Source: Vicinamibacteria bacterium (lineage in GTDB: Bacteria > Acidobacteriota > Vicinamibacteria > Marinacidobacterales > Marinacidobacteraceae). Taken from it: DNA of 64,000 nucleotides. The stretch lies in the NCBI GenBank assembly GCA_963422395.1, contig OY729431.1, positions 128,001 to 192,000 of the forward strand. The letters are read 5' to 3'. Shown piece after piece: positions 1 to 64,000 of this stretch (positions are counted from its first letter, which is position 1; each line of letters starts with the position of its first letter). The notes beneath the pieces were generated by a model that was not told the DNA's origin, searched no databases, and was given only the letters and a program-made list of their open reading frames with translations. Both the position numbers and the translations under genes were made by a program.

Positions 1-884
1 ACGAGCCGAACCGTGCGCGGCGTGTCGCCAGCGCCCTGAAAAATCGCTACCAGCACCCCGAACGCGCGAAGCGTCCCGTCCGACATGCTGTTCGCCGAGA
101 ATCGCCAGGGAGCGGCGTCGCCGCGCACCTTCTGCAAGAACTCGAGCGTGAGTTTCGGCCCGAGCGTCTTCGTCTCGACTCTCTCGATTCCTGGAACGAT
201 CGCGGCGCAATAGCGGGTGATCCGCTCGACCGCGGAGCCTTCGCTCGCCTTCAGCGCCGCGAACACGCTCGCCAGGTTTGCGCCGTCGCGGTCGAGAACG
301 CCGCCCGGCGCCGGGGACTGGAGGTCGCGTATCCGCTTCGGATCGAGGTTGTAGAAGCCCATCCCGGAGAGAACGTCGTACACCGGCCGGAACACCGGGT
401 GGTTCGAGGCGGGGAGCAGGTACAACCGGTCGGACTGGCCGACGCGGGGAAGCCCAGAGGCGGAGGATGGGATGAGTTCACCATCCTCCGTTCGGAAGCG
501 CCCCGTCTGCGCGGGGTCCGTTGAGCGGACCGCACACTCTTCGCGGCGCACGGCGTAGCCGCCGTTCGGGCGCGCGCCGACCGAGAAGGCATAGGAGGCC
601 TCCACTCCGGGAAGCCGGAGTTCGAGTGTGATCCCGAAGTGATTCGGATGACCGCGCGAGCGGCGCCGCACCTCGCGGATCCCGCCGCGCTCGCGCAGCG
701 CATGGTCGAGCGACGAACGGAGCGCCTGCGAGGTGAAGCGCAGCGCGTCGAGGAAGTTGCTCTTGCCCGCGCCGTTCGGCCCCACCAGCAGCGTGAGCGG
801 CTGCAACGGAACGTCGCAGGCGGCGATGCTCTTGTAGTTGCGGAGGCGGACCCGAGTGATGGTTCGGGAATCCGTGTCGGTCAT
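1..884 (-). CDS. AAA/ABC-type ATPase (AAA_21 / RecF-SMC-like), 3' end outside window
   Basis: Manual translation from ATG 884: MTDTDSRTITRVRLRNYKSIAACDVPLQPLTLLVGPNGAGKSNFLDAL (Walker A); signature-like MSDGTLR near the window edge. Not in the ORF track because it is truncated. Confidence 0.85.
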   Translation of the reverse strand, partial: MTDTDSRTITRVRLRNYKSIAACDVPLQPLTLLVGPNGAGKSNFLDALRFTSQALRSSLDHALRERGGIREVRRRSRGHPNHFGITLELRLPGVEASYAFSVGARPNGGYAVRREECAVRSTDPAQTGRFRTEDGELIPSSASGLPRVGQSDRLYLLPASNHPVFRPVYDVLSGMGFYNLDPKRIRDLQSPAPGGVLDRDGANLASVFAALKASEGSAVERITRYCAAIVPGIERVETKTLGPKLTLEFLQKVRGDAAPWRFSANSMSDGTLRAFGVLVAIFQGAGDTPRTVRL

Positions 885-960
885 CGGGGTCGGGTTCGGA
901 TCGTAGCCGAGGCGCTGCGGCCCGGCCCCGTAGAATCGGACCGCGCGGGAGGAACGTCCG

Positions 961-2415
961 ATGACCGAACCACGGAGCCGGGATGCCTCGTCGGGGCTGG
1001 CAGCCGCGGCCGCGTTACTGGCCGCGCTGGCCGGGTGCGGGGCCGGGGGCGAACCCGCGAAGGAAGCGAACGAGGGCCGCTTCCGGAAGTACGCCGCCGG
1101 GATCGGGGCGCACCACCTCTGCTCCGGAGTGTTCGTGTTGGGGAGGGTCACAGAACGCTCGCCGGAGACGGTGCTCGCCGAGGACATCCTGCCGTTCGAC
1201 GGCTGGGCATGGCAGGACGACTTCGAGTGGGAGGTAGACCTTCCGGATCGAAGCGCCACCGTGTGGGCTGCCGATGTGAACCCGCGCACCGCCCGCTACC
1301 ACGGCGACCAGGGGTGCACGCTGCTCGAGGACGGAGCCGACTCGGTGCGGTTCCCGCCGGTTCCGGTGCCGCGGAACCAGCCCCCGGCGGCGGAGCAGGA
1401 CTGGCCGCTCGGCGACCGGGGTGCCGAAGACCCCGACCAGCCGGGAGTGGACCGGGCGGCGCTCGCCGCCGCGCTCGATGCCGCGATGGGGGAGGAACAG
1501 AACACTCGCGCCCTCGCAGTGGTCCGGCGGGGAAAGATCGTGGGCGAGCGCTACGCCCCCGGCTTCACCCGGAACACCCCGCAGATCAGCTGGTCCGAAG
1601 GCAAGAGCATCACCGCCGCCCTGATCGGAGTGCTGATGCAGCAGGGTCACTTCGGACTCGACGATCCGGCGCCGATCGCCGAATGGCGGGAGGAGGGCGA
1701 TCCCCGCGGCGCGATCCTGATGCGGCACCTGCTCACCATGAGCAGCGGGCTCGACATGACGAACAGCGGGTTCGACGGGCCATCCTCGCTGGTCCCCGAG
1801 AACGAACACATGCGGGTCTATTTCGACGCGCTGCAGGTATTCGAGCACGCCTCCGGCCAGCCCTACGGCATCCCGCCGGGCACCGAGTTCCGCTACCGCA
1901 ACTCCGACCCGCTCAGCCTGGGGCGCATCGTCCGGGAGACGGTCGAGAACGCGGGCGAGGAATACCTCACCTACCCGCAGCGGATGCTGTTCGACCGGAT
2001 CGGCTCCCGCGACTTCGTGCTCGAGCCCGATCCCTGGGGCAACTTCATCCTGAGCGGCTACGACTACGGGAGCGCCGCCGACTGGATGCGCTTCGGCCTC
2101 TTGCACATCTGGGACGGCGTGTTCGAGGGCGACCGCATCCTGCCCGAGGGCTGGTCGGAGTTCGTGAGCAGCCCTTCGCCTGGGGCGCACAACGGGGAAT
2201 ACGGCGGGCTCTGGTGGCTGAACCTCGGCGGCCGGCACCCGGACCTCCCGAAAGACGCCTACTGGGCGGCGGGCCACATGGGACAGATCACCATGGTCCT
2301 CCCCTCCGATGCGGTGGTGGTCGTCCGCCTCGGCCCCAGCCCCGGCGGATTCGACGCCTATCTGAACCGGACCGTCAGCGCGATCCTCGCCGCTTTCGAC
2401 GAGAACGCACGATAG
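961..2415 (+). CDS. Serine hydrolase, beta-lactamase class C family, probable lipoprotein
   Basis: SxxK (SWSEGKS), LLTMSSGL, FRYRN and YWAAGHMGQ motifs; LAGC lipobox. Confidence 0.85.
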   Translation: MTEPRSRDASSGLAAAAALLAALAGCGAGGEPAKEANEGRFRKYAAGIGAHHLCSGVFVLGRVTERSPETVLAEDILPFDGWAWQDDFEWEVDLPDRSATVWAADVNPRTARYHGDQGCTLLEDGADSVRFPPVPVPRNQPPAAEQDWPLGDRGAEDPDQPGVDRAALAAALDAAMGEEQNTRALAVVRRGKIVGERYAPGFTRNTPQISWSEGKSITAALIGVLMQQGHFGLDDPAPIAEWREEGDPRGAILMRHLLTMSSGLDMTNSGFDGPSSLVPENEHMRVYFDALQVFEHASGQPYGIPPGTEFRYRNSDPLSLGRIVRETVENAGEEYLTYPQRMLFDRIGSRDFVLEPDPWGNFILSGYDYGSAADWMRFGLLHIWDGVFEGDRILPEGWSEFVSSPSPGAHNGEYGGLWWLNLGGRHPDLPKDAYWAAGHMGQITMVLPSDAVVVVRLGPSPGGFDAYLNRTVSAILAAFDENAR

Positions 2416-2439
2416 GCGGATCGGGCGGCGTCAGCCTGG

Positions 2440-2476
2440 CCCCCGGCGCGGACCCCGCGAGGTCCGGCGCCGGGGG
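2440..2476. terminator. GC-rich hairpin between convergent genes
   Basis: cccccggcgc-ggacc-ccgcga-ggtcc-g-gcgccggggg inverted repeat; no U-tract. Confidence 0.5.
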
Positions 2477-2507
2477 AACGCCGTTCCCCGCGGGGGGGAG
2501 ACTCGGA

Positions 2508-5414
2508 TCAGAAGATGATGCGGAGGCCGAGTTGCGCCTGCCGCTGGTTGCCGACCTGGGCGGCCCCGAGGCCGAATTCCGGATTCGGCGATCCGTCGCC
2601 GAGGACCGGCTCCTGCTGGTCGGCGCCGGAAACCCGGAAGGCCGCCGTGTCGAGGACGTTGAACATCTCGAAGAGAGCCTCGATCTGGGCGCCGCCGAAC
2701 CGGAGGCGTTTCGTGAGCCGCAGATCGAGGTTCGTCCAGGCGACGTTCCGCTCGCCATTCACCGGCGCGAGTTCGCCGGAGATCACCGCCCGGGTCTGGG
2801 GGCCATGAGGGCCGACGAAGAAGCCGGGGTGGTTGTGGAAACCCACCTCCGGGTCGAGGGCGGTGTAGGGCGAGCCCGACTGGGCGGTGAAGATGCCGCT
2901 CACCAGGACCTCGAAGGGCAGGGTGAAGACTCCACTGGCTACGAAGCGGTGGGGGATGTCGCGGCTGGAGATGCCCCAGTCGTAGTCTGGATCCGACGGA
3001 TCGGTGAGCGTCAAGCTTCCCGAGGAGCGCTCGTTGTCGTCGTTCGAGCGGTCGCGCGACCAGGTGTAGTGCGCCTGGAACTGGATGCCGTCGCGAAAGC
3101 GGCGGCGGAGCGCCGCAGTGAGCGCTGCGTAGTCGGAACGAGCGACTGAGTCCCGGACCAGGATGGTCCCGTAAGCCGGATCGATCCGCTCGCCGGAGTA
3201 CACCGGGCGGCCGAAGCCGTCCCGGGTCGGCGCCGGCACATTCGCGTCCACATTCGAGGCGAGGGTGTCGCCGCGCGCATAGACGAAGTCCAGCGAGGCG
3301 GCGAGATCACGGCCGACCTCCCGCTCGTAGCCGAAGTTGAAGCGCGCGGTCCGCGGGTCCTCGAAGTCGGGATGGACATGGCTCAGCGAGGGGATCAGGC
3401 CGGCGGGCGGGTTGGCGTTGTCGATCGGCGCGCCGAGTGACGAGAATCCGGTCTGTCCGGGAGAGACGATGGCGTTTCCATAGCGCGGAAAGACGCCGGT
3501 GTCGCTGAAAGCGGAGAAGAACAGCAGCGTCGGCGTGCGGCCGTAGAAGACGCCGGCGCCGCCGCGGAGGATGCTCGCCGCATCGAGCGACCAGACGAAG
3601 CCGGCGCGCGGGGAGAAGTTGTCGAGGTCGTCGGGGACGCTCGTCCCTTCCGGCAGGACATGCTGGATGCCGCCGGGGTTGAAGGTGGCGTCCCAGCGGG
3701 CGCCGTAGTTCAGGGTGAGCCGGGAGCTCGGGCTCCACGAATCCTGCGCGTAGAGGCCCACCGTCTGCTGGGTGACATCGAAGTTCGGATTCGACACATC
3801 CCCGAAGAAGATCCGGGCGCGGGCGGCGTTGCCGCTCGTGAAGTCGTCCACCGAGTCGAAGTCGTAGCGCCCATCGGCGTTCCCGGCGAAGTACTCGCTC
3901 AGCAGGTCGTGGTTCAGACTGAAGCCGAGGCGGATCTCGTGGTTCCCGGCGAGGAAGGAGAAGCGCTCCTGGATCTCGAACTTCTGCTCGTCCACATAGA
4001 TCGGCAGCCACCAGGGCTTGCCGAAGGAGCCGAAGGAGGGCGAGAAGATGCGAAAGTTGGCCTGGAGCGCCCCGTCGGGCAGGTTCGCCAGTCGGTCGAG
4101 GTCGTCATAGGCGTACTGGACCCGGAATTCGTTGACCCCGGTGTCGCCGATCAACGACACCACCGAGCCCACCAGCGCATGGGTGCGCTGGAGCTTCCGA
4201 GATTCTTCGGCGACATAGTCGGAGGTGCGCGCGTAGTCGGTGAAGTTGTAGCGGAGGGTCAGCGAGTGCCGGTCGTTCACCCGGTGGTTCAGCTTCCCGA
4301 AGAGGATTAGGTTGTCGGTCGCGCGGACGAACTGCCCGCTGGCGGTGCCGTCGCCGTTGGGGCTGAACCCGTTGAGCAGATCGGGATAGCGGGCGAGCAC
4401 TGCGTCGTACTGTCCGGCGCCCCGGATGTCCTGGAGGAAGGGCTGGCTGCGCGCGGTCTGGTCGTAGGACAAGAAGAAGTGGGTGCGGTCGCGGGCGATC
4501 GGGCCTCCGAAGGAGGCGCCCCAGTTGTAGCGCTCGAATTCGTCCACCTCATAGCGGTCGTCGTCCGCGGCGATGCCCTGCGCGCCGTCGAGCGGCGACT
4601 GCGGGAGCCGGGCGACCATCCGGTGGTCGCGGAAGAAGAGGAAGCCGGAACCGGCGAAGTCGTTCGTTCCGGCCTTGGTGACCACATTGATGTAGCCCCC
4701 CCCGGAACGGCCGGCCTCGGCGGAATAGCCACTGGTGACCACCTGGAATTCCTTCACCGATTCCTGCGCCACGACGAGGCCGCCGTTCTCGGTCGCCTCC
4801 CCGCCGCGGCCGTAGCCGAAGAAGGCGCTCTTGGCGTCGGTACCGTCGATGGTGAGCCCCGAGTTGATGCCGCGCTGCCCGCTGAGCGAGATCCCGCCCC
4901 GCTGCGGCTCGACCTTGACCGTCGGTTTCAGCAGCGCGAACTGCACGAAGTCGCGTCCCGAGATCGGCAGCGAGGAGATCTCCTCCTCGGCTACATAGCC
5001 GGCGGCGCCCCCCCGCCCGACTTCGAGGAGCGGAGCTTCTGCGGTCACCAGAACCGTCTCCTCGACCGAGGCGAGTCCGAGCTGCATGTCCACTTCGAGG
5101 ACCTGCCCGACCTGGAGCCGGATCGCCTCTCGGCGCGCGGTGCGGAACCCGGAGAGCGAGGCGACGAGGTCGTATTCCCCGCTGGGAACGGCTCGGAGCG
5201 CGAAGAAGCCCTGGGCATTCGTGACCGCAGTGCGGCCTTGGCCGCGTTCGCGGTCGGCGAGATCCACGGAGGCGCCGGGGAGCGCGGCGCCGGTCTCGTC
5301 GGTGATGAACCCCTGGACCGTGGCGAGCGACTGAGCGTCAGCGAGGGGCGAGGGGAAAGGCGCGAGGGCGAGGGCCAGCAGCGCGCCGGCTAAAGTGATC
5401 CTGGATCGAGTCAT
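2508..5414 (-). CDS. TonB-dependent receptor (Oar-like, N-terminal carboxypeptidase-regulatory-like domain)
   Basis: Signal peptide after ATG 5414; GFITDETGAALPGASV, plug motif EFQVVTSGYSAEAGRSGGGYINVVTKAGTN, C-terminal QLGLRIIF. Confidence 0.92.
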   Translation of the reverse strand: MTRSRITLAGALLALALAPFPSPLADAQSLATVQGFITDETGAALPGASVDLADRERGQGRTAVTNAQGFFALRAVPSGEYDLVASLSGFRTARREAIRLQVGQVLEVDMQLGLASVEETVLVTAEAPLLEVGRGGAAGYVAEEEISSLPISGRDFVQFALLKPTVKVEPQRGGISLSGQRGINSGLTIDGTDAKSAFFGYGRGGEATENGGLVVAQESVKEFQVVTSGYSAEAGRSGGGYINVVTKAGTNDFAGSGFLFFRDHRMVARLPQSPLDGAQGIAADDDRYEVDEFERYNWGASFGGPIARDRTHFFLSYDQTARSQPFLQDIRGAGQYDAVLARYPDLLNGFSPNGDGTASGQFVRATDNLILFGKLNHRVNDRHSLTLRYNFTDYARTSDYVAEESRKLQRTHALVGSVVSLIGDTGVNEFRVQYAYDDLDRLANLPDGALQANFRIFSPSFGSFGKPWWLPIYVDEQKFEIQERFSFLAGNHEIRLGFSLNHDLLSEYFAGNADGRYDFDSVDDFTSGNAARARIFFGDVSNPNFDVTQQTVGLYAQDSWSPSSRLTLNYGARWDATFNPGGIQHVLPEGTSVPDDLDNFSPRAGFVWSLDAASILRGGAGVFYGRTPTLLFFSAFSDTGVFPRYGNAIVSPGQTGFSSLGAPIDNANPPAGLIPSLSHVHPDFEDPRTARFNFGYEREVGRDLAASLDFVYARGDTLASNVDANVPAPTRDGFGRPVYSGERIDPAYGTILVRDSVARSDYAALTAALRRRFRDGIQFQAHYTWSRDRSNDDNERSSGSLTLTDPSDPDYDWGISSRDIPHRFVASGVFTLPFEVLVSGIFTAQSGSPYTALDPEVGFHNHPGFFVGPHGPQTRAVISGELAPVNGERNVAWTNLDLRLTKRLRFGGAQIEALFEMFNVLDTAAFRVSGADQQEPVLGDGSPNPEFGLGAAQVGNQRQAQLGLRIIF

Positions 5415-5524
5415 GGTCTGGGGGGTTCTCCCGGGGGAAAAGGCTGGAAGGAAGGGGGCGGGGGTCTCATGCGGCCCTCCGAAAGACGGAATCTTCGAGT
5501 TGAATTCGAGGCGGTTCAAGGACG

Positions 5525-6397
5525 ATGCGGAATAAAAATGAAGACAGACGCAGAATTTCCGGCGAAGCGGCGCCCCGCGGATGGCCCGGAAATCGGACCG
5601 CGGTGCAGGGCCCCGGAGGGTCTTCTTCTGGCGGGCAGCGGCTCGCCGGGAGAGTGGCGGTGGTCAGCGGTGCCGCCGCCGGGATCGGCCGGGCCACCGC
5701 TGAGCTCTTCGCCGAAGAGGGCGCCCGGGTGGTGCTCGCCGACATCGCCGGCGAGGCGGTCCGCGAAGCTGCGGCGGCGATCCGGGAGGCCGGCGGCGAA
5801 GCGCTCGCGGTGGCGGCCGATGTGTCCGAGGAAACGGGCGTCGAGGCGGTCATCGGCGCTGCTGAGCGGGGTCTCGGCCCGGTGGAGGTGCTCGTGAACA
5901 ACGCCGGGGTCGAGCTCAAGAAGCTCGTCGAGGACACGAGCCTCGCCGAGTGGGAGCGCATCTTGCGCACGAACCTGACCTCGGCGTTCCTGATGTCGCG
6001 GCGGGTGGTGCCCGGCATGAAGGAGCGGCGCCGCGGAGCGATCGTCATGAACTCTTCGGTGGGGAACTTCATCGCTGCGACCCGGAGTTCTGCGTACGGG
6101 GCGTCCAAGGCGGGCATGATGGCGCTCGCGCGAGGGCTCGCGCTCGAAGGGGCGCCGTACGGCATCCGGGTGAACGCCGTCTGCCCGGGGGTGATCGCCA
6201 CCCCGATGAATGAACGGAATCTGGCGCGGGCCGAGGACCCGGAGGCGATGCGGCGTTCGTGGTACGAGGTGACCCCGCTGGGCCGTCTGGGCACTCCCCG
6301 CGATGTCGCGCACGCGATCCTGTTCCTGGCGAGCGACGAGTCGAGCTTCGTGACCGGCCTGCCGTTGGTCATCGACGGCGGCAGGCTGATCCAGTAA
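5525..6397 (+). CDS. SDR family oxidoreductase
   Basis: SGAAAGIG, NNAG and YGASK motifs; true start may be downstream. Confidence 0.9.
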   Translation: MRNKNEDRRRISGEAAPRGWPGNRTAVQGPGGSSSGGQRLAGRVAVVSGAAAGIGRATAELFAEEGARVVLADIAGEAVREAAAAIREAGGEALAVAADVSEETGVEAVIGAAERGLGPVEVLVNNAGVELKKLVEDTSLAEWERILRTNLTSAFLMSRRVVPGMKERRRGAIVMNSSVGNFIAATRSSAYGASKAGMMALARGLALEGAPYGIRVNAVCPGVIATPMNERNLARAEDPEAMRRSWYEVTPLGRLGTPRDVAHAILFLASDESSFVTGLPLVIDGGRLIQ

Positions 6398-6540
6398 CGC
6401 AGTAGTTTCCGTCTGTCCTCACGGAATCCCGGCTTCCGAACGACCTCCGGAACCGCCGCGGGAGTTCGTCCGAAACGATGGAGTCTCTGGTCAGGTTGCG
6501 GTCGGGAGGATTGATCCGGCTTTCCCGCGCCGGCGGTCGG

Positions 6541-6744
6541 TCAGACTTCCAGCGTGGGGGCCGGTTCTGCCGGTTCGGGTTGCCGGGCTCGCGGACAGCC
6601 GTTGCAGGCGTCCCCGATCGGGCCTTCCTCTCCGCAGGGGCGGAGAGTGCAGCGGCGCCGGAGCAGCGAGCCGAGGCCCAGCAGGAAGATCGATAGAGCC
6701 GCGACCGCGACGGTGAGCAGGAGGATTCCGACCAGCTCCAGCAT
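6541..6744 (-). CDS. nqrM: Na+-NQR maturation protein NqrM-like (single TM plus Cys cluster)
   Basis: 67 aa; N-terminal TM helix followed by C-x4-C...C-x2-C; lies downstream of apbE on the nqr strand. Confidence 0.6.
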   Translation of the reverse strand: MLELVGILLLTVAVAALSIFLLGLGSLLRRRCTLRPCGEEGPIGDACNGCPRARQPEPAEPAPTLEV

Positions 6745-6920
6745 CGTCGGCGCATCCTACTTCCAACGGGAGTAGCCGGCGGCTCTCGGGGCTTCCTTTC
6801 GGGAACCGCGGCATCCAGGAAAGCCGGCGGCGCTGCGGAACGCGAAGGCCCGCGCGAAGAACCTCTCGCCGGTCGGTGCTGCGGCCGGTCGCCATTGAAA
6901 AGCGCCGGCTGCCGGCGCGC

Positions 6921-7115
6921 TTAGCAGCCTGTGGACAAAGTCACACGGCCAAAGGTCGGCGATGCCCAGTTCTCCCGGTGGGGGCCCCGGCTGAACGCTT
7001 CGCTCGGCGTTGCGATTCCGTCGGAATACACCCGGTATGCCTCCCGAATCGCGCCTTGTCAGCTGGGCGCCTCCCCGATCTTGGGGCTCGCGCCACTTTA
7101 TCCACAGACTGCTAG
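6921..7115. mobile_element. MITE-like element, full copy
   Basis: Left end tagcagcctgtggacaaagt (6922-6941) matches the reverse complement of the right end 7095-7114 (tagcagtctgtggataaagt) at 18/20; outer TTAG/CTAG; internal hairpins. Confidence 0.75.
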
Positions 7116-8038
7116 GAGGCCTGCCGGAATTCCTGGTAGCGAAGGTCCAGGCGATCCGGGTCCGGATGGTCTGCCGCCCGTCGAGGCCGCCCGATCGACT
7201 GGCCGTGGAGCCCCTGCAGCCCGTGCCGCAGCATCGGGCCATCCTGCTCTTCCAGCAGATCGGGCCGGACCTGGATGACTCCCTTCGGAGTCACTCCCAT
7301 GAAGAACCGATCGAACGCCGCGTGGTGGATCTTGCAGAGCGCGAGCGCGTTCGGAACGATGAGGTCCCCGGTCGGGTCGCGGACGGGAACGATGCGCGCC
7401 GCATCGAGCAGCGGTTCCTGCTGCAGTCGGCAGAAGGCGCAACGGTTCCGGTAGGCATGCAGCACGCGGTGTCGGAAGACCCGCTGGTGGATGCGGACCA
7501 CGGCTCTTCGCGTGGGATAACCGCGCGCTAGCGAACGATCGGCCGCTGCCGAGGCGCCGTCGGGCGGGACCTCCGAGAGATGCTCGGCATATCGGGGGTC
7601 GTCCACGGCCACCTCGAAGGCGAGCTCGTTGGCCAGATTCCCCACGATGTACGCCGGCCAAATCGTCAGGTAGAGCCCCGGCCGGATGCCGTGGAAGTAG
7701 GCGGCCGGCTGTTCGGTCTCCATGAGCCGGCGCAGCCCCGCATTGTCGCGGTGCTCTGGGTCCGTTCCGCAATAGCGATAGCGCAGCAGACCGGTCTCGC
7801 GGTCGAAGTCGTCGGCGTACGGGTTCTTCGGAGAGGTGGTGATGGAGAGCGGCATCGCCAGCTGGCGCGGCTTCCAGATGCCCCGCTGGTTCATGAGCGG
7901 GATCCGCATTCCTCGGAACCGGAACCCGGCCCGGAGCCGCTCCCATTCCAGCTCGGGTCCGAACCGGTCGGTCTGCTCGCGAAGCCAGTTTCCCGCCGCT
8001 ACCCGGATCGCACGGTCGTCGAAGTTCGGCGAGAACAC
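7112..8038 (-). CDS. HNH endonuclease with N-terminal SRA-like domain (putative restriction nuclease); predicted catalytic His replaced by Arg
   Basis: GTG 8038; HQRVFRHRVLHAYRNRCAFC...LDAARIVP...NALALCKIHHAAFD. Confidence 0.8.
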   Translation of the reverse strand: MFSPNFDDRAIRVAAGNWLREQTDRFGPELEWERLRAGFRFRGMRIPLMNQRGIWKPRQLAMPLSITTSPKNPYADDFDRETGLLRYRYCGTDPEHRDNAGLRRLMETEQPAAYFHGIRPGLYLTIWPAYIVGNLANELAFEVAVDDPRYAEHLSEVPPDGASAAADRSLARGYPTRRAVVRIHQRVFRHRVLHAYRNRCAFCRLQQEPLLDAARIVPVRDPTGDLIVPNALALCKIHHAAFDRFFMGVTPKGVIQVRPDLLEEQDGPMLRHGLQGLHGQSIGRPRRAADHPDPDRLDLRYQEFRQAS

Positions 8039-8124
8039 GGAGCAGTCGGCCGCAAGAGTACTCGTCCTCCGACGGCGCCGACTGTTGGGCAGGGTCGAAC
8101 CCGTGTATCCAGCACTGAATTCCT

Positions 8125-9270
8125 TCAGTGCCTTCCGCTGCGTATCGCTGCCGCGAAGGCAGGGGTGGCGGTCTCTCCGATGGCTCCGTCGCGGTCGGCA
8201 CGCAGGAAGAGCGCTGCGAGGCCGCGCCGTCCGGCGAGTTCGAGCCCGGCCGCCGGGCCGAGGACGAACAGCGCGGTGGCCCAGGCGTCGGCCTCGAGGC
8301 AGGATCCGGCCAGCACGGTGACCGATTCCGTCCAGCGCTCCACCGGCTGACCGGTGCGGGGGTCGAGGATGTGGGTCCAGTAGCGGAGGGCGCCGCCTTC
8401 CGCGCTTCCTCCGCCCGCCCCGTTCGCGGGACTGGCGGCGCGGAAGTCTCGGTAACCGCCCGAAGTCGCCAATCCCAGATCGGCGACCCGAAAGCTTCGG
8501 TGGACCCGGCGCGCGAAAAGGATCGAGGGGGTCTCCACGCCGACAGTCCATCTGCCCCGGATGCGGATTTCGCCTCCCACTTCGACGAGGTGTTCCGAGA
8601 ATCCGAGCCTGTCGAGCGCGCGGGAGACCCGGTCCACCGCGTAGCCCTTGGCGATGCCCGAGAGGTCCAGCTCGATTCCCGGGGCCGTCCGGTGGAGGAG
8701 GGTCTGGCCGTCGGGGAGGCGTTCGAGGGATACCAGGCCGCTCCCGACCCTTGCCCGCTCCGCCGCTGCCGCCTCCGGGGTCGGCGGGGGGGCGCCCCGA
8801 TCGCCGTCCGGTCCGAAACCGAACCGCCGGAGCAGCGGGCCGACGGTTATCTCGAAGGCCCCGCCCGATTCCTCTCCGATCCGGAGCGCGGCTTCGAGGA
8901 CCCGGGCGAGCGGAGGGGAGAGCGGAACCGGTCCCGGGGCCTTCGACCGGTTCAGCCGCGAGAGCTCGGAGTCGGCCCGCCAGCTGGACATGCTGCGGTC
9001 CACCGCGTCGAGTTCCGTTTCGACCGCGCTGCGGAGGTCCGCCGGATCGCCGGGCGCGCCGCGGGTCCGCACCGTCCAGCGGGTTCCAAAAGCCTCGCCT
9101 TCGAGCGCGAGGTCCGGTTCCGGTCCGACTCCGCCGAAGCACCCCGCGAGCAGGGCCGAAAGTGCGGCCGCCGAAGAAGCCGCCAAGCCGGCGGGGAGCA
9201 GCAGCCTGGGAGCGAGGCTCCGCCGCCGGTTTCGGACACGGACCGCAGTTTCCCCGGGATGCCGGGTCAT
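8125..9270 (-). CDS. apbE: FAD:protein FMN transferase
   Basis: SELSRLN, GAFEITVGPL, DLSGIAKGYAVD, ATSGGY, HILDPRTG and ADAWATAL motifs. Confidence 0.95.
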   Translation of the reverse strand: MTRHPGETAVRVRNRRRSLAPRLLLPAGLAASSAAALSALLAGCFGGVGPEPDLALEGEAFGTRWTVRTRGAPGDPADLRSAVETELDAVDRSMSSWRADSELSRLNRSKAPGPVPLSPPLARVLEAALRIGEESGGAFEITVGPLLRRFGFGPDGDRGAPPPTPEAAAAERARVGSGLVSLERLPDGQTLLHRTAPGIELDLSGIAKGYAVDRVSRALDRLGFSEHLVEVGGEIRIRGRWTVGVETPSILFARRVHRSFRVADLGLATSGGYRDFRAASPANGAGGGSAEGGALRYWTHILDPRTGQPVERWTESVTVLAGSCLEADAWATALFVLGPAAGLELAGRRGLAALFLRADRDGAIGETATPAFAAAIRSGRH

Positions 9271-9277
9271 GGCGCGA

Positions 9278-10507
9278 TCAGCCGAAGTCGTCGAAGGCGA
9301 TGTTCTCCGGTTCCACCCCGAGGCCGTCCAGCATGTCGAGACAGGCCTTCAGCATCATCGGCGGTCCACAGAGGTAGTACTCGGCGTCTTCGGGATTCGA
9401 GTGGGTCTTCAGGTAGTCGTCGTGGAGGACCTGGTGGATGAAGCCGGTGGGCCCCTCCCAGCGGTCCTCGGGAAGCGGCTCGGAGAGGGCGAGCCTCCAC
9501 TCGAAATTGGGATGCTCGGCGGCGATCGCGTCGAAATCTTCTTGGTAGAAGGCTTCGCGCAGGCTCCGTGCTCCGTACCAGAAGGAGACCCGGCGCTTCG
9601 TCCGCAGCCGGCGGAACTGGTCGAAGATGTGGGAGCGCATCGGCGCCATCCCCGCGCCGCCGCCCACGAAGATCATTTCGTTGCCGGTCTCCTTGGCGAA
9701 GAACTCGCCGAAGGGTCCCGAGATCGTCACCTCGTCGCCGGGTTTCAGGCTGAACAGGTAGGAGGTCATCTTGCCGGGCGGGACCTCGGGCATTCGGGGC
9801 GGCGGCGAGGCGATCCGCACATTCAGCAGGATCACTCCCCGCTCCTCGGGGTAGTTCGCCATCGAGTAGGCGCGGACGACCTCCTCGCCCTCGGCCACCG
9901 TGGAGGTGTAGCGCCACATGCCGAAGCGGTCCCAGTCGTCCCGGTATCCCGCCTCGATGTCGAAGTCCCGATAGCGCACCTCGCCGGGGGGGCACTCGAT
10001 CTGGATGTAGCCGCCCGCCCGGAAGGGGACCGCCTCTCCGGGGGGCAGTTCCAGCACCAGCTCCTTGATGAAGGTCGCCACATTGTGGTTGGAGCGGACC
10101 CGGCACTTCCATTGCCGTACCCCGAAAAGCTCGGGCGGGATCTCGATCCGCAGGTCCTGCTTCACCCGAACCTGGCAGGAGAGCCGGACTCCCTCGCGCT
10201 CCTCGCCGCGGCTCAGGTGGCTGCGCTCGGTCGGGATCACCGCGCCCCCGCCCTCGAGGACCCGCAGGGTGCAGACGCCGCAGCTCCCCTTCCCGCCGCA
10301 GGCGGAGGGAACGAAGAGCCGGTTCGCCGCCAGCGCGCCGAGCAGGGTGCCCCCCGCTGGGGTGCACAGGTCCCGCTCGGGATCGTCGTTGATCCGGATG
10401 ATGACCTCTCCGGTGGCCACGAGGCGCTTCCGCGCGTAGAGAAGGATCACCACCAGCGCCAGGATGACCCCGGAGAAGCCGGCGACGCCGAGCAGGATGG
10501 TGCTCAC
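9278..10507 (-). CDS. nqrF: Na+-translocating NADH:quinone reductase subunit F
   Basis: 2Fe-2S motif [36 protein letters not shown]-terminal FDDFG. Confidence 0.97.
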
Positions 10508-10516
10508 GCGCGGGCC

Positions 10517-11134
10517 CTACAGCTGGATGCCGCCGAAAGCCATGAAGCCGATCGCCATCAGCCCGGTGAGCAGGAAGGTGATGCCGAGCCCCCGCAATCC
10601 GGCCGGGATTCGGTGGTAGCGGAGCCGCTCGCGGATGCCGGCGAGCGCGGCGATGGCGAGCGCCCAGCCGAGCCCGGAGCCGAAGCCGAACACCGCCGAC
10701 TCGGAGAGGCTGAGTCCGCGCTCCACCATCAGCAGCGAGGCGCCGAGGATGGCGCAGTTCACTGCGATGAGCGGCAAGAACACCCCGAGGGCGGCATGGA
10801 GGCCCGGGAAGTAGCGATCCAGCGCCATCTCCACCACCTGTACGGTGGCCGCGATCGTGCCGATGAAGGTCAGAAAACGGAGGAACGAAAGATCCTGCCC
10901 GGCGAGTGCGGCGTGCGCCCAGCCGAGCGCCCCCGGGCGGAGCAGAAAGTCGTTGATCGCGTGGTTCAGCGGAACGGTCACCGAGAGCACGAAGATCACC
11001 GCCGCCCCGAGCCCGATGGCGGTGCTCACCCGCTTCGACACCGCGAGGAAGGAGCACATCCCGAGGAAGAAGGTGAGCGCCATGTTCTCGACGAAAATCG
11101 CCCGGACGGCGAGGTTCAGATAGTTCTCGAACAT
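10517..11134 (-). CDS. nqrE: Na+-NQR subunit E
   Basis: [31 protein letters not shown]. Confidence 0.96.
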
Positions 11135-11760
11135 CAGTCCGCCTCGTTCTGTTCGGGACGGAAGGTCCGCAGGATCCAGATCAGGAAGCCGATGACGAAG
11201 AAGGCTCCCGGCGAGAGGCTCATCAGCCCGTTCGGGGTGAACCAGCCGCCCTCGGAGGCCAGCGGCAGCACCGGAATGCCCCAGAACTCGCCGGCGCCGA
11301 GGATCTCGCGGACGGCGCCGGTGACCAGCAGGAGCGCCGCGTAGCCCAGCCCGTTCCCGATCCCGTCGAGCAGGCTGCGGAGCGGCGGGTTCTGCATCGC
11401 GAACGCCTCCGCCCGGCCCATGATGATGCAGTTCGTGATGATGAGACCCACGAAGACGCTGAGCTGCCTCGAGATCTCATAGACGTACGCTTTGAGGATC
11501 TGGTCGGTGACGATGACCAGCGAAGCGATGATCGTGAGCTGGACGATGATGCGGATGCTCGTCGGAATCCGGTTTCGCAGCAGGCTGACCGACAGGTTGG
11601 AGAGCGCGGTCACCGCCACCACCGCGGCGCTCATCACCACCGAGGTCTGCATTCCGGTGGTCACCGCGAGTGCCGAACAGATGCCGAGCACCTGGAGCGC
11701 GATCGGGTTGTTGTGAATCAGCGGGTCCATCAGGACCCGCCGCGCCCGCGCCTCAGCCAC
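11134..11760 (-). CDS. nqrD: Na+-NQR subunit D
   Basis: [37 protein letters not shown]. Confidence 0.96.
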
Positions 11761-12538
11761 CCGTCCTCGCCCGTCCTTCGCCGAGCCGCTCCAGCAGGGG
11801 GCCGAAGCCGTTCTCGGCGAGCCAGAAGCGGAGGAGGTTCGTCACTCCTCGGCTGGTCATGGTGGCCCCGGAGAGCCCGTCCACCCGGTGCGGATCCTCG
11901 CCGGGCGGGCCGGCGGCGGCGCGCGCGACCTCGATCACCGGCTCCCGCGAGCCGCTTCGGAACACCCGCCGTCCCGGCCAGAGCGCCTTCCACGCCGGGT
12001 TATCCACTTCGCCGCCGAGGCCCGGGGTCTCCTTGTGCTCGTAGAAGGTGAGCCCCCGTACCGTGTCGAGGTCTGCCTCGAGCGCGAGGAAGCCGTGGAG
12101 GACCGACCAGAGCCCCTGCCCCCGGACCGGGAGCACCACCGCGTCGAGCTCGTCTGCTGCTTCCACCAGATAGACCACGGAGCGTTTTTCCACCCGCCGC
12201 ACCCGTGCCGGGTTCTCCTCCACCGGACGCGAGCTGTCGGGGATTCCCGCTTCCACGAGTGGATGCACGCTCGCGGGGTCCACTTCCGGGAGTTCGGCGC
12301 CGGTCGAAAGATCCACCACGACCGCGCGCACCCCGGAGAAGCGCTCCGTCATCGCCGCCTCGGAGAGATCCTCCCCCGGTTCGGCGAGCCCGGCAGCGAA
12401 AAGGACATTCCGCCGCCGCTCCCGCTCGGCGTTCTGCTCCTGGAGGGAGCGGAGAGCCACCGCCGACCCCGAGACCAGCACCGCACAGACGAGGCAGACG
12501 AGCGCCGCGAAACCCAGGATGTATCGGGCAGTGTTCAC
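11753..12538 (-). CDS. nqrC: Na+-NQR subunit C
   Basis: GTG 12538 ([10 protein letters not shown]); [18 protein letters not shown]-binding [13 protein letters not shown]. Confidence 0.93.
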
Positions 12539-12649
12539 GAAAGGGCGGGGAATTCTAGTGCTCCCCCGCGAAGCCCGGCGCTGCGGCCCGGCCGGCTGCC
12601 GACCCTTTTCCCGCGTTCCGATTCTCGCCGGCCTTTTGGAGATCCGTAA

Positions 12650-12679
12650 AGTAAGGCAAATGATATTATAGTAAGGCAA
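12650..12679 (+). promoter_or_regulatory. Putative TA promoter/operator
   Basis: AGTAAGGCAA direct repeats at 12650-12659 and 12670-12679 bracket a -10-like TATTAT (12664-12669) in an AT-rich patch. Confidence 0.6.
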
Positions 12680-12692
12680 TCAGAAGATCGAC

Positions 12693-12926
12693 ATGATCGA
12701 ATCCACGATTACGGCGCGCGGACAGACGACGGTGCCGAAGCCGGTGCGGAATGCTCTGGGTCTGGGACCGGGAGACCGCATCCGATACGCCATCGAAGAC
12801 GGGGTGGTCCGCATCCGTCCGCTGCGGTCCATCGAGAGCTTGCGCGGCATCGTGAAGCGTCGGGGCGCCGCCGTGTCGCTCGATGCCATGGACCGCGCCA
12901 TCGCCGAGTCCGCCGCCGAGTCTTGA
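12693..12926 (+). CDS. AbrB/MazE/SpoVT-family antitoxin
   Basis: STITARGQTTVPKPVRNALGLGPGDRIRY. Confidence 0.9.
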   Translation: MIESTITARGQTTVPKPVRNALGLGPGDRIRYAIEDGVVRIRPLRSIESLRGIVKRRGAAVSLDAMDRAIAESAAES

Positions 12927-13336
12927 TCGCACTCGACACGAATGTTCTCGTCCGCTACCTGACCGGCGACGAACCAGAGCAGGCGGCGGCCGCTGGCGTC
13001 CTGCTCGCCGGTCTCGACGATCGGGAGCCGGGGTTCGTTCCCCGCGAAGTGACGGTCGAGCTCGTCTGGGTTTTGAGCCGTAGCTACCACCTCGGGCGCG
13101 AACCGATCGCGGAGGTTCTCGAGAAGCTGCTGGCCACCCGCGGCCTCGTCTTGGAGAACGCCGCGGATGTGGGCCGCGCCGCGGCGGCCTACCGGCGGGG
13201 AGGCCCCGAGTTTGCGGACTGGATGATCCTGCTCGCTGCCGAGCGCGAAGGCGCCCTCCCGTTGTTCACCTTCGACCGGCGGGTCGCTCTGCTGCCCGGC
13301 GCGTCCCTGGTCTCTGCCCCGAGGGATTCCTGTTAG
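12923..13336 (+). CDS. vapC: PIN-domain VapC-family toxin
   Basis: IALDTNVLVRYL, ELVWVL, FADWMI and TFDR motifs; overlaps the antitoxin stop. Confidence 0.9.
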   Translation: MIALDTNVLVRYLTGDEPEQAAAAGVLLAGLDDREPGFVPREVTVELVWVLSRSYHLGREPIAEVLEKLLATRGLVLENAADVGRAAAAYRRGGPEFADWMILLAAEREGALPLFTFDRRVALLPGASLVSAPRDSC

Positions 13337-13412
13337 CAGCCTCCGCGCGCTCCCCCACCGGGAGAACAGGACCGCTCTTGGGGCTCGCACCACTTTATCC
13401 ACAGGCGGCGAG
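13333..13412. mobile_element. MITE-like element, short internally deleted copy
   Basis: Starts ttagcagcct; contains cccccaccgggagaac and cttggggctcgcaccactttatccacag shared with the 6921 copy. Confidence 0.65.
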
Positions 13413-13435
13413 CAGTTTCCGTCCGCCGCCGCTGG

Positions 13436-14698
13436 TTACCTGCCGGGGGCGGCGGCCGCGATCCGGGAGGCGCGGAGTCTTCGGCGCCGCAGGTTCGCCC
13501 GCAGCGCGAAGTGGTCCAGGAGCGGGGCGAACACATTCATCAGCAGGATCGAGAGCATCATCCCCTCGGGGTAGGCGGGGTTCACCACTCGGATCAGCAC
13601 CACCAGCACCCCGATGAGGAACCCATACCCCATGCGGGCGCCGTTCGTCGACGGCGCGGTCACCGGTTCGGTGGCCATGAAGACGGCCCCGAAGGCCCAG
13701 CCCCCCAGCAGGTAGTGCCACCAGAAGGGCACGGCGAAGAAGGGGTTGGTGTCCGAGCCGAGGAGGTTGAGGCCGAGAGCCATCACCAGCGTTCCCGCTG
13801 CTGCCGCCAGCATGATGCGGAGCGAGCCGATCCCGGTGGCCACCAGCACCACCGCCCCGAAGAGGCAGGCGAGCACCGAGGTCTCCCCCATCGAGCCGGG
13901 GACCAGGCCGAGGAAGGCGTCCCAGGCCGAAACCGGTGCCCCGCTCGCCGGGTGGAAGGGCTCGGCGAGCGCCTCCGGTCCGGCGAGGCTCAGCCGCGCC
14001 AGCCAGGTGGCCCCGCTCACCGCGTCGGGGCTCGTGTCGGCGGCGATCCAGATGCGGTCCCCGCTCATTTCCGCCGGGTAGGCGAAGAACAGGAAGGCGC
14101 GGGCGGTGAGCGCCGGATTCAGGATGTTGAAGCCGCTTCCGCCGAAGATCTCCTTGCCGACCACCACCCCGAAGCTGATCCCGAGTGCTACCTGCCACAG
14201 CGGAACCGTCGGCGGCAGGATCAGCGGGAAGAGCATCCCGGTCACCAGGAAGCCCTCGCTGACCTCGTGGCGGCGGACTACCGCGAACAGCATCTCCCAG
14301 GCGCCGCCCACTGCGAAGGTGACGATCAGCACCGGCAGGTACCAGAGGCCGCCGTGGACCACTGCGGCGAGCACGCTTTCGGGCGAGAAGCCGACGCCCA
14401 GGGCCTCGAGAAGCGCGCTCCGCCAGCCGGGGAGCGGCGCCGCGCCGTGGGAGATCGCCAGGTTCGACTGCAGCCCGGTGTTGTAGAACGCCATCGCCAC
14501 CGTTCCGGCGAGTGCGGCGACGACGACGAACATCAGCCGCTTCATGTCGAGGCGGTCGCGGGCGTGCGCCGGCCCGGCGGTGGTCTTGCCCGGGGTGTAG
14601 AGAAAGGTGTCCGGTGCGTCCCAGAGCGGCCACAGGCGTTCGAGTCGGCCGCCCGGTCCGAAAGGGGCCCCCAGGCGGTCGAGCAGCGGGCGGAGCAC
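13436..14698 (-). CDS. nqrB: Na+-NQR subunit B
   Basis: DMKRLM, KEIFGGSGFNILNPAL, FMN site DAVSGAT, FMATEPVT, AYPEGMMLSIL. Confidence 0.96.
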   Translation of the reverse strand: MLRPLLDRLGAPFGPGGRLERLWPLWDAPDTFLYTPGKTTAGPAHARDRLDMKRLMFVVVAALAGTVAMAFYNTGLQSNLAISHGAAPLPGWRSALLEALGVGFSPESVLAAVVHGGLWYLPVLIVTFAVGGAWEMLFAVVRRHEVSEGFLVTGMLFPLILPPTVPLWQVALGISFGVVVGKEIFGGSGFNILNPALTARAFLFFAYPAEMSGDRIWIAADTSPDAVSGATWLARLSLAGPEALAEPFHPASGAPVSAWDAFLGLVPGSMGETSVLACLFGAVVLVATGIGSLRIMLAAAAGTLVMALGLNLLGSDTNPFFAVPFWWHYLLGGWAFGAVFMATEPVTAPSTNGARMGYGFLIGVLVVLIRVVNPAYPEGMMLSILLMNVFAPLLDHFALRANLRRRRLRASRIAAAAPGR

Positions 14699-14704
14699 CG
14701 GGCG

Positions 14705-16117
14705 TTACCCCGCTTTCTCGAGGTCGTCGAGCACTCGCCGGAGTGCGGGGGCGTAGTCGTTCTTGGCCGGACAGACGAAAGTGAGGAGGCCGAGGTCTTC
14801 CTCGACGAGTTCGAGGGCGCCGAGCTCCTCCGCCCGCTCGAGGTCCTCCATGAGCAGCGCGCGGAGCAGCATCACCGGAGGGATGTCGAAGGCCATCACC
14901 CGCTCGTAGGCGGCAGTGGGCACGATCGCCCGCCGCGATCCGTTCGCGTTCGTGGTGAGTCGAAACGGGCGGCGGGGCAGCATCGCCGAAAGGAAGGCGC
15001 GGCTCGCCGAGAGAACGGCCGTTCCCGGTGCGAGCCAGCCGAGCAGCCGTCGGCGCCGATCCTCCTCGAGCACCGTTACCTGCCGGTGGTAGCGGCCCAG
15101 GTAGCCCCGCTCTTCCCCGGCGGCGGTCCGGCCGGAAAGGAGCGATCCCGAGAGGACCCGTAACTCGGCGACGGCGCTCCCTGGAGGATCGGCGGGCGAA
15201 TCGGCGGTGAGGCCGGGGGCGGCGAGCTCTTCGGCGGCGGCGCCCAGCGGCACTCTGAAGAGCCCTGGCCGCCGGACCGGGGGCCCGCCGAGCGAGACGG
15301 TCCGGAACGGGTCTCCGGCGCCGGTTCGGAAAAGCCTGCCGATGGAAGCGAGGTCCTGGGCGTCGAGGTGCCACGCCTCCTGGCCGCGTTCCACGGGAGC
15401 GAGCCGATGGATGTGGAGCCCGGCGGTCCCGGCGGGGTGCGGCCCGGAGAACTCCTCGTGGCGCACCTGTCCTCCCGCCGCCGCCGGGAGCCTCCGACCG
15501 GGGCGCGAGCAGATGAAGACCGGGCCTGCGGTGAGACGGGAGACGGCGGCGAGTCCCCAGCCGAGGTCGGTTGCACGCCCGGCCACCGCCGCCACCGGGT
15601 CGGGCGCGAGCGGCGCGGTGTCGGCGGCGGTGACGAAGATGGCCTGGGGGCGGCGTTCCGGGTGCGCCACTCGGCCGAAGGGTCGGGTGCGGATGGCGGT
15701 CCATTCGCCGGATTCGAGCAGGAGGTCCCGCACGGCGTCGTCGGCGAGCCCCTCGGGGTGGCGGCCCGTCCAGGCTCCCGGAGCGCGTCCCGATCCGGTC
15801 TGCCCGGCTCGCTCTCCGGCGCTCGGTTCGATGACGAGCGACACGAAGGCGCGCCGCTCCCCCCGGTGCACTGCGGCGACCCGCCCATCGAGCGGGGCGG
15901 TGAATCGAACGCCGGCGGCCTTCTTGTCCTCGAACAGAACCGACCCGCGCGAAACCGAATCGCCGGCCTGGACCCGCATCGTGGGCCGCATCCCCGGATA
16001 GTCGGCGCCGAGGAGGGCGATCCGGGACGGGATCCGGAGCTCCGCCGCCCGCCCGTCTTGCAGGGGTGCCCCCGCCAAGGGGATGTCGAACCCGCGCCGA
16101 ACGAAGTGGAGGCTCAA
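14705..16117 (-). CDS. nqrA: Na+-NQR subunit A
   Basis: GFDIPLAGAP, LFEDKK, RTRPF, GPHPAG, LELVEEDLGLLTFVCPAK. Confidence 0.95.
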   Translation of the reverse strand: MSLHFVRRGFDIPLAGAPLQDGRAAELRIPSRIALLGADYPGMRPTMRVQAGDSVSRGSVLFEDKKAAGVRFTAPLDGRVAAVHRGERRAFVSLVIEPSAGERAGQTGSGRAPGAWTGRHPEGLADDAVRDLLLESGEWTAIRTRPFGRVAHPERRPQAIFVTAADTAPLAPDPVAAVAGRATDLGWGLAAVSRLTAGPVFICSRPGRRLPAAAGGQVRHEEFSGPHPAGTAGLHIHRLAPVERGQEAWHLDAQDLASIGRLFRTGAGDPFRTVSLGGPPVRRPGLFRVPLGAAAEELAAPGLTADSPADPPGSAVAELRVLSGSLLSGRTAAGEERGYLGRYHRQVTVLEEDRRRRLLGWLAPGTAVLSASRAFLSAMLPRRPFRLTTNANGSRRAIVPTAAYERVMAFDIPPVMLLRALLMEDLERAEELGALELVEEDLGLLTFVCPAKNDYAPALRRVLDDLEKAG

Positions 16118-16356
16118 CGGAACGAAATGTTCGGGAATAGATGGGGACCAGCGAACCGCGGGCGAACAGCAGGCGTCTGGATCAGGCCGGAGCCGCGCAT
16201 CATCCGTCCTTCAGGGGATTTCGGAAATGTTCGCACACCAACCCCTTCGAACCCGCCTCTGAGCCTCCGTGAACGGTGGAGCATGAGGACTCTCCCGAGC
16301 CCGTGCTTTCCCGAATCTCACTTCGGGTGGTCGAGCAGTGATCCTGGTAGGCGGGG

Positions 16357-17490
16357 TCATGACGAGCCATCCTGATAATCCGATCGGGCCTCGGCGATCT
16401 CGATGAGCTTCGGGAAATACAGGATCGCAGGGCGGCGGCCTCGCTGCGGCCGGAGCTCCCGGAGCATTCCACGAATCCTGAGAACCCGCAGGATGCGCAG
16501 CGCTGTCGACTTCGGGATTCCGGACCTGGTGGAAAAATCCGAAGTCCGAAATACGGGATGACGGAAGATGGAGTCCAGAGCCCGCACGCCATGTTGCGAC
16601 CGGGTGACCGTGGCGATCCAGACCTTTCGCTCGCTGTAGAGCGCCAGAATCCGTCTCACCTTCTCCATGTTCGCAACGGCCTGTTTCTCGATCGCGGTCA
16701 GGAAGAACCGCAGCCAGGAGGCCCAGTCTGCGCCGCTCTGAGCGGCGAGCAGATTTCGGTAGTAGGAGTCGCGATGCCGTTCGAGGTACTCGCTCAGATA
16801 GAAGTCGGGCCGTTGCAACAGCCCCTTCGACACCAGGAAGAGCGGGATCATCAGGCGCCCCAGACGACCGTTGCCGTCGAGGAAGGGGTGGATCGCCTCG
16901 AACCAGGCGTGGACGACGGCGAGCTGTGCCAGCGCGTCTGGCGTTTCTTCGTGGAGATAGCGCTCCCAGGCGGTCATCGCGCCGCCGATATCCAGAACCG
17001 GGCAGGTCAGCAGCCTCGCGCTCGCAGGTGTGGAATTCGGCGGTCCGATCCAGTTCTCGACCCGGCGGTACTCGCCGGGGTCGGAAATCTCCCCTCGGAC
17101 GCCGCGCATCAGAGCCGCGTGGCCCGCGCGAATCACCCGCTGGGACAGCGGCAGCTGCTCCATCCGTCGAATCGCCTCATCGATCGCAAGGTGGTAGTTG
17201 AGGACTTCCCGGGTGTTTCCTCGTTCTCGGACGGTGTCGTTTCTCGCCTCGCTGTCGGCATCGAGCGCGAGGACTTCGCTGAGGGAAGACTGCATTCCCT
17301 CGATACGGCTGGAGAGCACTGCTTCCTGTGCCGACAGGGGCGACAGCAGAATGTCGGGGTTCGGCACACCGAACAGCATGCCTTCGTAGCTGGCGATCGC
17401 TCGTTGGGCGCGGCTGATGAACGGCAGCAACGCTTTCCAGTCGAGCGATTTCGGTGGAAACCGATCCGGACGGTAGCGGGGTGGACTCAT
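16357..17490 (-). CDS. Fic family protein (class II-like, C-terminal HTH)
   Basis: HPFLDGNGRLGR Fic motif; N-terminal SSRIEG inhibitory motif; start is ATG 17490 or GTG 17514. Confidence 0.9.
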   Translation of the reverse strand: MSPPRYRPDRFPPKSLDWKALLPFISRAQRAIASYEGMLFGVPNPDILLSPLSAQEAVLSSRIEGMQSSLSEVLALDADSEARNDTVRERGNTREVLNYHLAIDEAIRRMEQLPLSQRVIRAGHAALMRGVRGEISDPGEYRRVENWIGPPNSTPASARLLTCPVLDIGGAMTAWERYLHEETPDALAQLAVVHAWFEAIHPFLDGNGRLGRLMIPLFLVSKGLLQRPDFYLSEYLERHRDSYYRNLLAAQSGADWASWLRFFLTAIEKQAVANMEKVRRILALYSERKVWIATVTRSQHGVRALDSIFRHPVFRTSDFSTRSGIPKSTALRILRVLRIRGMLRELRPQRGRRPAILYFPKLIEIAEARSDYQDGSS

Positions 17491-17503
17491 CGCGGGCCGA
17501 AGA

Positions 17504-17575
17504 TTGTCGCTCACTTTTTACCGATTTGTGAGACTCGGGGCTTGTTGTCGCTCACTATTTGCTGTTTCGTGAGAC
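17504..17575. promoter_or_regulatory. Tandem palindromic operators upstream of fic
   Basis: Two copies of TTGTCGCTCAC-N13-GTGAGAC at 17504-17534 and 17545-17575. Confidence 0.6.
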
Positions 17576-17660
17576 ATCCGATTTCGGGTGCGGTCCGCCG
17601 CCTCCTATCTTGTCGATTCGTCCCGAGGGCCGATAATGACGGGTTCGCGCGCGCATCCTG

Positions 17661-18248
17661 ATGAGCGGTTACTTCGATCTACGGTCCGAGCTCTACCGGC
17701 GGGCCTTCGCTGCGGCGCTCCCGTACCCGGAGTACCGGGCTCTCGGGAACGGGCGCGAGCATGCCGCGTGGGGCCGCGCCGAAGCGGCGGTTCCGGCGCT
17801 CCCCGAAGACGCCGCCGCCCGGCTCGATCCGGCGGGGCGCGCGGTGAAGCTGCTGTGCCTGAGCGGTCTCTGGTGCGGGGACTGCGCGCGCTCGGTGCCG
17901 ATCCTCGCCCGGCTGGAAGAAGCGGCGGGGCCTTCGCTCGAGCTGCGGCTCCTGGACCGGGATGCCGTGCCGGAACTACGGGATGAGCTTCGCGTTCTGG
18001 GGGCGATGCGGGTTCCGGTAGCGCTTTTCCTGACTGAGGATCTCCACGAGATCGGACGCTTCGGCGACCGGCCGCTGAGCGTGTACCGGGGGAAGGCGGC
18101 GACCGAACTCGGGGCCGCCTGCCCGCTTCCGGGTGCGGCCGACGGAGGGGCGCTCGCCGCCGAGACCGCCGAATGGCTGGATGTCTTCGAGCGAATGATC
18201 CTGATGGCGCGTCTCGCGCCGCCGCTCCGGGCGCGTCATGGCGATTGA
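17661..18248 (+). CDS. Thioredoxin-family protein (Thioredoxin_9-like)
   Basis: WCGDC motif, RVP cis-Pro region. Confidence 0.85.
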   Translation: MSGYFDLRSELYRRAFAAALPYPEYRALGNGREHAAWGRAEAAVPALPEDAAARLDPAGRAVKLLCLSGLWCGDCARSVPILARLEEAAGPSLELRLLDRDAVPELRDELRVLGAMRVPVALFLTEDLHEIGRFGDRPLSVYRGKAATELGAACPLPGAADGGALAAETAEWLDVFERMILMARLAPPLRARHGD

Positions 18249-18350
18249 AATGACGATTGGATCGAGAGCGATGGGGCGAGAGGCGGACTTCCGGCTCCTG
18301 GATTCCGGTCCCGCCGGCCTCGGGCCGCCGCGCTTCGAAGAGGCCGGCTG

Positions 18351-20159
18351 ATGCTGGACCTCTGGCGGCGGCTCCTCCCCTACCTCGCGCGCTATCGGCG
18401 CCGGCTGGTGGCCGGCCTCGTCGCGCTCGCGCTCTGCCGGGTCTTCTTCCTGGTGGTGCCGCAGATCCTGGAACGGGCGGTGGATGCGCTGCAAGCCGGA
18501 GTCACCGACGAACTCTGGGCCTACGGCGGGCTGATCGCGGCTGCCGCCGCGGGTTCCGCGGTGTTCCGCTTCTACATGCGCTGGTACCTGATCGGGGTGT
18601 CCCGTTTCGCCGAGTACGACATGCGGCGGGATTTCTACGCGCGGCTCCAGGAGCTGCCCGCGACCTTCTACGCGCGCTACCGGGTCGGCGACATCCTGTC
18701 GCGGGGCGCGCAGGACATGAACGCAGTGCGGATGGTGCTGGGGCCGGGGGTCATGTATCCGGTGGAGACCGTCATCACCACGGTGGGTTGCTTCGCCTTC
18801 ATGCTGGCGATCAGCCCGCGGCTCACTCTGGTGGCGCTGGCGGTCATGCCGATGGTCTCGATCCTCATGAAGGTGCTCGGGGAAAAGATCTTCCGTCGGT
18901 CGGAGGTGGTGCAGGCGAAGATGGCCGACATCTCGGCGGTGGTCCAGGAGAACGCCGCTGCAGCGCGCCTCGTCCGCGCCTTCGTGCAAGAGGACGCCCA
19001 GCGCGAGATCTTCCGCAAGGAGAACGAGGCCTACGCGTCGCGCAGCATGGAACTGATCGCGGTCAGCGCGGCGCTCTTCCCGTTGCTGCTCACGCTGATC
19101 GGCATGGGGCTCGCCGGCGCTCTGGTCGTCGGCGGGCGGTTCGTCATCAGCGGCGCGATCAGTCTGGGCGAGCTGGTCGCCTTCCTCTTCTACTACGGGT
19201 ATCTGACTTGGCCGATGATCGCCCTCGGCTGGGTGGTGAACATCCACCAGCGCGGCGCCGCCTCCATGAAACGGCTGGCGGCGATCTTCGACGCGAGCCC
19301 GCTTCCGACGCCCGCAGCCGGCGGCGGCCCATCCCCGCTGCCTTCCCATCCGTCTCCGAGCGCCCCGCCCTCCATCGAGTTCCGGGGGGTCCGCTTCGCC
19401 TACCCCGGTCCCGCCGATCGGAACGGCGCGACCGGTCCCGCTCCCCGCCCGGTGCTCTCCGACTTCGACCTCACCATAGCCCCCGGCCAGACGGTGGCGC
19501 TCGTGGGGCGCACCGGCAGCGGCAAGAGCACGGTGGCCCGGCTCATCCCCCGTATCTACGACGCGCAGGAGGGCTCGGTGCGGATCGGCGGGCGCGATGT
19601 CCGGGAGGTCCCCCTGGACGAGCTGCGGAGCGCGATCGGTTTCGTGCCCCAGGACAGCTTCCTCTTCTCCCTGACCCTTCGGGACAACCTCTCTTTCGGC
19701 GACGCCGGGGCGCCCGTCTCCGAGGTGCACCGGGTCGCCCGGGAGGCTGGCATCGCCGCCGACATCGAGGGCTTTCCCGACGGCTACGCAACGATGGTCG
19801 GAGAACGCGGAGTGACGCTTTCCGGCGGCCAGCGGCAGCGGACGGCGATCGCCCGCGCCCTGTTGCTCGATGCGCCGATCCTGGTGCTCGACGATGTGCT
19901 GAGCGCGGTGGATTCCGAGACCGAGTCCCGTATCCTCGAAGCGGTGCGGCACGCTTCCAGGGAGCGCACCACCCTCATCGTCGCCCACCGACTGAGCACG
20001 GTGAAGGAGGCCGACGCCATCTACCTGCTCGACGCCGACGAGAGCGGGGTGACCCGGATCGTCGAGCGGGGCGCCCACGAGGAGCTGATCGCTGCCGGAG
20101 GGCTCTACGCCAGCATGTACCGGCGGCAGATGCTCGAAGAGGAGCTCTCGAGCCTGTGA
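18351..20159 (+). CDS. ABC exporter TMD-NBD, heterodimer subunit 1
   Basis: TMD plus GRTGSGKS and LSGGQRQR; Walker B VLDD (degenerate site). Confidence 0.92.
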   Translation: MLDLWRRLLPYLARYRRRLVAGLVALALCRVFFLVVPQILERAVDALQAGVTDELWAYGGLIAAAAAGSAVFRFYMRWYLIGVSRFAEYDMRRDFYARLQELPATFYARYRVGDILSRGAQDMNAVRMVLGPGVMYPVETVITTVGCFAFMLAISPRLTLVALAVMPMVSILMKVLGEKIFRRSEVVQAKMADISAVVQENAAAARLVRAFVQEDAQREIFRKENEAYASRSMELIAVSAALFPLLLTLIGMGLAGALVVGGRFVISGAISLGELVAFLFYYGYLTWPMIALGWVVNIHQRGAASMKRLAAIFDASPLPTPAAGGGPSPLPSHPSPSAPPSIEFRGVRFAYPGPADRNGATGPAPRPVLSDFDLTIAPGQTVALVGRTGSGKSTVARLIPRIYDAQEGSVRIGGRDVREVPLDELRSAIGFVPQDSFLFSLTLRDNLSFGDAGAPVSEVHRVAREAGIAADIEGFPDGYATMVGERGVTLSGGQRQRTAIARALLLDAPILVLDDVLSAVDSETESRILEAVRHASRERTTLIVAHRLSTVKEADAIYLLDADESGVTRIVERGAHEELIAAGGLYASMYRRQMLEEELSSL

Positions 20160-21952
20160 TCTCCGAAAACGCCCCCGGAAGAAGAGCCCCGGCGGCGCCG
20201 CGGGCCGACCGGCGGCTGCTCACGAACATGCTGCCCTATGTGGCGCCGTACTGGCCGTTCGTGGCTTTAGGAGTGGGGCTCGTGCTGATCGGCGCCGGAG
20301 CGCAGCTCGCCGGTCCCTACCTGACCCGAATCGCCCTCGACGACTACATCGCCGCCGGCGATCTCGACGGCCTGTTCCGCATCCTGGGTCTCTACGCGGT
20401 GATCCTCGCGGCCGGTTTCGCCGCTGCCTACGGACAGGCGTGGATCGTGAACCTGTTCGGCCAGCGGGTCATGCGCGACATTCGGCGGGATGTTTTCGAC
20501 CACATCCAGAAGCTCCACACCGGCTGGTTCGACCGCCACCCGATCGGTCAAGTGGTCACCCGCGCCACCAGCGATGTGGACGCCCTGAACGAGCTGCTGA
20601 GCTCGGGAGTGGTGATGATCGTGACCGATGTGGTGCTGCTGGTCGGGATCATGACCGCGCTCCTGCTCATGAACTGGCAGCTCGCTCTCGTCACCTTCGG
20701 GGCGGTGCCGGCCCTCTTCCTCGCCGGCTGGATCTTCCGCCGCCGGATCCGGCCCGCGTTCCGCCGGGTGCGGGCGGCGGTCGCCTCGGTGAACGCCTTC
20801 ATCCAGGAGACCCTGACCGGGATGGAGGTGTTGCAGCTCTTCCGGCAGGAGCGCCGCCGCGCCCGGGAATACCGGGTTCTGAACCGGGAGCACACCGGCG
20901 CCCACCTCGACACCGTGTTCTGCTTCTCGGTCTTCTATCCGGTGGTCGAGATGATCACCGCGGTCACCATCGCGCTGATCGTCGGCTACGGCGGATCGAG
21001 GATCGGTACCGGGACGCTGACCGTCGGAGGGCTGGTCGCCTTCCTGATGTACTCGGAGATGTTCTTCCGGCCCATCCGCGACCTCACCGAGAAGTTCAAC
21101 ATCTTGCAGGGCGCGATGGCGGCGTCGGAGCGGATCGTCGAGCTGCTGGAGACCGAGCCGGCGATCCGCTCGAGAACACGCTCGCGCCTGCCCGCCCACC
21201 GGCCCGGCTCCCTGCGGCTCGAAAAAATCTCGTTCGCCTACAACGCCGACGATTGGGTGCTGCGGGACATCGACCTGCAAGTGGAGCCCGGCGAGACGGT
21301 GGCGCTCGTCGGACATACCGGATCGGGGAAGACCACTCTCGCCGGTTTGCTGCTCCGCCTCTACGATGTCCAGCGCGGGGCGGTGCTGGTGGATGGCCTC
21401 GATGTGCGCGAATGGAAGGTCCCGGAACTGCGCCGCCAGTTCTCGATGGTCCAGCAGGATGTGCATCTGTTCTCCGGAACCGTGCTCGACAACATCCGTC
21501 TCGGCGACGAGGAGATCAGCGAGGAGGACGCCCGCCGGGCGGCGGAGGCCGCCGAAGTGACCGGCTGGGCCCGGAACCTGCCCGCCGGGCTGGAAACCCG
21601 TCTCGGCGAACGCGGCGGCGGGCTTTCGCAGGGGCAGCGCCAGCTTGTCGGGATCGCCCGGGCGATGGCGCGGAGTTCGCGGGTGTTGGTGCTCGATGAG
21701 GCCACTTCCAGCGTGGATACCGAGACGGAGCGCGCCGTCCAGACGGCGCTCGCCCGGGTGCTCGAAAATCGGACCAGCCTGGTGATCGCCCACCGGCTCT
21801 CCACGATCCGGGGCGCCGACCGCATCGTGGTACTCCACCGGGGCCGAATCCGGGAGAGCGGCACCCACGGCGAGCTGCTCGAAGCCGGAGGGATCTACCG
21901 GAGACTGTACGAATTGCAGTTCGCCGAGGAGGCGGTGCTGGCCGCCGGCTGA
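20156..21952 (+). CDS. ABC exporter TMD-NBD, heterodimer subunit 2
   Basis: GTG 20156 overlaps the upstream stop; GHTGSGKT, LSQGQRQ, LDEATSS. Confidence 0.92.
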   Translation: MISENAPGRRAPAAPRADRRLLTNMLPYVAPYWPFVALGVGLVLIGAGAQLAGPYLTRIALDDYIAAGDLDGLFRILGLYAVILAAGFAAAYGQAWIVNLFGQRVMRDIRRDVFDHIQKLHTGWFDRHPIGQVVTRATSDVDALNELLSSGVVMIVTDVVLLVGIMTALLLMNWQLALVTFGAVPALFLAGWIFRRRIRPAFRRVRAAVASVNAFIQETLTGMEVLQLFRQERRRAREYRVLNREHTGAHLDTVFCFSVFYPVVEMITAVTIALIVGYGGSRIGTGTLTVGGLVAFLMYSEMFFRPIRDLTEKFNILQGAMAASERIVELLETEPAIRSRTRSRLPAHRPGSLRLEKISFAYNADDWVLRDIDLQVEPGETVALVGHTGSGKTTLAGLLLRLYDVQRGAVLVDGLDVREWKVPELRRQFSMVQQDVHLFSGTVLDNIRLGDEEISEEDARRAAEAAEVTGWARNLPAGLETRLGERGGGLSQGQRQLVGIARAMARSSRVLVLDEATSSVDTETERAVQTALARVLENRTSLVIAHRLSTIRGADRIVVLHRGRIRESGTHGELLEAGGIYRRLYELQFAEEAVLAAG

Positions 21953-21959
21953 GGGGGAG

Positions 21960-22388
21960 ATGGCCGTCCCGCTGCGCCTCGATCAGGCCGGCGTTCTCGA
22001 AGTGCTTCCCCACCGGGAACCGTTCCTGTTCCTCCACGGAGTCTCGGATCTGGTTCCCGGCCAGCGCGCGCGCGGGTTCGTGATCATTCCGGCGGACCAC
22101 CCCTACGGCTTCGGCCAGCCGCACCTTCCCGCCGGGCTCATCATCGAAGCGATGGCGCAGCTCGGCGGGGTGGCGATGCTCTACGAACAGCGCGAAGAAA
22201 AACCCATCGCGCTCTTCCGCTCGGTGGCGAACTTCGTGATGGAACGGACCGCAGACTTCGGGGTCCGGCTCGACCTCTCAGCGGAGGTCGGCCGGATTCG
22301 GGGACGGCTCGGCGAGGTCAGCACCCGAGCGAGCGTCGGAGGAAAACCGATCGCTAGCGCCCTCCTGGGCTTTGCGGTGATGCGATGA
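21960..22388 (+). CDS. FabA/FabZ-like hot-dog fold dehydratase (divergent)
   Basis: LPHREPFLF, LIIEAMAQ. Confidence 0.75.
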   Translation: MAVPLRLDQAGVLEVLPHREPFLFLHGVSDLVPGQRARGFVIIPADHPYGFGQPHLPAGLIIEAMAQLGGVAMLYEQREEKPIALFRSVANFVMERTADFGVRLDLSAEVGRIRGRLGEVSTRASVGGKPIASALLGFAVMR

Positions 22389-22442
22389 CCGGGAGCTGGA
22401 CCCGGCGGCGCCCGCCTTCCGGGCCTTCGGCGGGCCTGACTC

Positions 22443-22619
22443 GGGAGAACTGGGCCTCCCCCGTTCTCCCGGTGGGGGCGCCCGGCGGGCAAGGCGCGGG
22501 AGGGAGGAATGCCGGGAGTATTTCGAGCGAAACGCAACGATGAGCGCCGTGAAACGGGGCGGTTCAGCCGAGATGCATCGCCGGCCTTTGGCCGTGTGAC
22601 TTTGTCCACAGGCTGCTAG
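22443..22619. mobile_element. MITE-like element, inverted copy with one intact end
   Basis: Reverse complement begins ctagcagcctgtggacaaagtcacacggccaaagg, near-identical to 6922-6955. Confidence 0.7.
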
Positions 22620-22629
22620 ACTCGCCACG

Positions 22630-22863
22630 ATGACAGATCGGGTACGCACGATTCTCCAGGGCGCGGGGAGCCTGTTGGACATCTTTCCCGAGACAGGGCG
22701 GTACCAGGAACTAGTCCCGAAGGGGACTGTCGCCGAGCGTCTCGGCGGTCATTGGGAGCGGGTCGGACAGCACATCGCCGCGGCCACTCGGCAGTTCGGC
22801 AGTGAAGAAGCGAACGCAGCGTCGAAGGAGAAAACTCCTTCCGAGTCCTCCGAACGGCGCTGA
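22630..22863 (+). CDS. Small hypothetical protein upstream of DUF2335
   Basis: 77 aa; GAGSLLDIFP...HWERVGQHI. Confidence 0.6.
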   Translation: MTDRVRTILQGAGSLLDIFPETGRYQELVPKGTVAERLGGHWERVGQHIAAATRQFGSEEANAASKEKTPSESSERR

Positions 22864-23245
22864 CCGCGCGGTCGGATCGGCCGCGGCGGGCAGCGTTCGG
22901 GTCACCCGGTTCCAAGGTCCACTGCCGCCGCCGGCAGTGCTCCAAGGCTATGAAGGCGTCATTCCCGGGGCAGCGGCCCGCATCCTCGCGATGGCTGAGC
23001 GGGAGCAATCGGCGCAACAGGATCTAGCGGAGAAGGTGGTGTCACAAGCCGCCGCGGACAGGAGACGGGGCCAATATCTCGGCCTCATGACGGTATTGGC
23101 GGCACTGGGAGCCGCATCGTTCCTCGGTTATCTGGGCCATGCTGCCGCCGCCGGCATGGTGGGAGGGACGACCGTCTGCGGACTCGCAGCGGTCTTTGCG
23201 ATGGGGAGGCGAGGCGCTTCGGCGCCGCCGGGCCGTTCGTCATGA
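22802..23245 (+). CDS. DUF2335-like membrane protein
   Basis: FQGPLPPPAVLQGYEGVIPGAAARILAMAEREQ followed by 2 TM helices. Confidence 0.8.
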   Translation: MKKRTQRRRRKLLPSPPNGADRAVGSAAAGSVRVTRFQGPLPPPAVLQGYEGVIPGAAARILAMAEREQSAQQDLAEKVVSQAAADRRRGQYLGLMTVLAALGAASFLGYLGHAAAAGMVGGTTVCGLAAVFAMGRRGASAPPGRSS

Positions 23246-24003
23246 GCGCTGCCGTCGTCGGTGTGAGCCCTTCTCGCTTGCTGCTCCCCCGCCAGGAGCA
23301 GCGTCTCCCGGTACTGCATGGGAAACGAGTCGAGGAGCTCGCTCCGTCGGACTTCTTGGGATCGATGAACGAAGTCGAAGTTCGGAACGCACCGAAGACG
23401 ATCTTCGCAGCCGGGGATATCTCCCTTCTGAAATCCGGCCGTCGCGTATCTGTCGTCGGGTCTCGGAAGGCGGCCCCTGAAGATCTGGAGCGCGCACGCA
23501 GGCTCGTGGGAGAGCTCGTCTCCCGATGTGTCACCGTCGTAAGCGGGCTCGCCGCCGGGATCGACACCGCCGCCCATCGGAAGGCACTGGAAATGCGCGG
23601 ACGCACGCTCGCGGTTCTCGCTACGCCTCTGGATCGGACTTATCCGAAGTCCAATATCGAGCTTCAAGAGCAGATCGTTAGTTCCGATCTCGCCATCTCG
23701 CAATATGCATTCGGAACGAAAGTGCGCCGTGAAAATTTCGTGAGCCGCAATCGAACGATGGCGCTTCTCTGCGACGCGACGATCATCGTTGCCGCCGACG
23801 AAACTAGCGGTACGCAGCATCAGGGCTGGGAGGCGATTCGTCTAGGGCGCCCTCTCTTCTTCCTGGATCATCTGCTGGATCGGAATGTCTCCTGGATACG
23901 AGAACAGATGCAGTACGGCGCGGATTCGCTCGGTCCCGAAAACCTCGACCTGTTCTTCGAGCACTTGCCGGAACGCGGGGCATTCGAAAGTTTTGCTTTC
24001 TGA
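23242..24003 (+). CDS. DprA/Smf-like Rossmann-fold protein (short form)
   Basis: VSVVGSR, VSGLAAGIDTAAH, FVSRNRTM and SGT motifs. Confidence 0.88.
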   Translation: MSAAVVGVSPSRLLLPRQEQRLPVLHGKRVEELAPSDFLGSMNEVEVRNAPKTIFAAGDISLLKSGRRVSVVGSRKAAPEDLERARRLVGELVSRCVTVVSGLAAGIDTAAHRKALEMRGRTLAVLATPLDRTYPKSNIELQEQIVSSDLAISQYAFGTKVRRENFVSRNRTMALLCDATIIVAADETSGTQHQGWEAIRLGRPLFFLDHLLDRNVSWIREQMQYGADSLGPENLDLFFEHLPERGAFESFAF

Positions 24004-24619
24004 GATCCAGTGTCACTCGTACTTCGTCTATTCGCCGTGCGATCCATCGAGACGAGGAGTCCGGGCTCGAAACGCCTGTTATGCACTCAAGCGGGGCGAT
24101 GACGAGACCATCTCTGTCACTTGTCGATACCTGGCCGAGCACTTGGATGAAGAGTGGCGGTCAGATGTTTTCGGTCCGGAGAAGACTCTCGTTCCCGTGC
24201 CTCGGAGCGGACCTCTCCGTCGTCCCGATTCTCTGTGGCCCGCCAGAAATCTGGTGGAGGGTCTCGTCGAATTTGGACTCGGCCGGGATTGGCAGCCGCT
24301 GCTTCGCCGTAAGACAGGAGTACGGAAGTCGGCGACCGCACCGCCCGGAAAGCGACCGACAACCGCAGAGCACTTCGATTCCTTCGCGGTGATTCCGCCG
24401 AACCCGCATTGTGCGGCAGTTACCGTTGTCGACGACGTGATAACTAGGGGAGCGACGATGCTCGCCGCTATCTCCCGGCTTCGGAAAGCCCTGCCTGATA
24501 TATCGGTACAGGGGTTCGCTTGTTTCCGTACGATGAGCAATCAGCCGATAACGAGGAATCCGGTGCCCGTAGTCTGCCGGATCCGACTCGAAGGGGATCG
24601 GACAGTTCGGTCCCCGTAA
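23993..24619 (+). CDS. Phosphoribosyltransferase (ComF-like)
   Basis: TTG 23993 overlaps the DprA end; LVPVPRS, PRPP loop VVDDVITRGATM. Confidence 0.82.
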   Translation: MLSEIQCHSYFVYSPCDPSRRGVRARNACYALKRGDDETISVTCRYLAEHLDEEWRSDVFGPEKTLVPVPRSGPLRRPDSLWPARNLVEGLVEFGLGRDWQPLLRRKTGVRKSATAPPGKRPTTAEHFDSFAVIPPNPHCAAVTVVDDVITRGATMLAAISRLRKALPDISVQGFACFRTMSNQPITRNPVPVVCRIRLEGDRTVRSP

Positions 24620-24756
24620 CCTCCCATTCGCTGCTCGACCAGCCGATGCCAGACGCGCAGGCATCGGGAATCGATCCTCAAGCCGCCGGCACCGTGGGAA
24701 GGGTGACCGTCTGCGGACTCGCCGCCGGGTCCGGAGCAGTCCTGACCCGGTTTCCG

Positions 24757-25905
24757 TCAGCGCGGGAGCGGTGGTTCCCCGGAGCGGGCGGGGAGCACCG
24801 AGGCGAGTACCGTTTCCAGGGCGTCGGCGGCGCGGTGCATGTCCTCGGCCCTCGTCCAGCCGAGGTGGCCGAGTCGCAGGACCTTGCCGGCGAAACGCCC
24901 GAGACCTCCAGCGAGGACGATGCCGTGCCGTTCCTTGAGCGTGAGGGAGAGGCGGGACCAGGATAGGCCGTCCGGCAGCCACGCGGCGGTGACGGTGTTC
25001 GAGGCGGAGGATTCGTCCGCCGCCACCAGGCGGAGACCCATCTCCTGGAGCCGGCTGCGGGCGGCAGCGGCGGCTTCCGCGTGGCGGCGGAACACGGCAT
25101 CGCGTCCTTCCCGGAGCAGGAGACGAACACCCGCCTCCATGGCGAAGAGGACCGGAAGCGCGGGGGTGAAGGGCAGGGAGCCGCGGCTTTGGGCTTCCCG
25201 ATAGCGATCGAAGCTCCAGTAGAAGCGGGGGAGCCTCGCGGTCCGCTCCGCCGCCTCGGCCCGTTCCGAGGTCCAGAGCATCGCCATTCCGGGCGGCAGA
25301 CCCCATGCCTTCTGGGAGGCGGTGAAGACCGCGTCGCAGGAATCCACCGCGAGGGGCATCGCGCCCAAGCTCGACACCGCGTCCACCAGCACCAGCGCGT
25401 CGCCGGCCTCGCGGACGGCCCGAATCAGTTCCGGCAGCGGATGGCGCACTCCGGTCGAGGTCTCCGAATGGGTGAGCAGTACGGCGCGGGTCTCCGGCTG
25501 GGCGGCGAGCGCCGCGCGGAGCCGCTCGGGATCGGCGGCTTCGCCCCATGGAGTCTGGAGGTCCAGGGTGTCCAACCCGAACGCTGTCGCTACCCCGAGG
25601 AAACGCTCGGCGAACTGGCCGCCGCCGCTCCCGATAACCCGGTCGCCGGGCGACAGGGTGTTGGCGACGGTCGCCTCCATCGCTCCGGTGCCGGAAGCAG
25701 TGAGCAGCACCGGCTGCCTCTCGCTCCCGAGAAACTCCGAGAACCCGTTCGTGATGCGGCCGAGGAGCGCCCGCATCTCCGGCCCCCGGTAGGACATCAT
25801 CGGCCGGGCCGCCGCTCGCGCCACCTCCGGATGCAGCGCGGTGGGGCCGGGAATCAGCAGGCCCGGCGGGATCGGGGCGCCAGGGGTGCGGCGGCCACCG
25901 GTCAC
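24757..25905 (-). CDS. Class V PLP aminotransferase (alanine-glyoxylate/serine-pyruvate type)
   Basis: IPGPT, SGTGAMEA, HSETSTG, DAVSS and SQKAWG motifs. Confidence 0.92.
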   Translation of the reverse strand: MTGGRRTPGAPIPPGLLIPGPTALHPEVARAAARPMMSYRGPEMRALLGRITNGFSEFLGSERQPVLLTASGTGAMEATVANTLSPGDRVIGSGGGQFAERFLGVATAFGLDTLDLQTPWGEAADPERLRAALAAQPETRAVLLTHSETSTGVRHPLPELIRAVREAGDALVLVDAVSSLGAMPLAVDSCDAVFTASQKAWGLPPGMAMLWTSERAEAAERTARLPRFYWSFDRYREAQSRGSLPFTPALPVLFAMEAGVRLLLREGRDAVFRRHAEAAAAARSRLQEMGLRLVAADESSASNTVTAAWLPDGLSWSRLSLTLKERHGIVLAGGLGRFAGKVLRLGHLGWTRAEDMHRAADALETVLASVLPARSGEPPLPR

Positions 25906-27467
25906 ATGGTCAGGATTGCGGCGAAGCTGACGATGGAACGGAAGAAGTGGCCGAGGCGCAAGTTCTCGTTCGGGCTGTGCTGATTGTTGTCGTGGTTGAC
26001 CGTCGGAATCATGAGCGCCGGAACCCCGAGCGCCTCGACGAAGGGCGCGATCGGCACGGTCCCGCCGCTCGTGCGCTTCCTCACCGGCGCTTCGCCCCAG
26101 ATCTCGGTGAGGCTCGAAACGACGCGCGCCGCCAGCGGATGGTCGAGCGCGGTCCGGAAGGCGTTCGTTCCGCTCCCGCGGGTTAGACGGAGCAGGCGGG
26201 GGTACTCCTCGCGTTCGGCATCGGTCGGGTCGCGGTCGAGAACCAGGTAGCCCTGCGCTTCGATGAAGTCCCGCACTCTGGAGTACATGGCCTCGGCGGG
26301 AGTCTCGGCGACGAGGCGAACATCCATGTCGGCGGTTGCGGTGGCCGGCACGATGGTGCGGGCGTCGCTCCCGACCCAGGCGCTTCGGAGGCCGCGCACA
26401 TTCAGCGAGGGGTACTGGATCGCCTCCTGGAGCGAATCCCCCACTCGATCGGCTTCCGCGAAGCCGAGAGAGCGCCGGAGCGCCGGAAGGTCGTCGGGGA
26501 CCGCATCGAGCGCCGCCTGCTCTTCCTCGGTGAACTCGATCCCATCGTAGAAGCCGGGAATCACCACGCGCCCGGCATCGTCTTTCATCGAAGCGATCAA
26601 GCGGGCGAGTCGGACGGCCGGATTCGGCGCCCAGTTGCCGTAGTGCCCGCTGTGGAGCGGGACGCGCGGTCCGTACACCACCAGTTCGAGGGTGAGGATG
26701 CCGCGGGCCCCGAAGCTGACCGTCGGGCGGCCGCTCTGATGGAGCGGGCCGTCGAGGATGAACATCGCGTCGGCGCGGAACCGTTCCTGGTAGCGGGAAA
26801 TCGCCGGTACCAGACTCGGAGAGCCCGCTTCCTCCTCGCCGTCGAGGAGGATCTTGAGGTGGCTCGACACCCCGATTCCCTCGCTGTCGAGGGCGTCGAT
26901 CGCTCCCAGGAAGGCGATGATCGGCGCGGTGTCGTCGGCGACCGAGCGAGCGTAGATCCGGTCGTCGGTCTCGAACACTTCGCTCGCCTCGAGATCGAGG
27001 CGAGCGGCGCCGTCTTCGAGACGGCCGTCGCGGAGCACCGGCTCGAACGGGTCTGCCTGCTCCCAGCGAGCGGGATCCACCGGCTGTCCGTCGTAGTGGA
27101 AGTAGAGGAGCAGGGTGCGGCTTGCCCCGGGGGAGGAGCGCTCGCCGAAGACCAGCGGATTTCCGTCGGTCGGGAGCAATTCGGCTTCGAAGCCCCGGCG
27201 CTCGAGTGCCGCTTCGAGGAAGAGCGCCTTCCGTCGGATGTTCGAGGCGTCGGCGGCTACCGAGGGAATCGAGACGGCTGCGACGAGTTCACGGACCAAC
27301 GCCTGCTGGGCATCGGCAGCGGAACGCTCCACGGTCGCGCGAAGGTCCTGCCCCGCTGCGGCGGGGAACGCGAGCGCCGCGAGCGCACCGGCGGCGAAGG
27401 CTGCGGCCGGCCCGCCGCGACTTCCGAAAAACACGATGGAAATCACGGAGCGGTGTCCACGGTCCAT
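25902..27467 (-). CDS. M20/M25/M40 metallopeptidase
   Basis: HYDGQP, ARSVADD, DGEEEAGS, HSGHYGN, HSPNEN. Confidence 0.9.
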   Translation of the reverse strand: MDRGHRSVISIVFFGSRGGPAAAFAAGALAALAFPAAAGQDLRATVERSAADAQQALVRELVAAVSIPSVAADASNIRRKALFLEAALERRGFEAELLPTDGNPLVFGERSSPGASRTLLLYFHYDGQPVDPARWEQADPFEPVLRDGRLEDGAARLDLEASEVFETDDRIYARSVADDTAPIIAFLGAIDALDSEGIGVSSHLKILLDGEEEAGSPSLVPAISRYQERFRADAMFILDGPLHQSGRPTVSFGARGILTLELVVYGPRVPLHSGHYGNWAPNPAVRLARLIASMKDDAGRVVIPGFYDGIEFTEEEQAALDAVPDDLPALRRSLGFAEADRVGDSLQEAIQYPSLNVRGLRSAWVGSDARTIVPATATADMDVRLVAETPAEAMYSRVRDFIEAQGYLVLDRDPTDAEREEYPRLLRLTRGSGTNAFRTALDHPLAARVVSSLTEIWGEAPVRKRTSGGTVPIAPFVEALGVPALMIPTVNHDNNQHSPNENLRLGHFFRSIVSFAAILTM

Positions 27468-28540
27468 TCATTCCCCACATCCTCACCGATCTCGGCGAGC
27501 AGGTTCCGATCCAGGTCGAATTCGTAGATGCAATCCGAGGTGGCCACCGCCAGTACCCCGCCGGGGTGGAGCGCCACGCCCACGAGCGGAGGAGTGCTGA
27601 TGAGCCGGCGGGCGCCGGAGGGAGTGAACAGGAACATTCCGGCGTCGCCTACCAGGCCCTCAGCGACGAAACAGCGGTCCTGATCGTCGAAGGCGATTCC
27701 TTGCGGCCGACCGAAGCCGGTGTGGACGCGGCACGGCGCTCCGTCGGGGCGGAACTCGACGATCTGGTCGCGGGAGGAGAGCGTCGGCCCGGAGACGAAG
27801 AGCGATCCGCTCGAGTGGAACGCCAAGTGGTATGCCGAAACCGAGGGGCGCAGCCGGGAGAAAACGCTCACCTCACCTTCGCGATCCACCCGATAGAGAG
27901 TGCCTTCGCGGTCGCCGATCACCAGATCCCCGGTCGGCGAAAATCCGATGCCGGTCGCGCAGCCGAGTTTCTCGGCGAGGACATGGAAGTGGCCGTCGTC
28001 CGACAGCCGATAGACACAGCCGTCCTCCCGGGAGGAGACATAGAGCGTGTCGTCGGGTCCCCAGGCGAGGCCGGTCGGGTTCACGATTCCGTCTCCCATC
28101 GGCTCCGGGTCGGCGTCGTCGGTCAGCCGGTAGATCGGGTGCGGCACCTTCTCGCCACGGCGGCCGCTGACCGTGGAATACAGGTTGCCCGTGGTGTCGT
28201 ACACCGGATTTCCCACGATGTGGAGGTCCTCGGCGAAGAACCTCCCGATGCACACCGGATGGGGCTCCGTCTCCCGGTCGTTGAGGCAGACCCGGACTTC
28301 GGTCCCCGCCCGTTCAGGAACGCGCACTCCGAGCCGGGTGGAGGAAACCCGGTACAGGTGGGCTTGCTCGTCACCGAAGAACACCCGAAGGCGCGCCGCG
28401 TGGTCCACTGCGAAACCCCGGCCCGAGATGTCCACCCGGCCTCCGGGGATCGCGTGTTGCGGCCAGACGCGCTCGACCGCGAGCCGAGGCCGGCTCGAGC
28501 GCCGGGGGCGCCGCACGGGGGGGCGAGCGCGGAACGACAT
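27443..28540 (-). CDS. IPT/TIG plus beta-propeller (SMP-30/gluconolactonase-like) protein
   Basis: N-terminal PGGRVDISGRGF; repeats NPTGLAWGPD, ATGIGFSPTG, RPQGIAFDD. Confidence 0.75.
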   Translation of the reverse strand: MSFRARPPVRRPRRSSRPRLAVERVWPQHAIPGGRVDISGRGFAVDHAARLRVFFGDEQAHLYRVSSTRLGVRVPERAGTEVRVCLNDRETEPHPVCIGRFFAEDLHIVGNPVYDTTGNLYSTVSGRRGEKVPHPIYRLTDDADPEPMGDGIVNPTGLAWGPDDTLYVSSREDGCVYRLSDDGHFHVLAEKLGCATGIGFSPTGDLVIGDREGTLYRVDREGEVSVFSRLRPSVSAYHLAFHSSGSLFVSGPTLSSRDQIVEFRPDGAPCRVHTGFGRPQGIAFDDQDRCFVAEGLVGDAGMFLFTPSGARRLISTPPLVGVALHPGGVLAVATSDCIYEFDLDRNLLAEIGEDVGNEWTVDTAP

Positions 28541-28726
28541 GACAGAACCGAGCAGGGTAGCACCGGGAAGCCGGGTGATCCGGCAGCTGGATCCAAACCG
28601 ATAGAGCGGGCCTGGGCAGAGGTCGAAAGCGAATCCGACGGAAAATTCGTCCTACGATGGGCGAGACACGGCACGGCTTCCGGCCCCGAGAGCCGCGAGT
28701 CTCGCCCGTGGCCTGAAGCACGACTT

Positions 28727-28889
28727 GTTGCGCCCGAGGCTGTGCTTCGGGCGCGGCACAGCGGGGGAAAGTGTGCAAGGAGGTTTCCCCCCGTTCACAG
28801 AATGGTGACTTCGAATCGGACTCGCTGCCGCCCCATCGTGGCCTGGCTGGGAACCGGGTTCGAGGAATGGGGCGGGCGGCAGGAGTGCG
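28727..28889. repeat. 163-bp structured direct repeat, copy 1
   Basis: Aligns by eye with 29637-29798; several hairpins. Confidence 0.85.
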
Positions 28890-28991
28890 ATTCGCGGCGC
28901 GGAGCGCCGGGCGGATCGGAAACGGGGTTTTCCGTTTCTTCCTACGGGAGTGCGAGGCGCAACCGGGAATCCCGCCCCGTTCCCGGTCCGC

Positions 28992-29537
28992 TCAGCTTTC
29001 GAGCAGTGCGGTGATCAGCCAGGCGGCGATCGGCTTGCCGAACGCACCCGCCGCCAACAGCAGAACGCCCACCGCTCCCCAGGCGAGCCGGCGGGTCCAC
29101 GAACTGCGCTCCCGCAGTGCGGCGAGGGAAACCGCCAGACCGCCGATGGCGTCCAAGAGGTGCTGAAACCTCTCATCGATTCCCTGGAACTTCTCCTCTG
29201 CCCATTTCCGGTCGGTCTCACGCGCCGCGGCCGCTTCCTGCCGGTCAGCCCGCGCCTCCTGCCGGATATCCCGAATCTCCCCGCGGATTTCCCGGATGCC
29301 TTCGCGGATCCCGGCCAGCTCCCGCAGCGCCGGGCCCTGCCCTCCTTCGAGTTCCCCGGGAGCAGCCTGCTCCGGAGGCCGGGCAGCTGCCTCTTCGGCA
29401 CTGCTCATCGGCGCCCTCCCTGCATCCCGGGAGCGAGTGTAGGGGTGGTCTGCCGGCTCCGCAACGACGCTCGCAGCGGTCGCTGCCGCGGTCAGGCGGG
29501 TTTGCTTCTCGGGGGATTGCTTCGGATTCGGGGGCAT
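28992..29537 (-). CDS. Orphan coiled-coil protein with C-terminal TM anchor
   Basis: Heptads GIREGIREIRGEIRDIR; hydrophobic C-terminus; SD-like AGGAG before 29537 (alternative start 29408). Confidence 0.65.
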   Translation of the reverse strand: MPPNPKQSPEKQTRLTAAATAASVVAEPADHPYTRSRDAGRAPMSSAEEAAARPPEQAAPGELEGGQGPALRELAGIREGIREIRGEIRDIRQEARADRQEAAAARETDRKWAEEKFQGIDERFQHLLDAIGGLAVSLAALRERSSWTRRLAWGAVGVLLLAAGAFGKPIAAWLITALLES

Positions 29538-29636
29538 GGGGATTCTCCTGGTTTTTCGGATGGAGGGGGTGTGCGGCGATTCGACGAGCGCCCCATTCCT
29601 GTAGACGGAATTTCGGTCGTTTTCTTCCCACTCGAG

Positions 29637-29798
29637 GTTGCGCCGGAGGCTGTGCTTCGGGCGCGCCGCAGCGGGGGAAAGTGCGAAAGGGGGGTTTCCC
29701 TTCGTTCACAGAACGGCGGCTTCGAATCGGACTGCTGCCGCCCGATCCAGCCTGACGCCGAACCGGGTTCGAGGAACGGGGAGAGCGGCAGGAGTGCG
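29637..29798. repeat. 163-bp structured direct repeat, copy 2
   Basis: 910 bp downstream of copy 1. Confidence 0.85.
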
Positions 29799-29832
29799 CG
29801 CGGCGCTCCCGGAGTTAGGATCGAAGCGGCAC

Positions 29833-30393
29833 ATGTCCCTCGAAGCTGACCCCGAACCCCCGCTTGGGGCCGTCTCTGCCCTGCGGCCCCAGGGCGCCGA
29901 CTGGCAGATTGCGGTCATCGGAGGGTCGGCGGCGCCGCCGGGCGTTCTCCGGGATGCCGAGACGGTGGGAGGCGAGCTGGCGCGGGCGGGGGCGCATCTC
30001 GTTTGCGGCGGGCTCTTCGGGGGCATGGAGGCGGCGTGCCGGGGGGCTGCCGCTGCCGGGGGGCTCACCATCGGCCTCCTGCCCGGGACCGATCGGTCGG
30101 CCGCCAACCCGCATGTCGCTTGCGCGATCCCCACCGGGCTCGGACACTTCCGCAACTTTCTCGTGGTGCAGGCAGCGGATGGAGTGATCGCTTTCCCCGG
30201 TGCGAGCGGCACCCTTTCGGAAGCGGCGATGGCGAAAACTCTCGGAAAACCTGTGGTGACGCTCTTCCCCGACGGTTCGCTCGTCCGTCCGCCCCTCGGT
30301 TTGGAAGCCGTCGCCTGGACCGTCACCGGCGCCCTCACCGCACGGTCGCCCGCGGAGGCGGTCCGTCTGGTGCTCGCTGCGGCGCGCCGGTGA
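29833..30393 (+). CDS. LOG/TIGR00725-family Rossmann protein
   Basis: IAVIGG, CGGLFGGMEAACRGA, TGLGHFRN, GTLSE. Confidence 0.85.
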   Translation: MSLEADPEPPLGAVSALRPQGADWQIAVIGGSAAPPGVLRDAETVGGELARAGAHLVCGGLFGGMEAACRGAAAAGGLTIGLLPGTDRSAANPHVACAIPTGLGHFRNFLVVQAADGVIAFPGASGTLSEAAMAKTLGKPVVTLFPDGSLVRPPLGLEAVAWTVTGALTARSPAEAVRLVLAAARR

Positions 30394-33300
30394 GCGACGC
30401 ATTCCCCTCGGGGGCCGAAGCCCCTGGCTTCGAGGCGCTCCTCGGTGCAGTCCGCGAGCGCCGGGCCGCGCGCACCAAGGGGATCGGCCGCCTCGTCGGG
30501 CCCGCCCGGCTCGCGGTGGTGGCCGCCTGGGCGTTGGATTCCGACGGCCCGCTCGTCCTGCTCACCGCACGAGACGCCGATCTTCTCCCCGCCGCCGGGG
30601 ACCTCGAGGCGCTGCTCGGGGCCCTCCGCGAATCGCGCCCGGTGTTCCGGCTGCCAGGGCTGGCGGTGAACCCCTACGCCGGGGTGGCGCCCCACGACGA
30701 AGTGCTGGCGCTCCGGGCGCAGGCGCTCGCTGCCCTCGCCGCCGGGGGGAAGCCGGTGGTCGTCGCTTCGGCGGCCGGCGCGCTCTGCCGCACCGCAGCA
30801 CCCGAACGCCTGCTCGAAGCGGGCATCTGCATCCGGCGGGGCGCCGCAGCGCCCCCGCTCCGCCTCGCCGAGCGGCTCACCGCTGCTGGATACCGTTACC
30901 AGGATCCGGTGAGTTCTCCGGGAGATTTCGCTCGGCGCGGCGGGATCCTCGATCTCTTTCCGGTGGACCGCGGGCTCCCGCTCCGGGTCGAAGTCGCCTT
31001 CGAGGAGATCGAGGCGATTCGGGAGTTCGAGGTGGAGACGCAGCGCAGCGGCGACCATCTCGCCCGTCCGGAAGAAGTCTTCGTTCCGCCTTCCTGGGAA
31101 TGGATCGGCGGCGGCGCCGCCGTCGCTGCCGGAGACGGAGCGCATCCGGCGTTCCGGCTGCCGGGAACTTCTGGCTTCGCCGGCAGCCTCCTCGACTACC
31201 TCGCGGGTGCCGCGCTCTTCCTCGAGGAGCCGGACCCGTTCCGCGAGGCGGCCGAAGCGGAGATCGCCCGCATCGCAGACAGCCGGATCGCCGCCACCGG
31301 GCACCCCTCCGGGGGTTCCCGCGGGCGAGAGGCTGCCGAGCCCGAGGCCCTCCTCCTCGGCCTGGACGAACTTCTCGCCCGGCTGGAGCCGCTGCCGCCC
31401 GTCGGAGCGCTGGAGCTCCGGGAGCTGGAAACCGGCGCGCGCGGGGATCTCCCGGCCCGTCCGGCGGGCTCCTTCCGGAATCGGATCGGCGAGTTTCTGA
31501 CGACCGTCACCCAGCCGGGGAAACCGAACCGCGCGGTGCATGTCTTCGTGCCGGGCGCTGGTGCGGCGGACCGCTTCGGGGTGCGGATGCGGGAAGCCGG
31601 AGCGCGGGTCCCGGCGGAACCGCCGGCCGGTAACGCGAGCCCGGCGGCTGCCGAGGCGGCGGTGGACACCCGGGTGTCAGCGCCGAACCTCCAGCCCCCG
31701 CGGGTCTTCGTCCACCCGACGCGGCTCAGCGGCGGGTTCGAAATGCCCGAGCTGCGCCTGGAAGTGATCAGCGGCTCGGCGATGGTGGCGGCTCCTCCTC
31801 GCGCAACTCGCAGCCGAGCGCGGCGCGGCGCCTTTCTTTCGGATTTTCGCGATCTCGAACCGGGCGACCCGGTAGTCCACACCGACCACGGCGTGGGCCG
31901 CTTCGTGCGCATGACCCGGATCGGCGCCGGGAAGGGCGATTCGGGGGAGGACGCTCCCGAGCTCGTGGAGATCCACTATGCCGCGGGCGGGAAGCTCTAT
32001 CTTCCGGTGGAACGGCTCGATCTCATCGAGAAGTACGCGGCCGGCGCCGCCGGCCGGGCGCCGCCGCTCGACCGCCTCGGCGGGACGAGCTGGGTGCGCC
32101 GCCGAAAGCGGGTGGCGCGAGCGCTCCGCGACATCGCCGCCGAGCTGATCCGCCTCTACGCCGAGCGGCGCCGCGCCCCCGGCTACGCGTTCTCCCGCAA
32201 CCCCCCGGGAATGGACGAATTCGAGGACGGCTTCGAATGGGTAGAGACCGACGATCAGGCGAGGGCGATCCGGGATGTGTTCGCCGACATGGAATCCGAC
32301 GCGCCGATGGACCGGCTGCTGGCTGGGGATGTGGGGTTCGGGAAGACGGAAGTCGCGCTCCGCGCTTCGTTCAAGGCAGCGATGGAAGGCAAGCAAGTCG
32401 CCATCCTGGTCCCCACCACCGTCCTCGCCGCCCAGCACGCCCGTGTCTTCGAACAGCGCTTCGAGCCCTTTCCGATCCGGGTCGAGATGCTCTCCCGGTT
32501 CCGCACCCCGAAGCAGCAGCGCCAGATCGTCGCCGGACTCCGGGATGGCTCCGTGGACATCGTGATCGGAACCCACCGGCTGCTTTCGCAGGATGTGGAT
32601 TTCCGGGATCTCGGGCTGTTGATCGTGGACGAGGAGCAGCGATTCGGTGTTTCCGCCAAGGAACGGCTGAAGCGCATCGCAACGCGGGTGGACCACCTGG
32701 CGATGACCGCCACCCCGATTCCCCGCACGCTGAACATGTCGCTCTCCGGCATCCGCGACCTGTCGGTGATCGAGACCGCGCCGCGGGATCGGATGGCTAT
32801 CCAGACCCATGTGCTGCCGTTCGATCCGGAGCGGATCGCTGAGGCCATCCGCCACGAGCTCTCCCGCGAGGGGCAGGTGTACTTCGTCCACAACCGGGTG
32901 CGCTCGCTCGAAGCGATGGAACGCCTCCTCGGGCGGATCGTGCCGGAGGCGCGGGTGCTCACCGCTCATGGGCAGATGCGGGAAGCCGCACTCGAGCGGA
33001 CTCTGGTGGGGTTCCAAGCAGAAGACGCTGACATCCTGCTCACCACCACGATCATCGAGAATGGGCTGGACCTGCCCCGGGTCAACACTCTCATCGTGAA
33101 CCGGGCGGACGCTTTCGGGCTCTCCCAGCTGTATCAGATCCGGGGCCGGGTGGGCCGCTCTTCGCGGCGCGCGTATGCGTATCTGCTCGTGCCGCCGGGA
33201 GTGCCGCTCTCGAAAACCCGTGGGGCGCGCCTTTCGGCGCTGCGAGAGTTCAGCGAACTGGGCGCCGGGTTCCGGGTGGCGGCGCTCGACATGGAGCTGC

Positions 33301-33860
33301 GGGGCGCGGGCAACCTGCTCGGTGCGCAGCAGCACGGACACCTGGAGGCGGTAGGGTTCGACCTCTACTACCGGCTCCTCGAGGAGGCGGTCGCCGAGGC
33401 CCGGGGCGAGGCGCCGAGATCTCGATGCTCGATGAACCTGCGCTTCCAGATCCGCGTTCCCCGGGTCTATCTGGACGATGTGCGGCGCCGGATGTGGTTC
33501 TACAAGCGCTGCTCCGCGATCTCCGACCCGGAGGCCCTCGATCGGTTCGCTGCGGAAGTGCGCGACCGATTCGGCCCCCCACCGTCGGAAGTCGAGATGT
33601 TCTTCGAACATGTGCGGCTGCGGGCGCGCGCCGAGCGGCTCGGTTATCGGGCGGTGAGCCGCGAAGGCGGCACGCTCCGGTTCGAGTCCGGCGAGGGCGA
33701 CCCGGAGGATCGCGGCTTTCGGGTCTCGCTGCCCGCGGGGGCGGGGCCGTCGGAGGTTCTGGAATCGCTCTCGATGGCACTTTCGACAGTCGAGGCGGCC
33801 GGGCTCGGTCGGAAGGGCGCAACCGGCGGGGTCGCGCCAGCTGGGAATCCCGGCCCGTGA
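30390..33860 (+). CDS. mfd: Transcription-repair coupling factor
   Basis: RRGGILDLF, CarD-like PVVHTDHGVG, GDVGFGKTEVA, DEEQRFG, QIRGRVGR, TRCF C-terminus. Confidence 0.96.
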   Translation: MSDAFPSGAEAPGFEALLGAVRERRAARTKGIGRLVGPARLAVVAAWALDSDGPLVLLTARDADLLPAAGDLEALLGALRESRPVFRLPGLAVNPYAGVAPHDEVLALRAQALAALAAGGKPVVVASAAGALCRTAAPERLLEAGICIRRGAAAPPLRLAERLTAAGYRYQDPVSSPGDFARRGGILDLFPVDRGLPLRVEVAFEEIEAIREFEVETQRSGDHLARPEEVFVPPSWEWIGGGAAVAAGDGAHPAFRLPGTSGFAGSLLDYLAGAALFLEEPDPFREAAEAEIARIADSRIAATGHPSGGSRGREAAEPEALLLGLDELLARLEPLPPVGALELRELETGARGDLPARPAGSFRNRIGEFLTTVTQPGKPNRAVHVFVPGAGAADRFGVRMREAGARVPAEPPAGNASPAAAEAAVDTRVSAPNLQPPRVFVHPTRLSGGFEMPELRLEVISGSAMVAAPPRATRSRARRGAFLSDFRDLEPGDPVVHTDHGVGRFVRMTRIGAGKGDSGEDAPELVEIHYAAGGKLYLPVERLDLIEKYAAGAAGRAPPLDRLGGTSWVRRRKRVARALRDIAAELIRLYAERRRAPGYAFSRNPPGMDEFEDGFEWVETDDQARAIRDVFADMESDAPMDRLLAGDVGFGKTEVALRASFKAAMEGKQVAILVPTTVLAAQHARVFEQRFEPFPIRVEMLSRFRTPKQQRQIVAGLRDGSVDIVIGTHRLLSQDVDFRDLGLLIVDEEQRFGVSAKERLKRIATRVDHLAMTATPIPRTLNMSLSGIRDLSVIETAPRDRMAIQTHVLPFDPERIAEAIRHELSREGQVYFVHNRVRSLEAMERLLGRIVPEARVLTAHGQMREAALERTLVGFQAEDADILLTTTIIENGLDLPRVNTLIVNRADAFGLSQLYQIRGRVGRSSRRAYAYLLVPPGVPLSKTRGARLSALREFSELGAGFRVAALDMELRGAGNLLGAQQHGHLEAVGFDLYYRLLEEAVAEARGEAPRSRCSMNLRFQIRVPRVYLDDVRRRMWFYKRCSAISDPEALDRFAAEVRDRFGPPPSEVEMFFEHVRLRARAERLGYRAVSREGGTLRFESGEGDPEDRGFRVSLPAGAGPSEVLESLSMALSTVEAAGLGRKGATGGVAPAGNPGP

Positions 33861-34828
33861 CCGCCTGCTTCCTTCGGGTGCCCGGGCGCATCCCCGGTGC
33901 CGCCTTCCTCCTGGCAGTCGGTGCCGCAGGCTGCGGAGGATTCGGCGGGAGCCCTCCGCCTCCGGTGATCACGGTCGGCGAGCGGGGATTCACCCACGAG
34001 GAATTCGACCGCTTCGTGGACGCCCGCACCGCGCTCGTCTCGTCCTTCGACGCCGCAGTGTTGAGTGCTCTGCTCGACGAGTTCGCGCGGGAACGACTTC
34101 TCCTCCTCGCCGCGGACGAAGCCGGCATCGAGATTCCCGAGACGCAGCTCCTCGCCGAAATCGGAGCCTTGAACCGCGGCCCGCGCCCCGACGCGGTGCG
34201 CTCCGAGAGCCGGGACTCGCCGGAACCGCTGGGGTCTTTCGGCGAAGCGGGGGGGGACACCGATCGGTTACGCGCCGAAGTCGAAAACCGGCTGCGGGTG
34301 AACCGGCTCCTCGAGACGGTGGTGCTCGGCGATCTCGAAGCGCCCCAAGCGGTCGCGCTCTTCGAGTTCGAGACGAACCGCGCCTTCTATGCCCGCCCCG
34401 ACATGGTCACTCTCTCCGAGGCCCGGTTCCCGGACCGCGAAAGTGCCGAAGCGGGCGTCAGGCGGCTCGCGGATGCGGGCTCTGAAAACGGCGCGGACGA
34501 CGAGCCCGACCGCTTTCGCCGCGTCGGGTCTTTCCGCCGGGGAGAGCTTCCCGAAGCGATGGAACGGGCGGTGTTCGGCCTCGAACCCGGACGAACGACG
34601 GGGGTTCTCGAGACGGCAGCCGGGTTCCGCATCTTCCGGATCGAAGAGCGCCTTCCGGCGGCGACGCTGGACTTCGAGGAAGTCGAAGATGTGGTCCGGC
34701 AAAGTGTGTTGCGGAAGGAGGCCGACGCCCGGCTCGAGGTCTTCCTGGCCGGGCTGCGCGACCGCTTTCCGGTGACGGTCCATGCGGACCGCCTTCGCTT
34801 CCCCTATGTGGGCCTGCTCCGCGAGTGA
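33857..34828 (+). CDS. Parvulin-type PPIase/foldase lipoprotein (SurA/PrsA-like)
   Basis: AAGC lipobox, SurA-N-like helices, degenerate rotamase domain; follows mfd. Confidence 0.7.
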   Translation: MTACFLRVPGRIPGAAFLLAVGAAGCGGFGGSPPPPVITVGERGFTHEEFDRFVDARTALVSSFDAAVLSALLDEFARERLLLLAADEAGIEIPETQLLAEIGALNRGPRPDAVRSESRDSPEPLGSFGEAGGDTDRLRAEVENRLRVNRLLETVVLGDLEAPQAVALFEFETNRAFYARPDMVTLSEARFPDRESAEAGVRRLADAGSENGADDEPDRFRRVGSFRRGELPEAMERAVFGLEPGRTTGVLETAAGFRIFRIEERLPAATLDFEEVEDVVRQSVLRKEADARLEVFLAGLRDRFPVTVHADRLRFPYVGLLRE

Positions 34829-34919
34829 CCGAAACCGCCTTCGCGCCGCGCGACCATGCTTCGAAACCCTCCCCGATGCCGGATTAGAATCCGGTTCCCC
34901 TGGAGGAGCTCTTCTGCTC

Positions 34920-35924
34920 ATGCGGTTCGTCTTCCGCCCCCTGCCGCTCGCTTCGCTGTGCTGCGCTCTCGCTGCGGTCCTTCCGGCACAGGAAGCAGGG
35001 CAGCCCGTAGAGATGCTGGACCGGGTGGCGGCTCTGGTGAACGGAGACATGATCCCCCTGAGCGAGCTGGATCGGCAGGTCGTCATCCAGGCAGAGCGGC
35101 TCGGTGTCCCCGACGACCCTGAAGTCCAGGCGAACCTCCGCCGCCAGGTCCTCGCCGGAATGGTGGACAACGCCCTGATCCTGCAAGTCGCCGCGCAGCG
35201 CGGGCTGCGGGTTCCAGACCGTTACTTCGAGGAGTGGAAGGAACAGACGATCCAGGAAATGAATCTGCCGAACGAGGAGGAATTCATCCGGCAGGTAGAG
35301 CTGCAGGGCACGACGATCGAGGAACTCAAGAAACAGTTCCTCGAAGGGGTGCTGATCCAGGAGATTCGCCGCCAGGACATCGAGGAGCGAGTCCGGATCA
35401 GCGAGCCCGAGATCGAGCAGCGCTATCGCGAGAATGTGGATGACTTCGTCCAGCCTCCGCAGGTGCGGCTTCGCGAGCTGGTCGTTCCCATCGGCGATGC
35501 CGGAGAGGCTGCCGCCCGTGCCCGGATCGGCGAAGCCCAGGCTCTCATCGCTTCCGGCAACGATTTCGGCGAAGTCGCCAGGGTGCGGTCCGAAACCGAT
35601 TCCGCCGAAGCCGGCGGCGATCTGGGGTTGTTCGAAGTGGGAGAACTCGACGAGACCTTCCGCGAAGTGGTGACCGGACTCGAGGTCGGACAGGTTTCGG
35701 AACCCCTCCGGATCGGCGACTCCTTCTATCTGCTGCAGCTGGACGCCCGCACCGAGGAATCCACGATCCCCCTCGACGAGGTGCGGAACCGGATCGCGGA
35801 GTCGCTCTACGCCGAGAAGATGGACGCCGAGATGGCGAACTTCGTCCGCAAGCTGCGGGAGAACGCCATCGTCGAGATCCGCCTCGACGAAGCGGATACT
35901 CCGGCTCCGCCGACCAGCCGGTAG
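34920..35924 (+). CDS. SurA-like peptidyl-prolyl isomerase
   Basis: DRVAALVNGDMIPLSE, SAEAGGDLG, GQVSEP. Confidence 0.88.
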   Translation: MRFVFRPLPLASLCCALAAVLPAQEAGQPVEMLDRVAALVNGDMIPLSELDRQVVIQAERLGVPDDPEVQANLRRQVLAGMVDNALILQVAAQRGLRVPDRYFEEWKEQTIQEMNLPNEEEFIRQVELQGTTIEELKKQFLEGVLIQEIRRQDIEERVRISEPEIEQRYRENVDDFVQPPQVRLRELVVPIGDAGEAAARARIGEAQALIASGNDFGEVARVRSETDSAEAGGDLGLFEVGELDETFREVVTGLEVGQVSEPLRIGDSFYLLQLDARTEESTIPLDEVRNRIAESLYAEKMDAEMANFVRKLRENAIVEIRLDEADTPAPPTSR

Positions 35925-35966
35925 CAGCCTTCCCGCTCTCGCTGCCGCGCTGCGGTGGGTCGGGGT

Positions 35967-37007
35967 TCAGCCGCCGCGGGTGTGCATTTCGAGATGAGGA
36001 TCCTGCCGGAGATCGATGGCGGCGAGCAGCGGAGTCCGTTCGGTGAGCGCGGCCCGCTCCTCGGCGCCCCGATCGGTCCGGCCGGCCCAGACGCGGGCGA
36101 TCAGCGCTTCCAGCTGCCCGGCGCTCGCGCCTCCCCGCAGCGGGGCGCGCAGGTCCAGCCCTTCGGCGGCGTAGAGACAGCGGAACCAGCGCCCGTCGGC
36201 GGTGATCCGGCTCCGGTCGCAGGCGGCGCAGAAGGGCTCGGTCACCGAAGCGATGACCCCGAAGGTCCGGCCGTCGGGGATGCGGAAGCGGCGGGCAGGC
36301 GCTGCCGGATCCTCGACCGGAAGCGGCTCGACGGGGCCGTAGCGACGGGCCATCGCCTCCCGGATAGCCGCCGCCGGGAGCACCAGATCCGGTTTCCAGC
36401 CGGTGGCACCGCCCACATCCATGTACTCGATGAAGCGGATTTCGGCATCCTGACTGCAGGCGAATTCGAAGAGCTGGCTCAGTTCGTCGTCGTTGACCCC
36501 CCTCATGGCGACGGTGTCCAGTTTCAGCGGGAAGAGTCCCGCGGCGCGGGCGGCGGCGATCCCCTCCCGAACCGTTTCGAGCCCCGCTCGGCGGGTGAGC
36601 GTCCGGAAGCGGTCCGGGCGGAGGGTGTCCAGGCTCACCGTGATCCGTTGCAGTCCGGCAGCCCGCAGGGCCTCCGCCTGCCCCGCGAGCAGCACGCCGT
36701 TGGTTGTGAGCGCGAGGTCCCGGATGCCCGGGACCGCGGCCAGCAGTCGCACGAGTTCGGGCAGGCGCCGCCGGATCAGGGGTTCGCCGCCGGTGATCCG
36801 GAGCTTCTCCACTCCGAGCGCCGCGAAACGCCCCGCCAGAAAGGCGATTTCGTCGAAGGTGAGCAGGTCCTTGCGGGGCAGCCACACATATTCCTCTTCC
36901 GGCATGCAGTACTGGCAGCGGAGATTGCAGCGGTCGGTGACCGAGAGCCGCAGGCTGCCGAGCGGCCGGCCGAAGCGATCGCGGGCTGGCCGGCGGGAGA
37001 TGGGCAC
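35967..37007 (-). CDS. moaA: GTP 3',8-cyclase
   Basis: LRLSVTDRCNLRCQYCMP, TGGEP, PFCAACDRSR, C-terminal GG. Confidence 0.95.
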   Translation of the reverse strand: MPISRRPARDRFGRPLGSLRLSVTDRCNLRCQYCMPEEEYVWLPRKDLLTFDEIAFLAGRFAALGVEKLRITGGEPLIRRRLPELVRLLAAVPGIRDLALTTNGVLLAGQAEALRAAGLQRITVSLDTLRPDRFRTLTRRAGLETVREGIAAARAAGLFPLKLDTVAMRGVNDDELSQLFEFACSQDAEIRFIEYMDVGGATGWKPDLVLPAAAIREAMARRYGPVEPLPVEDPAAPARRFRIPDGRTFGVIASVTEPFCAACDRSRITADGRWFRCLYAAEGLDLRAPLRGGASAGQLEALIARVWAGRTDRGAEERAALTERTPLLAAIDLRQDPHLEMHTRGG

Positions 37008-37024
37008 GAAAGAGAGTGTGCGGG

Positions 37025-37840
37025 TCAATGCACCGCGAGCAGTTCCACCTCGAAGAGCAGCGTTGCGTAGGGCGGAATCGCGTTGCCGGCACCGGCGCTT
37101 CCGTACCCCAGGTCGTGGGGGATGACCAGACGGCGGCGGCCGCCGACCCGCATCCCCGTTATCCCGCGGTCCCATCCCGCGATGACGCTCCCGACGCCGA
37201 GCGTGAAGCGGAACGGCTCCTCGGCGGTGGTGGAATCGAAGATGCTCCCCTTGTTGTCCGGCTCGGTCAGCTCGTAGAGCCAGCCCCGGTAGGCGACCGA
37301 GAGCGTTTTCCCGTTCGCCGCCTCGTCGCCGTCGCCCAGTCGAAGATCGGTCGTTACGAACGGAACCTCGCCGCCCTCCAGCAGTTCGATCTCGAAGATC
37401 AGAGTCGAGCCGCCGGGCACCAGATTCGTCCCCTGAGGCCCGAAGCCGAGTTCGGGCGGAGTCACGATCTGCCGGCGGCCGCCGACCCGCATCCCCGCGA
37501 CCCCCCGATCCACCGCTGCGATCACCTGGCCCACTCCCAATCGAAACGAAAACGGCGCTTCGACCGGTGCCGAAGCGAACGCGCTTCCCTTGTTCTCCGG
37601 AGCTGCCGGATCGTACAGCCAGCCGGTATAGGAGATCGCCAGCAACCAGCCGTCCTCCACCAGGGCTCCGCTGCCTTCGCGCAGATCGGTGGTGCTGAAA
37701 GGCGTCGACGGACCTGGAGGCGCCGGCGGCGGGGTTGGGGTGGTCGGGGCGTTTCCGGACCCGCCGCATCCCCAAGCGGCGGCGAGCGAAGCCGCCAGAA
37801 GCGCTGCGGCCGGAGACCGCAGGGTGTCCAGAACCGACAT
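37025..37840 (-). CDS. Two-domain FKBP-type PPIase lipoprotein
   Basis: Two repeats containing GMRVGGRR and TL[IL]FE[IV]EL. Confidence 0.92.
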   Translation of the reverse strand: MSVLDTLRSPAAALLAASLAAAWGCGGSGNAPTTPTPPPAPPGPSTPFSTTDLREGSGALVEDGWLLAISYTGWLYDPAAPENKGSAFASAPVEAPFSFRLGVGQVIAAVDRGVAGMRVGGRRQIVTPPELGFGPQGTNLVPGGSTLIFEIELLEGGEVPFVTTDLRLGDGDEAANGKTLSVAYRGWLYELTEPDNKGSIFDSTTAEEPFRFTLGVGSVIAGWDRGITGMRVGGRRRLVIPHDLGYGSAGAGNAIPPYATLLFEVELLAVH

Positions 37841-37981
37841 GGGACCTACTGACCGCGGGATCGGGCTCCCGTGCTCGGCGAGCCCCGATACCAGCGGAAT
37901 CCCGCAGCGTACACCGAAGCCGATTCTCGTGGTTCGGGCCGATCGTCCGGAAGGGGGGAGATCGGCCGGGGCGAAGAAGGT

Positions 37982-39517
37982 TCAGCGCCCGAGGAAGACT
38001 CCGGGACGCGCTTCGGTGGTCCGCCCGTCCGCGAACACGGTTTCGCCGGCGACCAGAACCCGCTCGATGCCGATCGCGAGGGCGTGAGGGTTCTCCGGAG
38101 TCGCCCGGTCGCTCACCGTGTCCGGGTCGAAGAGGACCAGATCGGCCGCCATGCCGGGGGCGATACGGCCCCGATCGACGAATCCCATGTGGTCGGCGGC
38201 GAGCGAGGTCATGCGGCGCACCGCCTCCTCGAGACTCACGATCCGCCGCTCGCGGACGAACTGCCGGATCGCGCGGGGAAAGGAGCCGAAGCCCCGCGGA
38301 TGGGCGCCGAAGAGCCCGCCGTCGGTAGCGAGGTTCGCATGCTCCCAGGCGAAGATCGCGGCGATGTCGTCCTCGTTCATGCTGGTGGCGAGCACCGACT
38401 CCACCCGCGCCCCGGGGGGCTGCTCCGGATCGATGCGCATCGTCTCGGCTTCCCGGATCAGCCACAACAGCGCCGCCGCCGGTTCCTCCCCGCGTTCTTC
38501 GGCGATGCTCGAAAGCGTACGCCCGGCGTAGGCCGGCTCGGGCGCGTACAGCGGGATCAGCATCCCCTCGGGCGGCGCGAGTTCGCGCACCACGAAGCGG
38601 GCTTCTTCGAGATCGTCGAAATCCCGGTCGGGGAACATCACCGTGAGAGTGGACTGCCAGAACGGGTAGGGGTACACATCCAGAGTGACCGCAACCCCTT
38701 CGGCGCGGGCCTCGTCCAGCCGGCCGAGGAGCCAGGGCGCTTCTCCCCAAAGGCTGCGCATCGCCAGCTTGGCGTGGGAGATCTGCACCGGCATCCCGGT
38801 GTCCGCCCCGATCCGGAGGATCTCCTCCACTGCTTCGCGGAAGAAGCGGTCCTCGCTGCGGAGATGGCTGATGTAGCGGCCGCCAGCGGCGGCCGCGGCG
38901 CGCGCGAGCTCGATCACCTCTTCCGGGGCCGCGTAGATGCCCGGGTCGTATTCGAGTCCGGTGCTGAGACCGAGCGCTCCGGCTTCGAGTTCGGTTTCGA
39001 GCAGCCGCCGCATCGAGGCGATCTCCTCCCCGGTGGCCTCGCGGCGGAAGTCGGCGCCGAGGAGCCTGCGCCGCAAGGTGTTGTGGCCCGCGTAACTCGC
39101 CACATGTACCGTGGCCGGGGCCGCTTCGAGGCGGGTGCGGAATGCGGCGAGCGGCCAGGGCGAGCTGCCGTCCTGGCCGACCACCACCGTGGTGATGCCC
39201 TGGCTCACCGCCGCGGTGGCGTCGGGCCTCTCGAAGATGTCCGAATCGGCATGGCTGTGGGTGTCCACGAATCCCGGAGCGAGGACCAGGCCGCCGGCGT
39301 CGAGCACTCGGTCACCGGAAGCCGGCCGGACTTCCGGACCCACCGCCTCGATCCAGCCGCCCACGATCCGTACCGCGCCGGAATAGGCGGGAGCCCCCGA
39401 GCCGTCCGCGATCCGGGCGTTCTCGATGACTAGCGGCGGCGGGTTCCCGCCTTGGCACGCCGCGAGCGCGAGCGCCACTCCGGCGGCTGCCGGAACGAAA
39501 GCCGGGCGCGGTTTCAC
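37982..39517 (-). CDS. N-acyl-D-amino-acid deacylase (amidohydrolase)
   Basis: APGFVDTHSH, SQGITT, HPRGFGSFPR, GMAADLVLFD. Confidence 0.9.
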   Translation of the reverse strand: MKPRPAFVPAAAGVALALAACQGGNPPPLVIENARIADGSGAPAYSGAVRIVGGWIEAVGPEVRPASGDRVLDAGGLVLAPGFVDTHSHADSDIFERPDATAAVSQGITTVVVGQDGSSPWPLAAFRTRLEAAPATVHVASYAGHNTLRRRLLGADFRREATGEEIASMRRLLETELEAGALGLSTGLEYDPGIYAAPEEVIELARAAAAAGGRYISHLRSEDRFFREAVEEILRIGADTGMPVQISHAKLAMRSLWGEAPWLLGRLDEARAEGVAVTLDVYPYPFWQSTLTVMFPDRDFDDLEEARFVVRELAPPEGMLIPLYAPEPAYAGRTLSSIAEERGEEPAAALLWLIREAETMRIDPEQPPGARVESVLATSMNEDDIAAIFAWEHANLATDGGLFGAHPRGFGSFPRAIRQFVRERRIVSLEEAVRRMTSLAADHMGFVDRGRIAPGMAADLVLFDPDTVSDRATPENPHALAIGIERVLVAGETVFADGRTTEARPGVFLGR

Positions 39518-39536
39518 GAACGCCGGCGGGAGCCGA

Positions 39537-39866
39537 TCAGCCGACGAGTTCGTGCAGCCGGGCGGCGAGCTTGTCCTTCGGCTGCACCCCGACGACCTGG
39601 CCGACGACCTCGCCCTGCTTGAAGAAGAGCAGTGTCGGGATCGAGCGGACACGGAATTTTTCGGCGATCCGCGGCTCCTCGTCCACATTCAGCTTGCCGA
39701 TGACCGCCACGCCCTCGAATTCTGCCGCCAGCTCGGAGATGGCGGGAGCGATCATCCGGCAAGGGCCGCACCATTCGGCCCAGAAGTCCACGAGAGTCGG
39801 CTGTTCCCCGCCGACCGCCTCGTCGAAGTTGTCGCTCGTCAGTTGCAACGCGTTGCCATCGGCCAT
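39537..39866 (-). CDS. trxA: Thioredoxin
   Basis: DFWAEWCGPC, SIPT. Confidence 0.96.
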   Translation of the reverse strand: MADGNALQLTSDNFDEAVGGEQPTLVDFWAEWCGPCRMIAPAISELAAEFEGVAVIGKLNVDEEPRIAEKFRVRSIPTLLFFKQGEVVGQVVGVQPKDKLAARLHELVG

Positions 39867-39999
39867 TTTCGGGGGTGCTCCACTCCGGGGAATTCAGGAA
39901 AAGGGGACGCCCCGCCACCCGCCAGCGTCCCGGGAAGGGCCTCCATTCTAGCCGGGGGAGAAGAGACGGCTACGGCATACTTCGTCGGCGCGGGCCGCC

Positions 40000-40920
40000 A
40001 TGTCGCATGACCATCTCCACGCGCCGGCGGGGAAAGCGGGCAGGCGGCCGTCCCGGACCGCGCTCGGCGTCGCGCTCGGCTGCACCCTGACGATCGCTGC
40101 CGCCGAATTCGTCGGCGGCCTCTGGGCGGGCAGCCTTGCTCTCCAGGGCGATGCCGGCCACATGCTGAGCGACAGCGCGGCGCTCGGGGTGTCGCTCCTC
40201 GCCGCCTGGCTCGCCACGCGTCCCCTGACCGCCCGGCGGACCTTCGGATTCCACCGCGCGGAAGTGCTGGCGGCGCTGCTCAATTCGCTTCTGCTGCTGA
40301 CGATCGCCGGCTGGGTCGGCATCCGCGCGGCGGCCCGGCTCGGCCATCCGGCGGATGTCGCCGCGCTGCCGGTGCTGGTGATCGCCAGCATCGGACTCGT
40401 GGTGAACCTGGCAGCGCTGCGGATCCTCGGCGGCCACCAGCACCGCAGCCTCAACATCCGGGGCGCGTTCTTGCATGTCTTCGGCGACACCCTCGGCTCG
40501 GCCGGGGTCATCGTCTCCGCCCTCGTGATCCATTTCACCGGCTGGACCACGGTGGATGTACTGGTATCGCTCGGCATCGCCGCCTTGCTCGTCCTGTCCG
40601 GAGCGCGGCTGCTGCGCGACAGCGTGTCGGTATTGATGCTCGCCACGCCTTCCGAAGTGGACGGAGAAGCGGTCCGCGCCGGGCTCCTGTCGCTGGCCGG
40701 CATCCGGGGCATCCACGACCTGCACATCTGGACGATCAACAGCGGGTTCGTCTCGCTATCCTGCCACGCCGACATCGAACCCGACACCGCACCGGATCAG
40801 GTTCTTCGGAGTGCGACGAACCTGCTTCGGGAACGCTTCGGCATCCGCCATGTGACGATCCAGCCGGAAGCCAGCCGGGCCCACGGCGAAGCCGATTCCT
40901 GTCAGATTCTCGCCACTTGA
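40000..40920 (+). CDS. Cation diffusion facilitator (CzcD/ZitB-like)
   Basis: DAGHMLSD, TFGFHRAEVLAA, HVFGD, HDLHIW, HVTIQ. Confidence 0.93.
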   Translation: MSHDHLHAPAGKAGRRPSRTALGVALGCTLTIAAAEFVGGLWAGSLALQGDAGHMLSDSAALGVSLLAAWLATRPLTARRTFGFHRAEVLAALLNSLLLLTIAGWVGIRAAARLGHPADVAALPVLVIASIGLVVNLAALRILGGHQHRSLNIRGAFLHVFGDTLGSAGVIVSALVIHFTGWTTVDVLVSLGIAALLVLSGARLLRDSVSVLMLATPSEVDGEAVRAGLLSLAGIRGIHDLHIWTINSGFVSLSCHADIEPDTAPDQVLRSATNLLRERFGIRHVTIQPEASRAHGEADSCQILAT

Positions 40921-43523
40921 AGCAAGGCGCCCTCTTTCTGCTCGCCGCCCTCGCCGCGGCTGCGGCAGTTGCTGCTGCCGCCGTCACCCCTGCGGTCGTC
41001 CCTGCTGCCGCCGCCGGGTCTGGCCCCGAGGCCCAGATGAGCCCGCTCCGCTACCCGGCGGTGGCCGGCGGCCAGATCCGGGTGGAGAACTACCTGGTCC
41101 CGCGGGTCACCTCGTGGCCCGCCTATCCCGCCTGGTCCCCCGACGGCGCCGAGATCGCCTTCGCGCTCGACGGCCGCCTCTGGGCGGTCCCCGCGGGCGG
41201 CGGGACGGCGCGCCAGATCACCGGCGGGCCGGAGGACGCCTCTCCCGCCTACGACTTCGAGCCCGACTGGACTCCTGACGGGCGGTGGCTCGTCTTCTCC
41301 CGCGATCTCGATGGAAACCTGGACATCTGGCGGGGGAATGCGGCGGGCGGCGGGGTTCCCGAACGCCTGACCCGGCGTCCGGAGATGGACTTCCATCCGC
41401 GCGCCGCCGGGGGCGGGCGGGTGTTCTACGCCTCGGCGGCCTCGGGCAGCTTCGACATCCGCGCCGCCGCGCCCGAGGGGGTGGGCTCCTGGACCGACAG
41501 CCTCGTCTGGGGCGGCGGCTCCAACGAAATCCAGCCCGACCCCGGCCCCGGCTTCGGCGAAGAAGCGGGCGGCGGCTTCCTCGTCGCGGTCTCGTCCCGC
41601 TCGGATCATCCCGGAACCGGCGGCATCTTCCGCCTCGAGGACGGGGGCGGCCACCGGGAGCTCCATGTCGAGGAAACCACCTTCCGCACCCGCCCGGCGG
41701 TCTCCCCGGACGGCAGCCTGATCGCCTTCGCCTCCGACATCCGCGGCAGCTACGACCTCTTCCTGCTTCCCGCGGACGGCGGCCTCCCCTTCCGGCTGAC
41801 CCGCGACGACGACTGGGACGAACGGGATCCGGCGTGGTCCCCGGACGGCCGGGAGATCGTCTTCACCACCAACCGCTACGGTCGGCCCGAACTCCGGGTC
41901 GTCGGCGTCTTCGGCGGCGGCGAGCGGGTGGTTCCGGTGACCGGTCTAAACCGTGCGGGTCCGGCGTGGGGGCGCCTCCGGGTGCGGCCGAGCCAGGCGG
42001 CGCGGGCCACCGTGATCGGGGCCGACGGGCGGAGCCACGCTCCCCGGGGCGCCTTCCGGCGCATCGTCTCCTATACCGAAACCCACTACTTCCACGCCGG
42101 CGGCGAATTCTCCCTCGAACTGCCCCCCGGCCCGGCCACCGTCCGGCTCAAGCGGGGGGTGGAGTTCCACCCCTGGGAGCGTGAGATCGCGGTGCGTTCG
42201 GGAGAGGAGACCGTGGTCACGGCCGAGCTCGAAAGGTTCACCGACGGGGAGGCGGCGGGCTGGATCTCCGGAGACACCCATGTGCACGATCTCCACGCTG
42301 GCGATCTGCGGATCACTCCGGAGGACCTGGTGGCGCAGGCGGAGGCCGAAGCGGTCCGGGTGGTCCACGCGCTCCTCCATGTGGACGGCTCTCGAACGAT
42401 GGGCGATCCGGCCCGGTTCGTCGCCGGGCGGCATCCGGCTTCGACGGAAAGCGTCTGGCTCCGTTACGGCCAGGAATACCGGATGCCCTTCGGCCACCGC
42501 ACCTTCCTGAACCCGGAGCGGCTCTTCTTCCCGCTCGCGACCGGGGTCCGGGGCACTGCTCGCGAAGCACCTTTCCCGCCGCTCTTCGAGTACATCCGGC
42601 GCCTCCGGTCCGAGCAGGGCGAACAGGTACTGGTCGGCATGCCCCATCCCTACTTCGGCTATCTGGCCGAGGGGAAGGCGTTCACCGGAGACTCGCCTTC
42701 CGAGATCCCGCTGGACGCGGCGCTCGGGGTCGTGGATTTCTTCGACATCAACTGCATCCCCAGTTCGGAAGCAGGGGCGGCGGCGATCTACGCGAGGCTG
42801 CTGGGCGCCGGGTTCCGCCTCGCCGCCGCCGGCGGTTCGGACACTTTCTCCGACACCTCCCGCGACCCACCGCTCGGCACCGGCCGGACCTATGTGCGGG
42901 TGGAAGGCCCGCCCGGGATCGAGGCCTGGCACGCCGGGCTCCGCGCCGGGCGCAGCTTCGCAACGAACGGCCCGCTGCTGGAGCTGAGCGTGGACGGCGC
43001 CGGGATGGGGGAGGAGATTCGGCGTGAGGGTCCGGTTCGGCTGCCGGTCCGGGCGCGCGCGGTGTCCGCTACGCCCCTCGCGCGGCTCGCGGTGCTGGTG
43101 AACGGCGAGGTCTGGCGGGAAGCGGGGCCCGAACCGGCGGGGGAAGGCCCGCCCGATCCGGTGGCGGGATCGCCCTTCGCGCTGGAGATCGCCGGAGAAA
43201 TCGAGCTCCCGGACAGCGCCTGGATCGCAGTGCGCGCCGAGGGGCCCCGTTCCGTCTGGACCACCGACAGTTCGCTCTTCGCCCACTCCTCGCCGGTGTA
43301 TGTGCTGCTCGACGGACGGGAGATCGTGGTGGAGGCCGACCGGCTCTATCTGGAGCGTACAATCGAGGACTTCGGAGAAGCGATGGGGCGGCGCGGAGAC
43401 TGGGGGAACGAAGCACAGCGCGCCCTCGTCCTCGCCGGCGTCGAAGAAGCCCTCGCCCGCATCCGCTCGAAGCGCCGTTCCCGCGACCCGGAAAACCCGG
43501 ACGGGCAGAACCAGACCCGATGA
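40917..43523 (+). CDS. PD40/TolB-like propeller fused to CehA/McbA-type PHP metallohydrolase
   Basis: Repeated PAWSPDG motifs; WISGDTHVH, GGSD, GRSFATNGP, AHSSPVY. Confidence 0.82.
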   Translation: MKQGALFLLAALAAAAAVAAAAVTPAVVPAAAAGSGPEAQMSPLRYPAVAGGQIRVENYLVPRVTSWPAYPAWSPDGAEIAFALDGRLWAVPAGGGTARQITGGPEDASPAYDFEPDWTPDGRWLVFSRDLDGNLDIWRGNAAGGGVPERLTRRPEMDFHPRAAGGGRVFYASAASGSFDIRAAAPEGVGSWTDSLVWGGGSNEIQPDPGPGFGEEAGGGFLVAVSSRSDHPGTGGIFRLEDGGGHRELHVEETTFRTRPAVSPDGSLIAFASDIRGSYDLFLLPADGGLPFRLTRDDDWDERDPAWSPDGREIVFTTNRYGRPELRVVGVFGGGERVVPVTGLNRAGPAWGRLRVRPSQAARATVIGADGRSHAPRGAFRRIVSYTETHYFHAGGEFSLELPPGPATVRLKRGVEFHPWEREIAVRSGEETVVTAELERFTDGEAAGWISGDTHVHDLHAGDLRITPEDLVAQAEAEAVRVVHALLHVDGSRTMGDPARFVAGRHPASTESVWLRYGQEYRMPFGHRTFLNPERLFFPLATGVRGTAREAPFPPLFEYIRRLRSEQGEQVLVGMPHPYFGYLAEGKAFTGDSPSEIPLDAALGVVDFFDINCIPSSEAGAAAIYARLLGAGFRLAAAGGSDTFSDTSRDPPLGTGRTYVRVEGPPGIEAWHAGLRAGRSFATNGPLLELSVDGAGMGEEIRREGPVRLPVRARAVSATPLARLAVLVNGEVWREAGPEPAGEGPPDPVAGSPFALEIAGEIELPDSAWIAVRAEGPRSVWTTDSSLFAHSSPVYVLLDGREIVVEADRLYLERTIEDFGEAMGRRGDWGNEAQRALVLAGVEEALARIRSKRRSRDPENPDGQNQTR

Positions 43524-45142
43524 AACGGATCCTCTTCTTCGCGGTCCTGATCTGCGGCGGTTGCGGCGTGCCCGACCTCGTGCGGGGGCGTTCCGCTGCC
43601 GGCGAGGAGATCCAGACCCATCTCTACGCCCTGGAAATCGAAAATGCCTGGGTGGATGAACCGCAGGCGACCGGTGGAGCCTTCGCGGTGCTGGGCGGCG
43701 ATCTGCTGGTCGTCACCGCCACCGGGAGGATCTTCCTGCTGCGCGCAGGTGCAGAGGCCGCGGAATTCCTCGACGAGACCGTTCCCATGAACCTCTCGGC
43801 GTGGGAAGCGAACGAATCCTTCCCGCAAAAGGAATACAGTCATTTCCGGGTCGCGGACATCCTGCTGAAAGCGCATTCGCAAGAGCGCTTCGAGCTGTTC
43901 GTCACCCACCACTTCGCAACCGAAGACTGTGTCCGGTTCCGGCTGTCTTCCACCTTCGTGGAGCGTTCGTCCCCAGAAGTGCCGGGGAGCGAAGCTGCGG
44001 TCACCGTGCTGCCGTCGTGGAGGACCGTGTTCGACGCGGACCCGTGCATCGACGGCTTCTTGAGCGAAGAGTCCGGCGGAAGGATGGTGACCGACGGCCC
44101 CGATCATCTGCTGGTCCAGATCGGGGATCACGGGAGGGATGGCTGGAGCACCGGCCCCTACCGAAGAACCCCCCTCTCCGACGATCCCGACTCGCATTTC
44201 GGCAAGCTGCTGCGGGTAGCGGTGGATACCGGAGAAACGGAGATCGTGGCCATCGGCTTTCGCAACCCTCAGGGGCTCGTTCGGGATGCGGACGGCAGGC
44301 TGTGGGCCACCGATCACGGACCGCAGGCCGGGGATGAACTGAATCTCGTCGAGCCGGGCGCCCATTACGGCTGGCCGCGGGCGAGTTACGGGGTGGAGTA
44401 CGGCCGCCGGGCCTCGCTTCCGATCGGGTACGAGAGGATGGGCCGCCACGACGGCTTTCGAGAGCCGGCCTTCGCCTGGGTGCCTGCGATCGGCATCTCC
44501 AATCTCGTCGTGAACGACGAGCACTCGTTTCCGCTCTGGAAGGACGATCTGCTCGTTGCCTCGCTGAAGGACGGACTTCTGTTCCGGCTCCGCCGAAGCG
44601 GCGGGATCGTGCGGTATGCCGAGGAGATTCGGGGCCTCCGTTCCATCAGGGATCTGGCCTGGATGCCGGATGGCCGGCTGGCGGTGTTGTTCCCCCATGA
44701 AGGGAACCGGGTGGCCTTCCTGAGCCGCTCCACGGCGTACTGCGACGAGGCTTCGCGGGAGACCCGCGATGTGTACGCGGCGCACTGCGAGAGCGAATCG
44801 CCGGCTGCTGAAGATCCGAGTTCGGAAGAGCAGCGTTCGCAAGTGACCGCCGAGCGGCTCTACGACCGGCACTGCGGCTCCTGTCACGGCTCGGACCTCG
44901 AACGCCACGGCCCGGATGGGCCCAGTCTGTCGGGGGTGATCGGAAGGCGCGCCGGGAGTGCGGACGGGTATTCGTTCTCGACGGCGTTCGCTTCGCTGGA
45001 CCTCGTCTGGACGGAGGACGAGCTGGTGCGGTTACTCGTGAATCCGCAGCTGTTCGCCGGCGGTTCGATGATGCAACTCAGCGTCACCGAAGCGGAAGCC
45101 CGCACCATCGTGGATTTCCTGGCAACAGCTTCAGAGCGTTAG
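43520..45142 (+). CDS. PQQ-dependent sugar dehydrogenase (GSDH) with C-terminal cytochrome c
   Basis: GFRNPQGL, DHGPQAGDELN, HYGWP; CGSCH heme motif. Confidence 0.85.
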   Translation: MKRILFFAVLICGGCGVPDLVRGRSAAGEEIQTHLYALEIENAWVDEPQATGGAFAVLGGDLLVVTATGRIFLLRAGAEAAEFLDETVPMNLSAWEANESFPQKEYSHFRVADILLKAHSQERFELFVTHHFATEDCVRFRLSSTFVERSSPEVPGSEAAVTVLPSWRTVFDADPCIDGFLSEESGGRMVTDGPDHLLVQIGDHGRDGWSTGPYRRTPLSDDPDSHFGKLLRVAVDTGETEIVAIGFRNPQGLVRDADGRLWATDHGPQAGDELNLVEPGAHYGWPRASYGVEYGRRASLPIGYERMGRHDGFREPAFAWVPAIGISNLVVNDEHSFPLWKDDLLVASLKDGLLFRLRRSGGIVRYAEEIRGLRSIRDLAWMPDGRLAVLFPHEGNRVAFLSRSTAYCDEASRETRDVYAAHCESESPAAEDPSSEEQRSQVTAERLYDRHCGSCHGSDLERHGPDGPSLSGVIGRRAGSADGYSFSTAFASLDLVWTEDELVRLLVNPQLFAGGSMMQLSVTEAEARTIVDFLATASER

Positions 45143-45257
45143 ATTCGGCGCAACGGCCTCGGGGCCTCGGGCTTTCCCCCGGCGTTCTCGAAGGTCGCCT
45201 CCGCCGGATGCGGTGGCGGTCCGCGGTGCCGCTCCGGTAGCCTGCTCCGCGCGCAAC

Positions 45258-46691
45258 ATGCCGTCGAGTCAGGCCGGATTCGATGCCGTGGTGGTGGGCG
45301 GCGGCCCGGCGGGGTGCTTCGCCGCCCGCCAGCTCGCGGTCTTCGGCTGTCGAGTGGCGCTCGTCCACTCGCCCCGCCGGCGCCGCCAGCATCTGGGAGA
45401 GAGCCTCTCCGCCTCGGCGCCGCGCCTGCTCGCTTCCTACGGTCTCGAACTGCCGCCGGCGGTGTTCGCGCCGCGCCCGGCAGACCACTTCGTCCGCTGG
45501 GGCGGGCGGGAGGAGCGCGTCGCGGTCCAGCCCGAAGACGGCGCGGGCGAGGGGCAGCGGTTGGTCCGCCGGGACCGGCTCGACGACTGGGCGCTCGCCG
45601 AGGCGCGCCGCGCCGGGGTGCGGGTTCTGGAAGGTTCGGCGGCCGCACCCGAGGCCGGAACCGACGGTGATGGGACTGCTCTCGCGGTCCGGGAGCGCGG
45701 CAGCGGAGAACTGCGGCTCGCCGCCCGCGCGCTCGTGGACGCCAGCGGCCGGAGCGGCGTGCTGACCCGGCACTCGAGGAAACGGCCCGCCTGGCGCACC
45801 ACCGCGCTCACCGCGCACCTGGCTCCCGGCGACCGGGCGGGCACGCTCATCGAATCGTTCTCCGACGGTTGGGTCTGGAGCGCGCCCGTGCTCGACGGGA
45901 GACGGGATGTCACGGTGATGCTCGATGCCGAAGCGGCCGCCGGGAGGGCCGAGGAGTGCTTTCGCGAGGCGATTCGGCGGGTGGACCTTTCGGGGTTCGT
46001 CGCCGGCGATCTCCTGACACCCGTCCGGGCGGCGGAGGTGACCCCCTATCGCCTCGCTGCTGCTGCTGCCGCCGTCCGCGAGGTTTCGCCGCTGCTCGCC
46101 GTCGGCGACGCGGCGAGCGCGCTCGATCCGCTCACTGGCCTCGGGACGATGAAGGCGATGGATTCCGGGCTCACTGGAGCCGTGGCGATGCGCACCGCAC
46201 TCGAACGGCCGAGGGAGGCCGGGCTCGCGCTCGCGTTCCACGCGGAGAAGGAGGCCGGACTCGCGGCGGAGTCGGCGGACCGGATCGCCGCCTTCCACGC
46301 AGGCGAACATCGCTTCGGCGGCCGGCCCTTCTGGAGCCGCCGGTCGCGGGAAGCGCCGCCGCCGCCGGCTGCGCCAGCGCTCGCTCCGAACGACCGGCTG
46401 GCGCCCACTCCCGGGGCGCGGGTGGAGCGCCGCGGGGTCCTCGAAGCGGACTGGATCGTGGCGGCCGAAGTTCTGGTCCGCCCCGGCCGGGCCCGCCCGG
46501 TGCACCGTCTTCGCGGGATCCTCCTCCCCGAACTCTTCCGGACCGCCTGCGCGTCCGGCAGAGTCGGGCGGACGGTCGAGCGCTTCCCGACGCCCGCAAC
46601 GACGGGAGTGCGGGAAGAGGTGACGGCGGGGCTTTCCTGGCTGGTGCGGGAAGGTTTCCTGGCCGCTACTCCGTCCGGCGGCCCTCCCTGA
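45258..46691 (+). CDS. FAD-dependent monooxygenase/halogenase (QhpG/LodB-like)
   Basis: GGGPAG, GESL, DASGR, GWVWSAP, VGDAASALDPLTGLG. Confidence 0.75.
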   Translation: MPSSQAGFDAVVVGGGPAGCFAARQLAVFGCRVALVHSPRRRRQHLGESLSASAPRLLASYGLELPPAVFAPRPADHFVRWGGREERVAVQPEDGAGEGQRLVRRDRLDDWALAEARRAGVRVLEGSAAAPEAGTDGDGTALAVRERGSGELRLAARALVDASGRSGVLTRHSRKRPAWRTTALTAHLAPGDRAGTLIESFSDGWVWSAPVLDGRRDVTVMLDAEAAAGRAEECFREAIRRVDLSGFVAGDLLTPVRAAEVTPYRLAAAAAAVREVSPLLAVGDAASALDPLTGLGTMKAMDSGLTGAVAMRTALERPREAGLALAFHAEKEAGLAAESADRIAAFHAGEHRFGGRPFWSRRSREAPPPPAAPALAPNDRLAPTPGARVERRGVLEADWIVAAEVLVRPGRARPVHRLRGILLPELFRTACASGRVGRTVERFPTPATTGVREEVTAGLSWLVREGFLAATPSGGPP

Positions 46692-47029
46692 CCCCGTCGT
46701 ATCCAGATTCCTCGGAGCCCGGCATCTGGGACTTCCTCCGACCGACGGTGATCCATCCCGGCGGCGCTCCGCCCGGAGAAGCGGCCAGGTCTGGAAGCTC
46801 GCACCATTCCATTTCACGGATTGCTAGGATTTCCGGAACATCGACGCGATACGGATCGTTGACTCCTCATTCCGGCACCGCGGCGCCCGCTCGGACGCTC
46901 GCGCGACAGAAGATGAGGCGGCTCGCAGTTCTGCGGAGAGCCGCGCGGCGCCTGGTTCCTTCCGATCCGGGCGTTCGTCCCGGATCGACTCCGCACCGAT
47001 CGGTCGGTGCCCCGCCGAAAGGAGAACCG

Positions 47030-48598
47030 ATGGATTTTCATCAACCGCGCGCCCGCTTCCGACGGGAACCCCGACTGGCCGGGTGGCGCGGTGCGGTGTT
47101 CGGCCTGCTCCTCGGCGTTTCGCCGTCGGCCGCTGCCGCGCAAGCCCTGGAACGCTCTCCGGCAAGTGCTTCCGCCGATGAGGTCCTCGACCGGTACCGC
47201 GGCCTGATCGAACAGGAGACGCTCGCCTTCACCATCTCGCAGGCGGTGGAGGTGGCCACCGCGCTCCACCCCGAAGTGCGCCGCAACCAAGAGAAGCTCG
47301 CCGAGTTTCCGATGCTGGTTCGGGAGGCCCGCGCCGCGTACCTTCCGAGGCTGGATCTCAACCTCCAAATGGCCCAGACCCGCGATCCGGGATTCCGGAA
47401 CAGCCCCTTCTTCTCGCGGCTCATCGAGGATCCGGAGGCCGCTGCGGGGTTCGGCGGCCCGGACCCGTCTGCTTTCGGCAGCGCTTTCACTTTCGGCACC
47501 TATCTCTGGAACTTCCAGTTGTCCCAGACGGTCTGGAGTTTCCGATTCCAACCGTCCCTGCACGGGGTGGAGGTGGGCCGGTCGCTCGCCGAGGCGGATC
47601 TCGCCGAGGCCGAGATCCGAATCGCCCGCGACACCGCCGGCCGGCTCTACGCCTACCTGCTGGGGCTTCGCACCCGGGAGGTGCTGGCACAGGCGGTTGC
47701 GACCCGCGAGCGGGGTTTGGTCCTCGCGCAGGATCGGCTCGAGCTCGGGGCGGGTGCGCGGCTGGATGTGCTGCGGGCGCGCGTCCAGCTTTCCCGTCTT
47801 CGACGCCAGCTTTCCGATGCCGAGGACGCACTCACCGTCGAGCGCGCCGGGATCAACGCACTCGTGGGCCGTGAACAGCACAAGGCGATCGAAGTCCTCG
47901 ACGAACTCGCGCTTCCCGATCCGGTTCCGCGGCTGCTTCCGGCCGCCGCTCTGATGGAACTCGCCGGCGAGCGCCGGCCGGCGCTGCGCCGGTTCGGCAT
48001 CGACCGCGACCTGCTGGAGGTGCAGCAGCAGCTCACCCGAGCGGACTCGCGCCCGGAGGTGCAGGCGAACGCCTCCTACGGGATCAACACCTTCACCTTC
48101 GGAAACGCCTACGACTTCGCTCTGCACAACTGGAACGCTGGCGTCTCGCTGACCTGGACCCTCTTCGACGGCTTCGAGACCGGCTCGCGCCTCGCGAGCC
48201 TGCGGTCGCAACGGACGCAGAAGGAGTGGGAGGAGAACGAGTACGAATCCAGTCTAGAAGTGCAGCTGCGGAACGCTTCGGCCGGCTGGCTGGCGGCGCT
48301 GAACGCCGTCGAGGAAGCGACCCTGGCTCTCGAAGAGGCCGCCGAGGCGGAGCGGGTCGCCGCCGAAGAGGCGGCCGCCGGCGCCGCGACTCCGTACCTG
48401 ATCATGGAGGCCGCCCAGACGCGGCGGGAAGTGGAACTCGAAAGCGCGCGGCATACCCACGATGCCCTCGCAGCGCTCGCCGAACTGAAGTATCTCGTCG
48501 GATATCCGGCGAACGCCCCCCATTCGGTCCTTGCCGATGGAGCCGCCCGCGCGGCGGACGCTCCCGAGACGGAGCCAGACAGAGAGGAAGAACGGTGA
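47030..48598 (+). CDS. TolC-family outer membrane factor
   Basis: ARAAYLPRLDL, ELGAGARLDVLRA, WNAGVSLTWTLFDG. Confidence 0.88.
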   Translation: MDFHQPRARFRREPRLAGWRGAVFGLLLGVSPSAAAAQALERSPASASADEVLDRYRGLIEQETLAFTISQAVEVATALHPEVRRNQEKLAEFPMLVREARAAYLPRLDLNLQMAQTRDPGFRNSPFFSRLIEDPEAAAGFGGPDPSAFGSAFTFGTYLWNFQLSQTVWSFRFQPSLHGVEVGRSLAEADLAEAEIRIARDTAGRLYAYLLGLRTREVLAQAVATRERGLVLAQDRLELGAGARLDVLRARVQLSRLRRQLSDAEDALTVERAGINALVGREQHKAIEVLDELALPDPVPRLLPAAALMELAGERRPALRRFGIDRDLLEVQQQLTRADSRPEVQANASYGINTFTFGNAYDFALHNWNAGVSLTWTLFDGFETGSRLASLRSQRTQKEWEENEYESSLEVQLRNASAGWLAALNAVEEATLALEEAAEAERVAAEEAAAGAATPYLIMEAAQTRREVELESARHTHDALAALAELKYLVGYPANAPHSVLADGAARAADAPETEPDREEER

Positions 48599-49719
48599 TG
48601 CCCACCGCCCATTCGAAAATGTCGATCCACTCCCGCTCCCGCCGATTCGGTTCGGGATGCTCCGGCCTGACCCCGGTGGCTGCTGGAGCCGTTCTCCTGG
48701 CGCTCGGCGCCGTCGGCTGCGGGGAAGAGAGCGGTTTTGCGGCGGAAGAGAGCGCCTCGGCGCCCGCCGACTCGCGCGTGGTGGTGGAGGTCTGGCCGAT
48801 CGCTCCGGGGTCCCTCACCGATGTACTCGAGATTTCAGGCCGCCTCGAGCCGCGGGCGGAAGTGCTCGTCTCGGCGGAACTCGGCGGCGCCGTCGAGGAA
48901 GTCCTCTTCGACAAAGGACATCGGGTGGAGAAGGGGCAACTTCTGGCACGGGTGGGTTCGGACCTGCTGCAGGCCGCCCTGAACGAAGCGGAAGCCGATC
49001 TCGACGAGGCGCGCATCGAACATGAGCGGGCCCGCCGGCTCGTCGAGCGTGAAGCGGCCCCCGAGCAGACGCTCACCGCTGCCGAAGCGAACCTGAAGCG
49101 CACCGAAGCCCGGGTGGAATCGGCGCAGCTCCGCCTCGCCCGCTCGGAGATCTCCGCTCCGGCAGACGGGGTCGTCGTCCAGCGCGCCATCGAGCCGGGA
49201 GAAGTGGTCGGCCCCGGGAGTCCGGTGGCGGTGCTCCACGACACCTCCCGGCTTCGGGCCACGGTCGGCATTCCCGAGACCGATATCGCGTTCTTTCGCG
49301 TCGGCAGTCCGGCGGAGGTGCAGGTGGATGCGTATTCGGATCGTTCTTTCGAAGGACGCATCGCTTACATCGCGCCGAACGCCACCCAGCCGGGGCGGAA
49401 CTTCCAGGCTGAAGTGGAGATCGAAAACGAGGACGGATCACTTCGCTCCGGCCTCATCGTCCGGACTCGGCTGGAACGCCATGCCTATGAACAGGCGGTG
49501 GTGATCGATCGCGATCTGCTGATGGAGCGCGACGGTGTCCTCTACGCGTTCGTTCTCGATGGCGGCGAAGCAGCGATGCGCACGGTCGCCATCGGGCCCG
49601 ACGAGGGCGACCGGGTGGTAATCACCGCCGGTCTCGCAATCGGTGAAACGCTCATCGTGGGCGGCCACCGGAACCTGCTGGACGGCCAGCCGGTCCGGGT
49701 GGCAGCGCGGGCGAACTGA
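48598..49719 (+). CDS. RND periplasmic adaptor (MFP)
   Basis: GHRVEKGQLLA, ISAPADGVV, GLAIGETLIVGG. Confidence 0.92.
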   Translation: MPTAHSKMSIHSRSRRFGSGCSGLTPVAAGAVLLALGAVGCGEESGFAAEESASAPADSRVVVEVWPIAPGSLTDVLEISGRLEPRAEVLVSAELGGAVEEVLFDKGHRVEKGQLLARVGSDLLQAALNEAEADLDEARIEHERARRLVEREAAPEQTLTAAEANLKRTEARVESAQLRLARSEISAPADGVVVQRAIEPGEVVGPGSPVAVLHDTSRLRATVGIPETDIAFFRVGSPAEVQVDAYSDRSFEGRIAYIAPNATQPGRNFQAEVEIENEDGSLRSGLIVRTRLERHAYEQAVVIDRDLLMERDGVLYAFVLDGGEAAMRTVAIGPDEGDRVVITAGLAIGETLIVGGHRNLLDGQPVRVAARAN

Positions 49720-49734
49720 CGGCGGAGATCCCTC

Positions 49735-52700
49735 ATGAAAGTCACCGAGTACGCCATCCGACACCGGCTGTCGGTCTATTTCCTGATCCTCATCCTCTGT
49801 CTCGGAGGAGTCGGGGTCTATGTCTCGATGCCGCGGGAGTCGTTCCCCGAGGTCGAGATTCCCTTCGTCGTGGTGTACACCGTCTATCCGGGGGTGAGTC
49901 CCACCGATATGGAGACGCTGGTCACCCGCCCTATCGAAACCGAACTGAAAGCGGTCTCGGGGGTCAAGGAGATCCGTTCGACCACCAGCGAGGGGCTGTC
50001 CAGCATCGAGGTGGAGTTCAATCCGGAACAGGACCTCGAGACCGCGCTCGCGAATGTCCGGGAGAAAGTGGACCTCGCGAAGCCCGATTTGCCCCCCGAG
50101 GCCGAGGATCCCCGGGTCCAGGATGTGGACTTCTCGCAGCTCCCCATCCTGCTCGTGACCCTTTCGGGTCCGGTGGGGGTCCAGCAGCTCACCGAAGTCG
50201 CCGAGGAGATGCAGGAGGACATCGAGGCGCTCCCCGGAGTCAACCGGGTGAATGTGGTCGGCGGGAGGGAACGGGAGGTCCATGTACAGGTGGATCCCAA
50301 GCGGCTCTCGTTCTTCGAGCTGAGCCTCTCGGACCTGGTGATCGCAGTGGCCCGGGAGAACCGGAACGTTCCCGGCGGCGAGATCGCCGTCGGCGGGCTC
50401 GAATACCTCGTCCGACTCCCGGCGGAGGTGCGGAATCCGTCCGAGATCGAGGACTTCGTGATCAAGGTCCGGGACGGCGAACCGGTCTTCGTGCGCGATG
50501 TGGCGACCGTGGTCTTCGGGTTCGAAGACGAGTCCAGCCGCTCGCGGGTGGACCGGGAGCCCTCCGTCACCCTCAGCGTCGAAAAGCGCACCGGGGCGAA
50601 CCTCGTCTCGGTGGCAGACCTGGTGAACGCGGAAATCACCCGCTGGGACGAGCAGCTTCCTGCCGGGATCCGCGCCTCGGTGCTCGGAGACATCTCGGTC
50701 GAGATCCGGCGCATGGTGAACGAGCTGGAGAACAATGTGATCTCCGGGCTGCTGCTGGTGGTCGGCTGCCTGATGGCCTTCGTCGGGCTGCGGAACTCGT
50801 TCTTCGTCGGCGTGGCGATCCCTCTCTCGATGATGGCCTCGTTCCTGGTGCTCGGCTGGATCGGCTACACCCTGAACATGATGGTGCTGTTCAGCCTCAT
50901 CCTCATGTTGGGCATGCTGGTGGACAACGCGGTGGTGATCGTCGAAAACATCTACCGGCACCGCGAACAGGGCGCCCGCGGGCCGGCCGCGGCCTACGCG
51001 GCGACCACCGAGGTCGCCCGCCCGGTGATCGCTTCCACGATCACCACTCTGTGTGCGTTCTCCCCCCTGCTGATCTGGCCGGGGATCATCGGGGACTTCA
51101 TGTCCTATCTCCCGGTGACCCTCATCATCGGCCTCTCCGCGTCGCTCTTCGTGGCGCTCATCATCAACCCCACCCTCTGCGCCCACCTGATGAAGCCGCC
51201 GCGCCGCGGCGTCCGCAAGCCGGACGAGGAGCACGCCTTTCGGCGCGCCTACCGCCGGCTCCTCGAGTGGTCGCTCCGTCCGGGCGCCGATGCCGGAACC
51301 CGCGGCTGGTTCCTCCGGAACTGGGCGCTACCGGCGGCGTTCGTCCTGTTTCTCGGATTCGGCGCCACCCTGGCTCTCGCTGGCATGTTCTTCCAGACCG
51401 ACGCCCTGATGCCCGCAGTGGCGGGTTTCGCCGGGCTCGGGGTGCTGGCCTTCACCCTCCAGGGGATCCTGTGGTTCGGCTCGAGCCTGATCCGCCGTCT
51501 CTTCGGCTGGCCCCCGTACATCACCGATCACCGCTCCGGCTGGATCTGGACGATGTGCGCGATCCTGGTCGGAACGGTCGGGATCTACACCGTGGTCGGC
51601 AAGGGAGTGGAGTTGTTCCCCGAGGTGGAGCCGCGGCAGATCATCATCAGCGTGGACGCTCCGGCCGGATCGAGCCTCGCGAGCTCTGACGAGGTGGTGG
51701 GCCGTATCGAGGAGCTGACCACCGGCACGGTGGACATGAAGCACCAGATCGCCAATGTGGGCTCCACCGGCCTCAGCCTCACTCCGGATGCGGGGGGCGG
51801 TGGAGGCAGCCCGAACCAGAGCCGCGTTTCGCTCTACATGCAAGAGCGCGCCGACCGCACGGTCCGCGACACCTTCACCACCATGGAAGGGGTTCGAGAG
51901 TCTCTCGTCGACATCGTCGGGGCGAATATCAAGGTCGATGCTCCCCAGGACGGACCGCCCACCGGAGCTGCGGTCTCGGTGCGCATCCTCGGCGACGATC
52001 TGGACGAGATCACCCGGCTGGCCGAAGAGGTGCAGGCGCGGGTCCGGGGCATCGAGGGGCTCGTGAACCTCGACGACGACATCGAGGAGGGCAAGCCGGA
52101 ACTCCGGGTCGAGGTGGACCGCGAGGAGGCGATGCGTTCGGGGGTCAACACCCAGATCATCGCGGCCACCGTCCAGACCGGAATCCTCGGCGCCGAGGCG
52201 TCCAAGTACCGGATCGGAGAAGACGAACACGACATTCGGGTGCGGCTCGCCCCGGAAGCCCGGCGCTCCCTCGACGATATCGGCGAGCTCACCGTGCCCG
52301 ACGAGGACGGAGTGCCGGTCCCGATCCGGGCGGTGGCCGAGCTCCGCCACGGAGTGGGTCCAGCCGCAGTCCGCCGCGTCGATCTGAACCGGGTGGCGAC
52401 GATCCAAGGAGATGTGGTCCGCGAGTCCGGCCGCACCGAGGCGAGCGTGCGCGAGGAAGTGGCAGCGGAACTGGACGCGATGGACTGGCCGCCCGGCTAT
52501 CGCTGGGAATTCTCCGGCGCGAACCAGGAAGAGCAGATGGCGACCGAATTCCTGTCCCGCGCCTTCGTGATCGCTCTGCTGCTCATCCTGATGGTGCTGG
52601 TGACCCAGTTCGACTCGCTGGTGCTGCCGCTCGCCATCATCACCTCGGTGGCCCTCTCGGTGATCGGCGTCCTCTGGGGACTGATCCTCACCGGCACGGC

Positions 52701-53148
52701 GTTCGGGATCATCATGACCGGCATCGGGGTGATCTCGTTGGCCGGGATCGTGGTGAACAACGCCATCGTGCTCTGCGACTTCATCCGCCAGCTCCGAAAG
52801 AAGGGACTCAGCCGCCACGACGCAGTGGTGGAGGCGGGGTCCATCCGGCTCCGCCCGGTGCTTCTCACTGCGGTGACCACGGTGCTCGGGCTCGTTCCGC
52901 TGACCTTGGGACTGAACATCGATTTCTTCAGCCTCTCGGTGTCCACCGGAGGCGAGAGCTCCCAGTTCTGGGCTTCCATGGGCGTCGCGGTGATCTTCGG
53001 ACTGACCGTCGCCACCGTGCTCACCCTGGTGGTGGTACCGGTGACCTACGACAGCCTCGACGGCCTCTCGGAGGCGATCGCCGGCTATCGGGAGCGCCGG
53101 CGTGAAACGGGGCGCTCCGAAACCGGCGCACTTCCCGCCGACGCCTGA
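49735..53148 (+). CDS. RND efflux permease
   Basis: PRESFPEV, GMLVDNAVV, GIVVNNAIV, RLRPVLLT. Confidence 0.95.
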   Translation: MKVTEYAIRHRLSVYFLILILCLGGVGVYVSMPRESFPEVEIPFVVVYTVYPGVSPTDMETLVTRPIETELKAVSGVKEIRSTTSEGLSSIEVEFNPEQDLETALANVREKVDLAKPDLPPEAEDPRVQDVDFSQLPILLVTLSGPVGVQQLTEVAEEMQEDIEALPGVNRVNVVGGREREVHVQVDPKRLSFFELSLSDLVIAVARENRNVPGGEIAVGGLEYLVRLPAEVRNPSEIEDFVIKVRDGEPVFVRDVATVVFGFEDESSRSRVDREPSVTLSVEKRTGANLVSVADLVNAEITRWDEQLPAGIRASVLGDISVEIRRMVNELENNVISGLLLVVGCLMAFVGLRNSFFVGVAIPLSMMASFLVLGWIGYTLNMMVLFSLILMLGMLVDNAVVIVENIYRHREQGARGPAAAYAATTEVARPVIASTITTLCAFSPLLIWPGIIGDFMSYLPVTLIIGLSASLFVALIINPTLCAHLMKPPRRGVRKPDEEHAFRRAYRRLLEWSLRPGADAGTRGWFLRNWALPAAFVLFLGFGATLALAGMFFQTDALMPAVAGFAGLGVLAFTLQGILWFGSSLIRRLFGWPPYITDHRSGWIWTMCAILVGTVGIYTVVGKGVELFPEVEPRQIIISVDAPAGSSLASSDEVVGRIEELTTGTVDMKHQIANVGSTGLSLTPDAGGGGGSPNQSRVSLYMQERADRTVRDTFTTMEGVRESLVDIVGANIKVDAPQDGPPTGAAVSVRILGDDLDEITRLAEEVQARVRGIEGLVNLDDDIEEGKPELRVEVDREEAMRSGVNTQIIAATVQTGILGAEASKYRIGEDEHDIRVRLAPEARRSLDDIGELTVPDEDGVPVPIRAVAELRHGVGPAAVRRVDLNRVATIQGDVVRESGRTEASVREEVAAELDAMDWPPGYRWEFSGANQEEQMATEFLSRAFVIALLLILMVLVTQFDSLVLPLAIITSVALSVIGVLWGLILTGTAFGIIMTGIGVISLAGIVVNNAIVLCDFIRQLRKKGLSRHDAVVEAGSIRLRPVLLTAVTTVLGLVPLTLGLNIDFFSLSVSTGGESSQFWASMGVAVIFGLTVATVLTLVVVPVTYDSLDGLSEAIAGYRERRRETGRSETGALPADA

Positions 53149-53201
53149 CCGGCGGGGTCCCGGTCGGATCTTCCCGACCGGGAGCCGCTCGCTCCGCGGC
53201 A

Positions 53202-53223
53202 CGGCCGTGTGACTTCGTCCACG
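53202..53223. repeat. Degenerate fragment of the MITE end
   Basis: ggccgtgtgacttcgtccac versus ggccgtgtgactttgtccac near 22590. Confidence 0.5.
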
Positions 53224-53485
53224 AGAGCTGGTTCGGCGGTTTGTCTCGGCTGCCCTGATCGAGGCGGGTCTTCACCCCCTTCGGGCGGGCGTTGCCAAGC
53301 GGTCCGCTCTCGTGCCCGCCAGCTCGCCGGGCCTTCCCCGACCCTGCCGTAATATCCGCGCCGACACCCGGATTCACAGGGGTGGAAAACCCGGGGAGGA
53401 GACCCGGGGTTCGGCTGGATGGGCGGAACGGCCGCCGCCCCTCCAAGAGTAGAGATCTGGAAGAGATCGAGTTTGCCTTAGTTCC

Positions 53486-53572
53486 GGAGGGGTGCAAGAG
53501 CGGCTGAATTGGCCAGCCCGGAAAGCTGGTGTACCGGCAACGGTACCGTGGGTTCGAATCCCACCCCCTCCG
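53486..53572 (+). tRNA. tRNA-Ser(GGA)
   Basis: Acceptor stem ggagggg/cccctcc, anticodon stem ccagc/gctgg with GGA at 53520-53522, long variable arm gtaccg/cggtac, T-loop ggttcgaatcc. Confidence 0.95.
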
Positions 53573-53745
53573 CCGAACTGGCCTTGCGAAAGGTCATTCG
53601 GTTCCCCGAAATCGAGCCTTTCCCCACTGTTTTGGTGGTTTCCGACGAATTCGACGGCGAATTCTCCACAGACCGACTGATTTCCAAGCAAACACAACCC
53701 AAACACAAACACCTGAAGGATCGCCGCCCGGAACCTCGAGGCGCC

Positions 53746-55674
53746 ATGAGCGGCGGCCGCCCCCCGCTCCGCCACCACGAAGAGCTGACCCCCGAATTCG
53801 TCGAGGCGGCGCCGGAAGGGCGCTTCGACGACGGCAACGGCCTGGCGCTGTTCGTCGCGGAAGACGGCTCGCGCCGCTGGAAGCAGCAGCTCCGGCTCCG
53901 GGGCCGCGATTACTGGGTGGGCCTGGGCAACGCCGCGGTGATCCCGCTCGAAGAGGTGCGGGCGCTGGCGCTCGAGAACTTCGAGTCCGCCCGCCGCCGG
54001 GAGGAGGCCGAGAAGATCGAGAAGGAGACGGCGCCGGAGCAGGAGCAGGCGGTCCAGGCCCCGGCCGAGCCCGCCCGCCGCCCGCGGCGGCGGCGGAAGC
54101 TCTGCGACGAGCTCACCGTCGAGCGCATCGAGCAGAACCCGGCGGGGCGCTACGCCGACGGGCGGGGCCTCCACCTGAGCATCTCCCCGACGGGGGTGCG
54201 CCGCTGGTACCAGGTGGTCACCTCCCGCGGGAAGACGCACCGGATCGACCTCGACCTGTATCCGAAGGTTTCGCTCGCGGCGGCGCGGGCGCGGGCGCTC
54301 GAGAACTGGGAGATCGCCCGCGCCGGCGGCGACCTCTCCGGCCGGGACGCCACCGGGCTGACGCTCTCGCAGAAGCGGAGCATCGCCGCCCGGCAGGCGG
54401 CGGCCTGGCGGGACTACGCGCTGACGCTCAGCGAGGAGATCGTCGAGCAGGCGCCGCCGGGGCGCCACCCGGACGGCAACGGGCTGGCGCTGGTGGTCTC
54501 CAACCGCGGGGTGCGGCACTGGAATCAGCGGCTGGTCATCGACGGGCGGACGCGCTCCTTCGGCCTGGGGAGCACTGCGGATCTCTCGCTCGCGGCGGCG
54601 CGGGAGCTGGCGCAGAAGAACCGGGAGATCGCCGGCGAAGGCCGGGATCCGCGGCGGAAGCTGCCGATCCGCTGGGCCGGCAGCCGCGGGCCGGCCGGGA
54701 CGACGGGCCGCCGCGGCGCTGCCCTCGTCCGCCGGGCGATCCGGGCCGCGGGCCAGGGGGTTTCGCTCGCGGAGGCGATGACCTTCGAGCAGGCGGCGGC
54801 GGCGGTGCTCGATCTGCACCGCGACAGCTGGGTGAAGAAGCACATCGAGGAATGGGAGTCCGCGCTGCGGCGCTTCGTCTTCCCGAACCTGGGGGTGTTG
54901 CCGATCTCGAAGATCACCCCGCAGCAGGTGGTCGAGGTGCTCCGCCCGATCTGGCGGGATCGGCCGGTGACCGCGCAGCGGGTGCGGCAGCGGATGGGGC
55001 TGGTGTTCCGCTGGGCGCAGGCGACCGGCATCCGCCCCGACGACCCGGCGGCGGCGGCGAATGTGATGCTGCCGCGGCAACGGCACCAGGTTCGGCACTT
55101 CAAGGCGCTGCCCCACGCCGAGGTGCGGGAAGTGATCGCCCGGGTGCGAGCCGCGCCGTCCGCCGCCGCCGTCCGGCAGGGGCTCGAATTCCTGATTCTG
55201 ACCGCCGCGCGCTCCGGCGAAGTGCGGCGGGCCAGCTGGGGGGAGATCGACATGACGCAGCGGCTCTGGACGGTGCCGGCGGAGCGGATGAAGGCGAAGC
55301 GCCAGCACCGGGTGCCGCTGGCGCCCGCAGCCGTCGCGCTCCTCGTCGAGGCGGGCGGCGGCCAGGGGAAGAAGCCGGACAGCGCGCTGCTCTTCCCCAG
55401 CTCGAGCGGGGCCCCGCTCTCCGACGGGACCTTCGGGAAGCTGCTCCGCTCCCTCGAGGTCGCGGCGGTGCCGCACGGTTTCCGCACCAGCTTCCGCACC
55501 TGGTGCGCGGAGAAGACCCCCTTCCCCCGCGAGGTCGCCGAACGGGCGCTCGCCCACATCGTCCGCGACGCCACCGTGGCGGCTTACGACCGCTCCGACC
55601 TACTCGCCAAGCGTCGCGAGCTGATGGAGCTGTGGTCCCACTATGTGCAGCCGATCCGGAGGCTCTTCAGGTGA
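53746..55674 (+). CDS. P4-like tyrosine integrase with three arm-DNA-binding (DUF4102-like) domains
   Basis: Catalytic TAARSGE, MKAKR, HGFR, LAH, AAY; three DG[NR]GLxL...W repeats. Confidence 0.93.
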   Translation: MSGGRPPLRHHEELTPEFVEAAPEGRFDDGNGLALFVAEDGSRRWKQQLRLRGRDYWVGLGNAAVIPLEEVRALALENFESARRREEAEKIEKETAPEQEQAVQAPAEPARRPRRRRKLCDELTVERIEQNPAGRYADGRGLHLSISPTGVRRWYQVVTSRGKTHRIDLDLYPKVSLAAARARALENWEIARAGGDLSGRDATGLTLSQKRSIAARQAAAWRDYALTLSEEIVEQAPPGRHPDGNGLALVVSNRGVRHWNQRLVIDGRTRSFGLGSTADLSLAAARELAQKNREIAGEGRDPRRKLPIRWAGSRGPAGTTGRRGAALVRRAIRAAGQGVSLAEAMTFEQAAAAVLDLHRDSWVKKHIEEWESALRRFVFPNLGVLPISKITPQQVVEVLRPIWRDRPVTAQRVRQRMGLVFRWAQATGIRPDDPAAAANVMLPRQRHQVRHFKALPHAEVREVIARVRAAPSAAAVRQGLEFLILTAARSGEVRRASWGEIDMTQRLWTVPAERMKAKRQHRVPLAPAAVALLVEAGGGQGKKPDSALLFPSSSGAPLSDGTFGKLLRSLEVAAVPHGFRTSFRTWCAEKTPFPREVAERALAHIVRDATVAAYDRSDLLAKRRELMELWSHYVQPIRRLFR

Positions 55675-55704
55675 GCGGCGGCGGGGGGCGGCGGGGGCGC
55701 TGAC

Positions 55705-55869
55705 ATGCCGCGGGCGAAGGAATACCGCGCCCGCCGGTCGGCGGGGATATGCGTCGAGTGCCCGACCGGCACCGCGGCCTCGCGCTGCCCCGAGTGCCGC
55801 CGGCGCGAACGGCTGCGGTCGCGGGCGAAGGCGCGGAGCGAGCGGTCGCGGGGGAAGTCGCGGCGATGA
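55705..55869 (+). CDS. 54-aa basic Zn-finger protein
   Basis: Manual translation: MPRAKEYRARRSAGICVECPTGTAASRCPECRRRER...; ATGA-coupled to the next gene. Confidence 0.6.
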   Translation: MPRAKEYRARRSAGICVECPTGTAASRCPECRRRERLRSRAKARSERSRGKSRR

Positions 55870-56252
55870 CGATCGCAGCGGCGAGGGCGCTCGTCGCCGC
55901 CACCGACAACGAGCGCTCCGCTCCGCAGTTCAGCGAAGAGCTGCGCGAGGAGCTCCGCCGCATCCTCGACCCGAAGCCCTTTCCGATGCCTGGGCATCGG
56001 ATCCGGGTGCACTGCCGCAGCTGCGGGGCCGAGGACTGGGAAACCTGCCCGCCATCGCCGCCGATGTGCTCGCAACTGACCTGGTTCTGCGGGCCGTGCC
56101 GGCACGACTGGAACCTGCCGTCGCCGGCATTCGCCCTCCCTACCGGGCGCTACCTGTCGGTTCCCGAATACCAGGCGCGGTACCGGCGCACCCAGGAGAA
56201 GCGGCGGCTGCTGGCCGAGGCGCCCGGGATGCTGGCGGGGGCAGGCGGCTGA
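55866..56252 (+). CDS. Hypothetical Zn-ribbon protein
   Basis: CRSC...CGPC; coupled to neighbours at both ends. Confidence 0.6.
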   Translation: MTIAAARALVAATDNERSAPQFSEELREELRRILDPKPFPMPGHRIRVHCRSCGAEDWETCPPSPPMCSQLTWFCGPCRHDWNLPSPAFALPTGRYLSVPEYQARYRRTQEKRRLLAEAPGMLAGAGG

Positions 56253-58231
56253 TGCCGGCGTTCGCGGCGGCGATCAGGGCGCTTTCGGCCGCCGGCGCCC
56301 AGCTGGTGCGGCTCGACTCCGCCAAGAAACCGATCGATCGCCGCTGGCTGAAACAGGGGTGCCGCCCCGAAGCGGCGGCCCGCCACCTGGCGGCGCCGGG
56401 GGGCGGCCTCCTCGGCCTGATCCCGGCCTCGGTCGGGGCGCTGGTGGTGGACCTGGACCGGGGGGCGGCGGCGGAGGTCGAGGAGCGCCTGGGCCAGTCG
56501 GCAGCCGCCCGGCTGCCCAGCCGGCGGGCCGGCGGGGCGCACCTGTTCTATCGGGCGGCGGCAGGGCTCTGGTGCGGGAACAAACAATTCCGCCTTCCCG
56601 GCGGCGCCGGCGGGGAGATTCGCCACGCGAACGGCTGCGTGGCACTCCACGCCCTGGCCGAAGTGCCGCGGGCGCTGACCGCGCTCGCCGTCGCCGCGCC
56701 GCTCTCCCCGGACCGCCTCGACCTGCTGCTCGAAGGCAGCGGCTCCGCCGGCGCCGGGCGGACGGCGCCCGCGCTCCACGGCCCGGAGGCGGTCCTGGCG
56801 GCGGCGAAGGGCGAGCGGAACCTGCGGCTGAACGGCGAGGCGTTCCGCGAAGCGCGGCGCGGCTCGCTGACGCCCGAGCGCCGAGCCGCCTACCGGGCGG
56901 CGGCGGTCGCCTCCGGGCTGCCTCCGGAGGAGGCGGCCCGCACGCTGGACAACGCCGAGCGCGGCGCGAAGAAGAAGGCGGGGACGAGAGCGGCAGGAAT
57001 TCCCTCTGGGCCCGCTGCCCACCGCCCGGCGCCCCCCGCTGCCGGCGAGACGGCGCCCCGAGCAGCAGCGACGGCACCCGCCGCCGGAGCGGCGCTGCTC
57101 GACCGTCTCGCCGAAGAGTTCGCGCGGGTGGCGCCGCTGCCGCCCGGAGGGAGCGCGGCGCTGGCGCTGTGGGCGGTTTCCACCTGGACGGTCGAACGCT
57201 TCCCGGTGGCGCCGCTGCTGTTGCTGCTGGCCTCGGCCCGCCGCCGCCCCGCCGGCGAGAAGGCGATCCTCGAAGCCCTCGCCGCCGTGGTCCGCGAGCC
57301 GCAGCCGATCTCCGGGATCGTCGATCCCGCCGGTCTCTACGCGGCGGCTGACCCATCTGGCCCCGGCGCCGGCAGCAGCCTGCGCCCGCCGACCGGCCTG
57401 CTCCACGAAGTGGGGCGGCGCGGCGCGCCGCTGCGGAAGGCGCTGCGGGAAGCGCTGCGGGATGGTGCGTTCCGCCGGTGGCAGGTTCGGGGGGAGGGGG
57501 CGCGGACGGCGTTCGCGGCGCGGGCGGTGGGGCTTTGCCGCGGGAAGGCGCCGGAGGAACTCGCGCCGCTCGCGGTGACGCTGCAGCTGCCGGGGCTGCG
57601 TCCGGCGGCGGCGCCGTCGTTGTTTCGCGTGGAACCTCCGGCGGCCTTCTCGCGGGCGCTCGCCGGTGCGGCAGAGGCGGCGGCGGCGGCGCTCGCTCCC
57701 GCCCTCGCTCCCGACGGCCGCTCTCCCGACGGGGTTCCCGACGGGATTCCGCAGTCCTGGGGGCCGCTGCTCGCGCTCGCCGCGGCGGCGGGCGCCGGCT
57801 GGCGGCAGCGCGCCCGGCGGGCGGCGGAGGCCGTCGCCCGGCAGCATCCGAACAGCCCCTGGACGGCGGTGCTGGTCGCGGATCTGCGGGCGCTCGCGGC
57901 GGCGCGCGGCGCGGAATGGCCCGACCTGGGGCGCTTCCTGGCCACCGAGGACGCGCTCGCCGGGCTGGCGGCGATGCCGGGGCGCCCCTGGGCCGCCTGG
58001 AGCGGCGGGGTCGCCATCACCTCGCAGGCGGTGCGCCGCCTGCTCTACCCGGCGGGGATCGGAGCCGTCCGCGAGCCTTGCAGCTCGGTTGCTCGCCGCC
58101 ACGGCCGGCGCCGGCGCGGCTACCGCCTCGCCGACCTGCGGCTGCCGGCGGAGTGGGAGCAGCCGGGCAGCGGCAGCGCCGGCGAAGCAGCAGCAGCAGC
58201 GGCCCCCGAGCCGGCGGGCGGCCCGCGATGA
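56252..58231 (+). CDS. Bifunctional primase/polymerase (Prim-Pol) with PriCT-like and DUF3631-like regions
   Basis: KKP, LVVDLD, GGAHLFY, GERNLRLN; C-terminal SWGPLLALA...RARRAA...PWAAW...RGYRLADL. Confidence 0.75.
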   Translation: MPAFAAAIRALSAAGAQLVRLDSAKKPIDRRWLKQGCRPEAAARHLAAPGGGLLGLIPASVGALVVDLDRGAAAEVEERLGQSAAARLPSRRAGGAHLFYRAAAGLWCGNKQFRLPGGAGGEIRHANGCVALHALAEVPRALTALAVAAPLSPDRLDLLLEGSGSAGAGRTAPALHGPEAVLAAAKGERNLRLNGEAFREARRGSLTPERRAAYRAAAVASGLPPEEAARTLDNAERGAKKKAGTRAAGIPSGPAAHRPAPPAAGETAPRAAATAPAAGAALLDRLAEEFARVAPLPPGGSAALALWAVSTWTVERFPVAPLLLLLASARRRPAGEKAILEALAAVVREPQPISGIVDPAGLYAAADPSGPGAGSSLRPPTGLLHEVGRRGAPLRKALREALRDGAFRRWQVRGEGARTAFAARAVGLCRGKAPEELAPLAVTLQLPGLRPAAAPSLFRVEPPAAFSRALAGAAEAAAAALAPALAPDGRSPDGVPDGIPQSWGPLLALAAAAGAGWRQRARRAAEAVARQHPNSPWTAVLVADLRALAAARGAEWPDLGRFLATEDALAGLAAMPGRPWAAWSGGVAITSQAVRRLLYPAGIGAVREPCSSVARRHGRRRRGYRLADLRLPAEWEQPGSGSAGEAAAAAAPEPAGGPR

Positions 58232-58584
58232 AAGGCGGCAAGACCGGCGGCAGCTGCGCAAACTGCCCTCGGCCTGTCCAGCAGGGCCGCACCCGGTGTT
58301 TTCGCTGTGCGCTCCGCGCTGCCGAGAAGGAAAGGCGAAGGCGCCAGGAGCGGAAGGATCTGGGGCTCTGCGCACAGTGCGCCGATCCCCAGATCCGCGG
58401 GACGAGCCGCTGCCGCAAGCACCTGCAGATCAACGCCGAAAGGCGTTTCCAAGAGCGGCGCCGACTGCGCGGGGGACCCCCGCGGGCCCCTGACAACTCG
58501 AACCATCCGTGGAGGAGGGCCGAGGCCGCCTCCTGGGCCGCCCGGAAGCCCGCCCGGGAAGCCCGCCCGCCGCATGATGGATGA
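58228..58584 (+). CDS. Double Zn-finger basic protein
   Basis: CANC...CFRC and CAQC...CRKH. Confidence 0.65.
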   Translation: MKGGKTGGSCANCPRPVQQGRTRCFRCALRAAEKERRRRQERKDLGLCAQCADPQIRGTSRCRKHLQINAERRFQERRRLRGGPPRAPDNSNHPWRRAEAASWAARKPAREARPPHDG

Positions 58585-59089
58585 CCAGCACGGCGCATAC
58601 GAGGCCGCGTACACGCACGCGACCGAGGTCGCGGCGCGCATTCGGAAAGGGGAAAAGCGAGAGCTCGACGAGCTCGATCTGGCTCACTACACCCTCGCAA
58701 TGGCCCGACGCCGGGGGGTCCAGCGAATGATCCACCGGGGCCTGCTCCGCCGGCGCCGGCTCACCGAGCTGCTGACTCCGGAGTGCCTACGCCCCCCGAA
58801 CTTCGAAGAACGGGTCGCGCTGCAGCGGGCGCAGGAGACCGCTTGGGCGAAGCGGAAGCAGCAGCCCGCCCCCCGACCCCTGAACTCCGCCCCAGTGAAC
58901 ACGACCTGGCGAGCCCGGCCATGCGTCGAGCTCGACGCCACCGCCGACAAGTGGCTCTTCGCCTGCGAGGACGGAACCCCTTTGGTCCAGTCCGAAGACG
59001 CCGCCCGCAAACGGCGGGTCTTCATGGATTCCCTGGAACTCCAGCAGAGAGCGAAACGCATACAGCGTCATGCTCCTCGACTCTGGTGA
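58574..59089 (+). CDS. Phage hypothetical protein
   Basis: Coupled ORF with normal composition from MMDDQHG. Confidence 0.55.
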   Translation: MMDDQHGAYEAAYTHATEVAARIRKGEKRELDELDLAHYTLAMARRRGVQRMIHRGLLRRRRLTELLTPECLRPPNFEERVALQRAQETAWAKRKQQPAPRPLNSAPVNTTWRARPCVELDATADKWLFACEDGTPLVQSEDAARKRRVFMDSLELQQRAKRIQRHAPRLW

Positions 59090-59100
59090 GCGACCGCGCC

Positions 59101-59805
59101 ATGAAGGATCGCCGGGTGCTCGACTCCGGGGCGCGGATGCGCCTCGAGGTTCTGATCGAAGGCCGGGACGCGGTCACGAGCTCCGAGGCGGCCCGGCTGC
59201 TTTCGCCGCCGCTCACGAAGAGCAAACAGGTCGCGGTGGGGAAGTTCTTCGCCGGCCTGGGATGGGCGGCCCATCGCTGCCGCGGGGAGGCCGGAGTGGG
59301 CCAGAAGACCATCTACCAGAGGTCTGGAAACCGCCGCCCCGGGCAGCGCTTCGAGCACTCCCTCACCCCCACCGAGGGCGAACGGCTGCTCGCGCTGCTC
59401 GAAGGCCGGGAGGTGATCCCGGTGGCCGAGATCGTGGCCGCGCTCGGAGGGGGCCGCTCCCACGGGCGGATGACCGCCATCGGACGCTTCCTGAATCGCC
59501 GCGGCTGGACCTCGATGCGCAACAGCGGCGCGACGGCGGGCCGGGACCGCTACCGGCGGGTGCGGTACGACCAGATCGAGGCGGTCGTGGACTTCGCCGC
59601 CAGCCGCCAGCCGGCGAGTGTCCGGATCTCGGAGATCGAGAACCACTTGCGGGCGGCTTTCCCCGGGCAGCCGATCCTCGCCCGGTACCGGATCGGCATG
59701 TTGATGCCGAAGCTGGGCTACCGGCGGTGGAAGCGGAGGGCCCGAGAGGGCCAGGGGAAGGAGGAGTCGGTCTATCAGCGCGCGGCGCCGGCTTCGCTGC
59801 GATGA
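59101..59805 (+). CDS. Protein with three tandem winged-helix-like repeats
   Basis: VGKFFAGLGW..IYQR / IGRFLNRRGW..RYRR / IGMLMPKLGY..VYQR. Confidence 0.65.
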   Translation: MKDRRVLDSGARMRLEVLIEGRDAVTSSEAARLLSPPLTKSKQVAVGKFFAGLGWAAHRCRGEAGVGQKTIYQRSGNRRPGQRFEHSLTPTEGERLLALLEGREVIPVAEIVAALGGGRSHGRMTAIGRFLNRRGWTSMRNSGATAGRDRYRRVRYDQIEAVVDFAASRQPASVRISEIENHLRAAFPGQPILARYRIGMLMPKLGYRRWKRRAREGQGKEESVYQRAAPASLR

Positions 59806-60182
59806 CGGCGCTGGCGGCGCGGCGCTGGATCGAGGCGAACCGCGCTCTGGTCCAGGCGCCCCCGGGGACGGTCTGGCGCGAGCTGGCGACCGGCGAGTTC
59901 CGCTGCGAGGTCGAGGGGGAGACCTGCTGCCCGGCGGGGGTGGCGATCCTCCGATACTGCGGGGAAGAAGAAGAGGCCGAAGACGGTCCCCAGCACCAGC
60001 CCCTCGACCTGCAGGTGCCGGATCCGGAAGAGATGAGCCGGCGCCTCGACGGGCTCGACCTGGCGGCGGCGCAGGCGCTGGCCGTCGCCGGCGACAACGA
60101 GCGAAACGACCCTCGGTTCAGCGTCGAGCTGCGGAAGGCGCTCCGCCGCGCTCTGGGCGAGGTCCTCCCGTTCCAGCCGTGA
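59802..60182 (+). CDS. Phage hypothetical protein
   Basis: ATGA-coupled; CCPAG motif. Confidence 0.55.
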   Translation: MTALAARRWIEANRALVQAPPGTVWRELATGEFRCEVEGETCCPAGVAILRYCGEEEEAEDGPQHQPLDLQVPDPEEMSRRLDGLDLAAAQALAVAGDNERNDPRFSVELRKALRRALGEVLPFQP

Positions 60183-60301
60183 GTTGCTCCATGGCGAACG
60201 ACCTCGAGAGCGGCTTCTTCTCGGCGGCGGTCCGGGGCGCGCTCCGCTGCGCCCTGGCCCTGACGCCGGCGGCGCAGCAGCTGCCCCCTCGGTAGCAGCC
60301 G

Positions 60302-60541
60302 GTGGACGAAGGCACCCCGACAGCGGAGGTGCTCGTCTTCCTCGATTGGAATCCCGGGGACCGGGTCTGGACCGCGTGGCGCGTCCAGTCGGGGCAGCTG
60401 TACGGGGAACGGATCGCCGCCGCCCCCTCGGTGGTGGAAGTGATCGCGCGGGCCCGCGCCTGGGCGAACGAGCACCGCCTCCGTATCGAGCGGACCCTCA
60501 TCGAGGCGGGGTGGGCTCCGGTGTTCCTCGAGGGGCCGTAG
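60302..60541 (+). CDS. Phage hypothetical protein
   Basis: ORF track; plausible composition. Confidence 0.45.
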   Translation: MDEGTPTAEVLVFLDWNPGDRVWTAWRVQSGQLYGERIAAAPSVVEVIARARAWANEHRLRIERTLIEAGWAPVFLEGP

Positions 60542-60553
60542 GCCGCCGGGCAG

Positions 60554-60889
60554 ATGGTGATCGACCTGGGCTACCCCACGCTCGCGCAGAACTGGATCTA
60601 CGCCTGGGCCGGCGGCGGCCCGGGAGACCCACTGCCGCCGGGACTCCCGGACACTCCCAGCGAATACCCGGATGGAAACGGGGCCGCGAAGCGCTACGAG
60701 TTCGCCGACGGCTCCGCTGTGATCCGTGACGCTTTCGGGGCGAACGACTGGGAGCTGGGCATCCACCGGGAGCAGCTGGAGGCCAGCCGAGAGCGAATCG
60801 AAGCAGAGAACGAATCGGTTGCCGAAGCGGCGCCGGTGTACTTCGAGGAGCAGCTGGCGGTTCCGCCGGGGACGCCGATCTGCCGATGA
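60554..60889 (+). CDS. Phage hypothetical protein
   Basis: ORF track; coupled to the next gene. Confidence 0.5.
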   Translation: MVIDLGYPTLAQNWIYAWAGGGPGDPLPPGLPDTPSEYPDGNGAAKRYEFADGSAVIRDAFGANDWELGIHREQLEASRERIEAENESVAEAAPVYFEEQLAVPPGTPICR

Positions 60890-61134
60890 GCGTTCTTCGA
60901 CATCTCTGCCCTGCCTGCGGCGCCCGGCTTCGGGTGAGCCGCCGCCGGGGCCGGCAGGAAGGCAGATGCAGCGGCTACCGCGGGCGGGGGCCGCTTCCAG
61001 CGATGAACGGCAGCGGCGGGCGCGATCCCGACAAGTGGGGCCGATCCTGCGGGCGCGATTTCGACCACACGGCGGACGGGTGGGTCGAGCGGAAACCCGA
61101 GCCTGCCGTTTTCTGGATGCCGGGGCCGCGCTGA
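60886..61134 (+). CDS. Zn-ribbon hypothetical protein
   Basis: CPAC...C...CGRDF. Confidence 0.5.
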   Translation: MSVLRHLCPACGARLRVSRRRGRQEGRCSGYRGRGPLPAMNGSGGRDPDKWGRSCGRDFDHTADGWVERKPEPAVFWMPGPR

Positions 61135-61504
61135 CGGAGCTGCTGACGGGCCGCTGACGGCCTTCCGGCGCCGGGGGGTGGTCGGAGGGGCCGGGGGAGA
61201 GCGCGGCGCGGTCTGGGGCGCCTTCTGGGCGCTCCTGGGGGTAGGGAACGGGCGTCCGATGCTTCCGGTGCCGGTCCAGCGGTGAGGTCTCCGGCGGCGA
61301 GAGGTTCGGCGGGGATCGGGTTTCCGGTTCGGTTCGCTCTTTTCGGATCGCCTCGGAGTTTGGAGTCGGGCCGTTTTCGCGGCTGCAGCGCGGATTTCCC
61401 GACTCTGATTTTTTCTTCTTCTTGGGTTTTTTCTGGATTGGATTTCGGTTTTCGCCGGGTTCCGCAGTTGCTCGGTTTGCCTCCCCTTCCTACCTTCTTC
61501 ATGG

Positions 61505-61850
61505 GTACGCGCGCGTACGCGTACGCGCGAGGCCAAGTCGTTGACTGATTTATGGAAAGGGGAGGGCCGGTGTGTACGCGAAATTCATACCTATCGATTT
61601 ACACCGGCCCTCCCCCCCGGTAAGTCATTGAAAAATGGGGGGGGGGGGGGGGGGCGGCCGGTGTCGTTCGAGATCTCGAACCCGTTCTGAAGACACCGGC
61701 CCTCCCCCTGAAAACCGCGCCGGGTCAAGGAGTTCCGGCTTCGAATGGGCCAGGGGAGGGCCGGTGTCTCTGTTCGAGCGCCGGATCCGTCAACAGGTTT
61801 TCAACAGGTTTTCAACAGTCTGGAAGGTAGTTTTCAACAAAATGTTGAAC
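61505..61850. repeat. Iteron-like repeat region (candidate element origin)
   Basis: Five alternating-orientation GGGGAGGGCCGGTGT motifs, an 18-G run, 11-bp TCAACAGGTTT repeats and an AT-rich flank. Confidence 0.65.
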
Positions 61851-62017
61851 TTCTATTCAGCATTCCATTTTTTCAAGGAGATCACTACTCACTATTTGAG
61901 TGATTCCTTAGGATTTTGGCGACTTCCCGCCGCGGAAGAAGGGGGCCAGTGCCAGGCAGAGGAGCGCCGCCAGCCAGAGGGCGCCGTAGAGGATCGCCCC
62001 GGCCAGCGCTTCCGGGT

Positions 62018-62857
62018 TCAGAAAAGCAGGCGGGCGGCGCGACCGAGGTCGAGGGTGACCCCGATCCCGCAGTGCCAGCCGCTCTCGGGGCCGCCGAAGC
62101 TGCGGGCGCAGGTGGGGCCGACGGCGAAGGGGAAGCGGGCCCGAGCGGCGGCTCTCGCGGCTTCTTCGACCGCCGCCTCGGCGGCGCGTCCGAAGTCGGC
62201 AGCGCGCGCTTCGGCGAGGTCGGCGCGGCGCTCGGCTGCAGCCCGCGCGAAGGCCTGGGCGTCGTGCGCCTGCCGCAGCTCGTCGAGCGCCTCGCGGAGC
62301 GCCGCTTCCCGGCGCTCCTGGACCTCCCGCCGCAGTTCGAGCTCGTAGGCGTAGTTGCGCAGCGCGTCGAGGTCGCGTTCGGCGCGTTCGAGCCGCAGCC
62401 GGAGTTCCCCGGGGGGCAGCGATTCGGGCTCGGGGGGCTCCGGCGCTTCCGGCTCGGGGGGCTTCGGCCAGTGCGCGCTCGGGGACTCCGGGAGCGGCGG
62501 CAGGAAGAACTCGCCCGCCAGCAGCTGCTCCAGCTCTTCCGCGCGGCGCAGGTGCTGTTCGGCCTCGTCGCGGAAGCCGTCGGCCTCGGCGCGGGCGTAG
62601 CGGATGTCGGCCCGGTAGCGGGCGTGGGCCAGATCGTCCAGCAGCCCGGAAGCGCCCGTCGGCGCCCCGGCGGCGGGGCGCCGGCCGCGGGCGGTCCAGC
62701 CGGCGGCGGCCCCGGTTCCGGCCGCGGCCAGGGCCAGCCAGAGGGCGGGCCGGCGCAGCGCGGGCGCCAGCCAGGCGGCGGTCAGCCGGACCAGCCGCCA
62801 GCCGGCAGAGAGCGCGGCGGTGATGACGGCGGAAAGGACTGCGGAGACGACGGCCAA
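62018..62857 (-). CDS. Membrane-anchored coiled-coil protein, possibly spanin-like
   Basis: N-terminal hydrophobic segments, long helical region, C-terminal beta hairpin with 2 Cys, ending in F. Confidence 0.5.
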   Translation of the reverse strand: MAVVSAVLSAVITAALSAGWRLVRLTAAWLAPALRRPALWLALAAAGTGAAAGWTARGRRPAAGAPTGASGLLDDLAHARYRADIRYARAEADGFRDEAEQHLRRAEELEQLLAGEFFLPPLPESPSAHWPKPPEPEAPEPPEPESLPPGELRLRLERAERDLDALRNYAYELELRREVQERREAALREALDELRQAHDAQAFARAAAERRADLAEARAADFGRAAEAAVEEAARAAARARFPFAVGPTCARSFGGPESGWHCGIGVTLDLGRAARLLF

Positions 62858-63164
62858 ATGAGGACGGCCCCCGAAAAGGGGCGGCGGCGGGCGGGGGGAA
62901 AGGGGGGAATCGCTGGGTGAGCCGGCCCCCGAGTGTGGAGAACCGAACGCTTCCGGCCGAATCGCAGACAGCGGCCCTTGATCCCGATTCCAGGCGCTCG
63001 ACGCCCCGAAGGGTAACCGGAGGAATTCCGGCGAACGGCCTCTTCAGCGACTGGCCGGGCGGGTAGCGAGCGGCTGGTCGGCGATCACTTTCCCTCGGTT
63101 CGTGTTCCACAACCTGGGTTGTCGTGCACAGGTGATCGGTGAACGGCGCCGGTGGGCGTTCCGA

Positions 63165-63593
63165 TCAGGGCTTTTCGATCAGGGAGTCTCGATCGGGCGG
63201 GGACCCCCCGGCGCCCGCGGTCTCGTTCACCGAGACGCCCCGCGCCCAGGCTTCGGCGAAGAGGTCGGCGGCGGTTCGGCGGTTCTGCTCGGCAGCGCCC
63301 GCTTCGGCGGGGAGGAAGTCGGCCAGTTCGGGCGCTTCGCCGCCGCTTCCGCTGAAGACGCGGGAGACCAGCCAGGGGGTGAGCGCCAGCATCCGGTGCA
63401 GGATGGCGGGGCCGAAGGGGGCGGCTCGCCAGTGCTGGATCCAGTCGTCGAGCCAGCGCGCCGGCCAGCGGCTTTCCAGGATGTCGGGGTGCGGCGCCCC
63501 GACCGCGAGCGCTAGCTGGTGGAGGAAGTAGCGCTCGCCGGAGCGGGTCGCGCGCGCCGCTTCGACTTCGCTCGCGGCTTCGCCGCCGGTGCG
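63165..63593 (-). CDS. Tail assembly chaperone T-frame (gpT-like), reached by -1 frameshift
   Basis: Manual translation: ERYFLHQLALAVGAPHPDILESRWPARWLDDWIQHWRAAPFG...LADFLP. Confidence 0.7.
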   Translation of the reverse strand, partial: RTGGEAASEVEAARATRSGERYFLHQLALAVGAPHPDILESRWPARWLDDWIQHWRAAPFGPAILHRMLALTPWLVSRVFSGSGGEAPELADFLPAEAGAAEQNRRTAADLFAEAWARGVSVNETAGAGGSPPDRDSLIEKP

Positions 63594-64000
63594 TTTTTTT
63601 TCGACCCGGGATCGTCGGGGCCGGTCTCGGGGCCGGCGGCGGCCGCAGCCGCCTCGGAGAGGCCGAGCGCGTCGGCCACCGCCCCTTCGGCGAGCAGCCC
63701 GGCGGCGGTTTCGAGGGTCTGGTGCAGGTCGTCGGCGCAGAGGAGTCCGCCCGCCTGTTCGCGGGTCAGGCCGAGCGGCCGGCCTTCCTCGTCGATGGCC
63801 AGCAGGACCGCGATGTCGAGCATCGACTGCACCAGCTGTTCAGCGCTGGCGGTCTCGGGACGGGTGTCGGCGGCGGCGGTCTCGCGGGGGGCGGCGTAGC
63901 CGGCCATGCGGATCTGGAGCAGCGAGCGCTCGACGCGGGTCGGCTCGCGCACCCGGAGCAGGCGGCCGTCCACCGTCGGGAGGTCCACCCAGGCGAAGTT
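63512..64000 (-). CDS. Tail assembly chaperone G-frame (gpG-like), 5' end outside window
   Basis: LRVREPT..ER, LLAIDEEGRP; S-K-K-N encoded by TCG AAA AAA AAC. Confidence 0.7.
   Translation of the reverse strand, partial: NFAWVDLPTVDGRLLRVREPTRVERSLLQIRMAGYAAPRETAAADTRPETASAEQLVQSMLDIAVLLAIDEEGRPLGLTREQAGGLLCADDLHQTLETAAGLLAEGAVADALGLSEAAAAAAGPETGPDDPGSKKNAPAAKPRAKSKRRARPAPASATSSTS

Follow-up and report, generated by a model that had tools for sequence, protein, structure and literature searches.

A tyrosine integrase with three tandem N-terminal arm-fold modules in a Vicinamibacteria bacterium

It is the arm-binding domain that makes a regulated, directional integrase out of a simple recombinase. 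Each protomer of lambda integrase bears one such domain, and its cooperativity and directionality come from neighbouring protomers, IHF, Xis, and Fis; to our knowledge, all well-studied integrases have one arm domain per protomer. Among the closest described systems, the IntSXT subgroup of P4/SXT-type integrases is described, and the heterobivalent arm/core bridging logic of lambda-like integrases summarised, in PMC8138268. A literature search brought up no publication in which arm-binding domains are duplicated or arranged in tandem. The integrase analysed here is encoded in a 64,000-nucleotide window of contig OY729431.1 from a Vicinamibacteria bacterium. It follows the same PF13356, PF22022, PF00589 order as the P4/SXT-type (IntSXT subgroup) integrases, its arm fold matches that of the HPI and HAI7 island integrases (arms 3jtz, 3ju0, and 3rmp), and its gene, as in the P4/SXT type, adjoins a site at the 3' end of a tRNA gene. 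Lambda integrase has a like plan of N-terminal arm-binding, core-binding, and catalytic parts that bridges arm and core sites. In contrast to the P4/SXT-type norm of one arm in about 400 aa, the present protein has three arms in 642 aa, so that extra arm folds lie inside the chain where lambda integrase has a single arm per protomer; moreover, its distal modules lack positions that the P4/SXT-type family keeps almost without exception, and one of these modules is acidic.

The integrase gene occupies positions 53746-55674 on the plus strand, as do all of its features given below, and forms an uninterrupted single open reading frame of 642 codons plus stop, with an ATG start and GAGG 4 nt upstream. 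A longer 721-aa frame from the TTG at 53509 was rejected as an over-call that overlaps the tRNA-Ser(GGA) gene. Codons 157-250 contain no in-frame ATG, GTG, or TTG, and a one-arm form therefore cannot be initiated. Further downstream, M345 is preceded by GGAGG, which ends just 2 nt before the ATG. Third-position GC content (GC3) was at least 0.92 across all copies and linkers (0.92-0.97 in the copies) and GC2 was 0.45-0.52 in the copies, the codon-position GC being protein-like throughout. The scan of 53400-56300 for promoters and terminators found none.

Pfam analysis of the full 642-aa protein assigned PF13356 in three stretches (E 1.1e-29, 102.9 bits), followed by the core-binding domain PF22022 (54784-55056, residues 347-437, E 4e-27) and the catalytic domain PF00589 (55108-55593, residues 455-616, E 2.4e-17), the latter scoring 63.7 bits where the cut-off is 27.1. 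The closest solved sequence to the core-binding domain is 2khv (E 3.9e-15), and the nearest representative showed 53% identity across the integrase core. The catalytic set is complete (R489, K516, H577, R580, H604, and Y614); in a 65-row alignment R489, K516, H577, and R580 were invariant, and H604 and Y614 nearly so. The best fold matches of the full-length model were the lambda integrase structures 1z1b, 1z1g, and 5j0n. By these comparisons the protein is classified as a tyrosine recombinase of the P4/SXT type, made up of arm, core-binding, and catalytic parts. The obtained Pfam, BLASTP, and alignment results agree with the earlier note, made from the sequence alone, which had proposed a 642-aa frame with three diverged arm modules ahead of an intact catalytic core; the whole-protein scan that it suggested returned both the three PF13356 stretches and PF00589 that it expected.

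The three arm-fold modules were located at 53776-54030 (module 1, residues 11-95; BLASTP, alignment, and AlphaFold), 54103-54339 (module 2, residues 120-198; Pfam, BLASTP, and AlphaFold), and 54424-54651 (the canonical module 3, residues 227-302; Pfam, alignment, and AlphaFold), within a few bases of where the three copies had previously been placed. Ungapped BLASTP alignments gave 49% identity between copies 1 and 3 (E 1e-17), 43% between copies 1 and 2 (E 1e-12), and 46% between copies 2 and 3 (E 2e-16), with 23 invariant columns common to all three copies and the hydrophobic core and turn glycines retained in each. Taken singly, copy 2 (E 4.2e-12) and copy 3 (E 2.5e-12) were each recognized by Pfam, while copy 1 alone matched no family at E<=1, and a six-frame PF13356 scan of the genome produced four matches, two of them within the integrase, and missed copy 1. 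The AlphaFold model of copy 1 (pLDDT 84.8) had as its top three PDB matches 3jtz, 3rmp (chain C), and 3ju0, all three of the P4-like integrase arm-type domains with a solved structure, at TM 0.64-0.82 on the target; this model used an arm-domain alignment as input and is thus biased towards the arm fold. In the full-length model, for which homologues were aligned over copy 3 and the core only, three helix-4-strand-helix modules appeared (residues 16-95, 125-192, and 230-297) with linkers of low confidence between them, in line with the structural check proposed earlier; copies 1 and 2 folded at pLDDT 75-91 without aligned homologues. These similarities indicate that copy 1 is homologous to copies 2 and 3 despite failing Pfam alone.

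The copies are nevertheless unequal. Copy 3 retains 22 of 24 conserved positions, is covered by all 64 aligned homologues (64/64), and shares 55-59% identity with the arms that ordinary integrases of related genomes carry. In copies 1 and 2 the figure is 18 of 24, and both lack the strand-2 Arg that is present in 95% of homologues. Copy 1 has also lost the GxDP motif and is acidic (net charge -5, pI 4.9), against a range of +3 to +14 in 137 homologous arms; in copy 2 (net +3) the strand-2 Arg is replaced by Val and GLG by DLD. Because copy 1 is acidic and neither copy 1 nor copy 2 has the strand-2 Arg, three equal DNA readers are not the most likely picture, which qualifies the earlier suggestions that the modules might read different arm sites, bridge att arms in cis, or replace an excisionase or repressor. 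The lost Arg and the acidic copy 1 would also fit with decay. Linker 1 (54031-54102, residues 96-119) consists of an acidic and then a basic stretch and is predicted to be disordered, with pLDDT below 50 at residues 100-118, whereas linker 2 (54340-54423, residues 199-226) contains a predicted helix at 207-225 (pLDDT 66-72). Linker 3 (54652-54777, residues 303-344) is Gly/Ala/Arg-rich and exceeds that of homologues in length. A decayed fourth arm inside linker 3 was considered and rejected, as this segment showed no arm-like similarity (z <0). This was so even though a 19-nt DNA match (repeat family D15) pairs position 54267 with 54759, the second site being in linker 3.

A phylogenetic tree of 140 arm domains placed the three copies on one side of a branch (SH-aLRT 84), with P0007 and P0008, which are also nearest in the core, as the nearest rows. 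Since the three modules form a single clade, they arose through internal duplication. At the DNA level the repeat period is 327 and 315 nt, and identity reaches 72-82% in the best stretches and only 60-64% over the domains. The N-terminus was extended by two tandem internal duplications of a unit made of an arm module and a linker (327 and 315 nt), after which the copies diverged to 43-49% identity. The Nei-Gojobori estimates between copies (dN 0.52-0.62, dS 0.36-0.46, dN/dS above 1) and the roughly equal identity at codon positions 1, 2, and 3 gave no signal of purifying selection on the extra copies; the dN/dS ratio is uninformative here, because GC3 exceeds 0.92 and synonymous sites are compositionally locked.

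The array was compared with contigs from other assemblies. Contig X1, possibly the window's own source, spans 53545-55800 with 0 differences; X5, from a different study, spans 53687-54649 and 54620-55800, again with 0 differences; and X7, from an older run under the same organism label, contains parts at about 1% divergence, including a change of the start codon from ATG to GTG. Among the listed data sets that carry the sequence, none was RNA. A mis-assembly or a fusion of separate frames had been named as what would overturn the three-arm reading; contigs of two studies span the array with 0 differences, and the array is not an assembly artefact.

We further assessed the surroundings of the gene. 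ARAGORN predicted a tRNA-Ser(GGA) gene, the integration target, at 53486-53574 (plus strand), the 3' end of which lies 171 bp ahead of the int start codon. In blastn comparisons with the loci of five relatives, 94.6-100% identity extends over 53481-53575 and then nothing, so that homology to insertion-free relatives ends at the tRNA 3' end; in 4/6 relatives the gene that is here at co-ordinate 86332 comes after the tRNA at a distance of no more than about 0.35-1.05 kb. The left part of the element, at 55643-64000, comprises early-region frames, among them a DUF3631 protein in the frame 55643-58231, and the element runs past the window to about co-ordinate 86330. PHROGs matches were obtained for 11/23 translations between the tRNA and the gene at 86332, in the categories endolysin, tape measure, adaptor, portal, protease, major head, large terminase (E 1e-112), tail fibre, and HNH. 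The integrase is thus assigned to a tailed prophage, about 32-33 kb long, that has inserted at the tRNA-Ser(GGA) 3' end. As had been remarked before, no excisionase or repressor is recognizable nearby: among frames of at least 60 aa, neither family scans of 16 and 17 (partly shared) translations nor PHROGs comparison of 23 translations detected an Xis, AlpA, or HTH family.

An attR direct repeat of the tRNA end of at least 14 nt was not found by an exact 14-mer search of the genome; the only match, tRNA-Ser(CGA), was rejected as a second tRNA gene with the same T-arm. Nothing credible emerged from blastn-short across 200 kb downstream, and the far-end local alignment, with a score of 25, did no better than shuffled sequences (mean 20.8, maximum 28). 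Since no attR direct repeat was found, the prophage may be unable to excise. On the attL side, two candidate arm-type repeats with a spacing of 11 bp, GCAAACACAA and CCAAACACAA, lie at 53688-53712 (plus strand), 34-58 bp ahead of the int ATG, with a third candidate, CAAACAC, overlapping in the same stretch. The 9-mer CAAACACAA has four copies in the 2.9-Mb genome, both strands counted, and three of these are at the prophage ends, two direct at attL and one inverted at 85859, the far end beyond the window. Another motif, GTTTCGGT, has 158 copies genome-wide, three of them in the 589-bp far prophage end; the candidate arm sites are few in number and were chosen after inspection of the prophage ends. 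Beside related integrases, 32/35 loci gave no match to the candidate motif, the remaining matches being the window's own loci and one unrelated site; accordingly, the candidate sites do not recur beside the nearest arm domains of relatives.

Searches for similar arrays indicated that the architecture is rare. The 149 best-scoring other representatives of 40,948 phmmer matches were 294-526 aa long, and 151/154 stored proteins had one arm domain, 2/154 had none, and the integrase alone had three, which bears out the premise that P4-type integrases are proteins of about 400 aa with one arm. An architecture search revealed no other integrase with an N-terminal array across the databases sampled, and word-indexed searches returned the integrase itself and one-arm proteins only. 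When 8000 proteins were scored with the arm profile, the integrase reached a summed score of 291 bits and P0157 202 bits, while the rest of the top 120 had at most 131 bits, a ranking that could miss arrays of more diverged, lower-scoring arms. The tandem array was absent from all of 40 related genomes; a re-scan of four loci whose query spans were long showed one arm each, with three in the positive control, the window's own locus. The ESM Atlas contained clusters of about 400 aa only, tblastn of 50,697 phage records found 33 records, each with one arm span of at most 225 nt, and N-terminal peptide patterns, run against contigs of genomes, metagenomes, and viruses, found no array-bearing relative. 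Seven degenerate two-motif DNA scans of IMG/VR yielded five candidate loci, of which one, L042, was real, and the two-motif pattern, estimated to detect a fifth or less of true arrays, had 0 matches, at either of two spacings, when run on 400 further genomes from the phylum. In these searches the integrase was a singleton with no array-bearing orthologue. Based on these results, the three-arm array is a rare but real architecture.

The closest parallel, L042 (IMG/VR contig IMGVR_UViG_3300043493_000130), encodes a 314-aa frame with three PF13356 domains (E 9.5e-52), immediately followed by a one-arm integrase of 423 aa. The L042 locus resembles ours in having a tandem PF13356 array 5' of a P4-type int gene, with four arm matches in one frame, but its array is a separate frame, ending in a TAA 21 nt ahead of an int ATG with its own AAGGA. 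The L042 copies are strongly basic (+8 to +11) and 75-81% identical to one another, and share 55-61% identity with the arm of their own integrase versus 32-48% with the window's copies. Because they group with the arm of their own integrase, away from the window's copies, the L042 array is an independent, young duplication. In the source, the L042 three-arm frame is named 'ferredoxin'. In P0157 (489 aa, Logan assembly), two PF13356 stretches occur in one protein, but the second follows the catalytic domain, at about residues 400-477, whereas the array of the three-arm integrase is N-terminal; P0157 looks like the product of reading on into the beginning of another integrase gene.

We favour, with modest confidence, a working prophage integrase in which copy 3 is the ordinary arm binder and copies 1 and 2 are accessory modules. 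Copy 3, beside the core, probably binds arm-type sites, and it would hold them while the core domains act at the tRNA crossover site. Copies 1 and 2, tethered through flexible linkers of about 25-35 residues, probably act as accessory or regulatory modules. The basic copy 2 may engage a neighbouring repeat, with the two CAAACACAA copies upstream of int and the one inverted CAAACACAA and three GTTTCGGT copies at the far end as candidate sites; for the acidic copy 1, modulating the other arms or contacting a protein would be likelier than DNA binding. In this way one chain could do in cis part of the work of the neighbouring Int protomers and small accessory proteins of lambda-like systems. A broader reading, which we regard as improbable, is that arm-domain arrays are a recurrent, undescribed form of temperate-phage control of tyrosine integrases, the extra arms being either fused to Int, as in the window, or carried by a separate poly-arm protein upstream, as in L042. 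The extra arm folds would then occupy or bridge clustered arm-type repeats, the acidic N-terminal pseudo-arm would be a built-in regulator in the fused form, and arrays would do the work of a directionality factor, of a repressor of int, or of protomers that cooperate.

The main alternative, unlikely in our judgement and still to be taken seriously, is that the duplications are real and copies 1 and 2 idle, the enzyme working or having worked via copy 3 in a prophage that is perhaps cryptic. Such idleness is suggested by the missing attR repeat, by an acidic copy 1 that matches no Pfam family alone, by the loss, from each of copies 1 and 2, of six of the 24 conserved positions, the strand-2 Arg among them, by dN/dS values not below 1 between the copies, and by the lack of any array carrier outside the window's organism in the searched databases. 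Against it, the 226 extra codons carry no stop, frameshift, or in-domain indel despite more than 50% amino-acid divergence, and every copy keeps its hydrophobic core and turn glycines, with copies 1 and 2 folded by AlphaFold at pLDDT 75-91 in the absence of aligned homologues. Moreover, GC2 has stayed at 0.45-0.52, whereas unconstrained positions in this genome would drift upwards, and no start permits a shorter armed protein, so that the extension is always made.

The extra arms might instead replace a directionality factor or repressor, with an array that reads several arm sequences and by itself sets integration versus excision. This proposal, rather improbable to us, draws on the absence of Xis, AlpA, and HTH families among the scanned frames of at least 60 aa, on the two distinct repeat families at the prophage ends, on repeats 34-58 bp before the int start where binding could repress int, and on the place of the L042 array gene just upstream of int, a frequent position of small accessory genes. 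However, many directionality factors are missed by profile searches, and the scan covered frames of at least 60 aa; the charge of copy 1 speaks against DNA reading, and a fused domain that always accompanies Int is no switch by itself. It is very improbable that the array reflects a mis-assembled repeat, frames fused by error, or a wrong start, the real enzyme being one-armed or armless. The GGAGG ahead of M345 makes an armless core protein conceivable, but stands only 2 nt from the ATG; X1, the contig that covers the array best, may be the window's own source, but the contigs of a second study cover it with 0 differences. The copies, at 60-64% DNA identity, are too diverged for assembler collapse or expansion, and the 642 codons run without a stop, with no start codon within codons 157-250.

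The three-arm chain described here and the independent, stand-alone three-arm protein of L042 provide concrete constructs for asking how many arm contacts are needed per intasome, whether tethering could stand in for accessory proteins, and whether an arm fold could become a regulator. If the extra modules are inert, they would still provide a dated case of a domain that duplicated and decayed within a mobile-element gene. The architecture may alter phage control of insertion and excision.

The integrase frame opens 171 bp past a tRNA-Ser(GGA) gene (window 53486-53574) and extends over 642 codons (53746-55674, +), with a GAGG located 4 nt 5' of the ATG at 53746. A 721-aa frame from TTG 53509 (P0002 in our protein collection), which runs over the tRNA and the A/T-rich spacer, was rejected. 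Pfam analysis of the whole protein revealed three stretches of the arm-type family PF13356 (Arm-DNA-bind_3), hereafter copies 1, 2, and 3 (residues 11-95, 120-198, and 227-302), followed by PF22022 (residues 347-437) and PF00589 (residues 455-616). In a 65-row alignment, the catalytic residues R489, K516, H577, and R580 were invariant and H604 and Y614 nearly so, and lambda integrase structures were the top full-length fold matches. The architecture described in the earlier note is thus correct and robust with respect to the frame, the three arm modules, and the intact catalytic residues, and by all sequence criteria except the customary one-arm architecture the protein is a P4/SXT-type integrase. 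GC3 values are 0.92-1.0 across all copies and linkers. There is no in-frame ATG, GTG, or TTG between codons 157 and 250, and therefore a protein with one arm only cannot be initiated. The core-binding domain itself opens with an in-frame ATG (M345, window 54778-54780) preceded by GGAGG at only 2 nt; internal initiation at this codon, yielding an armless core protein, is conceivable though unlikely.

When the copies were scanned as separate pieces, copies 2 and 3 matched PF13356 (E 4.2e-12 and 2.5e-12), whereas copy 1 alone matched no Pfam family at E<=1 and was also undetected when the whole genome was scanned with PF13356 in six frames. The three matches anticipated in the earlier note were therefore obtained for the whole protein, with copy 1 partly dependent on its context, and the single match that was to count against a triplication was not what we observed. 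Pairwise BLASTP comparisons of the copies were gap-free (43-49% identity, E 1e-12 to 1e-17), and 23 columns are invariant across all three; judged by sequence, copy 1 is a genuine arm-type module. An AlphaFold model of residues 1-117, which leans on the homologue alignment supplied to it, had pLDDT of at least 88 at residues 11-90 and shows a helix, then four strands, then a long helix. The top three Foldseek matches of this model in the PDB were 3jtz, 3rmp_C, and 3ju0 (TM 0.64-0.82 on target), the only solved arm-type domains from P4-like integrases, and no further PDB match was found below E 0.4. In the full-length model, for which 64 homologues cover copy 3 and the core only, there are three such helix-four-strand-helix units, at residues 16-95 (pLDDT 81-91), 125-192 (75-84), and 230-297 (93-96), with pLDDT below 50 at residues 1-10, 100-118, and 306-320. 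The predicted layout is that of beads on a string followed by a confident core.

The array is very improbable as an assembly artefact. The copies share 60-64% DNA identity over the domains (72-82% in the best stretches), and this divergence excludes collapse or expansion of repeats by the assembler. The stretch is present, whole or in part, in seven public runs from four studies. A single contig crosses 53545-55800 with zero differences in one run, which may be the window's own source; two contigs from another study's run cover 53687-54649 and 54620-55800, again with zero differences, so that the mis-assembly considered in the earlier note is not supported. Short pieces from a third study are identical, and an older run labelled as the same organism contains parts at about 1% divergence, with seven differences within the gene (a GTG in place of the ATG at codon 1, three synonymous changes, and three replacements).

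The genomic context places the gene in a prophage. Orthologues of the upstream efflux-pump gene were found in all 24 relatives searched, and the downstream DNA was compared in six of them. The match to relatives ends precisely at the 3' end of tRNA-Ser(GGA), and in four of the six (G003, G008, G006, and G004) only about 0.35-1.05 kb separates this tRNA from the gene that starts here at 86332, which together indicate an insertion. At this tRNA, genome G007 carries a different insertion, about 9 kb long (L010, G007:C1:3111500-3131499), without a homologue of the window integrase, and in G014 the locus is rearranged; tRNA-Ser(GGA) seems to be used repeatedly as an insertion site. The insertion in the window's own genome runs from 53575 to roughly 86330, a length of about 32-33 kb, and lies mostly outside the window (G000:C1:181575-214330; loci L014 and L015). 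PHROGs matches were obtained for 11 of its 23 ORF translations, including endolysin, tape measure, head-tail adaptor, large terminase (E 1e-112), portal, prohead protease, and major head, as well as tail fibre for a 1963-aa ORF and, at the far end, an HNH endonuclease; the ORF next after the integrase gene carries DUF3631. We concluded that the insertion is a tailed prophage and the 642-aa gene its integrase. An attR site was found neither by a 14-mer search of the genome nor in the downstream 200 kb nor by aligning the far end against the tRNA end. The prophage gene order is unusual, with the tape-measure gene preceding the terminase gene. An 87-nt repeat (77% identity; window 55875-55961 and 60063-60149) lies within two early-region ORFs encoding paralogous small proteins, one Cys-rich, with no family match. 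Elsewhere, the genome contains a second PF13356-bearing integrase (G000:C1:2245426-2245701, -; E 9.8e-16) and a short arm-domain fragment (908925-909083, -).

The architecture is rare. A phmmer search of 1.84 billion representatives yielded 40,948 matches, the best 150 of which were 294-526 aa long, save the integrase itself; the longer matches scanned had one arm each, with C-terminal fusions or N-terminal extensions. Among 154 stored proteins, 151 have one arm, in keeping with the one-arm norm assumed for P4-type integrases in the earlier note, two have none, and only the window integrase has three. Ranked by summed domain score in an arm-profile search (top 120 of 8000 scored), the integrase came first (291 bits) and P0157 second (202 bits), with the rest at or below 131 bits. 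P0157 (489 aa, from a Logan assembly) has its second arm C-terminal to the catalytic domain, unlike the N-terminal arms of the window integrase, and this arm probably results from the frame reading on into the 5' part of an adjoining integrase gene. No array was found in 40 related genomes, 33 matching phage records, the ESM Atlas, or three peptide-pattern scans. A degenerate DNA pattern of two arm motifs at domain spacing matched twice in the window (0 expected); at two spacings, it had no match in 400 further genomes from the phylum. Seven IMG/VR scans with this pattern returned five loci, four of which were chance matches with no arm signal.

The remaining locus, L042, lies on a 68-kb viral contig (IMGVR_UViG_3300043493_000130) and has four arm matches in one frame (L042:1508-3745). 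A 314-aa ORF consisting of three arm domains (PF13356 x3, E 9.5e-52) stops at TAA, and a 423-aa integrase starts 21 nt on, after AAGGA, with one arm, PF22022, and PF00589 slightly below its cut-off (26.2 against 27.1 bits). The three-arm ORF, named 'ferredoxin' at its source, forms a singleton cluster present on two contigs; the 6.6-kb locus yielded no tRNA. Its arms share 75-81% mutual identity and 55-61% with the arm of the adjacent integrase, but only 32-48% with the window copies, and all are strongly basic (+8 to +11, compared to -5, +3, and +3 in the window). The L042 array is thus young and separately encoded, whereas the window array is old and fused to the integrase, and therefore arm amplification 5' of an integrase gene arose independently at least twice. 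In these surveys, all of them samples of limited sensitivity, the window integrase stands alone so far, with L042 as its one independent parallel.

An arm-domain tree was built with a profile from the three copies and arms excised from stored homologues (140 rows; 14 of 154 domain matches covering fewer than 61 profile positions were left out). The three copies occupy one side of a branch with SH-aLRT 84, which is suggestive rather than strong. The nearest rows, P0007 and P0008, are also nearest over the core (clusters of 82 members, 15 of them listed, and 7; 117-482 aa among rows listed). Terminal branches shorten from 0.97 for copy 1 to 0.79 for copy 2 and 0.62 for copy 3; dN/dS among the copies was uninformative. 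The simplest history is that the arm and its linker were twice duplicated in tandem within the gene in this lineage, with the two distal copies evolving faster thereafter. A 19-nt match (95% identity) links window 54267-54285 (helix start of copy 2, VSLAAA) to 54759-54777 (just before the core-binding domain, VSLAEA), possibly a remnant of the unequal crossover from which the array arose; linker 3 (residues 303-344) has no arm likeness at the protein level. By sequence, the copies differ in kind and are not equivalent. The 24 columns at least 75% conserved across 64 one-arm homologues are matched at 22 positions in copy 3 and at 18 in each of copies 1 and 2. Copies 1 and 2 have Gln and Val, respectively, at the strand-2 arginine shared by 95% of homologues; copy 2 also has Asp for the always-present Gly of GLG, and copy 1 lacks the closing GxDP motif. 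Copy 1 has a net charge of -5 (pI 4.9) and copies 2 and 3 each +3; across 137 homologous arms the net charge is +3 to +14 (mean +8), with none at zero or below.

Candidate arm sites were sought at the prophage ends. The spacer 5' of the integrase gene contains GCAAACACAA and CCAAACACAA, 11 bp apart, and a third, overlapping CAAACAC (window 53688-53712); a single inverted GCAAACACAA lies at the far end (85859-85868, outside the window), giving opposite orientations at the two ends. The 9-mer core has only four copies on both strands of the 2.9-Mb genome, three of them at the prophage ends. Allowing one mismatch, three were found in the window alone, which is not above chance (19 of 100 shuffles reach three); the 9-mer signal comes from counting exact copies across the genome. 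Of the 158 copies of GTTTCGGT in the genome, three lie within the 589-bp far end (85878, 85943, and 86285, outside the window; L015), two direct and one inverted, and a one-mismatch copy lies at window 53629. The candidate motifs did not recur beside related integrases. As motifs chosen post hoc from prophage ends, in spacers A/T-richer than the genome average, GCAAACACAA, CCAAACACAA, and GTTTCGGT are candidate arm sites to be read as leads, not findings.

We lean modestly towards a division of labour in which copy 3 would serve as the working arm-binding domain and copies 1 and 2 as tethered accessory modules. Copy 2 would possibly hold the neighbouring repeat, the candidate 11-bp pair being within reach of a 30-residue linker, and copy 1 would be a regulatory or protein-contact module. 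That the extra copies are simply inert is a less probable reading, though one of real weight; by analogy, the L042 parallel makes a functional role for them more plausible, short of proof. The earlier note had proposed that the array substitutes for a directionality factor or repressor, none being recognisable nearby. We indeed found no excisionase or HTH repressor family among the prophage ORFs scanned (at least 60 aa), and still consider such a substitution rather doubtful. P4/SXT-type integrases with one arm are known, and the three-arm architecture is new in such an integrase; the window integrase thereby offers a natural experiment on the number of arm contacts that an integrase requires.
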